Shown here piece after piece: positions 1-64,000 of a DNA stretch of 64,000 bases. Source of the stretch: Eledone cirrhosa. Its lineage: Eukaryota. Location of the stretch: positions 19,220,001 through 19,284,000 of the forward strand of contig OZ024758.1 of the NCBI GenBank assembly GCA_964016885.1. Reading direction: 5' to 3'. Position numbers and translations under genes: made by a program. The stretch's first letter is position 1. Every line of letters starts with the position of its first letter. Below the pieces are notes generated by a model. The model searched no databases. It was given only the letters and a program-made list of their open reading frames with translations, and was not told where the DNA came from.

Positions 1-17
1 TATAGATAGACATATTA

Positions 18-257
18 TATTTATTAAAATAACGGATTAAAGTTTAAGTAAATAATCGCTGCTTTCACCCTGAACGGGATCTTCTGAAAATGAGTTTGAG
101 AAGATCCCGTTAAGGATGAAAACAGCGATTTTTTTTATTAAACTTTAATATGTTATTTTAATAAATATTTGGTCTACGGTTCTTATATATCTGATATATA
201 TTTATCCTTATCGAGCCCTCTTTGGATTTTAGTCTTCAAATTTATTATTATTACTAT
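18..257. mobile_element. Fold-back copy of small non-coding family B (short left arm, long right arm)
   Basis: AATCGCTGCTTTCACCCTGAACGGGATCTTCT...AGAAGATCCCGTTAAGGATGAAAACAGCGATT inverted repeat; the long arm ends ...TTTGGATTTTAGTCTTCAAATTTATTATTATTAC into TA; related copies at ~5052, ~16970, ~22275, ~54001. Confidence 0.75.
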
Positions 258-261
258 ATAT

Positions 262-371
262 ATAACGAAGGAATTGTGGTAAGGAACTAGATGGACCATA
301 AAGAACCAAAGTACTCCATACTTAAGGTAGTAGAGTGGGTAATAGGAAAAAGTATGGGATCATACTTTTTC
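262..371 (-). mobile_element. 3'-terminal fragment of Penelope-like element family A
   Basis: Reverse complement of the terminus at 41300-41438 (GGTAAGGAACTAGATGGACCATA...GTAGAGTGGGTAATAGGAAAAAGTATG); TA-flanked. Confidence 0.75.
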
Positions 372-681
372 ATATATATATATATTCATGTTTATATGTA
401 TGTATATATATATATATACATATATATATATAAATATATATTTATATATATATATATATATTGTTATACTTGGGGAGGGTCATATTTGCGTAATATTGCC
501 AGAATTAATAACAGAACACACTCACTGTTTGGTTGGTTTTCGCTTCTCGCTGTCTTTTATTATATCTGCGATCTAACTTACTCGGTCCTCAATGTTGCCA
601 TTGACTGACCGGCGGTCAAAAATAATACAGATACAATATAGACACAAACACATATATATATATATATAGTTTACATAATTT

Positions 682-722
682 ACATAAATCTTTCGTTGCA
701 CATCTGCAACATCGTCAGTGGT
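682..722 (-). ncRNA. Minimal type I hammerhead ribozyme motif (weak stems I/III)
   Basis: Minus strand CUGACGA-U-GUUGCA(GAUG)UGCAAC-GAAA. Confidence 0.6.
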
Positions 723-1002
723 GTTATATTCATTGTTCCTCCTGTTGTGTTGTATGTCTACGCCATTTTTTTTTGTTCAGTCTGTCTATATATTTATTTA
801 TTTATTTGCTTGTTTGTTTATCTTATTTTATTTTGTCTTCTTTGCGCATGCGTTTGCGTGTGTGTATAGTGTTATGTGTGATGTGTGACTAGTGTGTATA
901 GTGTTGTGTCTGCTGGGTGACTAGTGTGTGCTTATGTGCTTGTTGTTATTGTGCTTGTGTATGTATTTATTTATCTTATTTTATTTAATTTTATTTACTT
1001 AT

Positions 1003-1359
1003 TTATACTTCTCTTAGGTCAGTGTTGTTTGTTTGGGTGTTGTTTTTGTTCCACTCATTCTTTCTGTTTAGCTTTGGTCTTCTAATTTCTATTTCACTGG
1101 CCTCTCTGATTTGCCTATCTGCTGGGTCATTCCTATGTTTAGATATTATTCTAATTTCTATGTTGTCTATGTTACCGTCATGTTGTTGTCTAGCATGTTC
1201 GTATAGTACTGACCCGTTTTTTCGTCCTTTTAGTTCCCCCCAGTGTTGGTCTATCCTTTCACCTATGCTACGAGCTGTCTCACCTATGTATGTTGTTGTC
1301 AGGTTTCTGCAAGTACCCTCTGTACATCTTATGCTATAGACTACGTTTCTAGTTTTACA

Positions 1360-1360
<1 letters not shown>
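1003..1360 (-). pseudogene. Penelope-type GIY-YIG endonuclease fragment
   Basis: CKTRNVVYSIRC...YIGETARSIGERIDQH...LYEHA...IREASEI...PKLNRK; VVY/YIG, catalytic R, H, E and LN motifs; the start is lost in (TA)n. Confidence 0.9.
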
Positions 1361-1399
<39 letters not shown>

Positions 1400-1546
1400 C
1401 CACACACAGAAAAATATATATAACACTATTATAGAAATGTAATTCTGGTTATGAATGCTAGATTCAAAACGATCTATATTTAAACAAAGTTAGAATTTGA
1501 TTTTTTGCATTTACATATCGGATTACATAAAGGTATTTATGAGTTT

Positions 1547-1577
<31 letters not shown>

Positions 1578-1785
1578 GATTTCTTTATTTCTTTATTTAT
1601 TTATTTATGCATTTAAAACTACTAGTAACGTTGTTTGAACATGAAAAATAGTATTATATCCATACGTGGTGTACTTAAACCCTGGAAACGGAATAATATC
1701 TCCAGGGTTTATATGGCCAAATATTTTCGCAATCTTCCATAGACAAACAATGATGATGCTGCTTTTAAATTAACACACAGGCACA

Positions 1786-2122
<337 letters not shown>

Positions 2123-2200
2123 TGTGAAAGAAAGGCGTTAGCGAGAAAGAAAGGTTCGTCAAAGGAGAACGCAGTGTCACATCTTAAAACATGGAAGCCG

Positions 2201-2507
2201 ATAATAATAATAATTGTTTCTACTTTTTGGCACAAGGCCAGCAATTACCCAGTGCATTAATGGTACTTTATTTCATCGACCCCGTAAGGATGAAAGGCAA
2301 AGTTAATCTTGGCAGGATTTGAATTCAGAATGGCAAGGACCGTAACTCTATGCGTCAAAGCATGGCGTCCGACCCCCTACCGATACTGCCAAAATAATAA
2401 TAATAATAATTGTTTCTACTTTTGGCACAAGGACAGCTATTACCTCACGGCATTACTGGTACTTTATTGTATCGACCCCTTATGGATGAAAGGCGAAATT
2501 AACCTCA
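2201..2507 (-). mobile_element. tRNA-derived MetaSINE/MESC-type SINE, tandem pair (second copy partial)
   Basis: Reverse complement of consensus TGGCAGTATCGG...GAGTTCAAATCC...GCCTTTCATCCTTACGGGGTCGATAAAATAAAGTACCAG...GTAGAAACAATTATT. Confidence 0.85.
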
Positions 2508-3010
2508 ATAATAATGATAATGATAATAATAATGACAATAATAATATATCACAACAGAGTACGACAACGAGAAAGAGGCGGTGTTCAGAAACGGATAAGA
2601 AATGAGTGTGTGCGTTTGGGAATGTGAAATCGAATTGCACCGAAAGTGAATCAATGCCAATTATTTACACACAGCTGACCACTTAATAACTTGCACTGCC
2701 TGACCAACACTAAGTACAAGACGACATAATGATTTCATTTGTTAAACTCCCGCTTTTTTTATTATAATAATACTATTATTACTACCATTAATTTTATTAT
2801 TTTTACTAATGTGATTTTATTTCTAGTTTTGATGAGATGTTCCAAGATTTCTTAAAATATATTGTTCTGTGTTGTTAGTATCGAATCGAATCCAATGCAA
2901 TTCATCGATGCCATGAGATGTGGGCGAATTTTGACTTTTGTGTGATTTCCATCGATTAAATCGCGTAGAAAAATCGCGTATTTTTTATTTTATATCCGTG
3001 TGTGTATAAA

Positions 3011-3043
<33 letters not shown>

Positions 3044-3341
3044 GATAACAAGTTGTCGTTTTATGTAATCCAGTTAGAGGTTGTGAATGCTCTGTGCTAT
3101 TGATAGTTTTAACGTACGGCGTTGTTCGACTCAACAAGAGAGGTTTCCTTAGTGAGGTAGCGTGTTTTCGAGAATTCCCATGCAGGTTATTCTTAAAGTA
3201 ATAGTAGTGAAAGAGTGAATAATCATATAGTCGGCTGTACAACAAGGGCTTTATTTACAGTATTCTCTAACCACTCGGCCACACGCCTTCACAATATATT
3301 TGTATTTCTTGAGGAGACTTTCCAAATATTTATGTTTTATA

Positions 3342-3417
3342 TTGCCTCGTCCGACGAACGAATGAAGACGTTTCTTTCGTATTCGCCTTATTCGGGAAAC
3401 CTCTGGTAATGGGGTAA
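3342..3417 (+). ncRNA. Variant type I hammerhead motif (core CCGACGA)
   Basis: Stem I UUGCCUCGU/AUGGGGUAA, stem II CGAAUGA/UUAUUCG, GAAA, stem III ACC(UCU)GGU, GUA cleavage triplet; U4 to C change. Confidence 0.5.
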
Positions 3418-3562
3418 TTATATTGTATTGGTGTTTTTTTATACATTAAATTTTGCTCTGGTACTTACATAGAGCACTCTTCACTCCTATGACTTTTTCT
3501 GTTTTTCAACGGAAACTTCAAAACTTATATATATATATATATGTATATATGTATATATGTAT

Positions 3563-3692
3563 ATTGAGGACCGAGTAAGTTAGATCGCAGATATAAAAGA
3601 CAGCGAGAAGCGAAAACCAACCAAACAGTGAGTGTGTTCTGTTATTAATTCTGGGAATATTACGCAAATATGACCCTCCCCAAGTATAACAA
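3563..3692 (+). mobile_element. Family P1 terminal fragment
   Basis: Reverse complement of 461-592; ends GACCCTCCCCAAGTATAACAA; TA-flanked. Confidence 0.85.
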
Positions 3693-3696
3693 CATG

Positions 3697-3749
<53 letters not shown>

Positions 3750-3751
3750 TT

Positions 3752-3812
<61 letters not shown>

Positions 3813-3814
3813 TA

Positions 3815-4040
3815 TATAAGATCAAAATATGGTTAAATGATTTCCATGTATTTTATTATGCGCATTTCAAAAACAAATATCATCATGCAATAACATTTGT
3901 GTTTTCATCAGATAAAATAGGAGGACATGATATGAAGGTTAAAAAACACTTGTGGATAGTGCAGTTTTAAATCAACATATAGTGCTTCTTATCCGGTATC
4001 TGCATTGCTTTATTGTACTACAATAAAACTCACCTCCTAC
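3815..4040. mobile_element. Family D element (minus-strand hammerhead arm plus plus-strand terminal arm)
   Basis: Shares sequence with 21020-21362; ends AATAAAACTCACCTCCTAC into (TA)n. Confidence 0.8.
3849..3919 (-). ncRNA. Type I hammerhead ribozyme motif (family D)
   Basis: Minus strand UAUUUUAU-CUGAUGA-long stem II-GAAA-UGCGCA-UA-AUAAAAUA. Confidence 0.75.
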
Positions 4041-4155
<115 letters not shown>

Positions 4156-4309
4156 CATATATATATACATATATATATATGTATATACATATATATATAT
4201 ATATATATACATATATATATACATATATATATATGTATATACATATATATATATATATATATACACATATATATATGTATAGATATATATGTATATATAT
4301 ACACATATA

Positions 4310-4347
<38 letters not shown>

Positions 4348-5051
4348 TACATACCAGGGACAGCGGAACTGAGGGGGTCAATAATTATATTTTTCTCCCA
4401 AACTACCAAAACACACATCTATGTGTATATACGCTACAATATATGTACCTGATTTGTACAGTCAGATGGAATAGTTAGACGTGTTTGTGCGAATTTCGAC
4501 TACGTGTACGTTTATTTCAAGTGACAGAACTTTCTGTATAGTTGTATGTTTATTTGTGAAAATGTGTCTAAGCAATAGAATGTGTTTCTGGCCTTAAGTT
4601 TGCAAGAACATAAATATCGATACATATCTAAATATACGCAGCTGAAAGTATTCACAATTAAATCTAGGCGCATAAATATTTAGAAGCACAATACGTATAC
4701 TAAGTATATGCAGCTGAACTTATGGACAATTAAACATATGTACATTTAATATTTAGAAGATCTAACAATATAAAATGTAGACATTTACAAACATATGCAT
4801 ACACTGAAATATCTGTTTTTCCTTACATATGGCGACAGGTGTAGGCTTGCACATACATTTATAATAAAAATATTAATATATATCACATGCCATCACAGGA
4901 GGAGGAATGACAGGGTCATTCTACTGACATGTGTGAGAGAGGCTGTTTGCATAATTGCAAAGGAATCGAATATTATCATTAATATTCGAAACACCCAGAT
5001 TATATTTATTGTATTCAGCCTATGTAGAGTGAGAATTATAATTTATATATA

Positions 5052-5285
5052 TATAATAATAATAATAATAAATGTGAAGACTAAAATCCAAAGGGGGGTC
5101 GATCAGGATAAATATATATCAAATATATAAGAACGATAGAGCAAATATTTATAAAAATAACAGATTAAAGTGTAAGCAAAGAATCGCTGCTTTCAACCTT
5201 AACGGGTTTCAGATGCTGTCAACGGTGAAAGCAACGATATTTTGCTTAAACTGTAAGTAATCTGTTATTTTAACATATATAGCTT
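5052..5285. mobile_element. Family B fold-back copy
   Basis: GAAGACTAAAATCCAAAG...GAATCGCTGCTTTCA...GTGAAAGCAACGAT...TAATCTGTTATTTT. Confidence 0.7.
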
Positions 5286-5592
5286 TTCGACATAAATATT
5301 TGTTATATTTGTTATATATACATATATATATATCAAATATTTATCCAATGGGTGGTATCCTGTGTCAGTGTCCATTGGCATAGACTCGTGTTTACTTTCA
5401 TTCAGAGAAAACGTAGTCTGAAATATAAGAAACTGTGAGTATACAAATGGCATTCTACTGATTTCAACGGTAACTGAAAGATCATCTGAATATGCTGTTC
5501 TTCATGCATAATGTGGATAGGCGCTTTACTCATAAATATTAAGGTATCATTAATATATCTAAATATGAGATGAGAATTTGTATTTAAATGTC

Positions 5593-5775
5593 AGGATTGG
5601 CAGTATCGATAGAGAGTCGACACAATACTTTGGAGCATAGAGTTACGTTCATTTATGATTTGAGAACAAATCCTGCCGGGGTTAACTTGGCCTTTCTTCC
5701 TTACGGGTTCGATAAAATAAAGTACCATTAATGTACTGGGTAATTGCTGGCCTTGGGCCAAAAGTAGAAACAATT
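5593..5775 (+). mobile_element. MetaSINE/MESC-type SINE
   Basis: GGATTGGCAGTATCGATAGAG...CGATAAAATAAAGTACC...GTAGAAACAATT. Confidence 0.8.
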
Positions 5776-6074
5776 GTATTGTTAACTATAATGTTTAAAC
5801 AATCATGCTAACGATTGTGTAAATGGAGGAATATGTTTGTATTTACCAAGAAAAAAACCACTCACCAGATTTTCATCTCGAGTCTTAGTCTAAAAATAAA
5901 CATTTCTAATCTCACTATATTTATCACAAAAGACTGTTTGATATATTCAATGCTTGACATTTCAATGCTCATTTCCATATAACAAAATATATTATCAATA
6001 TCGGATTATATATATATATATATATATATGTATGCAAATACATACACACACACATACATATATATATCTATATA

Positions 6075-6400
6075 TATTTACGTATAGGACGGACCATATG
6101 TGCATAAACACACATGCACCGGGTTGTATTATGACAGTATTGTGTTAACTCAGTGTAGAAGAACAGAGCCGTTATATGTAAAAGAAACCAAAGAACGCTT
6201 ACATACTCAAACAGTTTGTACTTGCTTACAATGTTTCATCCATACCGTTTGGTAGGAATCCTCAGAGCTTAATAAACACAGTGCTGAGCATAAGCTCCAC
6301 AAAGCCTAGTCACACGAACCACGAACAATCGGAATGCAATAGAGGGTACAGGTAGGGATATCGAAGATGGCGAACAAGGAGGGCTACATGTTGGGGATGT
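6075..6400 (-). mobile_element. Hammerhead-bearing element family E (second copy at 21576-21890, +)
   Basis: Reverse-complement homology to 21576-21890 over ~310 bp; 3' end abuts TA-rich microsatellite. Confidence 0.75.
6224..6268 (-). ncRNA. Minimal type I hammerhead motif (family E)
   Basis: Minus strand GCU-CUGAGGA-UUCCUACC(AAAC)GGUAUGGAU-GAAA-CAUUG-UA-AGC. Confidence 0.65.
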
Positions 6401-6772
6401 TAAGCACCACTGCTAAATGCCAGGGCACAAGCAGTTTTCACTTAATTTGTACAATTAGTACAGTATCACTATTATTGTAGATGGTTGGCGTTACGTCCTT
6501 AATATTAATGGCGAATGATTTTGGATCATATATAACAACTTATTACTATAACGAGGAGGGTCATTCCACCACTCGCCCCAATGACTTAGTCCCACAGACT
6601 CATTGGGGCGTATATAGTTAATAGTTGCGTGACTTGCGTACACTGCACACTCCCCGCCCTTGGTAATACATACATGTCATACCGGGATTGAGAGCACCGT
6701 GCTTGCACATTAGGAATTTATATAAATATATATATATATTATGCATATAAATATATATATACACACACGCAC

Positions 6773-6826
<54 letters not shown>

Positions 6827-7042
6827 GTTAAAGATGTACATCCATATATGTATACTGAAATACTAGTATGTATATGAATACACACACGTATACATATGTA
6901 GATGTACCAAGTTTTTTCACTGGTCACTTTACTGTGAGTGGCCAGCTATTCTGTATGTAAACACACAGACAATCCGGTTTTTAGAGTCATACTGGTTTTT
7001 GAGGAAACACCTTTCCTCTATTCTCCAGAAAGCCAGACAAGG

Positions 7043-7087
7043 AATATTGAACTAGTTTCGTTGTTGTTACAACTCATCAGCAATATT
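7043..7087 (-). ncRNA. Minimal type I hammerhead ribozyme
   Basis: Exact reverse complement of 7514-7558. Confidence 0.88.
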
Positions 7088-7513
7088 TACCTATCTTCCG
7101 GCCTCTCTAGAGAATCGTAAAAGCACATATCGTTATATGCTTTTTCTATGAAAATTAGTAGTGGGCATACTAATTTGCATAGAGTGTGATTAAGTACCGG
7201 TTCAACGGAGACGATAAAAACAAATAACGAAACGAAATTAAATTTTGTTTCATTTGTAACTCACTTTTGTATGACTGACGCTTAAACAATTAAGTTAAAG
7301 ATGTACATCCATAATTAAATTGTACATCCATAATTTGTACATCCATGTACATCCATAATTTAATTTCGTTTCGTTATTTGTTTTTATCGTCTCCGTTGAA
7401 CCGGTACTTACTCACACTCTATGCAAATTATAATGCCCACTACTAATTTTCATAGAAAAAGCATATAACGATATGTGCTTTTACGATTCTCTAGAGAGGC
7501 CGGAAGATAGGTA

Positions 7514-7558
7514 AATATTGCTGATGAGTTGTAACAACAACGAAACTAGTTCAATATT
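7514..7558 (+). ncRNA. Minimal type I hammerhead ribozyme
   Basis: AAUAUUG-CUGAUGA-GUUGU(AACA)ACAAC-GAAA-CUAG-UU-CAAUAUU: 7-bp stem I, 5-bp stem II, palindromic stem III ACUAGU, predicted cleavage after 7551. Confidence 0.9.
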
Positions 7559-7847
7559 CCTTGTCTGGCTTTCTGGAGAATAGAGGAAAGGTGTTTCCTC
7601 AAAAACCAGTATGACTCTAAAAACCGGTTTGTCTGTGTGTTTACATACAGAATAGCTGGCCACTCACAGTAAAGTGACCAGTGAAAAAACTTGGTACATC
7701 TACATATGTATACGTGTGTGTATTCATATACATACTAGTATTTCAGTATACATATATGGATGTACATCTTTAACTTAATTGTTTAAGCGTCAGTCATACA
7801 AAAGTGAGTTACAAATGAAACAAAATTTAATTTCGTTTCGTTATTTG

Positions 7848-7888
<41 letters not shown>

Positions 7889-8087
7889 ATATATTTATAT
7901 ATATTTTGTATATATATATAAGTATATGTATATATATATATATTTGTGTATATGTTTTAATGTATTTTGTATATGTCTTTTTATGTATTTTGTATATGTG
8001 TATATGTGTAGATATGTGTATTTCTGTAGATGCATTTGTATATGTTTGTATATGTGTATATTTATATGTAAATATATATATATATAT

Positions 8088-8399
8088 CGTTATACTTGGG
8101 GAGCGTCATATTTGTGTAATAATAGTGCCAGAATTAATAAGAGAACACACTCACTGTTTGGTTGGTTTTCTCTTCTGTGTCTTTTATATCGGTTAATTTA
8201 ATTTATTCGGTCCTCAATGTTGCCATTGACTGACCAACGGTCAAAAATACAGATACAATATAGACACAAACACATATATATAGTCTATCAAAGTTCTTTC
8301 GTTGCACATCTGCAACATCGTCAGTGTTGCTATTATGTTTCCTCCCGTTGCATTGTATGCTTACGCCATCTTTATTTAGTCCAACCGGAATAACTTACC

Positions 8400-8400
<1 letters not shown>
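8088..8400 (-). mobile_element. Family P1 terminal repeat copy with hammerhead core (~8285-8330)
   Basis: Collinear with 461-770; minus strand CUGACGA-U-GUUGCA(GAUG)UGCAAC-GAAAGAACUU. Confidence 0.8.
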
Positions 8401-8454
<54 letters not shown>

Positions 8455-8458
<4 letters not shown>

Positions 8459-8645
8459 AAGGAGTTCTGGTAAGGAACCAGATTGACCATAACGCCCCAG
8501 AGTACTCAATACTTAGGGTTGTCGAATGGGTAATAGGCGAAAATATGACCCCGACGGCAGAGTTCAAGTCGTTTCGACGGCTATTCCTAGTTCAGAAAAA
8601 GCCCTCGAAATAACTTGAGCTCTGCCGTCGGGGTCATACTTTCTC

Positions 8646-8647
<2 letters not shown>
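8455..8647. mobile_element. Family A inverted pair in (TA)n
   Basis: ATGACCCCGACGGCAGAGTTCAAG ... CTTGAGCTCTGCCGTCGGGGTCAT. Confidence 0.8.
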
Positions 8648-8737
<90 letters not shown>

Positions 8738-8808
8738 GTAGGAGGTCAGTTTTATTGTAGCACAATAGATATATATATACACACATATATATATATACAC
8801 ATATATAT

Positions 8809-8842
<34 letters not shown>

Positions 8843-8877
8843 TCACACACACATACACACATATATATATATATATG

Positions 8878-9298
<421 letters not shown>

Positions 9299-10074
9299 CG
9301 TCTTTTACATTATGTTGCCCGATAAAGCACTAAACAGAATTTCACAAGTTTCGCGACCTTCAAACTGGTTTACGTGTTCCTTAGTGCAATATACAATGTT
9401 ACATGAAATATATTTGAAGCGTTATATGATTATAAGTAATATGTTAATAAATTATACATGTTTTTATATTGAATGTTAGAGTTGCATATACAATCGACAT
9501 CTTATAGATAAGGTAGTCATGTTTGCCTTGCCTTGCTTTGTCTTGTGTTTCTATTTTTATTTATTAGTTTCGTTGGTTATTTTAGATGTTTATTTATACA
9601 TATATTCTTGTTTATTTTTTATATATGAGACGCGATCGAAACACTAACTGTAATTGTATAGATATATGTTGCTGATGTAAAAGCAGAAAAAAATGTTAAA
9701 AAATACAACAACAATGATACTATTGATTTTATAACATTGGCTTAAGACCAAACATTTCGATAGAGGGTTACAGTCAATTTCAAAGACCCTCCAGCTCTAA
9801 TCTCAGATCTTGTTTAAATGGGTATAAATGGATACTCAACTGTGTTTTTGTTCCTCCTACGCTCTACTGCTTATACTAATCATTGCATTACAGAAGCTTT
9901 ACTTAGGTTACCGTTTTCACTAACGGATCATTACGCAATGCGTTCAAATCCCGCCAATGTCAGTTTCAATATTCAACCCTCCAGGGGTCGATAAAATAAT
10001 GTACTATAACGATACTGGATTCTATTGAATCTTTTATCTTATATAAATGCATGATATTGTGCCAAAATTAGAAG

Positions 10075-10340
10075 TCCCGAGATACTTGAACTTCTCCACT
10101 TGTTTTAGTGGAAACACATTCATATGAAGAGTCGAATACACAGGTTTCTTCGGGAGGGCGAGTATCTCAGTTTCCGCCGCTCTAATTATCATTCCTTTCG
10201 TGAAACCCTCGGCAGAAATCCGATCAAGTGCATGTCGCATATTTTCAGACGAAATGAGTACTACAATGTCGTGGAAAACATTCAAGTCGATCTTATAAAT
10301 AGTCAGACTTGGCCCCAATTCCATATAGGCTACACTTGTC
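10075..10340 (-). pseudogene. RTE-clade LINE reverse transcriptase fragment
   Basis: DIVVLISSENMRHALDRISAE...GMII...ETEIL...LKQVEKFKYLG resembles RT domains 5-7; the catalytic FADD is decayed. Confidence 0.75.
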
Positions 10341-10673
10341 AATCTGGTCCATGGTGTATATGAACAGAAGAGTTGAGTGTATGCACTCTTTGTAGAGTCC
10401 GATACTCAAATTGAATGGTTTCGATATAGCATCATTTACCGTCGAGATAGGATAGTAGCATGATACTCTGTTAATATGTAGATTTTTTCCTGTAAAAGCG
10501 ATATACTGTAAAAAGCAAAACAACGTTTGATTCTTATAGCAACATATAGACGCGCTTGCATACACACAGACAGACACACACACACGCACACACACACATA
10601 CAAACAAACAAACAAACAAACAAACAAACACACACACACACACGCATACACACACACACACACACACACACAG

Positions 10674-10706
<33 letters not shown>

Positions 10707-10779
10707 GAGGTTGTCCCAAAAATATGAATAGGGCATTCCAATGAATATTTCCTGTACAGGTAATCAGAGTGTGTATGCT

Positions 10780-10979
10780 NNNNNNNNNNNNNNNNNNNNN
10801 NNNNNNNNNNNNNNNNNNNNNNNNNNNNNNNNNNNNNNNNNNNNNNNNNNNNNNNNNNNNNNNNNNNNNNNNNNNNNNNNNNNNNNNNNNNNNNNNNNNN
10901 NNNNNNNNNNNNNNNNNNNNNNNNNNNNNNNNNNNNNNNNNNNNNNNNNNNNNNNNNNNNNNNNNNNNNNNNNNNNNNN
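10780..10979. other. Assembly gap (200 N)
   Basis: Run of N, followed by (GA)n. Confidence 1.
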
Positions 10980-11051
10980 TAGGGAGAGAGAAATAGAGAT
11001 GTAGATATAGATAAAGAGAGAGGGAGAGAGAGATAGAAAGAGAGAGAGAGT

Positions 11052-11122
<71 letters not shown>

Positions 11123-11624
11123 TGGGACGGTTGTGGAGTTTGAGTGAGTATTACTGAAGTTGTTGAATGATAAATTTGTGGACGGTAGATTTGTTATGCA
11201 CGAGGAGATGCGAAGAAATGGAAAAAGATGGAATGATTGAATGGTAAAAATATAAAGAACAGCTTGAGGTGGAGACCGGTTATTGTTTTGAAAAGAAACT
11301 GACAATAAGTTGATTACTCTGTTGTTAGTGGTTAACAATAGGAGGTGAAGTTTAGGGTCATGCCTTCAGCTGGACTGCTAAGAGCTATTCAGTAGCCATG
11401 TTATGTTAATCGCAGGGAATAATTTCATTGCGTTTACATACTGAATAACTTAATGTAACACAAGCAAATACTTATCTCTATGTCCTTTTATTGCATACGT
11501 CTGCTTTCATTCCCCATATATGTTTGTCGATGTGTGTGTATTCATAATGTATATATGCATATTTTTGATGCATATGTGATTATTTTAACATGAGTTTGTA
11601 TGTGTGAGCTCATATATTTTCATA

Positions 11625-11760
11625 ATCGACCCCAGTACGTTACTGCTGCTTAATTTTATCGACGCCGTATGTATGAAAGGCAAAGCTAACTTCGGTGGGA
11701 TTTGAACTCAGAACGTAAAGGACCGTAACTATATGCTGCAAAGCATGGTGTCCGACTCAC
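11625..11760 (-). mobile_element. MetaSINE/MESC-type SINE, partial
   Basis: TTTTATCGAC...ATGAAAGGCAAAG...GGGATTTGAACTCAGA. Confidence 0.75.
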
Positions 11761-12281
11761 ATGTTCTCTTCCATAATAAAGTATTGAAATAAAGCAGTTT
11801 CTATAAGTTTCTTGTGTGTGTTATATGTTTAGAAGGTAATATCAGATACTCATCGTTCTATGCATGTATTAGTATAGCAATAACTATACCACGGAGAGGC
11901 ATCTACAGTTTCTTATACTCATAGCCACATATTTTTTGTGATATATGGTCATTACACGACATATCTATTGGCTTCCTTCACATGTTATATAAAACCACCC
12001 AGTTTCTGCATTCATGGTTCTGATATGCTAGTATGAGCTAATCAGGATTACTGGCGACTAGTAGCCATGTTTGTTGACGTTCTCCCTTATAGTTAGTTTC
12101 TCTGTCAGGAAACCTGACTACAGGATCATTTTCTGTCATTTTGTTGTGAATTTTATAATTCTGTTCTCACACATCAATATAGATATTCGTGTTAATATTA
12201 CTAGCATTAGTTATTATTCTGTTGTGGTTGTTGCGGTTGCAGTCGAGTGTGTTGATGTGGTAGTTACACTCACCTATTATA

Positions 12282-12880
<599 letters not shown>

Positions 12881-13208
12881 AAGAAGAAGACGTCAATGAT
12901 GATAATGATAAGGATGAAGCGGAGGAACAGTGAAAGAAATAATGCTTATGCAAAACACATATGTTTGCCTGAATTTCTCCTTAAACTGAGAGGGGGACTT
13001 TCCTTCCGTTTTTATTCCATCAGATAAACAACTTTCTTTGCAAGATTTCTTATCAGTATTGGTTATTTTTAGAACGGTATCGATTTTGTTGGCAACACAA
13101 AATCACACATGCATAAAACAATTCCTTTCCATGTTTCTCAAATGGGATTCCATACTATTGCCTTACGTTTCACGTGAGAAATGTTTACTTACACGCAAAC
13201 AATATGTA

Positions 13209-13214
<6 letters not shown>

Positions 13215-13265
<51 letters not shown>

Positions 13266-13267
13266 AC

Positions 13268-13318
<51 letters not shown>

Positions 13319-13348
13319 ATATATATATATATGTATATATAAAATAAC

Positions 13349-13393
<45 letters not shown>

Positions 13394-13396
13394 AAT

Positions 13397-13428
<32 letters not shown>

Positions 13429-13466
13429 ATATTATATATATATATATTATATATATATATATATAT

Positions 13467-13498
<32 letters not shown>

Positions 13499-13533
13499 AT
13501 ATATAGTATATATATATATATATATTATATATA

Positions 13534-13576
<43 letters not shown>

Positions 13577-13645
13577 ATATTATATATATATATATATTAT
13601 ATATATATATATTATATATATATATATATATTATATATATATATT

Positions 13646-13687
<42 letters not shown>

Positions 13688-13790
13688 ATTATATATATAT
13701 ATTACATATATATATATATTATATATATATTATATATATATATTATATATATATATATTATATATATATATATATATTATATATATATAT

Positions 13791-13822
<32 letters not shown>

Positions 13823-13826
13823 ATAT

Positions 13827-13857
<31 letters not shown>

Positions 13858-13895
13858 ATATATATATATTATATATTATATATATATATATATAT

Positions 13896-13984
<89 letters not shown>

Positions 13985-14058
13985 ATATATATATATATAT
14001 ATTATATATATAATATATATATATATATATTATATATATAATATATATATATATATAG

Positions 14059-14095
<37 letters not shown>
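13215..14095. repeat. Interrupted (TA)n microsatellite
   Basis: Direct reading; one of many such tracts (e.g. 15775-16560, 19495-20325, 36255-38165, 57260-58170, 63300-63950). Confidence 0.95.
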
Positions 14096-14096
<1 letters not shown>

Positions 14097-15121
14097 GAGA
14101 GAGAGAGAGAACTTTAAATAAGCTGTGCGCAACCCTCAGTAATTAATCGATGCTATCACGTGATTCCCAAGTTAAATTGGAAATACAGCCTCAGCTGAGG
14201 ACTGACTATTGATATCCATTCAAATAGTACTACGTCTTTACCAATACAATAATCTATTGAATTGGTACGTGCAATTGCAGTTATAAAGGGGACACTATAC
14301 TGAAACATCCGCTTAAAGCGTAACGGCAGTTTCTTTAAGAATCCTGCTCGTAGTTTTGTCTTGTGCAAAGTATATATACTGCCAATTGCTTAACTCCAAG
14401 TGTTATGTTACATCATCAGACTGTTACAGACTTAATGAGTTTCGGAATCGATCTGTCACATCTAACCACGAGAGTGGTGTGAAGTTTTCTGGGAAACCAA
14501 AAAAGACTTTCAAAAGTATATTGACTCCAAAGCGGAAAATACATATAAATAAATATATGACTTGAAAATGAAAATAAAGAAAGAGTCCATGATCAGTAAG
14601 TGACGAAGAAAAAGAGTGAGAGAAACGTTAAGATTAGAAAGTATAGGTAATTTAGAGAACAGAAAAGAAAACATTTGTAAAACTTGAAAGAACATTGGGT
14701 TACTACTTGAAAACAGGGAGTAGGTGCGTAGTTACCAATAAAATACTAGTATTAACAAGTATAAGGCAACTCTAAAGGTTATAGAGGTAAATATATGGAA
14801 GAAAGGAAGACATAAGTAAGAATAAAAATAAATACATAATAAAACCAAGCAACAAAAATAGAAAATATAGTGAATATTAAACACAGTTAAAATGTAGATT
14901 GAATGTAGATAGAATTAGAATAAATACTGACCTTTTAAATAATTAATAGTATTGAAAATAACCTATGGGTATCGGGTCATAGGCACGGTGAGCTAGACAT
15001 AAAGGTGCCTAAACTCTAAATTCCCAGCAGTTGGCAGTAAGTAGACATTTCTACCATAACGTCTCCAATGACATTGCAATGGTCAGGCTATGAATAAAAC
15101 TGAAATATATGTATGCCATAA

Positions 15122-15562
15122 ATAATGGTTTCTTATGTAGGCACAATGCCAGGAAAGTAGGGGGGGGGGGGTGCGACAAGTCAATGAAATCGACCCCAGT
15201 GCGTGATTGGTACTTTATTTTATCGACCCGTAAGGATGAAAGTCAAAGTTAACCTCGGCGGGACTTGAACTCAGATCATAAAAGGCCGTAACTCTATGCG
15301 ACAAAGCATGGCGTCCGTTTCTCTACCGATACTGCCAATCCACCACCCTATAGTACTTTAACATACATCACGTACCAGTAATTGTTTATACTTTTAAGCA
15401 CAAGGCCAGCAAGTTACTCAGTGCATTACTCGTACTTTATTTTATCGACCTTGTACGGATGAAAGGCAAAGTTAACAACGGTGGGATTTCAACACAAAAA
15501 GTAAAAGGCCATAACTCTATGCTGCAAAGCATGATGTCTGAGCCTCTACCGATTCTGCTATT
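15122..15562 (-). mobile_element. MetaSINE/MESC-type SINE pair
   Basis: Two same-orientation copies, 15122-15349 and 15379-15562. Confidence 0.8.
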
Positions 15563-15774
15563 CAAGCAAATTTAACAGATATAAGATGCATTGTTAAATA
15601 TATGGCGACAACGTATGTATGAGGATAATATAGTGAGAGTTAACATGTGAAAGGATGAACTGATTACTAAAATAATTAAATTTATAAGGTAGATATATAC
15701 AGAGTAGACATACAGCTATGACATGGATATACAACATTGCATGTGCCTCTATCCACTCATAAATACTATATACG

Positions 15775-15835
<61 letters not shown>

Positions 15836-15934
15836 TATATATATATACATATATATATATATACAGTGTATATATATATATATATATACAGTGTATATAT
15901 GTATATATATATATATATATATATACATATACAG

Positions 15935-15968
<34 letters not shown>

Positions 15969-16000
15969 AATATATATATACAGTGTATATATATATATAC

Positions 16001-16035
<35 letters not shown>

Positions 16036-16037
16036 CA

Positions 16038-16078
<41 letters not shown>

Positions 16079-16130
16079 TACAGTGTATATATATATATAT
16101 ATATATAGTGTATATATATATATATATACA

Positions 16131-16174
<44 letters not shown>

Positions 16175-16196
16175 TATATATATATATATATATACA

Positions 16197-16278
<82 letters not shown>

Positions 16279-16374
16279 TGTATATATATATACATATATA
16301 TATATACAGTATACATATATATATAAATATATATATATATATACAGTGTATATATATATATATATATATATACA

Positions 16375-16409
<35 letters not shown>

Positions 16410-16411
16410 CA

Positions 16412-16446
<35 letters not shown>

Positions 16447-16449
16447 CAG

Positions 16450-16482
<33 letters not shown>

Positions 16483-16484
16483 AC

Positions 16485-16561
<77 letters not shown>

Positions 16562-16656
16562 CATATATGTATGTATATGTATGCAGGTTGACATTTACTT
16601 TTCTTGACGAAAGAAACAAGTGTTAATACTGTAAATAAACGGTATCTTTATTCATT

Positions 16657-16713
<57 letters not shown>

Positions 16714-16915
16714 TATATATATATGATATTGAAATAGCTTTTACAGGACTAGAACTGTTTCACCCGAAGGGCTTTATTGATGATATCATTCGAATGATAT
16801 AGATCTAGACCTGTAGAACCCTATTTCTTTATTATATACATATACTCGGCTATGTATTGAGTACCTTTCTTACTGTGGTTATCCCCGATCGAATCCAGGA
16901 TACACACACACACAG

Positions 16916-16969
<54 letters not shown>

Positions 16970-16973
<4 letters not shown>

Positions 16974-17178
16974 ATAATAATAAAATTGAAGACTAAAATC
17001 CAAAGAGGGCTTGATAAGGAAAATATATATCGAATATATAAGAACCGAAGAGCAAATATTTATTAATATAACAGATTGAAGTTTAAGCAAAGAATCGCTG
17101 CTTTCACCCATAACGGGATAAGATCCCGTTAAGGGTGAAAGCACCGATTCTTTGCTTAAACTTTAATCTGTTATATTA

Positions 17179-17183
<5 letters not shown>
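16970..17183. mobile_element. Family B fold-back copy in (TA)n
   Basis: GTTTAAGCAAAGAATCGCTGCTTTCACCCATAACGGGAT / ATCCCGTTAAGGGTGAAAGCACCGATTCTTTGCTTAAAC. Confidence 0.8.
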
Positions 17184-17910
<727 letters not shown>

Positions 17911-18368
17911 TTAATAGTTTAAACAAACTTGTGGTGAAACGGAAGTATATTTGTAGGGATATATATCCTTAAAAGCTAGATATATATCTATAGCGCGGCA
18001 CTTCCATAATTAATTTAGGTATCAGAATCACCCGCATACCAAGTTTATCGCGGCTGAAGATCGCTTTGTTCAGATTGATGTTGTCATACTTCTCTCACAT
18101 ATTCTACTGCAACACATTTAATAATTGGAAGCATCATGAAAATCTTCGTACATGCACGTGCAATATGTATATGCGTATATATATATATATATATTATTTA
18201 TTTATGAATATATATACATATATATTTATATATATTTATGAATATAGATATACATATATATTTATATATATATATTTATATGTATATTTATCTATGTCTA
18301 TATCTATACATGCACACACATAGACACTCAAACATATAGATAAATATATCATCTATCGCTCTCTCTCC

Positions 18369-18413
<45 letters not shown>

Positions 18414-19031
18414 GTTAATAAATATAAATATCTGCATTTCAACATGTTCCTATGACATTCCCTGGACCGGTTCATTCTAGATTAATCTTTAGGTTTTTCC
18501 CTGTTATATCTATCTACATTATTGATTAATTTGTTCATTAATCTTTATATTCTTCTTATATCTCTTTCAAGTGCTCTCCTTAATTCTCCGCATCCCCCAC
18601 TCTCATACAAACAAATTCTCTTACCCATTCTTTCGCTTTCTCTCGTTCACCTATACAATGTTGTATTCCATTGCCTATGCATTTGTTAGTTCTGTCCATC
18701 ATCATCTCCTTTCTTTTATTTGCTTCTACTCTTTGTAGTGTCTCCGTTTGATTTTCCTGTTCACCAATAATCCTTTTCTTCCACTTCATATTTATCACAA
18801 ACCATGTTGATTAGCTATCGCACTGGCTTGTCATGTGTTTGCAGCTGTTAGCTTGACGTTTTAGGCAGAAAACTATTATCTGCGTAAGTTTGTCAAGGTA
18901 TTAGAAAACGGATTATATTACCAGGTCTTGCCTCTGCTTTTAAGCTGATTGGAGGGCAAGAAAAGAAGACAATGACATAATTAACTTGTGTTTACACACA
19001 CACACATGCACACATATATATATATATATAT

Positions 19032-19140
<109 letters not shown>

Positions 19141-19152
19141 CATATACATACA

Positions 19153-19190
<38 letters not shown>

Positions 19191-19199
19191 CATACATAT

Positions 19200-19497
19200 A
19201 TGGTGGCTGCCAACTCGTTTTCGAGTACGGCCACTACTTTATATCCATGTAGGAGAACCCCTACCGATGCGCTGAACGAGTGTGACTTTTTAGTCCAGCC
19301 AGCAACTTGGTACAAACACTACACCTGTGACAATTATTGACACATAGTGCTGGGCCCATGATACCATGTGACAACAAGTGCAGAGAGATCTCCAGATATA
19401 AAGCAATGCCTGTGCCGTGAAGCTTTTATAGTGAGCAAAGGCACTGCACAAAGCCAGTCCCACTCTCTTAACCAAGATGATATTTACCAAAAAGAAT
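19200..19497 (-). mobile_element. Family C element, 3' half
   Basis: Collinear with 41673-41975; bounded by (TA)n. Confidence 0.85.
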
Positions 19498-19498
19498 A

Positions 19499-19686
<188 letters not shown>

Positions 19687-19797
19687 TACATACATATATA
19701 TATATACATATATACACATATATATATATACAATTACACACATATATATATATATACATATATATATATACATACATATATATATACATATATATAT

Positions 19798-19844
<47 letters not shown>

Positions 19845-20057
19845 CATACATACATATATATATACATATATATATATATACATATTTATATACATACATA
19901 TATATATATATACATTTATATATATATATTTATATACATACATATATATATATATACATTTATATATATATATTTATATACATATATATACATATATACA
20001 TACATATATATATATACATATACATATATATACATATACATATATACATATACATAC

Positions 20058-20088
<31 letters not shown>

Positions 20089-20093
20089 CATAC

Positions 20094-20203
<110 letters not shown>

Positions 20204-20230
20204 ATATGTATCTATATGTATATATGTATG

Positions 20231-20325
<95 letters not shown>

Positions 20326-20327
<2 letters not shown>

Positions 20328-20893
20328 CAACCTGTGCCATAGTCGGGTCGTTGGCGACTAAACTGGCAACCCCACCAAAGTTTCTTGGTGAGGATCGTGA
20401 CTTTGGACATCCTGCAGGACTAAAAACAAAATCTGTCAAATGGCAAAGGAGCTCTTAAGAGTCAATGGCCATCCAAAATCACTGGGAGAGATGACCCCTT
20501 AGCCTTTGTCAAGGCAGAATTCTAGGAGAAGGAAAACTCTTATATAACACCCTGCAACCCTGATGGTATCCAATGATGTTCACTTGTTCTTCTCTTTGGT
20601 AAATATCATCTTGGGTAAGAGCGTGGGACTGGCTTTGTGCAGTGCCTTTGCTCACTATAAAAGCTTCACGGCACAGGCCTTGCTTTATATCTGGAGATCT
20701 CTCTGCACTTGTCGTTACATGGTACCATGGTCCCAGCACTATGTGTCAATAAATGTCACAGGTATAGTGTTTGTACCAGAGTTTTCAAGTCGCTGGCTGG
20801 ACTAAAAATTCACACTCGTTCAGCGCATCGTTAGAGGTTCTCCTACATGGATATAAAGTCGTGGCCGTACTCGAAAACGAGTTGGCAGCCACC
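20326..20893 (+). mobile_element. Family C element, nearly full length (HDV-like head truncated)
   Basis: Reverse complement of 41673-42236; ends GAGTTGGCAGCCACCA into (TA)n. Confidence 0.85.
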
Positions 20894-20898
20894 ATATT

Positions 20899-21464
<566 letters not shown>

Positions 21465-21575
21465 TATATATATATATATATAGATATATATAGATATATA
21501 TGTATATATATATATATATATATATAGATATAGATACATATGTATGCATATATATATGTATACGTATGTATATAT

Positions 21576-21890
21576 CCCAACATGTTTCCCTCCTTGTTCG
21601 CAATCTCCGATCTCCCTATCTTTACCCTCTATTGTATTCCTATTGTTCGTGTGACTAAGCTTGGTGTAGCTTATACATAGCACTGTGTCTATTAAGATCT
21701 GAGGAAACCTACCAAACGGTATGATTGAGACACTGTAAGCAAATACAAACTGTTTGAGTATGTAAGCGTTCTATGGTTTCCGTTACATATAACGGCTCTG
21801 TTCTTGTACATTGTGCTAATACAATGCTGTGATAATACAACACGGTGCATGTGTGTTTATGCACATATGATCTGTGCTATACGTAAATAC
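21576..21890 (+). mobile_element. Family E copy with decayed hammerhead (GAAA to GAGA)
   Basis: CTGAGGAAACCTACCAAACGGTATGATTGAGACACTGTAAGC at ~21699-21740. Confidence 0.7.
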
Positions 21891-21931
21891 ATATATATAT
21901 ATATATATACATACATGTATATATATACATA

Positions 21932-22071
<140 letters not shown>

Positions 22072-22209
22072 TATATATACATATATATATATAGAAGGAT
22101 TTAAATGGATACAGTTGAGTTAAAAGGAATTTATTGACACGTGTTTCAATAACAGTTACATAACCCATAACCTGAAAACAGCTTGTACGTAACCTGAAAA
22201 CTATCTATC

Positions 22210-22274
<65 letters not shown>

Positions 22275-22278
<4 letters not shown>

Positions 22279-22434
22279 ATAATAATAAATTTGAAGTCTA
22301 AAATCCAAAGATGCCTCGATAAGAATATATATTTATATATCAAATATATAAGAAGCGTAGAGCAAATATTTATTAAAATAACAGATTAAAGTTTAAGCAA
22401 AGTATCGCTGCTTACACCCTTAACGGGATCTTCT
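22275..22434 (-). mobile_element. Family B single arm
   Basis: AGTAATAATAATAAATTTGAAGTCTAAAATCCAAAG...CCCTTAACGGGATCTTCT. Confidence 0.75.
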
Positions 22435-22939
22435 ATTAATTACGCTCCAGATAATATCTGTTGAATGATTCTAATCTGTTCTAAATTTAACCTTGTTGGA
22501 TAATTAACAAACCATATAACACAATCTTTATATATATATATATATATATATATATCTTACTAATATATTTCTATGTTTGTGTGAGGGTGTTTTGCAGCAG
22601 TCTTTCTACTCACATCATACCGATATACCACTACGATAGAATTCAACGCCTACATAACATTTCCCTTGTCACTCAATATATACTTTCTAATAATTAGGGA
22701 TTAGGTTGTAGAATTAATTTGCGTCTCGTATTGTATGTGTTTAATAGATATTGTTTGACGTTATTGTATTGGATCGTATATCCTTATTTGTCTTCATTGG
22801 GCTTCTACCATAAGATGAATTAACGTTTTCAAAATACCAATTGTCCTGATTTACGATTTCTGGTAACAAACCCTTTGCAGGACAATGAGTTAATCGTAAA
22901 GACTCTGTTTCACTAAATAACTCTCAATATTTAATATTG

Positions 22940-23110
22940 TCGCTAGAGGGTCGGACGCCATGCCTTGACGCATAGAGTTATGGCCCTTGCCATTTTGAGT
23001 TCAAATCCTGCTGAGGTTAACTTTGCCTTTCATACTTACGGGGTCGATAAAATAAAGTAGCAGTAATGCACTGGGTAATTGCTGGCCTTGTGCCAAAAGT
23101 AGAAACAATC
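22940..23110 (+). mobile_element. MetaSINE/MESC-type SINE
   Basis: Consensus match including B-box GAGTTCAAATCC. Confidence 0.85.
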
Positions 23111-24062
23111 ATTTAATCTTGACTGTCTTCAAAACCAATGCTCTTAATATATTCGTTCTCTCATTTACTGATCCATACATAGTACCGAAACACCCAATGG
23201 TGTCATAATGGGTGCCGCATTTATTCGGGGCATTTCTATGGCAATTTTTAAAACAGGTGGAACACAACTCCCCAGGTCCGAATAAAGCAGATTTCTTCCA
23301 GATAATCATATAATGTAAGAAAATGAAAGTGAGTATGATATATTAAGGAATAAGTGAACTCAGTACATGACTGGTAAATTTGTTATCGACCTCGACTGAA
23401 TAAATACACATTTGACCTCAACAGCATTCGAAATTAGAGAGCAGAGAGATGGAACGAATTCTATAAAGGATTCTGATTCTCTCCGACGTTGTAACCACTG
23501 CCAATTCGCTGTGTTCTTTTATTGACAGCCATTATTAATTTAAAAATAATGTGACATGAAACGTAATTATATGTCGCTAGCTAATCCTAATACTTGAGTC
23601 AAAACGTTTAACTCACGTATTACTTAAGGCATTATATCATTAATATTCTAACTGTGCAGATAATATTAATATTCCAACAGAGAATAGAATGTTCTTCCTC
23701 TACTCCTGCAATTACAATATACACTGAAATGGCGGAAGTACGTTGATGTGATACAACATTTCTTTGACTGGAGGCAAACCATTTCAGTTTAGCAATTTAT
23801 TCTTTAACATACGATAAATAGGACATTGGAAAGCTGTCCTCCTGCCATATTTTAATTGTCGATGTGATTGGCTGGTATTTTAAACATGTTTGGTTAGATT
23901 CTGGATGAACAATCTCTCAAATGTCTCAACACATTTCGCATTTATAAAAATATAAAATTAAATTGTATGTGGTAATTAATACATTACACATGTATGTAAA
24001 TGTGTATGTATGTATGTATGTATGTATGTATGTATGTATGTATGTATGTATGTATGTATTTT

Positions 24063-24131
<69 letters not shown>

Positions 24132-24293
24132 TTTTTTTTTTTTTTTTTATTGTGCAATGGCCATACTCGATAACGAGGGGGCAGCCATCATGTATGTATG
24201 TATGTATGTATGTATGTATGTATGTATCTGTGCTTGTATATATGTATTAATTACGTATGCATACAAATACACATACACAAATATATACTGACA

Positions 24294-24323
<30 letters not shown>

Positions 24324-24329
<6 letters not shown>

Positions 24330-24387
24330 ACATAGAGCACTCCCCTTTTCTTTATTTTTTCTACAGAAATACTTATCACACACACAC

Positions 24388-24438
<51 letters not shown>

Positions 24439-24518
24439 TGTGTGTTTGTGTGTGAGTGTGTGTGTGATAAGTATTTCTGTAGAAAAAATAAAGAAAAGGG
24501 GAGTGCTCTATGTATTGT
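24324..24518. repeat. ~60-bp inverted repeat around a (TA)/(TG) spacer
   Basis: ACAATACATAGAGCACTCCCCTTTTC...ATCACACACAC and its reverse complement. Confidence 0.85.
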
Positions 24519-25969
24519 TCAGGGGCTTCTTAATTACGTAATAAACAACACAATATAATTATTTCATTATCAAAGGTTCCAAGAAACTAGATAATTCCTT
24601 TAAGAAATGTTTAGCTCATTCGTCAGCCAACACAATTGTTGCAATAGAAGAATTTGTGAAGATATTTATAAACATTGGAATATTACTGGTACCAAGAAGA
24701 ATAGAACAGCTTCAAACTCTGTTACGATAAGTAGGTCACGAGTATATACGTGCAGTATTCTCTGCTTCAGAAACACACACGCACACCCACACACAAACAC
24801 CCACCCACACACACATACACACACACACATACACACACACATACACACAACACAAAAACAAACACTCACAAGCACACACAGTGAAGTTCAGGCGTATATT
24901 AATAATGAATTATTTTGAAGCCTTAATAAATGTTCCTATTTCTACAAAAGCAAAAAATAAAACCACGTAAAAATGGTGCCAGTATAAAATTTATTAGTCA
25001 CATATGTTTAATCTTATTTCTTGTAGAATTATATCGTCAATCAACAAATAAATACATAATATAATACACACGCAAGAAATCATTTGAAATATAGAAACTA
25101 TATATAAGAAAATGTATCTGCGTGTTTTTTTTCCCCAACGTACTGTATAGTTTTATTAACCTGAAATAAATCATATGTAACTTCATCGAGGTTGATAGGT
25201 AAATAATTTCAAGCATTGGTGAAAAACAAATTAATGGATTTTTTGTAGAAATGATATTGGTGTTGCTATCGATCTTGTGATTCATGGTTGAGGGGAATTG
25301 TTTTTGTAATTTATCGTCTTTGTGAACAAATAGTTCTTTCTCATTACTGTTTCATCGGCGTACGAACATACCAAATTCTTCCGTCTAGCAGAAGAAGAAC
25401 CAAATGAGCAGGAGGATAAGGAGTATGAAGAGGAGGAAAAGAAGGGGCAGAGAAGATGGCAGAGGTGAAGAGAAGAAGAAGGGGAAGAAGGCCGAGGAGG
25501 TGAAAGAAAAGAGGGAGAAGAGGAAGTATGAAGAGGGCAAGAATAAGAAGGCGGAGGAGGAGAAAAAGAAAAAAATGAGAAGTTGAAGAAGGGGAGAAAA
25601 TAAACAAGAAGGCGAAGAATAAGAATAAAAGTAGTAGTCGTAGAGAAAACGGAAGAAGAAAAAAAGAAGAGGAAGACGAAAAAAGAAGAAGAAGAAAAAA
25701 ATTATTTTTTAATTCAATAGCAAGGCCAGTAAGCTATTAGGGAAGTCACATCCACGGCGAACATGATATGTACTTTGATTATGATGAGATTTGAAACCTG
25801 GACGTAGAAGGCCGTAGAAAATATGCAATTCATTTATAAATACATATATACAAGGTGGTCCGAAAGTCTTGACACCCCCTACCACGTCTTTTCTCCATGA
25901 CGTTATGGCTTATTTCGTTGACGAATGTTGGTTTAAAGGATTAAAATCATTATATATTATCATTAATGT

Positions 25970-26150
25970 TGCGGTGGATTGGCAGTATCGGCAGAGGGGC
26001 GGACGCCATGGTTTAACGCATAGATTTACGGCCCTTGCCATTCTCATTTCAAATCCCGCCGAGGTTATCTTTGCCTTTCATCCTTACGGAGTCGATAAAA
26101 TAAAGCACCAGTAATGCACTGGTTTCTTGCTGGACTTGTGTCAAAAGTAG
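25970..26150 (+). mobile_element. MetaSINE/MESC-type SINE
   Basis: Consensus match. Confidence 0.8.
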
Positions 26151-26379
26151 ATTACACAAACACAATTATAATTATTAAAACAAAATTATAATTATTAAAA
26201 CAAAAAAATAATGAAAGTGAAAATAATATGTAGGGGAGACAATTCTTTCGGAACACACTGTACATGCCTAATAAGATTACCTAATTTCGGCATGGGTTTG
26301 ACATTTTGTAGGGAAGGAAATATCGATTATAAACTACAAAACAAACTCAGTTTTATGCTTCATAGATGCTTTTTATTAT

Positions 26380-26757
26380 TAACACACACAGACACCCGGA
26401 TGTGGCGCATGCGCAGACTGAGCACACAACACACACACAGAAACAAAATGGCGTAGGACAGAACAAAGGAGAGGCACAGAAACAAAGAAAGGAATCCCCA
26501 GTCACTGAAGAGGTCACATAGTGTGTGACGAAAGAACTATGACTATATATAAACAACTATCTGGTTGTGGAACCAACCAACCAACCAACCAGAAATTTAT
26601 AAATTTGTAAATTTATAAATTTATAAATATATAATAAATTGAAGTGAAATAACTGGTGCGTGTGTTTCTTATTGGCAACATGACCCTCCCAAAGTATAAC
26701 AATATCGGTTTCAACACACGATTTCAGATAAAGAATCTTGCTAAACAAATTCAGAAA

Positions 26758-26760
<3 letters not shown>
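26380..26760 (+). mobile_element. Diverged P1-related terminal repeat (subfamily P2)
   Basis: Shares AAAATGGCGTAG, the hammerhead position and GACCCTCCC(A)AAGTATAAC with P1; its last ~65 bp recur inverted at 37105-37169. Confidence 0.7.
26500..26544 (+). ncRNA. Minimal type I hammerhead motif
   Basis: AGUCA-CUGAAGA-G-GUCACA(UAGUG)UGUGAC-GAAA-GAAC-UA-UGACU. Confidence 0.75.
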
Positions 26761-26837
<77 letters not shown>

Positions 26838-28635
26838 TCTATTATCAAAATGACAATGATTACGTCTCTAAGGAAAACATATATTCAGATATTTCATAGA
26901 ATATAATGAGAAGAGTACTTTTCAGGATACAGCTCGTAAATAAATGAAGTATGGTAAAATTGTTTCCAGATGCATTGATTTAACAAAAGTCTATCACTAT
27001 CATTAATGCACTGATAGCTTTGTTGGCGCAATTAGATTAACTTGGCTGTGTTGTTTTTCTCTAATACTACACGTCTTCCTGCCTAAAGTATTTTACATTG
27101 AATAGATTCAATGTGTTATTGTATTAAATGAGGTAATATGTAGAAGAGTTAATAAGAAAAAAGACAAAAAAACCCAACAACAACAAAAACATATAACACG
27201 AAACGAAAAATAAACAGAAATACAACTAACGAATCATCATTTCTTGAATTAGCCGAAATCGTTTGAAATGTTTCTCAAAGCTCAGCTATTTTCATAATAA
27301 ATTTAAAAAAAACCTTTATCCGGTCCTGTGTTTGTTTAGGCTGATGTAAATGTGTTGTTCATACAAGAATCACTACAGTCAGTCTGCAGCCTTTTGTTTC
27401 GGTCAGGAATAGAAATTCTTTATGCGTTAGAAATTCTTAAGAGACATTCAAATTTGCCATTAATGGAGTTTCCGCTTGCAGTGAAACGTAGTAGTTAAAT
27501 TATATGAACGATGTTCTATTAAACCCATTATCAAAAATGGATTCAAATCCCCAAACTTTCTTTAACCTAGTTATTCTTGAGAAACGATTTGACATGATTG
27601 AATTCTCCATCATTCTTAATACTTATTGTTTCTCTGTTTGCTTGATACGTAGCATTCGTTGGAATATATTGTAAAATTACAATCTCCCACTCATGTATAT
27701 AACACGTTTATTGTATAAACAGCGAAAACTGCGATCACAATATTTAAAAAGAGAACAGCAAGAAATCTGGCTTCCTCCGTCTGTTGAACAAGTAAACCAT
27801 TTAAAATAAAGATTGAAATCGTAAAAGAGGAAGCGAAATTATTCTATAACATTACCACAAACTCAATCGGCTTTAGCAACTACGTTACACAGATATGGCT
27901 CCCTCAGACAAAGGAATTGAATGCGGACCTACATTTGTCTTTCAAATATAATAATAGAGGAATCAGCTACATATTACATCGTATTTTTACAATATTTGAT
28001 GAATAATATTATCCATAGCTTCAGCTGAATAAATGCCATGGGAAATAGACTTTCTATTTACTCATAATTCATCGAACCTAGAATATTTTAAATCAGAGGG
28101 TTCGCGTTAGAGATATTTAGATACTCTGCTAAGAATAGTTTTGAGAAGAATCTAGAGATAATCTCTTAAATTCCAATCCACCTAATTATCAACCCGATCT
28201 GAAAAGATTTAAAACAGTTGTTATATTTAACAGGCTTACATATTCAATCAGAGACTTGACTATTCTTCAGAAATATACAGACTCTCATATATCTTCCGGC
28301 AGAATGAATTTGAAAGTATGTGACAAGTGTAGGCTACTTGATTCTAAGAAAAGTGCATCGAACGCCACCCACAACATTTTTTTATCTCAGCTGTTTTTAA
28401 AGGTATTGTCCGTCCGATGAAATATACGTTTAAAACTACTTGGTAAATATGCCAACCCCGTAACGAAGAAAACCTCGCATCCAATATACCAATCGTACAC
28501 AATGCAATTTACATGAGGATACTTGATCAACATTATTTTAATTGTACTAACATTTAAAATACACTTTAAATTATTTATACAATTGTTTATTTTTCATTTC
28601 TACATAAGCTCACTAGTTCTTCTATATACATATAT

Positions 28636-28728
<93 letters not shown>

Positions 28729-28735
28729 AGAAATA

Positions 28736-28772
<37 letters not shown>

Positions 28773-29049
28773 CGTGTCTATTTGTGTGTATAATATTTCA
28801 TATACACTTGCTAATTTTATAATTGCACATTTGTCTTTATATAAAAGTACGCATTCTCTTACTCACATATACTTTACCCATTTATAATACGTAACCTTGA
28901 CTGATTCTAAATATGTATGGTTGTAGATGTACTTGTGTTTGTATGAATATGTCATTTGAATAGCTTCCTGCTAGATATTGTTGAAATGACCACGAATTAA
29001 CATGACTATAGATACAATAGACACAATATGAAAAACTTCTAAATACCGA

Positions 29050-29560
29050 GTTAAAATTCTCTCTGCACGACATAAGTAGCTTCAAAATGTTTCTATTGAC
29101 CTTTCCATCCGAACAATGCAGTCTAATTAGCATAGATATCCGCTGTATATGTTCACTCAGCAAGCTGTATAGACACAGAAAATGTCCGTGAGTGTAGCAA
29201 TTTTGCTTAACAGTATCTTCTCCAATATATGATGATTTAAATCAAGAGTCTTTACTTTCGATGTGCAACAGTATTGACTTTCTGTAAACTTTGACATATG
29301 GTTAATGTTATATATCCACACACGCAGATCTATTGCAAGCATCCACTGGAGAACTGTTCGGAGGGGAGGACTTGTACACCTTCCACCGCAGCTGAATAAG
29401 AATTTCCCACAAACACGCACACCCATGAATACATATATATATATATATAATTGGAAATTCTGCTTCGAAAGATCGAGACGTACCTGAGGATCTTGCGATT
29501 TCAGAGTCAGGTTCGATCATCGTATTTCTCGTCAGAGAAACGATTGTAATATGTCTAATA
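29050..29560 (-). mobile_element. Possible highly decayed Tc1/mariner transposase fragments
   Basis: FSDEK (~29525-29540), LRWKVYKSSP and MLSEHIQRISMLIRLHCSD in different frames and out of normal order. Confidence 0.3.
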
Positions 29561-29759
29561 AATTTTAATTCGTCGCACCACTGATTCTCCGTTCACACAC
29601 ATATATATATATATGTACACTGTGTATAATACTTATATATCATTTATATATATATACGTGTCGTTGTACGTAAGATGAAAATAAGATTTACTGCCCACTG
29701 CCATCGTGCCACCTACGGGGCTGTGTCCCCATTAGTGCTTTAGAAACCATAAGCAGTCA

Positions 29760-29911
29760 CTAATAAAAGGGGGCGCCAGGTCTCCTATCCCGATGACATC
29801 TCCATACATTCTGGTTTTGAAATCCAGGACATGGCAACGGCAATGAACGACAGGCTCACGAGGAGATCAATTGGTGAGTCCATTTCGGCTGAGGCCACCG
29901 GGTGATGATGA
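29760..29911 (+). mobile_element. RTE LINE 3' end
   Basis: [36 protein letters not shown] followed by a (TGA)n tail. Confidence 0.65.
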
Positions 29912-29940
29912 TATATTATATATATATATATATATATATA

Positions 29941-30008
<68 letters not shown>

Positions 30009-30009
30009 A

Positions 30010-30183
<174 letters not shown>

Positions 30184-30323
30184 CCAAAGATTAATATCGT
30201 TCATTGATTACTCAATGAATATAGTTTTACTATAGATTAAAAGCACTCTACAGTGAACTTTTCTGCCAATACTGGAATTGAACCAACAAGACCGTTGATG
30301 TAAGTCATACATCAATTCATGTA

Positions 30324-30385
30324 TTTTATCTGACGAGGATGTACTGAAAAAACAGCACATTACCCTCGAAATATATATAATAAAA
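30324..30385 (+). ncRNA. Type I hammerhead motif (imperfect stem II)
   Basis: UUUUAU-CUGACGA-GGAUGUACUG(AAAAAA)CAGCACAUUACCCUC-GAAA-UAUAUA-UA-AUAAAA. Confidence 0.6.
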
Positions 30386-30429
30386 CATATATTTTGATTA
30401 TGGGAATGTCTTTATTTATTAATATTCTG

Positions 30430-30510
<81 letters not shown>

Positions 30511-30931
30511 GCACTACTTATGTTAAATTCGAAAAGTTTGCAACATGCCACTGTTATGCTAATTTATTATAATTAGTTTACTCAACTTGTTATGTTTACA
30601 TGATATCTTTAGTTTATTTGTATAATGAGAAAATAGAGTAAACAGAAAAATGAGAAGAAATAATATCCGAATAGAAAATAAAATAAACATGAACATAAAA
30701 TAAACATGAAAATAAAATAAATAATTCAATATTTATTTCATTATTTGCAATGGTGTTAAGAGATAATTTGCATTGCTTATTATTACTATAGGGGTTAATG
30801 TAAATAAGTTCGATAATTTATATAAAGTTGCTTAATTACGTTTACGTTCTATTTCTCCCCAAATCTGCGATGATCGGTATACGTAGGTATATTTAAATAT
30901 GAATTTGAGATAGTAACATAGGTCATTGAAA

Positions 30932-31503
30932 TAATAATTGTTTCTACATGAGGCACAATGCCAGCAAATAACCAGTACATTACTGGTATGCATTTTATCG
31001 ACCCAGTGAGGATGAAAGGCAGAGTTAACCTCGGCGGGATTTGAACTCAGACTGTAAAGGGACGTAACTATGCTACAAAGCATTGCGTCCGACTCTCTAC
31101 CGATACTGCCAATTCACCTGAAATAATTATGGACATTATTTAGCCAGTATCGATAGAAGGTCTGACGCCATGCTTTGTAGCAATAAATTACGGCTCTTTA
31201 TGGTTTGATTTCAAGTCCCACCGAGGTTAAGATTGTCTTTCATCCTTGCGGAGTCGATAAAATAAAGTACCAGTAATACACTGTGGTGATTGCTGGTCTT
31301 GTGTGTCAAAAGTAGAAACAATTATATAGCATCGGTAGAGGGTCGGACGACATGCTTTGCAGAAAAGAGTTACATCCCTTTATGGTGTGAGTTCAAATCC
31401 CGCCGAGGTTAACTTTGCCTTGCACCGTTACGGGGGTCGATAAAATAAAGTACCAGTAATGCACTGGCATAATTGCTGGCCTGATGCCAAATGTAGAAAC
31501 AAA
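30932..31503. mobile_element. Three MetaSINE/MESC-type SINEs (30932-31118 -, 31138-31324 +, 31328-31503 +)
   Basis: Consensus matches; the first two are head-to-head. Confidence 0.85.
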
Positions 31504-32071
31504 TAGTTCTCAATATGCGATCTTTTTGAGTGTAAATGTCTTCTCTTTATATTTATCACTATTAAGGGTGAGGTAGGTTTAAAATATAAATATCACAGCC
31601 CCAAAATAGCTGCGCTTGTGCATATAGTAGAAATCATTATTTAGGTAGATAAGTGAGACACTACACAAATGCTTATTCATCTTAAATGGTATTCCTTCAC
31701 CTTCACGGTATATTTCACATTTCCGTTAGATAATTTAGATATTTCTGTTAATGTACTTGCCTGCCGTTCCATTAAATTACGCTTATAAAAACGGATAACG
31801 ACGTTGATATACTAGTATTTGGCGTTCTCATATGGTAACCGATGTAGGGATCACTTGAGCATATACTAAAAACTCTCAAATAAACTATACATGTATATCG
31901 TACAAAGGTATATTACATAGGCTTTCCTATACGACAATGTTCTAAACGAGACAATGTCAATGATACTACCTATTAATAAGAGCCCCCAGGACCGCATTAC
32001 ATAGGCATACGCATGTGCATGAATACGTTATTTGGAACAAGCTCTCTATAAGCTGTCAGAAATTGGCATTG

Positions 32072-32176
<105 letters not shown>

Positions 32177-32310
32177 AAAGTTTTATTTAAGATTGTTGGG
32201 TTACAACGAGTAAATATTTTATAACTGATATAAAAGCACTCAACAGTTTCTGGAGTAGGTTTACGATATTAAACAAATGGAAACTATATTTATATTTATA
32301 AAACCATATT

Positions 32311-32376
32311 TATTTCGTTATATATATTTCTGGGATATCATATTAAAAATATGATATGCCTTCCTCAGACAAAATA
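32311..32376 (-). ncRNA. Type I hammerhead motif
   Basis: Minus strand UAUUUUGU-CUGAGGA-AGGCAUAUCAUAUU(UUU)AAUAUGAUAUCCCA-GAAA-UAUAUA-UA-ACGAAAUA. Confidence 0.65.
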
Positions 32377-32648
32377 CGATACATATACATAAGCTGTTTT
32401 ATAAATAATTAGTAACATACCTTGTGGTAATGCAACTTCCTTTTAAAAAGTTTCTTATAAATATAAATATAGTTTCCATTCGCTTAATATCGTATATATA
32501 TATATATATATATATATATAAGAAAGAAGAAACGGGTTATCTAGGTCCTGGATAGGGTGTATTTATATTTAAGAGGACATCATGAACGGGAGAAAGGTTT
32601 CTTCATCAGTTGTCTGCTGAAGGTCATGGATATGTCTATGCATTAAAA

Positions 32649-32693
<45 letters not shown>

Positions 32694-32696
<3 letters not shown>

Positions 32697-32832
32697 CGAA
32701 GTAAATGTGGTAAGGAACCAGATGGACGATAACGCACCAAAGTACTCAATACTTAGGGTAGTAGAGTGGGTAATAGTCTAGAATTAGCCGTCGAAACGGC
32801 TTGAGCTCAGCCGTCGGGGTCCTACTCGTTCC

Positions 32833-32833
<1 letters not shown>
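32694..32833. mobile_element. Family A divergent pair in (TA)n
   Basis: Minus-strand terminus joined to plus-strand TAGAATTAGCCGTCGAAACGGCTTGAGC...GTTCCTA. Confidence 0.8.
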
Positions 32834-32881
<48 letters not shown>

Positions 32882-32942
32882 TGTAAATATATATACACAC
32901 ACAAACACATATATATATTATATATATTTAATAAATATACAT

Positions 32943-33053
<111 letters not shown>

Positions 33054-33681
33054 ATAAATATACATACATATACATCTATTCATATATAAACATATATATA
33101 TATTTTCTTAATATATATATATATATAAATATATATATGTGTGTGTTTTTTGTAAAATTTATGAGACATATGAGATCTTTGTATGTTTTACTTTTGTATT
33201 TATCAATACATGTAGCAGATATCAGATTTATTTTTTAAGCAAGATACTTATCGCAAATATGTCGTGAATTAATCTCTTTGTTCCAATAAATATGTATAAT
33301 CGTTACAGCGTAAGAAATAAAATAAAGTCGGTCGTATATTTTAAAAGAAGTCATAAGCTAATGGAAAGCAGTGTTGTGCTGTAACCTATAAATCTAGGAA
33401 ATCTAAAATTAATACATTCTAGAAAGCTTATATGTCCGTCAAACTTGACCAAAGATTACTTCCCGTGATTGATAGCATCAATACAATAAAAAAAAATACT
33501 GTAATCTCTATCAGAATTATATACATGTATATACATAAGTGTGTATATATAAATATATAAAATATACATATTCATATAACATTTAGAAATTCACACATAC
33601 GCTTACATACATATGCACAAATATTTCCTTTGTATATACATATATATATATATGTTTATATATATGTTTATATGCATATGC

Positions 33682-33785
<104 letters not shown>

Positions 33786-33898
33786 CATAAATAAATATAT
33801 ATATATAAACATATATATTTATATATATATAAATACACGCACTCTCTCTCACATATAAACATTTACATATACACATATATATACAAATATATTCGTAA

Positions 33899-34004
<106 letters not shown>

Positions 34005-34017
34005 GTATATATATATG

Positions 34018-34050
<33 letters not shown>

Positions 34051-34053
34051 GTG

Positions 34054-34102
<49 letters not shown>

Positions 34103-35229
34103 GTGTGTGGGTGTGTGTTTGTATATATAAAGTCGTGTGTATTCGTATGTATACATCTATAGAGAAAGTGATTGAACTTTTCATTCGTACGTTGTTCCTT
34201 TTTATCCTCGGCTTTACAATCACATATTGGAATTAACACATCATGGGTTGACATCTGACATTTATTCGTTGTGTGTGCAGAAGAGCATATGCGTTCAATA
34301 CGATATATAACATGCACTATTCGTATAACGTGTATCAAGATATTTAGATCTGAATAAATTCTTATATATAGTAGACACATGATTTGACGTTGGACATGTG
34401 AATCGAAAATCAATTCTGGGAGTTAGCATCATTTTTCTTTTTGCATTATTACAGTAGGTGTATAAACGGAAGACGTATATCAAATCAAGTAAACGTTATA
34501 GAAAAGTGTATCGTTGCAGATAACACTGAATGCAACCAAGCAACGGCAAATATATTGGAAATATTCTTTTACGAGATTTAACTCTCACCATATTCATGGA
34601 ATTATTGTTTTGATCAAATATTGCGGCGATATCCAAAAGTATAAAACCAACGACTGATCACTGAATGTTAAGACGTAACCTCGTTTATTACTCTAGAAAG
34701 AACGTTATATAACATTGATATTACACTATTGATACGACAATCTTACCAACCCACCCACCAACCCCCTGTTTTTCTTACTGCCTTTGGTTTAAAGAGGGCG
34801 CATTGCGTATAAGATATCAATGGCAATATAATACTGGTAATTATTTTATCAAATTTGGGTCAAAAGGTAGTTAAGTTGATATGATAGCATTATGACATAT
34901 TATATTTAATATATTGTTAGAAATGAATGAATCTAAATACAGCGAATTATTGTATTTATTATCTCTTTATTTCGTCTATTATAGAATTAAATGAGATGTA
35001 TTATATTCATTTTATTTGTTCTATATTAATGCGTTTTAGGCTCTTATAACGGCTTGGGTGAAGAGATATAAACACGAAAACAGGTATACATATCTATACA
35101 CTGAAAATATGCGTAATTGTGCATTAGTATGAATTTTATTTAAATATCTGTTGCATCATATATGATAATATATTTCTTTAAATGGTTTGCGACGTTCACA
35201 CCCTAACGCATATTCTCTCTCTCTTTCTC

Positions 35230-35590
35230 TAGTTTTGCCCATAAAATCTTTCCAGCGATGTTTTTCTGAGACATTATTTCATAGTATCGGAGCTGTGATC
35301 TCTCAAATATGAGAATTAGTGTCTCTACCTGGAGTGATTCAGCGATTTTTTCTTGAGGCATTCTAACTACATGCACATAGTATCAGAGCTGTGATCTCTC
35401 AATTTAGAGAAATAGTGTCCCTACTGGCAGTGATCCAGCGATTATGTCCTGTGACATTCTAACCACATGCCCATAGTATCAGAGCTGTGATCACTCAATT
35501 CGGATAAGTAGCGTCTCGACCTGGAGTGACACTGATCACCGAGCTACCCACATTATCGAGTAAAGTTACTCGTCGGAAGATCCGTTACGT
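35230..35590 (-). mobile_element. RTE LINE C-terminal fragment with internal 96-bp triplication
   Basis: Minus strand VTLLDNVGSSVI / SLQVETLLIRIE*SQL*YYGHVVRMSQDIIAG; unit starts at 35281, 35377, 35473. Confidence 0.75.
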
Positions 35591-36246
35591 GAAATTAGAC
35601 GTAAGAGCTTGACTATTCCACAGACACGTGTAGCCATTATATTATTCTCAGAGATATTCGCCATAACATCACGCGAGACAAGGCTGAATCTTTGTATTAC
35701 AAGAGTAGACTATCATATTTAATTATATACAGAAACGCGCCTATCTAAATTCTCTCACAAATATTCGTTCGAACTGAAGTTTATGATAAATACGACATGC
35801 CCCAAGATGACTAAACAGTTGGATTGAACACGAAGCCCTATGATTATTAATCAAACATCAAACACTTTGCCGTGCTATATTCATTTCTCTTTGTAATCAA
35901 GCAAATATAAACAAATGGGATATAAGGTATCATTTGAAAATTATACCAGTCGTTATAATTCACCATATCACCTTCATTATCAACAGACCATATTATACCA
36001 TATAACCCCTACACCATATAATATGTAATATGGAAAGCAATCATACACGAATATAATAAATATTATAGACACCTGTTAAAATGGAAACTAAAATAGCTAC
36101 GTTTATAATAACAAATTTACAAACATGATAGAATATATCTATAACTTTCAATTCAAGTGACATTAATTATTTGACAAAATAGTTCCTCGTGATGCATCTG
36201 ATTAGATCACGCTCACCCACACACACACAAACGCGCACACACACAT

Positions 36247-36289
<43 letters not shown>

Positions 36290-36409
36290 TATATACATAT
36301 ATAAATGAATATATAAATATATATATATGTATATATGTATATATATGTATATATATATATGTATATATATATATGTATATATGTATATATATATATGTAT
36401 ATATGTATG

Positions 36410-36534
<125 letters not shown>

Positions 36535-36630
36535 TATACATATATATTCATATATATATATATATATATATACATACATATGTATATACATACATATATA
36601 CATATGTATATACATACATATATACATATG

Positions 36631-36672
<42 letters not shown>

Positions 36673-36712
36673 TATATACATACATATATATATATATATA
36701 TGTATATATATG

Positions 36713-36757
<45 letters not shown>

Positions 36758-36758
36758 G

Positions 36759-36809
<51 letters not shown>

Positions 36810-36922
36810 GTATATATATATACATATATATATATATATACATATATATATACATATATAGATACATATACATATATACATATACATATATACATTTATA
36901 TATATACATATATGTATATACA

Positions 36923-37038
<116 letters not shown>

Positions 37039-37104
37039 CTATATGTATATATATATAAATATATATGTGTGTATATAGATATGTGTATATATATATGTAT
37101 ATAT

Positions 37105-37169
37105 TTCGTTTCTGAATTTGTTTAGCAAGATTCTTTATCTGAAATCGTGTGTTGAAACCGATATTGTTA
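37105..37169 (-). mobile_element. P2 terminal fragment inside (TA)n
   Basis: Reverse complement of ~26696-26760. Confidence 0.85.
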
Positions 37170-37205
37170 TATATATATGTATGTAGATATATATATATAT
37201 ATATG

Positions 37206-37258
<53 letters not shown>

Positions 37259-37311
37259 GTATATATCTATATTTATATCTATATGTATATATATATGTAT
37301 ATATAGATATG

Positions 37312-37349
<38 letters not shown>

Positions 37350-37433
37350 CATTGATATATATATATGTATATACATTTATATATATATATGTATATACAT
37401 TTATATATATATATGTATATACATTTATATATG

Positions 37434-37466
<33 letters not shown>

Positions 37467-37473
37467 GTATGTA

Positions 37474-37552
<79 letters not shown>

Positions 37553-37563
37553 GTATATATATA

Positions 37564-37632
<69 letters not shown>

Positions 37633-37643
37633 GTATATATATA

Positions 37644-37848
<205 letters not shown>

Positions 37849-37985
37849 ATATATATATATATATATATATATCTATATACACACATATATTTATATATAT
37901 ATATACATATAGATATATATACATATAGATATATATACATATATATATATACATATATATATGTATATATATATATATGTATAAT

Positions 37986-38087
<102 letters not shown>

Positions 38088-38102
38088 CATGTATATATGT
38101 AT

Positions 38103-38164
<62 letters not shown>

Positions 38165-39125
38165 GTGTGTGTGTGTGTGTGCGTGCGTTCCCATTTTATG
38201 TGTATGTGTGTACTTACGCCTACATGTATAATATTTGAATCGGTTTTATTTACCATATTTCCTGTGTATACGGATGTCACGCAAAAAGCCCATTAACTCA
38301 GCGTAATTCTATCTTCTGCTTAGGATGAAATATCAAATGTTTCTATAGAATTGAATACACACCTGAGAAGTGAATACATTTTGCTTTTAATGATACGTGA
38401 ATCAGATCAATTACTAACATATTTTAAGCCTAGAACAATGCAAACATAAAACATGCAAATGATACATTTGTGTAAATCCTATTCTGTATTCTAGCTTTCT
38501 TCAAACTTAGAATTCTTTTTTTAAATTTACCGTCAGAGGAATCCATATGATTTATATTGCAGCAACGACTTAATTTAACAGAAAAGCGCTCAAACACGGA
38601 CTATAAATCATGTACACGTCTTTCCAGCTTTTGGTTTCATTCCTCCCTTTTACTCGATCAAAATGTTTTGGTCGTTAAAACGTCTATGAAATGATAAGGT
38701 TTTGTAATTCTCCTAACCATTAATTTAAGGAAATACATTTCAATCGAGAATTATCTTATCTCACCAAACACTACCCTTTCTCTTTGAAATATTGTGAAGG
38801 GCCATCTCCTATGTAAGTTGTTATATATATATTTTCTTTACAAGGTTACCAGGAAGTGTTATATGTGATATTACATTCTACCTTCACTTAGACTGTCGAA
38901 AATACATACAAACCTTATTCTAAAAGTGTGTTTCACGTTTTCATGTAGTGTTCTACTCACTCGGATTTAATTGTATTTATTTATTATATGTTATTTATAA
39001 AAGACAGTCGAATGCTTCTAAACGTGCGCATAATTCAACGGTGATCCGGAAAACCTTAACCAATTCCTTTCTAGTTTTTAAAGAATGCATGCCCAATTAA
39101 TACAGAAGCATTATCGTGATATCAA

Positions 39126-39505
39126 GGGCGGTGGATTGGCAGTATCGGTAGAGGGTCGGACGCCATGCTTTACACCCACCAAAAGAGTTACGGCCTTTTA
39201 TGATCTGATTTCAAATCCCGCCGAGGTAAACTTTGCCTTTCATCCTTACGGGGTCGATAACATAGAGTATCAGTTATGCACTGGGATAACTGCTGGCCTT
39301 GTGCCAAAAGTAGAAACAATTATTTAGACAGAATAGGTAGAGGGTCTGACGCCATGCTTTGCAGCAACGAGTTACGGCCCTTTATGGTTTGAGTTCAAAA
39401 CCCGCCGTGCTTAACTTTGCCTTTCATCCTTAGGGGTAGATAAAATATAGTACTAGTAATACACTGGGATAATTGTTGGCATTGTGCCAAAAGTTGAAAT
39501 AATTA
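39126..39505 (+). mobile_element. MetaSINE/MESC-type SINE head-to-tail dimer
   Basis: Two consensus matches. Confidence 0.85.
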
Positions 39506-40029
39506 TCGTGATATTAAATAAATGAAAGAAATATATAATTATATACTCATAACAAATGCATAATATCTATTTAATTGAATTGAACTTGTAATAAATAAAG
39601 TAACGAATGAAGACCTACATGATCATTCAATGTGCTAGAAGAGGCTATGAAATATTCCTAAAATACGGTGCATTTAAAAGAAAGACACACTGACTAAACT
39701 TTGCCTAGATATACAGTAACCCTGGGGACATATACATCATTATAATCATGCTGAGCCTGTGATTAAACGTCGGCAAGTACAACAGCAACAGTAACAACAA
39801 CAACAACGACAACACATAAAACAGGAATACTCAGTTTAAACACTGTTTCTAGAGCAATACAGTGACATATATAATAAAGTCAAGTCTACATGCTTTGCAG
39901 CATTTCGTGACTTCCCGTTACACCTTGAGAAGTTCAAATGCGTTCATGAATCTCCAACTTAATCAATAAAATTACTATAAGTAATGTACAAGTCTTGAGC
40001 AAATCGATTTATTTATTTCATCAAAACTC

Positions 40030-41438
40030 TACACAACTTTCCAAATGTGGAACATCGCACAAACAAAAAACTCAACCCCTATGGAAGAAATAACCTAGAC
40101 ATCAGTAGAGCGCCGACCAGGAGGTGTAACTGCCCTGATAGATCTACGTGCCCCCTCAACAACAAATGCCGAGAACGTAACGTGATCTACCAGTGCAACG
40201 TGAGAACGGACACCTCCAACAAAGCCTATATAGGATTAACCTCGAGTGACTTCAAGACCCGGCTCTACCAACACCGAGATACTTTCCGAAACCAGATCCG
40301 GCGACATGCCACTACACTTTTGGGCCACATCTGGGACCTCCAAGTAATAATATAACCTACAATCTCACTTGGAGCTTACTGTCCACAGCTAACTCTTACA
40401 CGGGAGGACACCGTCCGTGTAACTTATGCTCGGAGGAAACATTACAAATGCTGTTCTTGAAAGACCACCTCCTAAACAAGAAAGACGAACTGGTAACCGC
40501 ATGCAAACACAGATTTCGTAGGACTTACCTCACCCTCAAACCCCATAACAACCCGGGTGGGCAGACGAGGGCTGATACACCCCCTCCCCCCACTTGCCGA
40601 ATAAGTTAGGGGAAACACCAGTTTATCTCTTTTCTTTTCTTTTCCTCTTTGTCTTCTTCTTCCCCCTGTCTCATCCTATCACTTCCTTCTACCCCCTATT
40701 TTCTACCTCGTCTGCTCTTCCTCTTTCACCTACCCCTATGCAGCTCATCGGGCCTCTGTAGCATCAGTTCCCCCACCCCTGTACGTTTAAAATAGAATTG
40801 GCTGAATACGTTTTACTAACTACTTATAACAGACGTGTTAAACCCCTTTAATGTTGTATCAGTTCTGGTACTACTCAATTTCTACAAGTTTTTTTCTATT
40901 CTCAACTTATTAACCTGTAATTGTAGGATAGCATTGTGTTTTTATTTACTCATTTCTCACTATTTAATTTTATATATTTTTTTATTTATTTCTATTATCT
41001 TTTATTGTCTCCTACTCTCATTCGATTTACCTATTGTATAACCTCCCTCCTCCACTTCATACACTATCCTTAGAATCTGCTGTATACATATCACTTTCAA
41101 CGCTTGACCTCTCCACTCACACCCCAATTGTTCTACAGGCAAGTTCAGCCACACCTACCTCCCACCAAATGCCATGATAGACATATCTGTGTTTACAACA
41201 AATGTTAACCAATCCTCTTGACAACTACAATCGTCCCATATAAGGAAGTAGCCCCTTGACAAGTTCGGCTATTTATTCACCAGGCTAAAAATTCTAATGT
41301 AGTCCAGAAATAGCCGTCGAAACGGCTTGAGCTCTGCCGTCAGGGTCATACTTTTTCCTATTAACCACTCTACTACCCAAAGTATTGAGTACTCTGTTGT
41401 GTTATGGTCCATCTGGTTCATTACCACAATTCCTTTCT
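40030..41438 (+). mobile_element. 5'-truncated Penelope-like element whose 3' terminus defines family A
   Basis: GIY-YIG, then pyrimidine-rich UTR, then family A terminus, then (TA)n. Confidence 0.75.
40047..40609 (+). pseudogene. Penelope-type GIY-YIG endonuclease remnant with one frameshift (~40345)
   Basis: CNCPDRSTCPLNNKC...VIY...YIGLTSSDFKTRLYQH...HIWDL, then in another frame YNLTWSLL...CNLCSEE...LLNKKDELVTACKH; stop at 40607-40609. Confidence 0.88.
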
Positions 41439-41636
41439 TATATATATATTATATATATATATATATATACATACATACATTTATTTCGTCAATACTCATG
41501 TTTTTCCATTTCTCCCAGGGTTCTTAACCCCACTATCAGGCTAAATCATTTCTTGAATTTCTTTAGTCAAAATACGGCGGTTGCTTACATTAATAATAAT
41601 TTCAAAACTTCTCGCTGTTTCGAAAATATTCTTCCT

Positions 41637-41672
<36 letters not shown>

Positions 41673-41676
<4 letters not shown>

Positions 41677-42280
41677 TGGCTGCCAACTCGTTTTCTAGTA
41701 CGGCCACTACTGTATATCCATGTAGGAGAACCCCTACCGATACTCTGAACGAGTGTGACTTTTTAGTCCAGCCAGCGACTTGAAAACTCTGGTACAAACA
41801 CTACACTTGTGACAATTATTGACACATAGTGCTGGGCCCATGGTACCATGTGACGACAAGTCCAGAGAGATCTCCAGATATAAAGCAATGCCTGTGTCGT
41901 GAAGCTTTTATAGTGAGCAATGGCACTGCACAAAGCCAGTCCCATTCTCTTAACCAAGATGATATTTACCAAAAAGAACAAGTCAACATCATTGGATACC
42001 ATCAGGGTTGCAGGAGTTATATCAGAGTTTTCCTTCTCCTATATTTATGCCTTGACAAAGGCTAAGGGGGTCATCTCTCCCGGTGATTTTGGATGGCCAT
42101 TGACTCTTAAGAGCTCCTTTACCCTTTGACAGATTTTGTTTTTACTCCTGCAGGATGTCCAGTCACCCTCCTCACCAAAACACCTTCGTGGGGTTGCCAG
42201 TTTAGTCGCCAACGACCCGACCATGAGACATGTTGTACTGGGATACATGTCACCAGTAGCACTAACTGATGACCTGACAT
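41673..42280 (-). mobile_element. Family C element, longest copy (~600 bp, non-coding)
   Basis: Three copies in the window share the same terminus ...GAGTTGGCAGCCACCA-(TA)n. Confidence 0.85.
42197..42274 (-). ncRNA. Putative HDV-like ribozyme at the 5' end of family C
   Basis: P1 GGUCAU/AUGGUC, P2 CCAGU/ACUGG, P3 ACA/UG(U) around ACCUG (two-copy consensus), GGG, P4 UCG(UUGG)CGA, J4/2 CUAA. Confidence 0.55.
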
Positions 42281-42303
42281 AATTTATATATATATATACA
42301 TAC

Positions 42304-42428
<125 letters not shown>

Positions 42429-42473
42429 TGTATTTATATATAGAGATAGATAGATATACATATATATATATAC

Positions 42474-42586
<113 letters not shown>

Positions 42587-42726
42587 TACAAAAAATATAT
42601 ATATATACACATATATATAAATATATATATATTTATAAACATATATTTATTTTTTATATATATATATATATTTGCTTGTGTGTTTATATATTAATATCAT
42701 ATATATATACATATATATATACATAT

Positions 42727-42757
<31 letters not shown>

Positions 42758-43671
42758 TTTATTTATATATATATATATTTGTGTGTGTGTTTATATATTA
42801 ATATGTGTATATAAGCGTGAGCGCGTTTATTTATATCAAAGGGAGACATGCTTCAGCAACATTTATATTAACAAATTACACCTGTTTAATTCTCAGGTAT
42901 TAAAACGTATCGTTTGTTATGTTCAACAGTTTTCTTTTGTTTCAGTTACCTGAGTAATAAATCTTTAGGATATGAACAACGCACACAAACACCCATTATG
43001 TAAGCATGCACATCCATACATATAGACTTATACACGAATGCATATGGTCTCAGAATCTTAAATGCATACACACACACATATATGGACACATGTAATATAA
43101 AGTTTATGGTGAAATATACGATACGCAAATCAGGCTAGATATATTTATTTAATTACGTACGTTCTATTATATACATGTATAGGTGTATGTAGGTATTCAT
43201 GTATGCTTGTCTAATGTTTAGAGGTAGTCTTTGCTACATCACATGTTATTTATATGGAAATATATTTATATATCCAGATCTATATACACAGGAGCTTGTG
43301 ATTTTGCATGTGTGTAAATAAGGAACACATTTTCCATCCAACATGATATATTAAAATAAAATTGTGTTCAAATTTGATCCCCTTTTATCAAGTATATTGA
43401 AACTCACTTAATAATATTTCAAGCGAAACAACGGCATTCATAAATATATAAATCTATTGTTTGGAGGTCTTCGCAAGGAGAAATCCGTCGTGTGGACTAT
43501 GTATTGATGAACGAATAAATATTCTAAAGAGATTATGCAATAGTGATTGCCTAAAAACGAGAAATGAATTATTCACACGTTGTCCACACGTCTCGAAACA
43601 CCTCTTGAATAATTACAAAGCTCTGGATTGAATTACAACATCATAATTTTCTTATCAACTAGAAACTTTTC

Positions 43672-43898
43672 GAAATAGTATGATAGAATATTAAATGATA
43701 AGTGTTAATTGAACAAGTACTTTCATGCTTTCGGAATCTTCAGGTTCATAATGTGCGGTGACAGTCAAGTTTGCAATTTTCAACTGTTGAAAATTGCAAA
43801 CTTGACTGTCACCACACATTATGAACCTGAAGATTGCGAAAGCATGAAAGTACTTGTTCAGTTAACACTTAACATTTAATATTCTATCATACTATTTC
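43672..43898. repeat. Near-perfect palindrome (113-bp arms, 1-nt centre) carrying a hammerhead in each arm
   Basis: Mirror sum 87570; a handful of mismatches. Confidence 0.92.
43822..43860 (+). ncRNA. Minimal type I hammerhead ribozyme (39 nt)
   Basis: UGAAC-CUGAAGA-UUGC(GAAA)GCAU-GAAA-GUAC-UU-GUUCA; palindromic stem III AGUACU; the mirror copy at 43710-43748 (-) has a stem II mismatch. Confidence 0.8.
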
Positions 43899-44011
43899 AT
43901 TATAATACCATTATAAATGTTAAAGGATTGTAAATAAAACGAGTAAATCAGACAAAGTTGGAATTCCTCTTATTAATATAATCTTCTATACACAATGATA
44001 CACACTCGTGT

Positions 44012-44079
<68 letters not shown>

Positions 44080-44604
44080 ATCTATATATATATATATATA
44101 TATACATATATACGTGTGTGTGTATGCATGTATATGGAAGTTTGTATGTCTTGGATCTCCGTCAGTTAGTGGAGTGCGTGTTCTAGTTGCTGGATATGCT
44201 AACCACCTAGCTTATGCTTTACGGTACTCTATATATAGCGCGGCTTAAGTGAGCCATAGAGATGTTCACCACCGTGTGACAATTACTGACAATGTTTGTA
44301 TATTGAAACCTTGATAGGGTTTCTATATTTTCCATCCATCAAATGTTACTCAAAAAGTTTAGGCCGACACCACATTTTTGAATAATTCATTTGGCAAAGA
44401 AGTTATATATTGGGATCGAACCAGGAATAAATGACCCTGAAACGATCATCATAATCATTCGGCCCTGCTGGTGTTCATACACACATTCTATATACATTCT
44501 CCAATAACCATGATTTCGTCAATTTTCTTTGTATTTTAATGTATTCTTATTTACTCGAAAGTATACACATACACACACATACAGTCATATGCATAAAAAC
44601 AAAT

Positions 44605-45530
44605 ATCTACGCACAAATATAATCATGTGTATAAAGACGCGCATATACACAGGGATATACAGATATACAAATATCTACGCACACATATAATCATGTGTAT
44701 AAAGACGCGCATATACACAGGGATATACAGGTATACAAATATCTACGCACACATATAATCATGTGTATAAAGACGCGCATATACACAGGGATATACAGGT
44801 ATACAAATATCTACGCACACATATAATCATGTGTATAAAGACGCGCATATACACAGGGATATACAGGTATACAAATATCTACGCACACATATAATCATGT
44901 GTATAAAGACGCGCATATACACAGGGATATACAGGTATACAAATATCTACGCACACATATAATCATGTGTATAAAGATGCGCATATACACAGGGATATGC
45001 AGGTATACAAATATCTACGCACACATATAATCATGTGTATAAAGACGCGCATATACACAGGGATATACAGATATACAAATATCTACGCACACATATAATC
45101 ATGTGTATAAAGACGCGCATATACACAGGGATATACAGGTATACAAATATCTACGCACAGATATAGTCATATGTATAAAAACGCTCATATACACAGGGAT
45201 ATAAGGATATACATATATCTAGACACACACACTTATAGTCATATGTATAAAAACGCGCATATTCACAGTGATATATTTACGCACACATACAGTCATATAT
45301 ATAAAGACGCGCATATGCACAGGGTTATACGGATAAACACGTATCTACACACACATACATTCATTTGTATAAAAACGCGCATAAACACAGGGATATACGG
45401 ATAAACATATATCTACACACATACATTCATTTGTATAAAAACGCGCATATACACAGGGATATACGCACACATATAGTCATATGTATAAAAACATACGGAT
45501 ATACAGATATACATATATCTACTCACACAT
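44605..45530. repeat. 68-bp minisatellite
   Basis: ATCTACGCACACATATAATCATGTGTATAAAGACGCGCATATACACAGGGATATACAGGTATACAAAT at 44605, 44673, 44741...45149, decaying afterwards. Confidence 0.95.
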
Positions 45531-45785
45531 ACATAAGTATTCACATCTAGTCACTTATACAACAGAGCTTTTTCCCACGCTCAATCACCCTCTCGAATCC
45601 TGTCTCTCTGTGTGTCTAAGACGTATTTATCTTATCAGTATTCCCTTTGTTAACAAACCTGAGGCTATCTGCATAAATTGTTACACTGAATATTTTTTTT
45701 TTCGTATCAAAGAAAAGGCTCAATTGGACGTAAAGAACATCCTTTCACAATTATATTCCTCAAAGAGGCAAAACACCCACGCACG

Positions 45786-45861
<76 letters not shown>

Positions 45862-45864
45862 TAT

Positions 45865-45987
<123 letters not shown>

Positions 45988-46094
45988 ACTCTCTCTCGCT
46001 CTGTATAGATATATATATTATACACATAATTTCTTTTATGCAATTATATATACTCAAACACATACATACTATTATACAACCACACTCACACACA

Positions 46095-46173
<79 letters not shown>

Positions 46174-46862
46174 ATACACATATTCTTTGTTTCAATAACG
46201 AGGCAGATAACAATTACCATTTATAATCACTGTGTTTATTACAGGCAAGTACTTTCACAACATTTTCTGCATAAATCCCTCTATTTCAGCTGTTGGCATT
46301 GCTGTGATTATTATTGTTGTCGTTAAGTCATTTTCACTGAGGAGGCTGACATTTTGGGGGTTACTGTTGTTCTTCTTACATATTTTACTATAATATTATT
46401 TATTCATTCAACTATTTTTATCATAAACATCACATTCATGTCATTTTCATTACCAGTATATTTTCAAATTTTACTGCAAATTTTTCTTTTTCACTTTGCA
46501 TCTTCCTTTCTTTCTATCCTTCTCTCTCTCTCTCTTTCTCTCTCTCTATATATATCTATATATCTATATATATATCCCCCTATCCCTCCTTCCCTATCCC
46601 CCTCCCCCATCTTTCTCTCACTATCTATCTTATCTTCATCTTTATTGTATCCTGCTCACATTTTACTACATAGGAACTTATCATAACACAGTGTGTAAAA
46701 GAAAATACACTATACCATTAATTTTCAAATCTATTGTTGTGTAAAATTCTAACTAGATTCCATTCCTGTATTTTCTATTCATCGTTATGGTGTTTATTTT
46801 CATCCGTTTTCAAACATCTTTCAATTTAATGCTTGATATAAATCGCTCTTTATTTCTTGTTT

Positions 46863-47050
46863 GTGGATTGGCAGTATCGGTAGAGGGTCGGACGCCATGC
46901 TTTGCAGCAAAGAGTTACGGCCCTCTATGGTCTGAGTTCAAATCCCGCCGAGGTTAGCTTTGCCGTTCATCCTTACGAGGTTGATCAAATAAAGTACCAG
47001 TAATGTACTGGGATAATTGCTGGCTTTGTTCCAAAAGTAGGAATAATTAT
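46863..47050 (+). mobile_element. MetaSINE/MESC-type SINE
   Basis: Consensus match. Confidence 0.85.
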
Positions 47051-47540
47051 TTCTTGTTTGGTGCATATTGTCATTTTCCTGCTTCTCAAACCTACTAGAA
47101 ATTGTGGCCCAAAACACAATCAAAGCCTCATATTTTTTATCAATAGTCTTAAGTTTATTGCTAGATCTCTCTGTGTTACAAACACTTGTTGTTTCTATTG
47201 TATTAAGAGTAGTGTTCGTGATATGTATTCTCTGTCACATAGTGCTATATTCTGTATGCTGTACGTATTTGTTAGATTAGGGGATTGTGTTATGAACCGA
47301 TATTTGTACTTTTCGTCAATAACTCATAATTATAGGAAATTGTTTCTGTTTCATCACCAGCTTTCATGTTCTATCTATGTTCCTATCTTTATATTTGGAT
47401 ATTTTCCCTATTTACCTGACAGGTATATAACTGACCGTGGGGTTTATTATGTTAATTTGAATCTATTCCTTTTTCTGAGATATCTGTGTTAATTATATCG
47501 CCACTTGGTTTTTATCCCCCCTATTGTGACACTTGGTATA

Positions 47541-47680
47541 TCACAGGTATGATAGAACAAACAATAAAGGCGACAGACTATCTCCTTCGAAGATACCACA
47601 AATGATTTTCCCTCGTCCCAATGATTCTTTCACCGATGTTAAATCTGTGTCCCAGTTCTCCATGCTCTTGATTGATAGCT
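47541..47680 (-). pseudogene. LINE RT fragment (R4/Dong-like)
   Basis: GIFEGDSLSPLLFVL resembles the GIFQGDSLSPLLF motif. Confidence 0.6.
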
Positions 47681-47775
47681 GTCTACACAAAATACCAACA
47701 TCAACAGTTGTCCAAGAGATGTCAACATGAATGGACCTGTTATTTTTATCTAAAGACATTTTTTCAATTCCATCC

Positions 47776-47810
47776 AGGCCTGGTGAAGGACTAGCGTCCG
47801 AAACATTCAA
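47776..47810 (+). ncRNA. Degenerate hammerhead-like motif
   Basis: CUGGUGA-A-GGAC(UAGC)GUCC-GAAACAUU; core A6 mutated and stem I not evident. Confidence 0.35.
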
Positions 47811-47918
47811 ACGTTCTTCCTGTTATTTCAAACGTTAACCTAACATATTCCTTCCATATACTGTACCGATTGTGTTGTTATTTTTGTTTAACTTTTACAC
47901 ACACACACTCACATACAT

Positions 47919-47972
<54 letters not shown>

Positions 47973-49699
47973 ATATATATATGTATATACATAGAGAGAG
48001 AGAGAGATAGAGAGAGAGATATATAGAGAGAGAGAGCGATGTATGTAACAACACAACGGCTCATATACAAAGTAAGCAACAATTGCGCAACGTATATATT
48101 ATAAATGAAGTGGTTTGAAGCAACTGCACATTAACCCTTTAAATCAATTTATATTACACAATATTCAAACCTATTTGACACAAAATAACGTAACTGTCTG
48201 TACTCAGACCATCTACTTTGGCTGTCTGATTTGTGACGATTACACTACAAAACTGGATAATGCCTTATATCTTATAGGACAGTGTATCAGTATTATATTA
48301 TGGCAAATCATTTTGGAAGATAGTTATGACTACTCTGAAGGCGGTTTCGATATTATTTCTTCTAGGTCGAAGTACCATCTACAACCTCCTTCATTGCTTC
48401 GTTTCATGTTAGATAGAAAAAATGTTACAAAAAACAAACAAAAATGAACTGCATATATTTCTCCCATTCTTCTTACGTTGCTTCAATTTCTTGGGATCAT
48501 GCTGGAATTATTTCTTGAGAGAAAAGCCTTTTTTCCTGCACCACATGTCATTCTGTAGTAATATTTCTTTTTTAAGCAGAAATATGTTCATTTTATCTGC
48601 TTGAACTACACGTCATGTTTTATTTTTGATAATAACTCTTCCATGCTATGTATATTGTATTTCTGTCAAGCTTAAAATATTGTGTTATATGCGTAGCCGC
48701 GAATAAAACACAATATACCGCTTGAGTTACCACATGATTTCTGAATAATATTTTGATTATCTGCTTCAAGAATTGTTCAGAAACATGTATATTATATTTC
48801 CCACTTTTTTTATTCATTCGTATTTCTTCTCTTATTTTTATTTTTCTTCTACTTGGTCTCATATTCCTCTACACGAAGTTATTTATATTTCTTATTGTTG
48901 TCTTCTATATAATTGAAAGCTGTGGGGATTTTCAACATACACACTATGATTATATATTTAGAGATATCCGTCTTGTTTGAAATAATGCCCATAGTAAAAG
49001 TAAGCGCCAGTTCGATCCGTATAAATTATAACTAACATGAAGCAACAGCATGTTAATCTTTTAATGTAATTGATAATAAATTTGATAACCTCACTGACCA
49101 TCATTGACTCACAATGACCCCAAATTAAGTAAATGTCCGTAGCAGACCATGTATGTTTTCTGAGTTATTTCTGACGGCTACACTACATAGTTAGATAATA
49201 GGTTTCACCGTTTTTTTTTTAGTGCAAGACAGCCGAATCTTGAACAATTTTGTAATTATAATATCTCTGGTTGTTAACATTTGCAAGTTTGATTTACCAA
49301 AGTCATGTGTAGACCCAATGCATGGGGTTTATATTGACTAAACATAAACTTATTAAAGACTCGAGGGGTTGACTCTACCTGTACTTAAAAGGGGTAGCAT
49401 TGTCACACATTGATCGAATAACGGGAACATTTATCGTCAAACCTGAAGGAAGCTTATTCCATTCTATAATCCATTTAAACATTAACATTCCTTGCAAGGT
49501 TTCAATATCCAGGCTGTAGTAGTTGTCTTTGATTTGGCTAGATTGTGTAAATTTATAAAAGGGGTTGAACGTTTTCAGTCTGCTACATTTTATACTGTCA
49601 CGCTGTGTAGTAGCAGTAGATTTAATTTCTCTTCAAACTTTGAATAACAATTTTCAGTTTTTTGAAATGTTTAATCATAAGGAAAAGAAAACTGCAGAC

Positions 49700-50530
49700 G
49701 GATTGAATTACTACAGAGAGATTATAGAAATAAATGCAAAGAATAAAGTAATACTCATTAAAACTATAAATATCCCAGTAATAAACTACACTTTTAATAT
49801 TCTAAATTGGGCACTGAATTAAGAGAAATCGACAGAAACAAAACAATTAATGATTCGATTAAGAATACACCATACTAAATAACATGTCAAAAGATGATTC
49901 CTATCCCAAACACAAAGAGAAAGATACCATATGTAACTAGAAAACTATTATCAAACAATTACGGTAGGTCTACAAAAATATTAAGTAAAATATGAAGTTA
50001 ATAGGCATCACCAGAAACATGGACAAAACGAAATGTTGGTTTCTTATTGTAAGGAAGTCAACAAATACAAAATTGAAGCAAAGAAGAAACAACAGAAATT
50101 ATGAAAATGATAAAATGTAAACTGAAAATGAACCTCCAGAATGTCATGCTAATACGAAGGGCAAGAAAAACATGGTCAATACGAGAAAACACAGAATAGG
50201 GAGGGAGTATCAAGTACAAGAAGCTACGTAGCACTGGACTAGAAGCAAGTGAAGAGGTATTGGTCTTGTTCTGGGATTAGAAATCTCAGGACAAGATTGA
50301 AGAATCTTCACCAGAAACCATTGGAAGTACATAATGCTGCAGAACACAGTGAATACGTATGATGTGGTTTGGGAAGACATTATCCTTGGCTGTCCATTCT
50401 TAACAAAAAGGAATATATCCGCAGACACAATATAGTAGGGATATACATACACTGAATGTTATGACAAACTTACCAAATAGAAAGAGAAATGAGATGGTAC
50501 AAACACACACCAGAAGAGGAAACATAAACT
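49700..50530 (+). mobile_element. Highly decayed R4/Dong-like LINE segment
   Basis: EINAKNKVILIKTINIPVINYTFNILNW resembles the post-RT thumb region; many stops. Confidence 0.5.
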
Positions 50531-50552
50531 GGGACATGTCAAAACACGTATA

Positions 50553-50599
<47 letters not shown>

Positions 50600-50640
50600 G
50601 GGAGTAAAACAAAGAAGCCTTTAATACATCACAAGTTTTT

Positions 50641-50686
50641 ATTAGCCGACAATGTTTCGTCTTATTAAGGACTCATCAGGGCAATT
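50641..50686 (-). ncRNA. Minimal type I hammerhead ribozyme in a ~165-bp TA-flanked insert (50597-50763)
   Basis: Minus strand GCC-CUGAUGA-GUC(CUUAAUAA)GAC-GAAA-CAUUG-UC-GGC; canonical core and GUC cleavage triplet. Confidence 0.85.
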
Positions 50687-50760
50687 AAAACAACAAGAGG
50701 TAATATCGGCAGATACAAGCCGGAAGCTTGTTTAACTCCAACACGCTCCAGTATTTTAAT

Positions 50761-50797
<37 letters not shown>

Positions 50798-50869
50798 GTT
50801 TATATATATAATGTTTATATATATATATATGTTTATATAATGTTTATATATATAATGTATATATATATA

Positions 50870-50908
<39 letters not shown>

Positions 50909-50932
50909 GTATATATATATTATATATACATA

Positions 50933-51122
50933 AGGGCGGTGGATTGGCAATATCGGTAGAGGGTCGGACGCCATGCTTTCCAGCATAGTTACGTCCCTTT
51001 ACGATCTGAGTTCAAATCCCGCCGAGGTTGACTTTGCCTTTCATCCTTACGGGGTCGATAAAATAAAGTACCAGTAATGCACTGGATAATTGCTGGCCTT
51101 GTGCCTAAAGTAGAAACAATTA
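50933..51122 (+). mobile_element. MetaSINE/MESC-type SINE, full length
   Basis: A-box-like TGGCAATATCGG, B-box GAGTTCAAATCCC, Meta-like domain, ACAATTAT tail. Confidence 0.9.
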
Positions 51123-51131
51123 TATATACAT

Positions 51132-51171
<40 letters not shown>

Positions 51172-51636
51172 CACTATATGTATATATATATATAATGTAT
51201 ATATATATTATATATATAGTATATATACATACAATATATGTATACACACATATATATATATAATGTATATATCTATTATATATACATACAATATATATAT
51301 ACATATATATATACATACACTATATGTATATATATATAATGTATTTATATATATTATATATGTATATACTATATATGTATTCATATATATATAATGTATT
51401 TACATATATTATATATAAATACAATATATGTATTCATATATATATAATGTATATATATATATTACATATACATACAATATATGTATACATATATATACAT
51501 GTATATATATATATTATATATACATACAATATATGTAAACATTTATATATATTATATATATATATATTATATATACATACAATCAATGTATACACACACA
51601 TATATATATATATATATGTATACACACGCACACACA

Positions 51637-51670
<34 letters not shown>

Positions 51671-51681
51671 AATATACAAAT

Positions 51682-51742
<61 letters not shown>

Positions 51743-51806
51743 TGACAGACACAAACAAAAAACAAATACGCATATATATATGTATAAGCATTATTTATAC
51801 CCCATA

Positions 51807-51998
51807 GGGCGGTGAATTGGCAGTATCGGTAGAGGGTTGGACGCCATGCTTTGACGCATAGAGTTACGGCCCTTGCCATTCTGAGTTCAAATCCCGCCGA
51901 GGTTAACTTTGCCTTTCATCCTTACGGGGTCGATAAAATAAAGTACCAGTAATGCACTGGGTAATTGCTGGCCTTGTGCCTAAAGTAGAAACAATTAT
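51807..51998 (+). mobile_element. MetaSINE/MESC-type SINE, full length
   Basis: Near-consensus copy. Confidence 0.9.
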
Positions 51999-52899
51999 TT
52001 ATACCCCTTTGTTTCTCGTGCGTGAACATCGACCGTTTCGTAGGTGTACGTTTGTGTTTATATTTTTATAACTATATTTGTTTGTATGAAAATTCTAAGT
52101 CTAGGAATGAGTATAGCCTTACGTATTTTACTATTTCTTCATCTTATCTTACTTTCCTTTTTGTCATCAACATCATCATTAACGTCATCATCAGTATCGC
52201 ATTCATCTTCATCATCTTCTTTCTGCTCTCTTCTTTCTTGATCCTCTTTTTCTGCTTTATCTTCTTGTATTTCTTCTCCCTCTTCTTCTTATTTGTCTTT
52301 TGTTTCTACCTTTATTTCTTTATTTCTTCTCCCCAAAGTACTTTTCCCCCACCACAGTATTGTTTGTACAGTTTTATTACAGCTACAGTAGATTTACGAC
52401 TGTCTTCTTTTATTACATTTACAATTTATTTTCCATATAACGTATATATTCAGATGATTTTATTTATTAATAATTTCTTTTCTTTATCCTTCTCTCTTTT
52501 TTTCTGTCTATATGGTTGTCCTCCTTCGAATAATATCGGGGTGAAATCATGGAACTACTGGCGTACATCTTTACCATAAAATGAAATGAAAAACGTAACG
52601 TATTGAAAATGTTTGTTTTAATATATTACATTTAATACACTTATAATAAACATCATTTAAATGAACTAAAATATCATAGATATTAAGATCATCCATTGTG
52701 CAACCTAATCCATTTATATAATATATTCCGGTGTCCTGAAGAAGAGAGGAGTAACAGATCTTATGAAAGCTACGTTGATATCCCAATGGCCATCAAAAAC
52801 TAACTTTTCTGTGCTATTAATAACAAGAATACAGAAATAACGACATTTAAGATATATATAATAACAAAGCCAAGAGTCTTAATTCATCAAACATCAACA

Positions 52900-53193
52900 A
52901 TGAAACACAGAACAATTGTAATTTGCCAACGGCGATGGATACTCCTCTGTACTTTTTTCATATTATGTAACATAGCCTTAAATGGGAAAACAGAGGCTTA
53001 CACAAAATACCATTGCCATTTTCCCAAATTTCTTGAGGTTCCTGAAGGATGGTCAGTCCAATATACCAATGGAAATCACAAAGCAATATTTAAAAAAGGA
53101 AAGGTTGATGCAAAAACTTGTGTTACTCAGTGCCAGGAGTTCGTTAGATATTGCCAAGAAGAAAAAGAAAGCGGAAAATATGTCGTCTCACAG
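52900..53193 (+). CDS. Coding exon 1 of a secreted/GPI-type cysteine-rich protein (98 codons, signal peptide)
   Basis: ATG, basic n-region, hydrophobic WILLCTFFILCNIAL, then CHFPKFL..W; donor CAG|GTAAGA in phase 0. Confidence 0.85.
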
Positions 53194-53706
53194 GTAAGAT
53201 TACTGAATTTGTTATACATTTAGATTTCTTTATATATAGGGTGTTCCCCAAAAATGTATAAATACTATTGCCTGTACATGTAATCAAAGTGTGTATACAT
53301 GTCGAGGACACACACTGTATTTTGTATGTTTGGCGCTCCATACTCGCCTATTCGCAGTGTCTTTAGCGCATCCGTATTTGTACCTGGGTTTGATGGTCTA
53401 ACTTCAAATACCATCCAATTTAACTTATCCCTTCATTCTTCCAAGAAGAGTAGAAACAGTACTATTATATAGACCGTGGAATGGCACCATTTGTAAACAG
53501 TCGGATCATAATTTTTCATATCTGTTCCGAATCTCATAGTTTGAGCTCAAATCTGCCTCCTACTGCTATTGGTCGCTCGGTCTGACGATCGGACATTTTT
53601 CTTTCGAATATTTTGAATTTTACAAATTATTTCTTTTCTTTCTTCGTATAAGTTTACATGCTATTCGGAAAATATACTAACCTATACACGGGAAGAATAA
53701 GACACA

Positions 53707-54232
<526 letters not shown>

Positions 54233-54712
54233 TATATATTTAAAAAATCATAATCGTCACTATTCGTTCAGCTGGCACTTAGCTTGGCATCACTTTTCCA
54301 TTTAATGTTGCGTCATCTAAAATCACTCATTATTATCTTTATAAAACTGATTTCATTCTTCCCGTTGGTATCCTGCCCGTGTGTGAATTGTGCATGCACG
54401 TTTGCTTATGTGTATGTGTCCGTATGTGAATAACTGTGTTTATCATAGACACTCAATCTGTTCTAACGACGAATTTGGGAACTGGTTGTTTGTCAGAAGA
54501 GCTAGTTTGAGCAATTAACGTAAACATTGCAGACGCATTCACATTAAACATTCAGTGTGTTACGGGTGGCTCTGTTTGATATAGTTAAAATGTATTTTTT
54601 CCCTTCTAGAACAATGAGAAATGAAGTATATTTCTGTAAGTTCCTTTGTGCCACGATGAATGGAACTTCCACATAACTCTTTCATCACCATAGTCATATA
54701 CACTGATCCTTA

Positions 54713-55085
54713 TGTGGATTGGCAGTATCGCTAGAGGGTCGGACGCCACGCTTTCCAGCATAGTTACGTCCCTTTACGCTCTGAGTTCAAATCCCGCCGA
54801 GGTTAACTTTGCCTTTCATCCTCACGGGGTCGATAAAGTAAAGTACCAGTAATGCACTGGGTAATTGCTGGCCTTGTGCCTAAAGTAGAAATAATTATGT
54901 GGATTGGCAGTATCGGTAGAGTGTCTGACGTCATCCTTTGCAGTAGAGAGTTACGTCTCTTTATGATCTGATTTCAAATCCCACCGAAGTTAACTTTGCC
55001 TTTCATCCTCATGGTCTCGATAAAATAAAGTACCAGTAATGCACTGGGGAATTTGCTGACCTTGTGCCAAAAGTAGAAACAACTA
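54713..55085 (+). mobile_element. MetaSINE/MESC-type SINE head-to-tail dimer (intronic)
   Basis: Two abutting copies. Confidence 0.88.
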
Positions 55086-55239
55086 TATTAATGGAAGAAA
55101 AAAATTCGCGTCTTATAACTTAAGAAAACACCAACAGATTTATTGGTATCACGCTCTGAATTTTGTCATCCAGCGCAAGTTGATGAAATGTCAGTGGCGG
55201 TTTCAAGTAATATACGTGATTTACTTGTTTCTAATGCAC

Positions 55240-55677
55240 TAACTGGGTGTGAGAACTGGAAACATTTGGCAGAAAGATAGAGAAGGATTCGGGCGTTTGG
55301 GGACAAATGCATGAGAACATTACTTCGTATTTTCTATCGGGAACATAAAACTAATTAATACGTGCGGAGGAAGATGTAAAGATTTGTAGGTCACCAGGAA
55401 TTTCTCCTCGCCACTGCCAAGAGAAGGAAACTGGTCTGGTTTGGCCACGTCCCACGACATAACAGATTGTGCAAGACTATCAAACAAGGCACCGTTGAAG
55501 GTGGACGCATGAGGGGACTCCGACGCAAAATCTGGTTGGACATTGTCAAAGAATGAACGCAAATGACACAAGAATTATTGACGGCCTATGTTTATAGTCT
55601 AATGTGAGTGTGTGCTGCCTCTACAGAAGTCAAGGGAGTGACGATGACGATGATGATGATGATGATGATGATGATGA
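55240..55677 (+). mobile_element. RTE/BovB-like LINE 3' end
   Basis: RIRAFGDKCMRTLLRI...KRRKLVWFGHV...IKQGTVEGGR..G..RKIWLD with stops; (GAT)n tail. Confidence 0.85.
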
Positions 55678-56818
55678 AGGTTCTAAATACTAGAGGTTTT
55701 TTGCTTTCAGGCATAACTAAGTTCAGAATCGAATCTCAATTTTCACAGCTTATACATTTACTATTTATACTATCTTAATTTCCAAAAAAAAAATATCAGA
55801 TAGGTACTATGATTTTACGTAGAAAAAGGCATTCACTTGTCAAAAGCTAATGCATGTAGCACTAAACATGAAAATACTGCATTTTGTTTTAAAGTGTTTT
55901 TATAGACGCTAAGTATATCTCACTTGAGAGATATCAATATTAACAATATGAACAATTACATTCACTACATTTCAACGTTTGCATTAGAAAAACATATTTT
56001 TTTGTAAATAGGTCTTAAAAAACATAGTAAATACTGAATATTTCACATGTTTTAATTCCCGCTGATTAATATTTCACAACTCCATTCAGTGATTGATGTA
56101 AAAAAGAATCGATATCATCACCTGATTCTCATTATAAGCTTCCAACAGAGGTTTGTCTTTGAAAGATGTTGAATATATGTTATTTTTAAATGTTCCTTTA
56201 ATACAGACTACTTTAAAATTTATTATTGAACTTTATTGGCGCATTCAGTTTGTAAGACTTTATACACTTGATTAATATTGATTTTGATCACTGTCGTCTT
56301 TTAGAGAATACATAGTAACATTTTACAACGATATTACAAAAGTTTAATTATTAACAGTAACATTATAGAACATAGTTGTTCATTTGCAAAGGCATACACC
56401 ATTATATCGAGTCTTTGTTATAAACAAACAATTGAATTGAACTCCATAATAGTGAATCTTATGGTCACAAGTGAATGCAGTCTTCTCTTTTGACTTAGTT
56501 ACAAACCTCTCTCATATCGAATTTATGTAACCTTTTGTCTGGGAACATAACGTCTGTACTCTCGTGAAAATTACAAACTATTCGTACGCCATTAAAGAAA
56601 AAGTGATTAAAATCCGTTTAACAATAGGACATAGTTTATATGTATATATATGTATATGTATATATATATATGTTTGTATATATGTATATATATATATATA
56701 TATGTATATGTATATATATGTATATATTAATATGTATATATGTATATATGTATATGTATATATATGTATATATTTATATGTATATGTGTATATAAATATG
56801 TATATCTATATATATATG

Positions 56819-56852
<34 letters not shown>

Positions 56853-56874
56853 TGTCTATATATATATATATATA

Positions 56875-56939
<65 letters not shown>

Positions 56940-56996
56940 GTATATATATATATGTATATATATATATATGTATATATATATATGTATATATATATG

Positions 56997-57027
<31 letters not shown>

Positions 57028-57039
57028 GTATATATATAT

Positions 57040-57260
57040 AAAAGGAACGATCGACTTTCGTCAAATCAGACCGAGGGAACAATGTTTCCGTTGGTCTTTC
57101 CAATTGCTAATACTATCTATCGGTCGCAACTCCAGGTAGAAGGAGCAACGTGAAATAAAGTGTCTTGCTCAAGGACATAACGCATCGCCTGGTCCAGGAA
57201 TCGAACTCACAACCTTACGATTGCGAATATAATTCTCTAACCACTCAGCCACACGGCTTC
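57040..57260 (-). mobile_element. tRNA-derived CORE-type SINE
   Basis: Minus strand A box TGGCTGAGTGG, B box GTTCGATTCC, CORE-like TGTCCTTGAGCAAGACACTTTA. Confidence 0.75.
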
Positions 57261-57286
57261 ATATATATATATATATATATGTACAT

Positions 57287-57319
<33 letters not shown>

Positions 57320-57340
57320 CATGTACATATATATGTACAC

Positions 57341-57373
<33 letters not shown>

Positions 57374-57388
57374 AATATATGTACATAT

Positions 57389-57443
<55 letters not shown>

Positions 57444-57557
57444 TATATATGTACATATATATATGTATATGCATATATATATATATATGTACATATGTAT
57501 ATGTATATATATATATATGTACATATATATATGTATATGTACATATATATATGTATA

Positions 57558-57621
<64 letters not shown>

Positions 57622-57641
57622 TATATATATATATATATATA

Positions 57642-57683
<42 letters not shown>

Positions 57684-57743
57684 TATATATATATATATGT
57701 ACATATATATATATATATATGTACATATATATATATATATATA

Positions 57744-57833
<90 letters not shown>

Positions 57834-57848
57834 TATATATATATACAC

Positions 57849-57943
<95 letters not shown>

Positions 57944-57983
57944 TATATATATATATATATGTACATATATATATATATATATA

Positions 57984-58103
<120 letters not shown>

Positions 58104-58129
58104 TATATATACATATATATATATATATA

Positions 58130-58170
<41 letters not shown>

Positions 58171-59121
58171 TGAATCTAATTTCCTCAAACTAAATATTTA
58201 TAATGATAATAACATACCAACGTATGTGCAAATATATGTTATATGTATCTATCGGTATATTTCTCTGTCGCACTATTAGTATAATGTTTGTGGTAGATAC
58301 TAATACTTCAATTTAAACTGTTTTTGATACGAAATTCGTATTCATTGTTATAATGTAATACGACAGATCAAAAAGTAGTTTATAAATTATTCGTCTGTTA
58401 TTTAAGTATATGAAAGATTTTTACATCTAGTCCATATTAGATCATTTACACATATTTGCTATTATATTCGTGTGATATAATCTTCGTGATCATGTATGCT
58501 TACCATACGTTTTATATACCGTTAACCATGTATAAAACTACATTAGATCCAATACTCTCACTAAGCTGTGATCAAATTTTAAATTTACATTTAGTTTCTT
58601 TATTCAATACGTGATACTAAAATCAACGTTTGTTTGCAATATTAAAAGAAACTAACAGATGGTCTCGAAATACAAAGCAGTCTATTACTTTAGAAAATGG
58701 CTGCACATAATTGAATTCTTGTAGAGAATGTACATTAAGGCTTGCTATTTCCTTGTGCACTGGGAAATGCTTTGTAAACATTTACAAACCATTAAAATGT
58801 TTTCTTTTGAGATTAGTACATACATACTAAAACACATACAAAAACACATGCGCCCAAACACAAATGCACACATCGACCACCCACAAACATTTAAAGCACT
58901 CAGACACACTCACACATACCACCACCGGTAGAGCATCAGACAACATGGTTTTCACCGTATAGCCCTTAACAATATGTGATCAAATCACGCAAGGGTTAGC
59001 TTAGCATTTCATTCTTATGGGATCGATAAAATAAAGAACCACTCCCGCACTTAGGTAGAAATAATTGACTTTCCCCTACACCAAAAATTGCTGGAAGTGT
59101 GCCTATAGTTGAAATGAGTAT

Positions 59122-60240
59122 TATTATTAGTATTACTATTATTATTATTGTTCTTTGAGTCTCAGTCATAGATGTTATTTAACTGGAAAGTTTGTTGAAA
59201 TGAATACCAAGCCGCTACCTGCAGCCTCAGATATTCAGGACATATCGGAGGGTTCTTGCTGTTCCCAGCAAGCATGCCTTTTTAAGTGTTCCTAAAAGCG
59301 GGGCTGGACTAACTTTCTTTAACCATCCTTGGAAACTCTTTAAGATAGAACCTAGTGCGCCTATGACAAACGGGACGACTCTGACTTCATGGCAGTTCCA
59401 AATCCTTTTTACATTCCACTTTAAGTCTGGGTATCGGTTAATTGTCTCCCTCTCTTTTTCTTACACTCTCGTATCAAATTGGCAGGCTACATCTACAATA
59501 TGGCACGACCTTTTTTCCTTGTCCAAAACCACCATGTCAGGCCTATTGTGTTCCAGTTTCTTATCTGTCTGTATCCTCAAATCCGATAGCAACATCACCT
59601 GATCGTTTTAATCTGGCTTATTCTCATACCACTTCTCAGAATGTGGTAAATTGTTTATTTTGCATAGGTGCCAGTGGATCACCCTTCCCATCACATCATG
59701 TCTCCAGCCTTTATAGTGAGTCTGGGTTAGGCGTTTACACTCGGATACAATGTGAGCCACAGTCTCCTCTCTCTCTCCACAGATCCTACACAGTGGGCTA
59801 TCTTACATCTTGTAAATATGGTGTTTCACCCACTTCGTTTTGAGCGCCTGCTCTTGCGCAGCCATTAGCATCCTTTCTGTAGCCTTTTTAAGGTATCCTT
59901 TTTTTAACCAGTTCCATGTCTGTGGATCTCTAAATTCAGTTTTCTCAAAGAAGGTACTATGAAGGGATTTTTTATGAAAGTTGATCTTCCTCCTTGTTAT
60001 TTCTTCCTTAGACATCCCCTGGTCTATTGTTCTCTCCTTCAGTACAATTCTAAGCATTGGCTCCCTACTGTCATTCACGTATTTGTGTAGGTTGTTTTTC
60101 TCCATCTGAACACAGTCCTCTCTGCTGATAATACCTCTTCCACCTTCAAGATCTCTTTAAGTAGAGTCTATCGACATCACTCCTCTTGTGGAACATGTTG
60201 TAGATAGTCAATAGCTTCCTAGACTTACTATCCATTTCGT
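59122..60240 (-). mobile_element. 5'-truncated R4/Dong-type RLE LINE (antisense in intron)
   Basis: SDVDRLY, GGRG, AAQEQAL, CCHC-like CRIC..ETVAHIVSEC, RPDMVVLD..IVDVAC restriction-like endonuclease, IGALG, LLGTARTLRYVL; (TAA)n tail; frameshifts. Confidence 0.9.
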
Positions 60241-60271
60241 TTTATTATTATTATTATTATTACTACTACAA

Positions 60272-60465
60272 GGGCAGTGGATTGACAGTATTAGTAGAGC
60301 GTCAGACACCCTGCTTTGCAGCATAGAATTATGGTCATTTATTTTCTGAATTCAAATCCCGCCGTGGTTGGATTTGCCTTTCATCCTTACAGGGTCGATA
60401 AAATAAAGTACCAGTAAACCACTGTTATAATTGCTGACGTTGTACCAAAAGTAGAAAGATTATAA
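60272..60465 (+). mobile_element. MetaSINE/MESC-type SINE just upstream of the splice acceptor
   Basis: Consensus match. Confidence 0.8.
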
Positions 60466-60539
60466 TCATTAGAATTAATATTATTATTCATATTATTATT
60501 AATATTATTTTATTTTTGTCATCTTTTTATATTTTTTAG

Positions 60540-62183
60540 GAGGAAAAAGATGATCCACAAACTAAATACCTTTGCATGCAGTTTATTAAAAGAAGTGATG
60601 CCGTAATGCAGATACGAATGTCACCATTGAGTTCTTCCGACGTTGGTGTCTGCAATGATACTCGTTTGATGATGGATGACTGGCCTCTCTTATCAGTCCA
60701 TTTGTTTCACGAAACAGAAGTTAAATGCCCCTTTGAAGGAGGCTATGATTTTGATGTAAAATTACCTTCTGGCGATAAGGTATGTTCAAGTAAAATATTA
60801 CCATTGCGGTTTGAAAGTTACTGTGTTGAAGAAGAAGGAATATTGCTTAGACTTCGTGAGGAAACATGTAGACAACACTTTGAAAATTTAAATATTGAGA
60901 ACAGGCTCCGCTGTATGGCAAAATGGCAACATGGTAAAGACACATATGTGGTTGTGCGAGACGCTGATGCTGTGCGTTATTGGTGCATGCGCATAATATA
61001 TGAAGAAAATGGCATGATTAAAAAAATTTACTTCTTCTTAGATATGATATGTGATACGAAAACAATATTCCCTCCAGATCGAAAATACCTTGTTTTCGAG
61101 ATGTTTCACCGTGTGATCCGTAGCATTTGCAGTGATGAATTTGAAAAATGCAGTCGTCAGGATATGTGCAATACAGAATACAGGTCCCACTGCCTGCAGT
61201 CTTGTGGTGACTGCAAGATTAAAGCCTTTAGTAAATTCCGAGGTCTTCAAGCCTGTAGCTTCCCAAAGATAATGCATGGTACGTGGTTGCGGCATGTACG
61301 CCAAGGAACGAGTAAAATAACCATTAGTAATAATACAGTTAACATTAATAGTGAAACAAACTGGCATTGTATCGATGCAGGAGAAGGAAATTTTTCTCGA
61401 AGACGGGTTCTAATGAAAACATTTGATAATGGTTGCTATCCACGATTTATGTGTATCGAGCTTCACGAAGCAGCTCCTTCAGTTATGCGATATCGAGTAG
61501 GAAAAATTGTTCTTTGGCCACTCAACATTAGTCATTTCCTGCAAGAACATGTCTGTAATAATGATTTGTTTGCACACAATAATATTCGACACAAATTACC
61601 TTCTCAAAGTATTACTCCTTTGCAGAATTTAGTCCGCGAGTATGAAAAAAGTACCGTTTCATGCAATCTACCACCTGGGCTAGGTAAATCGATGGCCTTC
61701 CGTGACGAGAAAGCACGACGCGGTTGCCTTATAAATAATATTCATTTGGTACCTCACCGAATGGTTTTGATGTTGGAGGATGAAGAGGGTGAGCATAAAA
61801 TTCATGCTGAGTATTTCTGCCTCGCTTCGTTGAAATTTATAAATGAATATGACACAATAATTACCCAAACAAAAGAGAATATGGATGAATATTTATGTTG
61901 GATGATCATTGATAACAAAGAATTCATTATGCTTCCTGCATCTGTGTGTAACAGGGTTCACGCTGAGGCAGTCTTGAAAAGAGTTGAGAAGCCCTTAGCA
62001 AGACTAAGCCTCATATCTAACAGTGAATGCAAACGGGCAGAAGAGAAATGGCGCAAAATAGTTTTAAAAAAAAGAAACACTGGGCCTCCCTTAGTAAACC
62101 AAATGTCGCGAGCCACTGCTTCGAATGCCAGTAGTTGCCTAACGTTAATTCTATTTTTTATGACTACTTTGACGTTACACTGA
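60540..62183 (+). CDS. Coding exon 2 of the cysteine-rich surface protein (547 codons; ShKT-like module; hydrophobic C-terminal tail)
   Basis: Polypyrimidine acceptor TTTTTTAG|GAG at 60539/60540, phase 0, in frame with the 535-aa ORF; the join reads KYVVSQ-EEKDDPQTKYLCMQFIKRS; non-repetitive 1.6-kb open frame. Confidence 0.92.
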   Translation, partial: EEKDDPQTKYLCMQFIKRSDAVMQIRMSPLSSSDVGVCNDTRLMMDDWPLLSVHLFHETEVKCPFEGGYDFDVKLPSGDKVCSSKILPLRFESYCVEEEGILLRLREETCRQHFENLNIENRLRCMAKWQHGKDTYVVVRDADAVRYWCMRIIYEENGMIKKIYFFLDMICDTKTIFPPDRKYLVFEMFHRVIRSICSDEFEKCSRQDMCNTEYRSHCLQSCGDCKIKAFSKFRGLQACSFPKIMHGTWLRHVRQGTSKITISNNTVNINSETNWHCIDAGEGNFSRRRVLMKTFDNGCYPRFMCIELHEAAPSVMRYRVGKIVLWPLNISHFLQEHVCNNDLFAHNNIRHKLPSQSITPLQNLVREYEKSTVSCNLPPGLGKSMAFRDEKARRGCLINNIHLVPHRMVLMLEDEEGEHKIHAEYFCLASLKFINEYDTIITQTKENMDEYLCWMIIDNKEFIMLPASVCNRVHAEAVLKRVEKPLARLSLISNSECKRAEEKWRKIVLKKRNTGPPLVNQMSRATASNASSCLTLILFFMTTLTLH

Positions 62184-63365
62184 CGATGTAATAGTTCTAT
62201 AAAATATTTCATTATTTAAGAAAAAAACATATAAATATAATTATACAGGCAAATTATATATATGATTAATGCATTTGTGTGTATAAGCATGTTTACTAAC
62301 CTGGGAAAGAATGCGTCGTACACACATGAGAGTTAAAAATACTAATAAATTGAGCAAATCCAACAACAGCAGACATTTATCTGAATATATACGTATGAGC
62401 CATGAAATAAGAACATGTTGATCACAAATAACAACACTAACAACCACAAGAACAACAACAAAAATAAAAACAACATCAGAAACAATATCTTGGTATATTG
62501 ATTAAACATAATGTTCCCAATTACATTATTGGTTAAATAACACCACTATGAAAGAAGCAGTTAAAGAAATTATGAAAAGCTACTTCAGATTTTAAAACCA
62601 CTTCTTTTATTAAGAATTCGGCAATTAATTATATCTGATTATAGCTTGGAAGGAGCAGGGAGCATGGTGGGAATATATTTACTGACGCTGAAAAAGGAGA
62701 TTGCGGAGCGTTCATAAAATGTGTGAACGTTAGAGAAGAAATTGAAGTAAAAACCAAATAAACGTACATGGAATTATGACAATGAGTACATTACAAACAA
62801 TGAAATGAAAATAATTGGGTCGAAAGTAAGACAATCATAGAGAGAATAAAAGAAGTAATAAAAAATGATGAATGTTTGAGAAAAAAAAGGTATTAAGGTT
62901 TTGATGTTTGTAAAAAATAAACTTGTATGGGAAAATGGAGAATGTATGGTTCTACATATATTAAGAAACAAGCTGCTTATTACCTGAAAGGAGTGGAATA
63001 AAAATGACGTTGGCAAAGCGAGATAAACGAATATGAATGAGATGTTAGGTGTATATATAAGACTGAAAGTATGAGTTAGATATTAAAGTGAGGTGAAGAT
63101 ATGTAAAATTATAGAACTTTAGAATTACGAGTCAGCGTCGTGTAACATAATGAAAGACACAATATAAAACTGAGTGTGACTGTGTGTATATATATATATA
63201 TATGTGTGTGTGTGCGTTATAAATATATATATATGTGTGTGTGTTAGACAGTTATATGTATGTGCGTGTGTGTGAATATCTCTCTCTCTCGCTCTGTATA
63301 TATAAATATGTATATATACATATATATATATACATATATATATATACATATATATATATACATAT

Positions 63366-63432
<67 letters not shown>

Positions 63433-63437
63433 CATAT

Positions 63438-63518
<81 letters not shown>

Positions 63519-63595
63519 CATATATACATGTATATATATATACATATATACATATATCCATATACATATTTATATATATACATATGTATATATAT

Positions 63596-63672
<77 letters not shown>

Positions 63673-63753
63673 CATATAGACATGTATATATATATATATA
63701 CATATATACATATATCCATATACATATTTATATATATACATATGTATATATAT

Positions 63754-63811
<58 letters not shown>

Positions 63812-63913
63812 CCATATACATATATGTATATATATATATATACATATATACATACATATATATCTATATATATATACATATATCCATATACATATATCCA
63901 TATATATATATAC

Positions 63914-63946
<33 letters not shown>

Positions 63947-64000
63947 CATATAACTTTCTAACACACACACATATATATATATTTATAACGCACACACACA

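Follow-up and report, generated by a model that had tools for sequence, protein, structure and literature searches.

How does a repeat that encodes no protein come to lie as two opposed copies inside a dinucleotide tract, and which molecule was copied to place it there? The question is raised by a locus at positions 6775..7878 of the window, the 64,000-nt stretch of the Eledone cirrhosa genome analyzed here. Our analysis identifies the locus as a single insertion of a hammerhead repeat that is young, abundant, and protein-free, a non-LTR retrozyme with a 467-nt unit. It was probably inserted into the (TA)n tract by a borrowed Penelope-type reverse transcriptase/endonuclease, which would have worked from both sides of the break on one ligated 467-nt RNA circle as template.

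Throughout, unit position 1 corresponds to window position 7552, counted from the predicted hammerhead cut; the outer end of an arm is its RNA-sense 3' end, where reverse transcription would start, and the inner end is its 5' end. Between the left (6775..6820) and right (7855..7878) flanks of the (TA)n target tract, both read from the sequence, lie a left arm of 493 nt on the minus strand (6821..7313), a junction insert of 43 nt (7314..7356), and a right arm of approximately 498 nt on the plus strand (7357..7854). The left arm runs from unit position 204 round to 229, its outer end being a fixed site termed A, and the right arm runs from about 273 round to 303, its outer end being a second fixed site, B. 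The period of both arms is 467: an exact terminal repeat of 26 nt bounds the left arm (6821-6846 = 7288-7313) and one of 31 nt bounds the right arm (7357-7387 = 7824-7854). Each arm is the reverse complement of the other, begun in a different register, and 4 substitutions at 3 sites separate the two; this between-arm difference (4/449) is matched or undercut by 30% of other arms. Each arm holds one type I hammerhead, at 7043..7087 on the minus strand (from stem I to stem I; predicted cut 7050/7049) and at 7514..7558 on the plus strand (core 7521-7527; predicted cut 7551/7552), and both ribozyme-sense 3' ends point into (TA)n. A “tail” of 69-74 nt (7781..7854, plus strand) separates start site A (7780 or 7785) from start site B (7854), and only one of the two arms has it at its outer end. 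Because the insertion sits inside the TA tract, a target-site duplication cannot be recognized.

An earlier note on this DNA had described a 467-nt hammerhead unit in two inverted, circularly permuted arms within (TA)n, reverse complements with few substitutions and in different registers, each with one hammerhead and its 3' end directed outward. Re-measurement of both arms bears out this description, including the period and the terminal repeats; the end of the right arm, however, lies 2 nt further out, at 7854. The junction insert, which the earlier note did not describe, is templated and consists of three extra copies of the left arm's last 10-12 nt and a short fold-back of the right arm's start, and likely reflects template slipping during a presumed joining of two cDNA ends.

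Inverted repeats within microsatellites are hard to assemble, and the inversion might for that reason be an artifact of assembly. We consider the chance of this negligible, given that approximately 95 loci have the same build with differing flanks, arm lengths, junctions, and haplotypes, that the two arms here are distinguished by the 4 substitutions noted above, and that, in two public runs of one sample, the contigs extending from site B into (TA)n number 10 and 11. The locus-specific junction (7315-7349) is without cover in six public runs, and such a gap proves nothing. The unit 7357-7823 also occurs at low depth in runs X4, X5, and X6, labeled as three other organisms, with contigs that join across the unit boundary (for instance, a 497-nt contig, or 467+30, in X4); tandem DNA gives an equal picture.

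The ribozyme was examined through homology, structure, and variation among copies. The Rfam model HH9 matches each arm with 37.7 bits (E 1.2e-7; 7027-7098 in the left arm), under its gathering score of 52; at gathering scores, Rfam gives 0 matches in the window, and the miRNA-family matches that appear at loose thresholds were dismissed as TA/TG low-complexity only. The right-arm hammerhead has a stem I of 7 bp, a stem II of 5 bp, and a stem III of only 2 bp with a palindromic 2-nt loop. Hammerheads with a short palindromic stem III are a form that works as a dimer (PMC4209133), and the predicted cut follows GUU; from this triplet and the 2-bp stem III, weak, dimer-dependent cutting is therefore predicted. 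In the minimum-energy fold of the monomer, the catalytic stem III is absent, and the circular 467-nt unit folds at -139 kcal/mol (z=-7.3 vs 40 shuffles). Among 22 copies of two families, the 467-nt family and a 431-nt sister family, 15 core-region columns are invariant, and in the stems both sides have changed in 7 of 14 pairs. The covariation score exceeds 500 of 500 shuffles, a value inflated by the relatedness of the copies, and its support comes largely from the single split between the two families. Judged by these alignments, the hammerhead is a ribozyme under constraint. The cleavage triplet itself varies, being GUC in older subfamilies (L079, L080, L083, L105, and others), GUU in the youngest, and mostly GUA in the sister family. 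The absence of credible coding capacity, already proposed in the earlier note, is confirmed: frames read round the circle extend over at most 62 aa from stop to stop and 32 aa from Met. The G+C content of the unit is 160/467 (34%).

Within the 3.0-Gb host genome, the family is represented by at least 2,062 insertions, counted genome-wide as exact B ends adjoining TA, and by 9,236 exact ribozyme cores; since the reversed-pattern controls gave 0 for both, the pattern is not a product of chance. Further exact-pattern counts comprise 318 A ends, found with a narrower pattern for the young subfamily, and 39,652 cores of a wider group, with 0-2 matches in the controls. With the right arm as query, 297 matches in 39 candidate regions were scored, many of which are tandem runs in two divergent blocks. 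Copies are 86 to >99% identical to the window unit, and insertion arms reach 12-31 units with a 467-nt period. No ORF was found within any insertion mapped, where arms join arm to arm, and no LTR build in the loci mapped. Of the two outcomes that the earlier note had proposed for a BLAST check, tandem arrays are found, with arms of up to 31 units, but copies starting in many registers are not: the outer ends are fixed at two sites, and only the inner ends vary.

A sister family, with a 431-nt unit that is colinear with the 467-nt unit and approximately 65-70% identical to it, has the same two-armed build (L169:4475-5109, L066, L040, L168, L179, and others). It keeps the ribozyme with compensatory changes, and its outer ends lie at equivalent sites, 219 and 276. 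Positions 200-350 are the best conserved between the two families, which makes them a candidate binding region for the mobilizing protein.

The fixed outer ends were quantified in 149 insertions mapped in four sets: 34 picked by BLAST (window included), 40 chosen for a B end, 35 for an A end, and 40 held-out loci chosen again for a B end. One locus that duplicates another (L100, identical to L099) and alignments below 80-85% identity were left out. Site A lies at unit 226-236, mostly 229 or 234, and site B at 296-304, mostly 303; neither coincides with the ribozyme cut. When the four sets are pooled, 95 insertions combine A with B, against one clear A+A, one ambiguous A+A, and one small B+B. 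In the BLAST-picked set, 30 of 34 insertions are two-armed (26 A+B, 1 A+A, 0 B+B, and 3 with A and another end) and 4 are single arms, so that A+B accounts for 26 of 27 (P=2e-7). For the first B-picked set (n=40), the other arm ends at A in 26, in a stub of A in 4, and elsewhere in 2, and 8 are single; the held-out B-picked set (n=40) gave A in 22 (20 by script, 2 by eye), an A stub in 4, another end in 2, cut-off arms in 4, and single arms in 8. Across all 80 B-picked loci, alignment places the end of the other arm at A in 48, a further 8 have only a short A stub there, and none has B. The A-picked set (n=35) yielded B in 21, a B stub in 2, another end in 2, one cut-off arm, and 8 single arms; it also contains one pair of A ends that are separated by 945 bp and differ in haplotype, and one locus that additionally has the small B+B pair. 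In nearly every listed locus, the sequence next to the A and B ends is (TA)n or AT-rich, and one locus (L203) lies in a (CAT)n tract. The window locus is itself typical, an A+B insertion whose arms are close to the median in length.

Read from the sequences, these fixed A and B ends, one per arm, are the known Penelope “tail” footprint. Penelope insertions include an inverted 5'-truncated copy and a tail of 30-40 bp, often at one end only (PMC8557442, PMC3846280). According to PMC11167929, AT-rich DNA is cut on both strands in vitro by the Penelope protein of a lizard, which starts at two internal RNA sites bounding the tail and is predicted to be a dimer; the start sites are alike on the two strands, and insertion proceeds without a need for ribozyme cutting, unprocessed RNA being the main substrate. 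The 467-nt family resembles endonuclease-bearing Penelope-like insertions, as described in these three sources, in the head-to-head inverted copy, the two fixed 3' ends, the tail often at one end only, the AT-rich or microsatellite targets, and the variable 5' ends. It differs from them in having no ORF, with no reverse transcriptase plus GIY-YIG frame between its repeats as in autonomous elements, and in its longer tail (69-74 nt vs 30-40); its arms consist of many copies of a small unit, whereas a 3-5 kb element, present once or twice, makes up Penelope-like arms. Non-autonomous elements of Chlamys, such as MRC1, are similar in inserting as multiple head-to-tail copies and are Penelope-dependent (PMC8557442). 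As described there, however, their 3' end generally resembles that of an autonomous family, a partner not found for the 467-nt unit, and their clade is without canonical hammerheads, of which the 467-nt family has one.

The unit itself is like those of metazoan non-LTR retrozymes, as these are presented in PMC7229834 and in a 2026 preprint (10.64898/2026.07.22.740005): a non-coding tandem unit of a few hundred nt with a GC content below 50%, one type I hammerhead with a short palindromic stem III, a strongly self-paired circle, and dispersed monomers to multimers, for which Penelope-like elements have been proposed as mobilizers and circles as templates. The two divergent arms, the fixed Penelope-type ends, and the (TA)n target set the 467-nt family apart from the metazoan retrozymes described in these sources. 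Expression, cutting, and circles have been shown for retrozymes of other species and would be expected of the 467-nt family. For instance, retrozyme RNAs of coral, mussel, and axolotl are cut and circularized (PMC7229834); in the preprint, by Li, Clavereau and Pollet, 8 of 9 predicted Xenopus retrozyme dimers did not cut in vitro. The word “inverted” is absent from the main text of PMC7229834 and occurs once in the preprint, and in the literature searched, with subscription papers and supplements outside its coverage, two-armed retrozyme arrays that obey a strict one-site-per-arm rule are not described. The 467-nt element is a new animal non-LTR retrozyme inserted in the known Penelope manner.

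Penelope-like elements of the same genome leave a comparable footprint. An autonomous element with a 4,877-bp tandem unit (L141-L160) contains a 780-aa ORF that matches Pfam RVT_1 (E 2e-7) and has, as read by eye, a GIY-YIG-like domain after a cysteine cluster at its C-terminus; by the criterion given in PMC8557442, the sequence qualifies it as a Neptune/Nematis-type element. Its arms are divergent and have two fixed ends approximately 40 nt apart, with one of each in 7 of 7 insertions in which both ends are visible (20 stretches), and no hammerhead was found in the 4,877-bp unit. This family is very young, as 150 of 150 scored matches are identical over 138 aa. Between (TA)n and (GA)n targets, the A-type end of this family moves by 3 nt, suggesting that a short stretch of base pairing to the target is used in priming. 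A second Penelope-like family also has two fixed ends. No sequence shared with the 467-nt unit was found in the three Penelope-like families examined (30, 20, and 30 loci and 20 longer stretches), and these families therefore exhibit the footprint but do not reveal the partner. Similarly, no element with homologous ends was found at 20 loci with lone or variant ribozymes or at 10 single-arm or odd junctions; the ORFs near those loci were rejected as candidates, being unrelated neighbors. Genome-wide, a first look returned 16,000-61,000 Penelope-like candidates per protein query. Overall, mobilization of the 467-nt element by a Penelope-type enzyme is very likely. The earlier note had posited two priming events in the TA tract, which two-armed insertions with fixed outer ends support, and two entry points, which do exist; they are, however, not free registers of a circle but the family's fixed sites A and B, one per arm.

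The inner ends behave differently from the outer ones. Their 195 positions do not depart from a uniform distribution (KS P=0.20), and the inner ends of the two arms of a locus are unrelated to each other; these counts leave out 5 of 83 junctions, those with a fold-back of more than 10 nt. Microhomology of 1-10 nt is present at 52 of the 83 junctions; another 8 are blunt, inserts occur at 18, and 5 consist of long fold-backs. Within 4 nt of the cut, 8 of 195 inner ends are found vs 3.3 expected (P=0.02), a difference that is not significant for five other window sizes, so that any excess of stops near the cut is at most approximately two-fold and dependent on the window size. The median arm is approximately 590 nt, and the lengths of A and B arms are uncorrelated (rho 0.22, P=0.15). 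Since the inner ends are near-random, the 1.05-unit lengths seen in the window are chance 5' truncations. Copying “slightly more than once,” as the earlier note inferred for this locus, is therefore not a fixed property but random truncation: a preference for stopping 0-50 nt past the arm's own start after whole laps appeared post hoc (24 of 103 arms, P=0.003), but failed when set beforehand as a test on 40 new loci (2 of 26, P=0.90; pooled 26/129).

The template can be assessed by asking how arms relate to the ribozyme cut. A cut linear monomer would permit at most 234 nt from A and 303 nt from B, and this limit is exceeded by 35 of the 43 A arms and by 32 of the 43 B arms. The cut site is crossed 450 times, with 4 stops within 3 nt, and 485 of 491 passes through it, a count with a small double count from overlapping stretches, leave a clean junction. 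Over 639 units, divergence amounts to 3.05% when loci are compared, to 0.32% inside single arms, and to 0.23% when the two arms of one locus are compared, and 33 derived variants are fixed in all units of their locus (for instance, 18/18 and 17/17). Because arms reach 12-31 units, share locus-specific variants between them, and cross the cut 450 times against 4 stops, the template was continuous. On this point, the earlier note's claim of a template continuous beyond one unit is supported by the longest tandem arms. Its interpretation of the locus as the footprint of a circle or multimer stands insofar as the template is continuous, but the permutation at the window locus alone cannot separate the two forms.

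These counts bear directly on the idea that ribozyme-cut linear monomers were chained by end-to-end template jumps of the reverse transcriptase, which we regard as very unlikely. The scar-free passes (485/491) and the 4 stops in 454 arrivals speak against it, as do the uniform haplotypes of most loci, which jumps between molecules should mix, and the ratio of A>G to T>C among locus-fixed variants (10:5, P=0.21). Some observations fit such chaining: arms end at the cut site in three loci (L178, L198, and L076), one of which (L198) restarts at A after reaching the cut, and there is the weak excess of inner ends near the cut. Taken together, these arms and that excess indicate that some templates were probably cut linear RNA. 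The arm at L198:6030-6498 extends from A as far as the predicted cut, begins once more at A, and stops at the cut a second time; its sequence may preserve a trace of cutting and template jumping in vivo. RNA-editing scars were also considered and are not established: single-unit changes (A>G vs T>C, 12:28) lean opposite to the locus-fixed ones (contrast P=0.03).

Spread at the DNA level, through rolling-circle or extrachromosomal DNA circles re-inserted at breaks without an RNA step, would yield uniform concatemers as well. It would leave unexplained, however, the two fixed outer ends, used once each as in the autonomous Penelope-like element, together with the random inner ends and the conserved ribozyme. 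Counted in the RNA sense, single-unit changes are, in addition, strand-biased (30 T>C vs 15 A>G, P=0.04; L031-L200), a weak signal from one of several tests, in the direction expected if a reverse transcriptase misinserted dG opposite U. We consider spread of this kind highly improbable.

A different alternative retains the Penelope-type enzyme and the A and B starts and takes as template a long uncut linear transcript of an array, with unequal exchange restoring length and uniformity. Given uniform source arrays, it explains the fixed ends, the read-through of the cut site, and the shared haplotypes, since the long uncut transcript of a uniform array would likewise yield uniform arms. Uncut RNA is, moreover, the dominant substrate in vitro (PMC11167929), and the 2026 preprint (10.64898/2026.07.22.740005) favors local expansion by unequal crossover while reporting phylogenetic support for a circular template and a Penelope link. 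Variants shared by subsets of units are present in 4 of 13 multi-unit arrays, a 31-unit arm among them (46 mosaic variants overall, 13 of which come from one probable double insertion). In 9 of these 13 arrays, which were chosen for length, variants are confined to single units, none is common to a subset of units, and stepwise duplication has left no trace. A variant carried across 13-18 units of two opposed arms requires a one-unit bottleneck followed by re-expansion, which on an array transcript would also have to be fast, whereas a monomer circle gives both in one step. Most insertions, furthermore, are short, as the median arm length attests, so that long uniform sources are a minority, and the ribozyme conserved is of the dimer type. 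An uncut multimer thus appears rather unlikely as the general template, yet it is the reading to which we would otherwise turn: the family-wide data lean towards the circle, a monomer circle is the most likely template, and that it was the main one we hold to be reasonably probable. Array structure shows further detail. Two loci (L075 and L181, C1:5.738-5.752 Mb) represent a single arm of 31 units and 14.4 kb with period-7 and period-4 variant patterns, which imply that arrays also grow or exchange after insertion or that some templates were multimers. Along one arm at L058:3200-5081, the variants show a period-two alternation, the pattern that a dimer template would give.

A circular template and a Penelope link were proposed in 2014 (PMC4209133) and 2020 (PMC7229834). 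The proposal of Cervera and de la Pena (PMC4209133) holds that hammerhead-cut, ligated circles template more-than-unit reverse transcription, and to this model the 467-nt family adds genome counts that favor, but do not prove, the circle. The choice of ends (A and B once each), the random inner ends, the multi-unit arms, and the haplotypes common to both arms are read directly from the insertions. On the monomer-circle reading, the transcript of a multi-unit arm would be cleaved by hammerheads acting in pairs, and ligation would close it into a monomer circle. A probably dimeric Penelope-type protein would bind near the A-B region and cut both strands of a TA tract, whereupon one 3' end would prime at A and the other at B through 2-4 nt of pairing to the target. 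Each enzyme would then copy through the ligated cut site until a random drop-off, after approximately 1.05 turns at the window locus, and the two cDNA ends would be joined by microhomology, here with the 43-nt stutter. We infer the cutting and ligation of the RNA, the single complex for both strands, and the presence of both enzymes on one circle.

In its most specific form, this mechanism would be a bidirectional rolling-circle retrotransposition, in which one Penelope dimer works on a single 467-nt circle with one fixed start per strand of the double-strand cut and for up to a dozen or more laps; we advance it tentatively, as a serious possibility. If it is true, a viroid-like genomic circle writes tandem arrays of itself in a single step, and the strict pairing of A with B is a general rule of Penelope integration. 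Both the element class and the insertion footprint are known. The copying of retrozymes into DNA and the tandem or inverted insertion of Penelope elements have been only proposed in the literature, and the 467-nt family supplies thousands of young insertions. It not only offers base-exact start sites but also a countable one-site-per-strand rule, which is valid for the autonomous element of the same genome as well, and a defined RNA, two start positions, and a target are available for an in vitro test with purified Penelope protein.

Two further motifs were observed in the window. The octamer ATGCAAAT lies just 3' of site B, at 7421-7428 on the plus strand and 7173-7180 on the minus strand, and is conserved in both families; it resembles the snRNA-promoter/POU site and could be part of an internal promoter. 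Finally, other hammerhead-like motifs, belonging to other repeat families, are located at 50679 (-), 26505 (+), 8324 (-), and 718 (-), and the cores of these four are seen again in 2 to 23 of the other loci examined.

Follow-up and report, generated by a model that had tools for sequence, protein, structure and literature searches.

The window, a 64,000-nucleotide stretch of the Eledone cirrhosa genome, contains at positions 41673–42280 of the reverse strand a decayed copy of a short RTE-type retroelement, non-autonomous and ~610 nt long, whose family is here named family A. The copy is ~608 nt long and sits between TA tracts, a (TA)n tract at its 3' end (41639–41674, tail and target) and a (TA)n-rich tract at its 5' end (42285–42778, target). 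A second copy on the forward strand (20326–20895) is 5'-truncated and starts with element base 44, and a third on the reverse strand (19200–19496) comprises only the 3' half; both partial copies show 92–93% identity with the 41673–42280 element. A DNA search of the 3.0-Gb genome with the element gave 6,241 first-look candidates, and the 40 of these that were scored are 94–96% identical and nearly all full length. A 22-nt motif from the head of the element has 10,311 exact matches in the genome, against none for the reversed control. The ~600-nt element ending in (TA)n, as described in the original prediction made from the window alone, is confirmed with a copy number far beyond chance, and its description as a short non-autonomous non-LTR retroelement of a TA-rich niche is borne out by its RTE-derived parts and its TA/TATG flanks.

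Family A copies lie mostly inside TA/TATG tracts, and the upstream flank is microsatellite-like in 25 of the first 30 of the 10,311 head-motif matches. The head of the window copy deviates from 29–30 of the 30 sampled copies at positions 42269, 42263, 42251 and 42231, the last of these changes disrupting one pair of the stem P1 described below. The window copy, with these four changes, is likely to be inactive.

Two matches to the hammerhead family HH9, 7027–7098 on the reverse strand and 7503–7574 on the forward strand (37.7 bits, E=6e-6, under the 52-bit cut-off), lie within a 960-nt inverted repeat (6821–7780). An abundant tRNA-like SINE of ~185 nt, often a dimer, occupies 12292–12642, 31149–31502, 39131–39506 and 54710–55086 and is also present as many single units. 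The 547-aa open frame at 60540–62183 (forward strand), which contains DUF7042 and DUF7043 above cut-off together with DUF7044, is probably a large host exon, and a signal-peptide-like frame at 52804–53223 (forward strand) may belong to the same gene. The frames at 1003–1425 (reverse strand) and 39999–40609 (forward strand) resemble, by eye, what we take to be GIY-YIG endonuclease remnants of Penelope-like elements.

Origin of the element and related families

The head segment (42088–42280, reverse strand) is homologous to the 5' end of L111, an old, broken, 4-kb RTE-type element with 63 candidates in the genome (family E); the identity, measured with copy L002 of the short element, is 84.5% over 194 nt. 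The middle segment (41885–42089, reverse strand) has its homologue at the end of the 5'UTR in L117, a younger RTE-type family, with 68% identity over 229 columns (copy L002). The RTE-type 3' end (41673–41702, reverse strand) consists of a short hairpin and a terminal motif, after which comes the microsatellite, and 29 of its 34 nt (85%, copy L002) are identical to the 3' end of the L117 family.

At 41734–41904 (reverse strand) lies a remnant of the C-terminus of an RTE open reading frame, with a C2H2 zinc finger and a stop codon. The zinc finger (41737–41904) matches PF00096 with E=1.8e-4 and 22.2 bits, under the 25.2 cut-off, and this remnant runs counter to the statement that the element has no protein similarity. 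It shows ~48% protein identity with the C-terminus of the RTE-type frame of L117 in the same genome and, at the nucleotide level, 41 identical positions of 55 (75%). The remnant is present in 27 of 30 family A loci, with the common stop in 26; a protein search with it as the query returned no match.

The L117 family was reached through an RTE motif, which had 24 genomic matches, 20 of them extended. It encodes an 878-aa frame with endonuclease and reverse transcriptase domains (APE-type endonuclease below cut-off, reverse transcriptase 106.7 bits) and a downstream frame with C2H2 zinc fingers, has ~4,000 candidates at 91–94% identity, and possesses a long 5'UTR with a sharp start and without the family A head. 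L117 also matches family B, a short sister family of A, at 86% and 97%. A search for the partner with RVT_1 led to 30 loci of another LINE type, which show no match to the element. The genome also contains a very young LINE family, unrelated to the element, many copies of which have an open frame of 945 aa (L053, L056, L059).

Because the head matches L111 while the middle, the zinc finger and the 3' end match L117, the element is, as judged from its sequence, a bipartite non-autonomous RTE derivative, a kind of element already known. LINEs sharing the ends of the element, which the original prediction proposed to look for, do exist (L111 for the head and L117 for the 3' end), but the two ends match two RTE families and no single parent with both was found. 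The tentative assignment to the RTE clade is based on the RTE motif, on the domain order and on a 5'UTR motif shared with PMC5786205.

Copies of the element show target-site duplications, the microsatellite tail, 5' truncations and inversions. Inversions at the 5' end are frequent in short and long RTE copies alike (L031, L032, L037–L040, L117, L163 and L189), as expected from twin priming.

The same head is carried by the short families B, C, D and F. Family F continues after the head with the RTE 5'UTR motif printed in PMC5786205, at most two mismatches to it being present in 21 of 30 loci; the printed motif was found in none of 30 family A loci. Among 15 metagenome matches to the head, 11 were unrelated and were dropped; the remaining four contigs are homologous and represent two distinct heads, ~75% identical to those of A and E. 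The flanks of these contigs match almost nothing among the loci taken from the Eledone genome. An extra hairpin 3' of the stem P4 (42173–42190, reverse strand) has a variable loop and is conserved in families A, B, D and E. Family F heads also occur in tandem arrays with units of ~102–112 nt (C24:18349000-18350900, C26:7105136-7105891, C24:16753057-16753529 and C17:23973919-23974274), reminiscent of tandem exoribonuclease-resistant RNAs (xrRNAs) or of satellite-like retro-units.

Predicted fold of the head

The first ~75 nt of the element (42205–42279, reverse strand) are predicted to form a head resembling the subclass 1a xrRNAs of flaviviruses, so that the expectation of a pseudoknot-type structured RNA at this place is retained with a different fold. 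The comparison was made with the Rfam family RF01415 and with the structures of Zika xrRNA1 and MVE xrRNA2, to the extent of their description in PMC7527734, PMC8571300 and PMC8374639. According to these accounts, subclass 1a is built around a three-way junction with a P1 of 5 bp, a P2 of 1–9 bp and a P3 of 4–8 bp, and contains a lone C between P2 and P3, a U/A-U triple, a P4 stem, a PK1 of 1–2 bp with a G-C pair and a PK2 of 2–7 bp.

In the model of the window copy, on the reverse strand throughout, P1 is formed by 42276–42272 with 42233–42229, P2 occupies 42271–42260, the junction C is C42259, P3 is formed by 42258–42253 with 42241–42236, and P4 by 42221–42218 with 42208–42205. PK1 joins U42279 and G42278 with 42234 and 42235, PK2 joins 42249–42246 with 42225–42222, and U42277 occupies the base-triple position.

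The features of this model, like those of the ribozyme model discussed below, were counted in 135 copies from seven groups (families A–F and the metagenome copies, M), one old copy being excluded. As a measure of pairing potential only, P1 is paired in 137 of 144 cells in family A and 191 of 210 in F, and P3 in 174 of 174 and 229 of 252. P2 varies in sequence and length, yet it has at least 4 bp in 66 of the 74 parsed copies. The junction C is present in 126 of 135 copies (29/29, 30/31, 19/22 and 37/42 in families A, D, E and F), and the G-C pair of PK1 in 117 of 135 (29/29, 29/31, 18/22 and 31/42); the second PK1 pair is U-A in families A–E and G-A in 23 of 42 copies of F. The three bases of the triple are found in 127 (U), 133 (A) and 132 (U) of 135 copies, counts that refer to the bases, the triple itself being invisible in sequence; the A in P3 is kept in 29/29, 31/31, 21/22 and 42/42 copies of A, D, E and F. 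PK2 has 4 bp in A–E and 5 bp in F and is gapped in the metagenome copies, lengths that are frequent by chance: a loop-to-downstream match of at least 4 bp occurs in most of 59 prokaryotic control sequences. P4 is paired in 96.6% of the cells of alignment A2 and shows no double change.

Across families A, B, D, E and F the commonest letter differs in only one of 46 core columns, an A-to-G change that is kept as a G-U pair, and in 32 of 60 columns of the loops, the linker, the interior of P2 and the next 30 columns. Pairing holds in 96.4% of the cells of alignment A2, where five pairs are changed on both sides, a number as high being reached in none of 500 shuffles; the changes amount to only six cells, of which four come from the two metagenome copies, one from a copy retrieved with a search pattern that itself required the change and one from a single old copy. 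Two of the double changes lie in PK2, both in metagenome copies. A shuffle test of this kind can be beaten by related sequences without structure. Minimum-energy folding of the core alone gives the three-way junction for families A, B and D and not for E, F, the metagenome copies or the window copy, and at full head length for A only; RNAalifold on the longer head gives a four-way junction.

On this model, the head is likely to be a flavivirus-type xrRNA fold rather than an HDV-like ribozyme, and there is good reason to expect that the xrRNA-like fold forms in the head RNA.

Comparison with viral and control sequences

When 421 nt of a family E copy were scanned with 4,227 Rfam families, RF01415 (Flavivirus_SLIV) came out best; it matched over the whole model, on the sense strand and at the first bases of the element, with 22.9 bits and E=0.1. 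In a scan of 18 heads, RF01415 matched 12 with 19.5–25.7 bits, all under half of its 54.5-bit cut-off, and with E-values of 0.1–5.7, which are not significant alone; it gave no match for the window copy, both metagenome loci and five further heads. Where P1 and P3 depart from the Rfam consensus, both partners of the pair are replaced, C-G becoming U-A. The head is outside RF01415 as curated, and the claim made here is that it works like a viral xrRNA, not that it is one.

A model built from 29 retroelement heads only (model R2) was applied to 22 loci from a viral collection; its 28 matches all lie on the plus strand. The loci had been fetched with a flavivirus-type pattern, so that 20 of the matches lie at sites already picked by that pattern, and the E-values of the model are rough; the other eight are GUCAG-start sites that the fetching pattern had missed. 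All 19 loci containing the end of a GDD-type polymerase frame have matches, the three others none. Nine reach at least 20 bits, the best having 27.8 bits. The 19 loci are taken to be flaviviruses from their length, the polymerase end and the motif.

The element-type pattern had no match in viral contigs. In prokaryote genomes it had 59 matches, none of them homologous by nhmmer, and these chance matches were reused as controls: on 58 of them (59 minus one duplicate) model R2 reached at most 17.9 bits, and on 15 loci of other LINE families it had no matches. A descriptor of the 1a features, written after the head was known, found 12 of the 19 flavivirus-like loci and 134 head sites, no non-head site in the genome loci (2.94 Mb in all, with overlaps counted repeatedly), none of 3,000 shuffles and one of the 59 prokaryotic controls. 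The window copy itself fails this descriptor.

Ends of the element and alternative explanations

Among 55 full-length family A copies, 42 have a flanking match of at least 8 nt, which is non-periodic in six. Five of these six are clean target-site duplications (8–23 nt), in which the element ends 0, 1, 2, 3 and 4 nt upstream of the G of the 5' GU, and the sixth is not clean. Inverted 5' ends stop within the same few bases as the start of the element. In families E and F the flanks are mostly non-repeat (17/22 and 40/40), and conservation is lost more than one base upstream of the G, the F counts including tandem units. Class 1 xrRNAs are described as halting Xrn1 four nt upstream of PK1 (PMC12081666). 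The insertion ends agree with such a halt within a few bases and are compatible with a promoter as well; scatter over a few bases would be expected if reverse transcription stops short or if the ends are joined by microhomology.

A promoter is the core of the strongest alternative. On that view the head serves as a pol II promoter inside the element, or as an RNA structure bound by protein, and the start of transcription fixes the 5' end; the likeness of the head to an xrRNA would be chance or, in part, real structure with another use such as stability, translation or RNP assembly. Many LINEs do start at an internal promoter (PMC3774820), and a sharp 5' end needs no such fold, since the L117 family starts sharply without a match to model R2 and without an xrRNA-like fold. 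The strong constancy of the head together with its little covariation would also fit binding sites at the DNA level. Against this, constancy falls on those columns that pair or make tertiary contacts in the xrRNA model, P2 alters its sequence but remains a hairpin, and a model trained on retroelements finds sites in viral 3'UTRs. Furthermore, transcription from a TCAG initiator would drop the upstream GT, which is kept in 30 of 30 copies. The promoter or protein-binding alternative is considered unlikely, though it deserves to be taken seriously.

The 5' end of the L117 family (L193, ~1070–1130, and 11 other loci) begins sharply after TATG and is predicted to fold differently, into a stem around a hairpin, the loop of which could pair with four bases just downstream. 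This is possibly another protective or catalytic structure.

A second alternative takes the head for a degenerate pol III promoter of tRNA origin and the element for an ordinary SINE with an RTE body and tail. The four-way junction given by RNAalifold is cloverleaf-like, and weak B-box-like words can be seen by eye ~60 nt into the head; SINEs combining a tRNA head with RTE sequences are common (PMC5786205). Yet ARAGORN found no tRNA in six loci, internal runs of four or more T, which would stop pol III, are present in 30 of 30 family A copies, and the same head begins the 4-kb coding RTE L111. This origin is very improbable, and the earlier remark that no pol III boxes were noticed agrees with the lack of a convincing pol III design in these loci.

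The original prediction read the head as an HDV-like ribozyme. The motifs on which that reading was built, GG, the GUCG/CGAC hairpin, CUAA and CCAGU/ACUGG, are all present in the sequence, and in family A the 3' half has the order GG, short hairpin, CUAA and a strand complementary to CCAGU. The base proposed as the catalytic C hardly varies, the 5-bp P1 pairs in every family, and RTE elements are known to carry HDV-like ribozymes (PMC5786205, citing Ruminski 2011). The constancy of the candidate C and of the P1 strands is explained by the xrRNA model, since they are also paired there (P4, P1 and PK2).

The double pseudoknot itself does not withstand comparison with the sister families. The proposed P1 ends at 5 bp, two of them wobbles, and its sixth and seventh pairs are formed in 3 of 58 cells in family A and 3 of 62 in D; the proposed L3 has 3 nt, and three surplus bases separate P3' from P1'. 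P2 is intact in family A (145 of 145 cells paired), but at its position 3 the most frequent combination in the metagenome copies and in families B, D, E and F is an A-C mismatch. P3 is broken in family F and the metagenome copies, and P4 and the second G of P1.1 in F, where it is A in 41 of 42 copies. A strict descriptor, built on features of this class including a 3-bp P3, a 7–8-nt L3 with the P1.1 pyrimidines and a P3' abutting P1', matched none of 79 heads, one of 300 shuffles and one canonical site elsewhere in 2.46 Mb; a relaxed descriptor matched 58 of the 79 heads, but 69 of the 300 shuffles too. With E<=10 as the limit, none of the Rfam ribozyme families matched the element.

The site of the proposed cut is also at odds with the ends of the copies. 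Full-length copies were expected to start at G42274, but GTCA upstream of this base is kept in 30 of 30 position-picked copies, and TGTCA in 27 of 30; a cut at G42274 is contradicted by this, since it would strip GTCA from new copies. The copy at 20326–20895 is without the proposed 5' strands of P1 and P2 because it is truncated at element base 44. The 5' strand of P1 was also sought further out, before the start of the element or within the repeat beside it; the pattern matches turned out to be 5' inversions, partial duplications and other contexts, and none of them revealed an element extended at its 5' end. With the strict descriptor silent, P2, P3, P4 and P1.1 broken in sister families, copies reaching upstream of the cut and no Rfam ribozyme match, an HDV-like ribozyme, active or decayed, that excises the element from host RNA near G42274 is hardly tenable.

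The one canonical HDV-like match elsewhere in this genome, a point in favour of the ribozyme reading, belongs to another repeat (L176:4977-5215, plus strand). It has a P1 of 6 bp, a J1/2 of 169 nt, a P3 of 3 bp, an L3 of 8 nt, GG, CGGAA and a P2 of 6 bp; a related stretch lies in the flank of L214, and no Rfam ribozyme match was found for it.

Proposed mechanism

The preferred reading, to which a probability of roughly 60% is assigned, is that of a ~610-nt non-coding RTE derivative whose xrRNA-like head would set the 5' end of its RNA by halting a 5'-to-3' nuclease. An element copy would be transcribed passively inside a host transcript, in an intron, a UTR or by read-through. After debranching, decapping or cleavage, Xrn1 or Xrn2 would chew the upstream RNA and stall a few bases before the ring-threading GU of the head. 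An autonomous RTE protein, its source likely being the L117 family or its sister, would then bind the RTE 3' end of the protected RNA, and target-primed reverse transcription would copy this RNA into a TA/TATG tract, where the few upstream bases left over on the RNA would assist in linking its 5' end with the repeat.

The xrRNA would perform both jobs of an HDV-like ribozyme, marking the 5' end and shielding it, without catalysis. It is regarded as a functional substitute because the HDV-like ribozymes of R2 retroelements process the 5' end and are proposed to shield it (PMC3774820, PMC12222951).

The separate parts of this proposal differ in strength. From the structural model, the head would probably block Xrn1 in vitro. 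The balance tips only slightly toward the xrRNA-like head setting the 5' end of the element in vivo, and about as slightly toward the broader proposition, that an RTE lineage and tens of thousands of its short derivatives carry a working flavivirus-type xrRNA and have their RNA carved by host decay.

Relation to known systems

A 2021 review describes xrRNAs as characterized only in viruses and presents eukaryotic xrRNAs as an open question (PMC8374639). No report of an xrRNA in a retrotransposon was found in the literature searched, which comprised few subscription papers and excluded Repbase and Dfam, nor was there in it a report on an HDV-like ribozyme or RTE element for this animal group. 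Elements of this type have been described before, as have folds of this type in viruses; their combination was not seen in the literature searched.

If the reading is correct, LINEs would have a third, non-catalytic route to their 5' end besides the promoter and the ribozyme, and the head, of which there are over ten thousand copies, would be a non-viral xrRNA of class 1a encoded in a genome. Copies within host RNAs would leave stable decay intermediates. An animal genome rich in repeats would then be scattering nuclease roadblocks through the transcripts it makes. The head would further provide a natural 5' protector for retrotransposon RNA templates and bear on the origin of the flaviviral fold.

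With regard to its body, the element is similar to the bipartite RTE elements Bov-A, RTESINE1/2, WALLSI3 and RTE-N2_Lch, as they are described in PMC5786205: there is no head derived from a small-RNA gene, RTE 5'UTR sequence is joined to an RTE 3' end, and a microsatellite tail, target-site duplications and a high copy number are shared. Unlike these, family A retains ~130 nt similar to the end of the reading frame (the zinc finger), its head and its middle and 3' parts match two RTE families, and it combines strong TA/TATG targeting with an xrRNA-like head. The RTE-derived domain of Ceph-SINE (PMC5786205) has a parallel in family F, which has the printed 5'UTR motif after the head; family A differs from Ceph-SINE in being without this motif and with no tRNA head detected.

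The HDV-like ribozymes of R2, R4/Dong, RTE and L1Tc/ingi elements (PMC3774820, PMC4908430) are placed, like the head, exactly at the 5' end, and their proposed job, the release and shielding of the element RNA from a host co-transcript (PMC12222951), is similar to that proposed here. The head differs in having no canonical P1, P3, L3 or P1.1 and in copies that begin upstream of the proposed cut, and it would act as a nuclease roadblock rather than by self-cleavage.

The differences from the flavivirus 1a xrRNAs, as these are described in the sources cited for the fold, concern first the location, at the 5' end of a DNA-encoded retroelement instead of in a viral 3'UTR. The head has U-A in place of C-G at the fifth pair of P1 and the first pair of P3, although U-A at the fifth P1 pair is also found in two viral sites; it has an L3 of 11 nt and scores under half of the Rfam cut-off. 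The likeness extends to the 5' GU, the 5-bp P1, the variable P2, the single C between P2 and P3, the A-U second pair of P3, the two-base junction between P3 and P1 starting with C, the predicted loop-to-downstream pseudoknot with P4 right after it, and a probable RNA end a few bases upstream. Transfer between flaviviruses and retroelements is conceivable, since marine flaviviruses carry putative and tested xrRNAs (PMC8128465, PMC8632102), and the shared fold may conceivably reflect either an exchange between a marine flavivirus and a retroelement or a fold that evolved twice.
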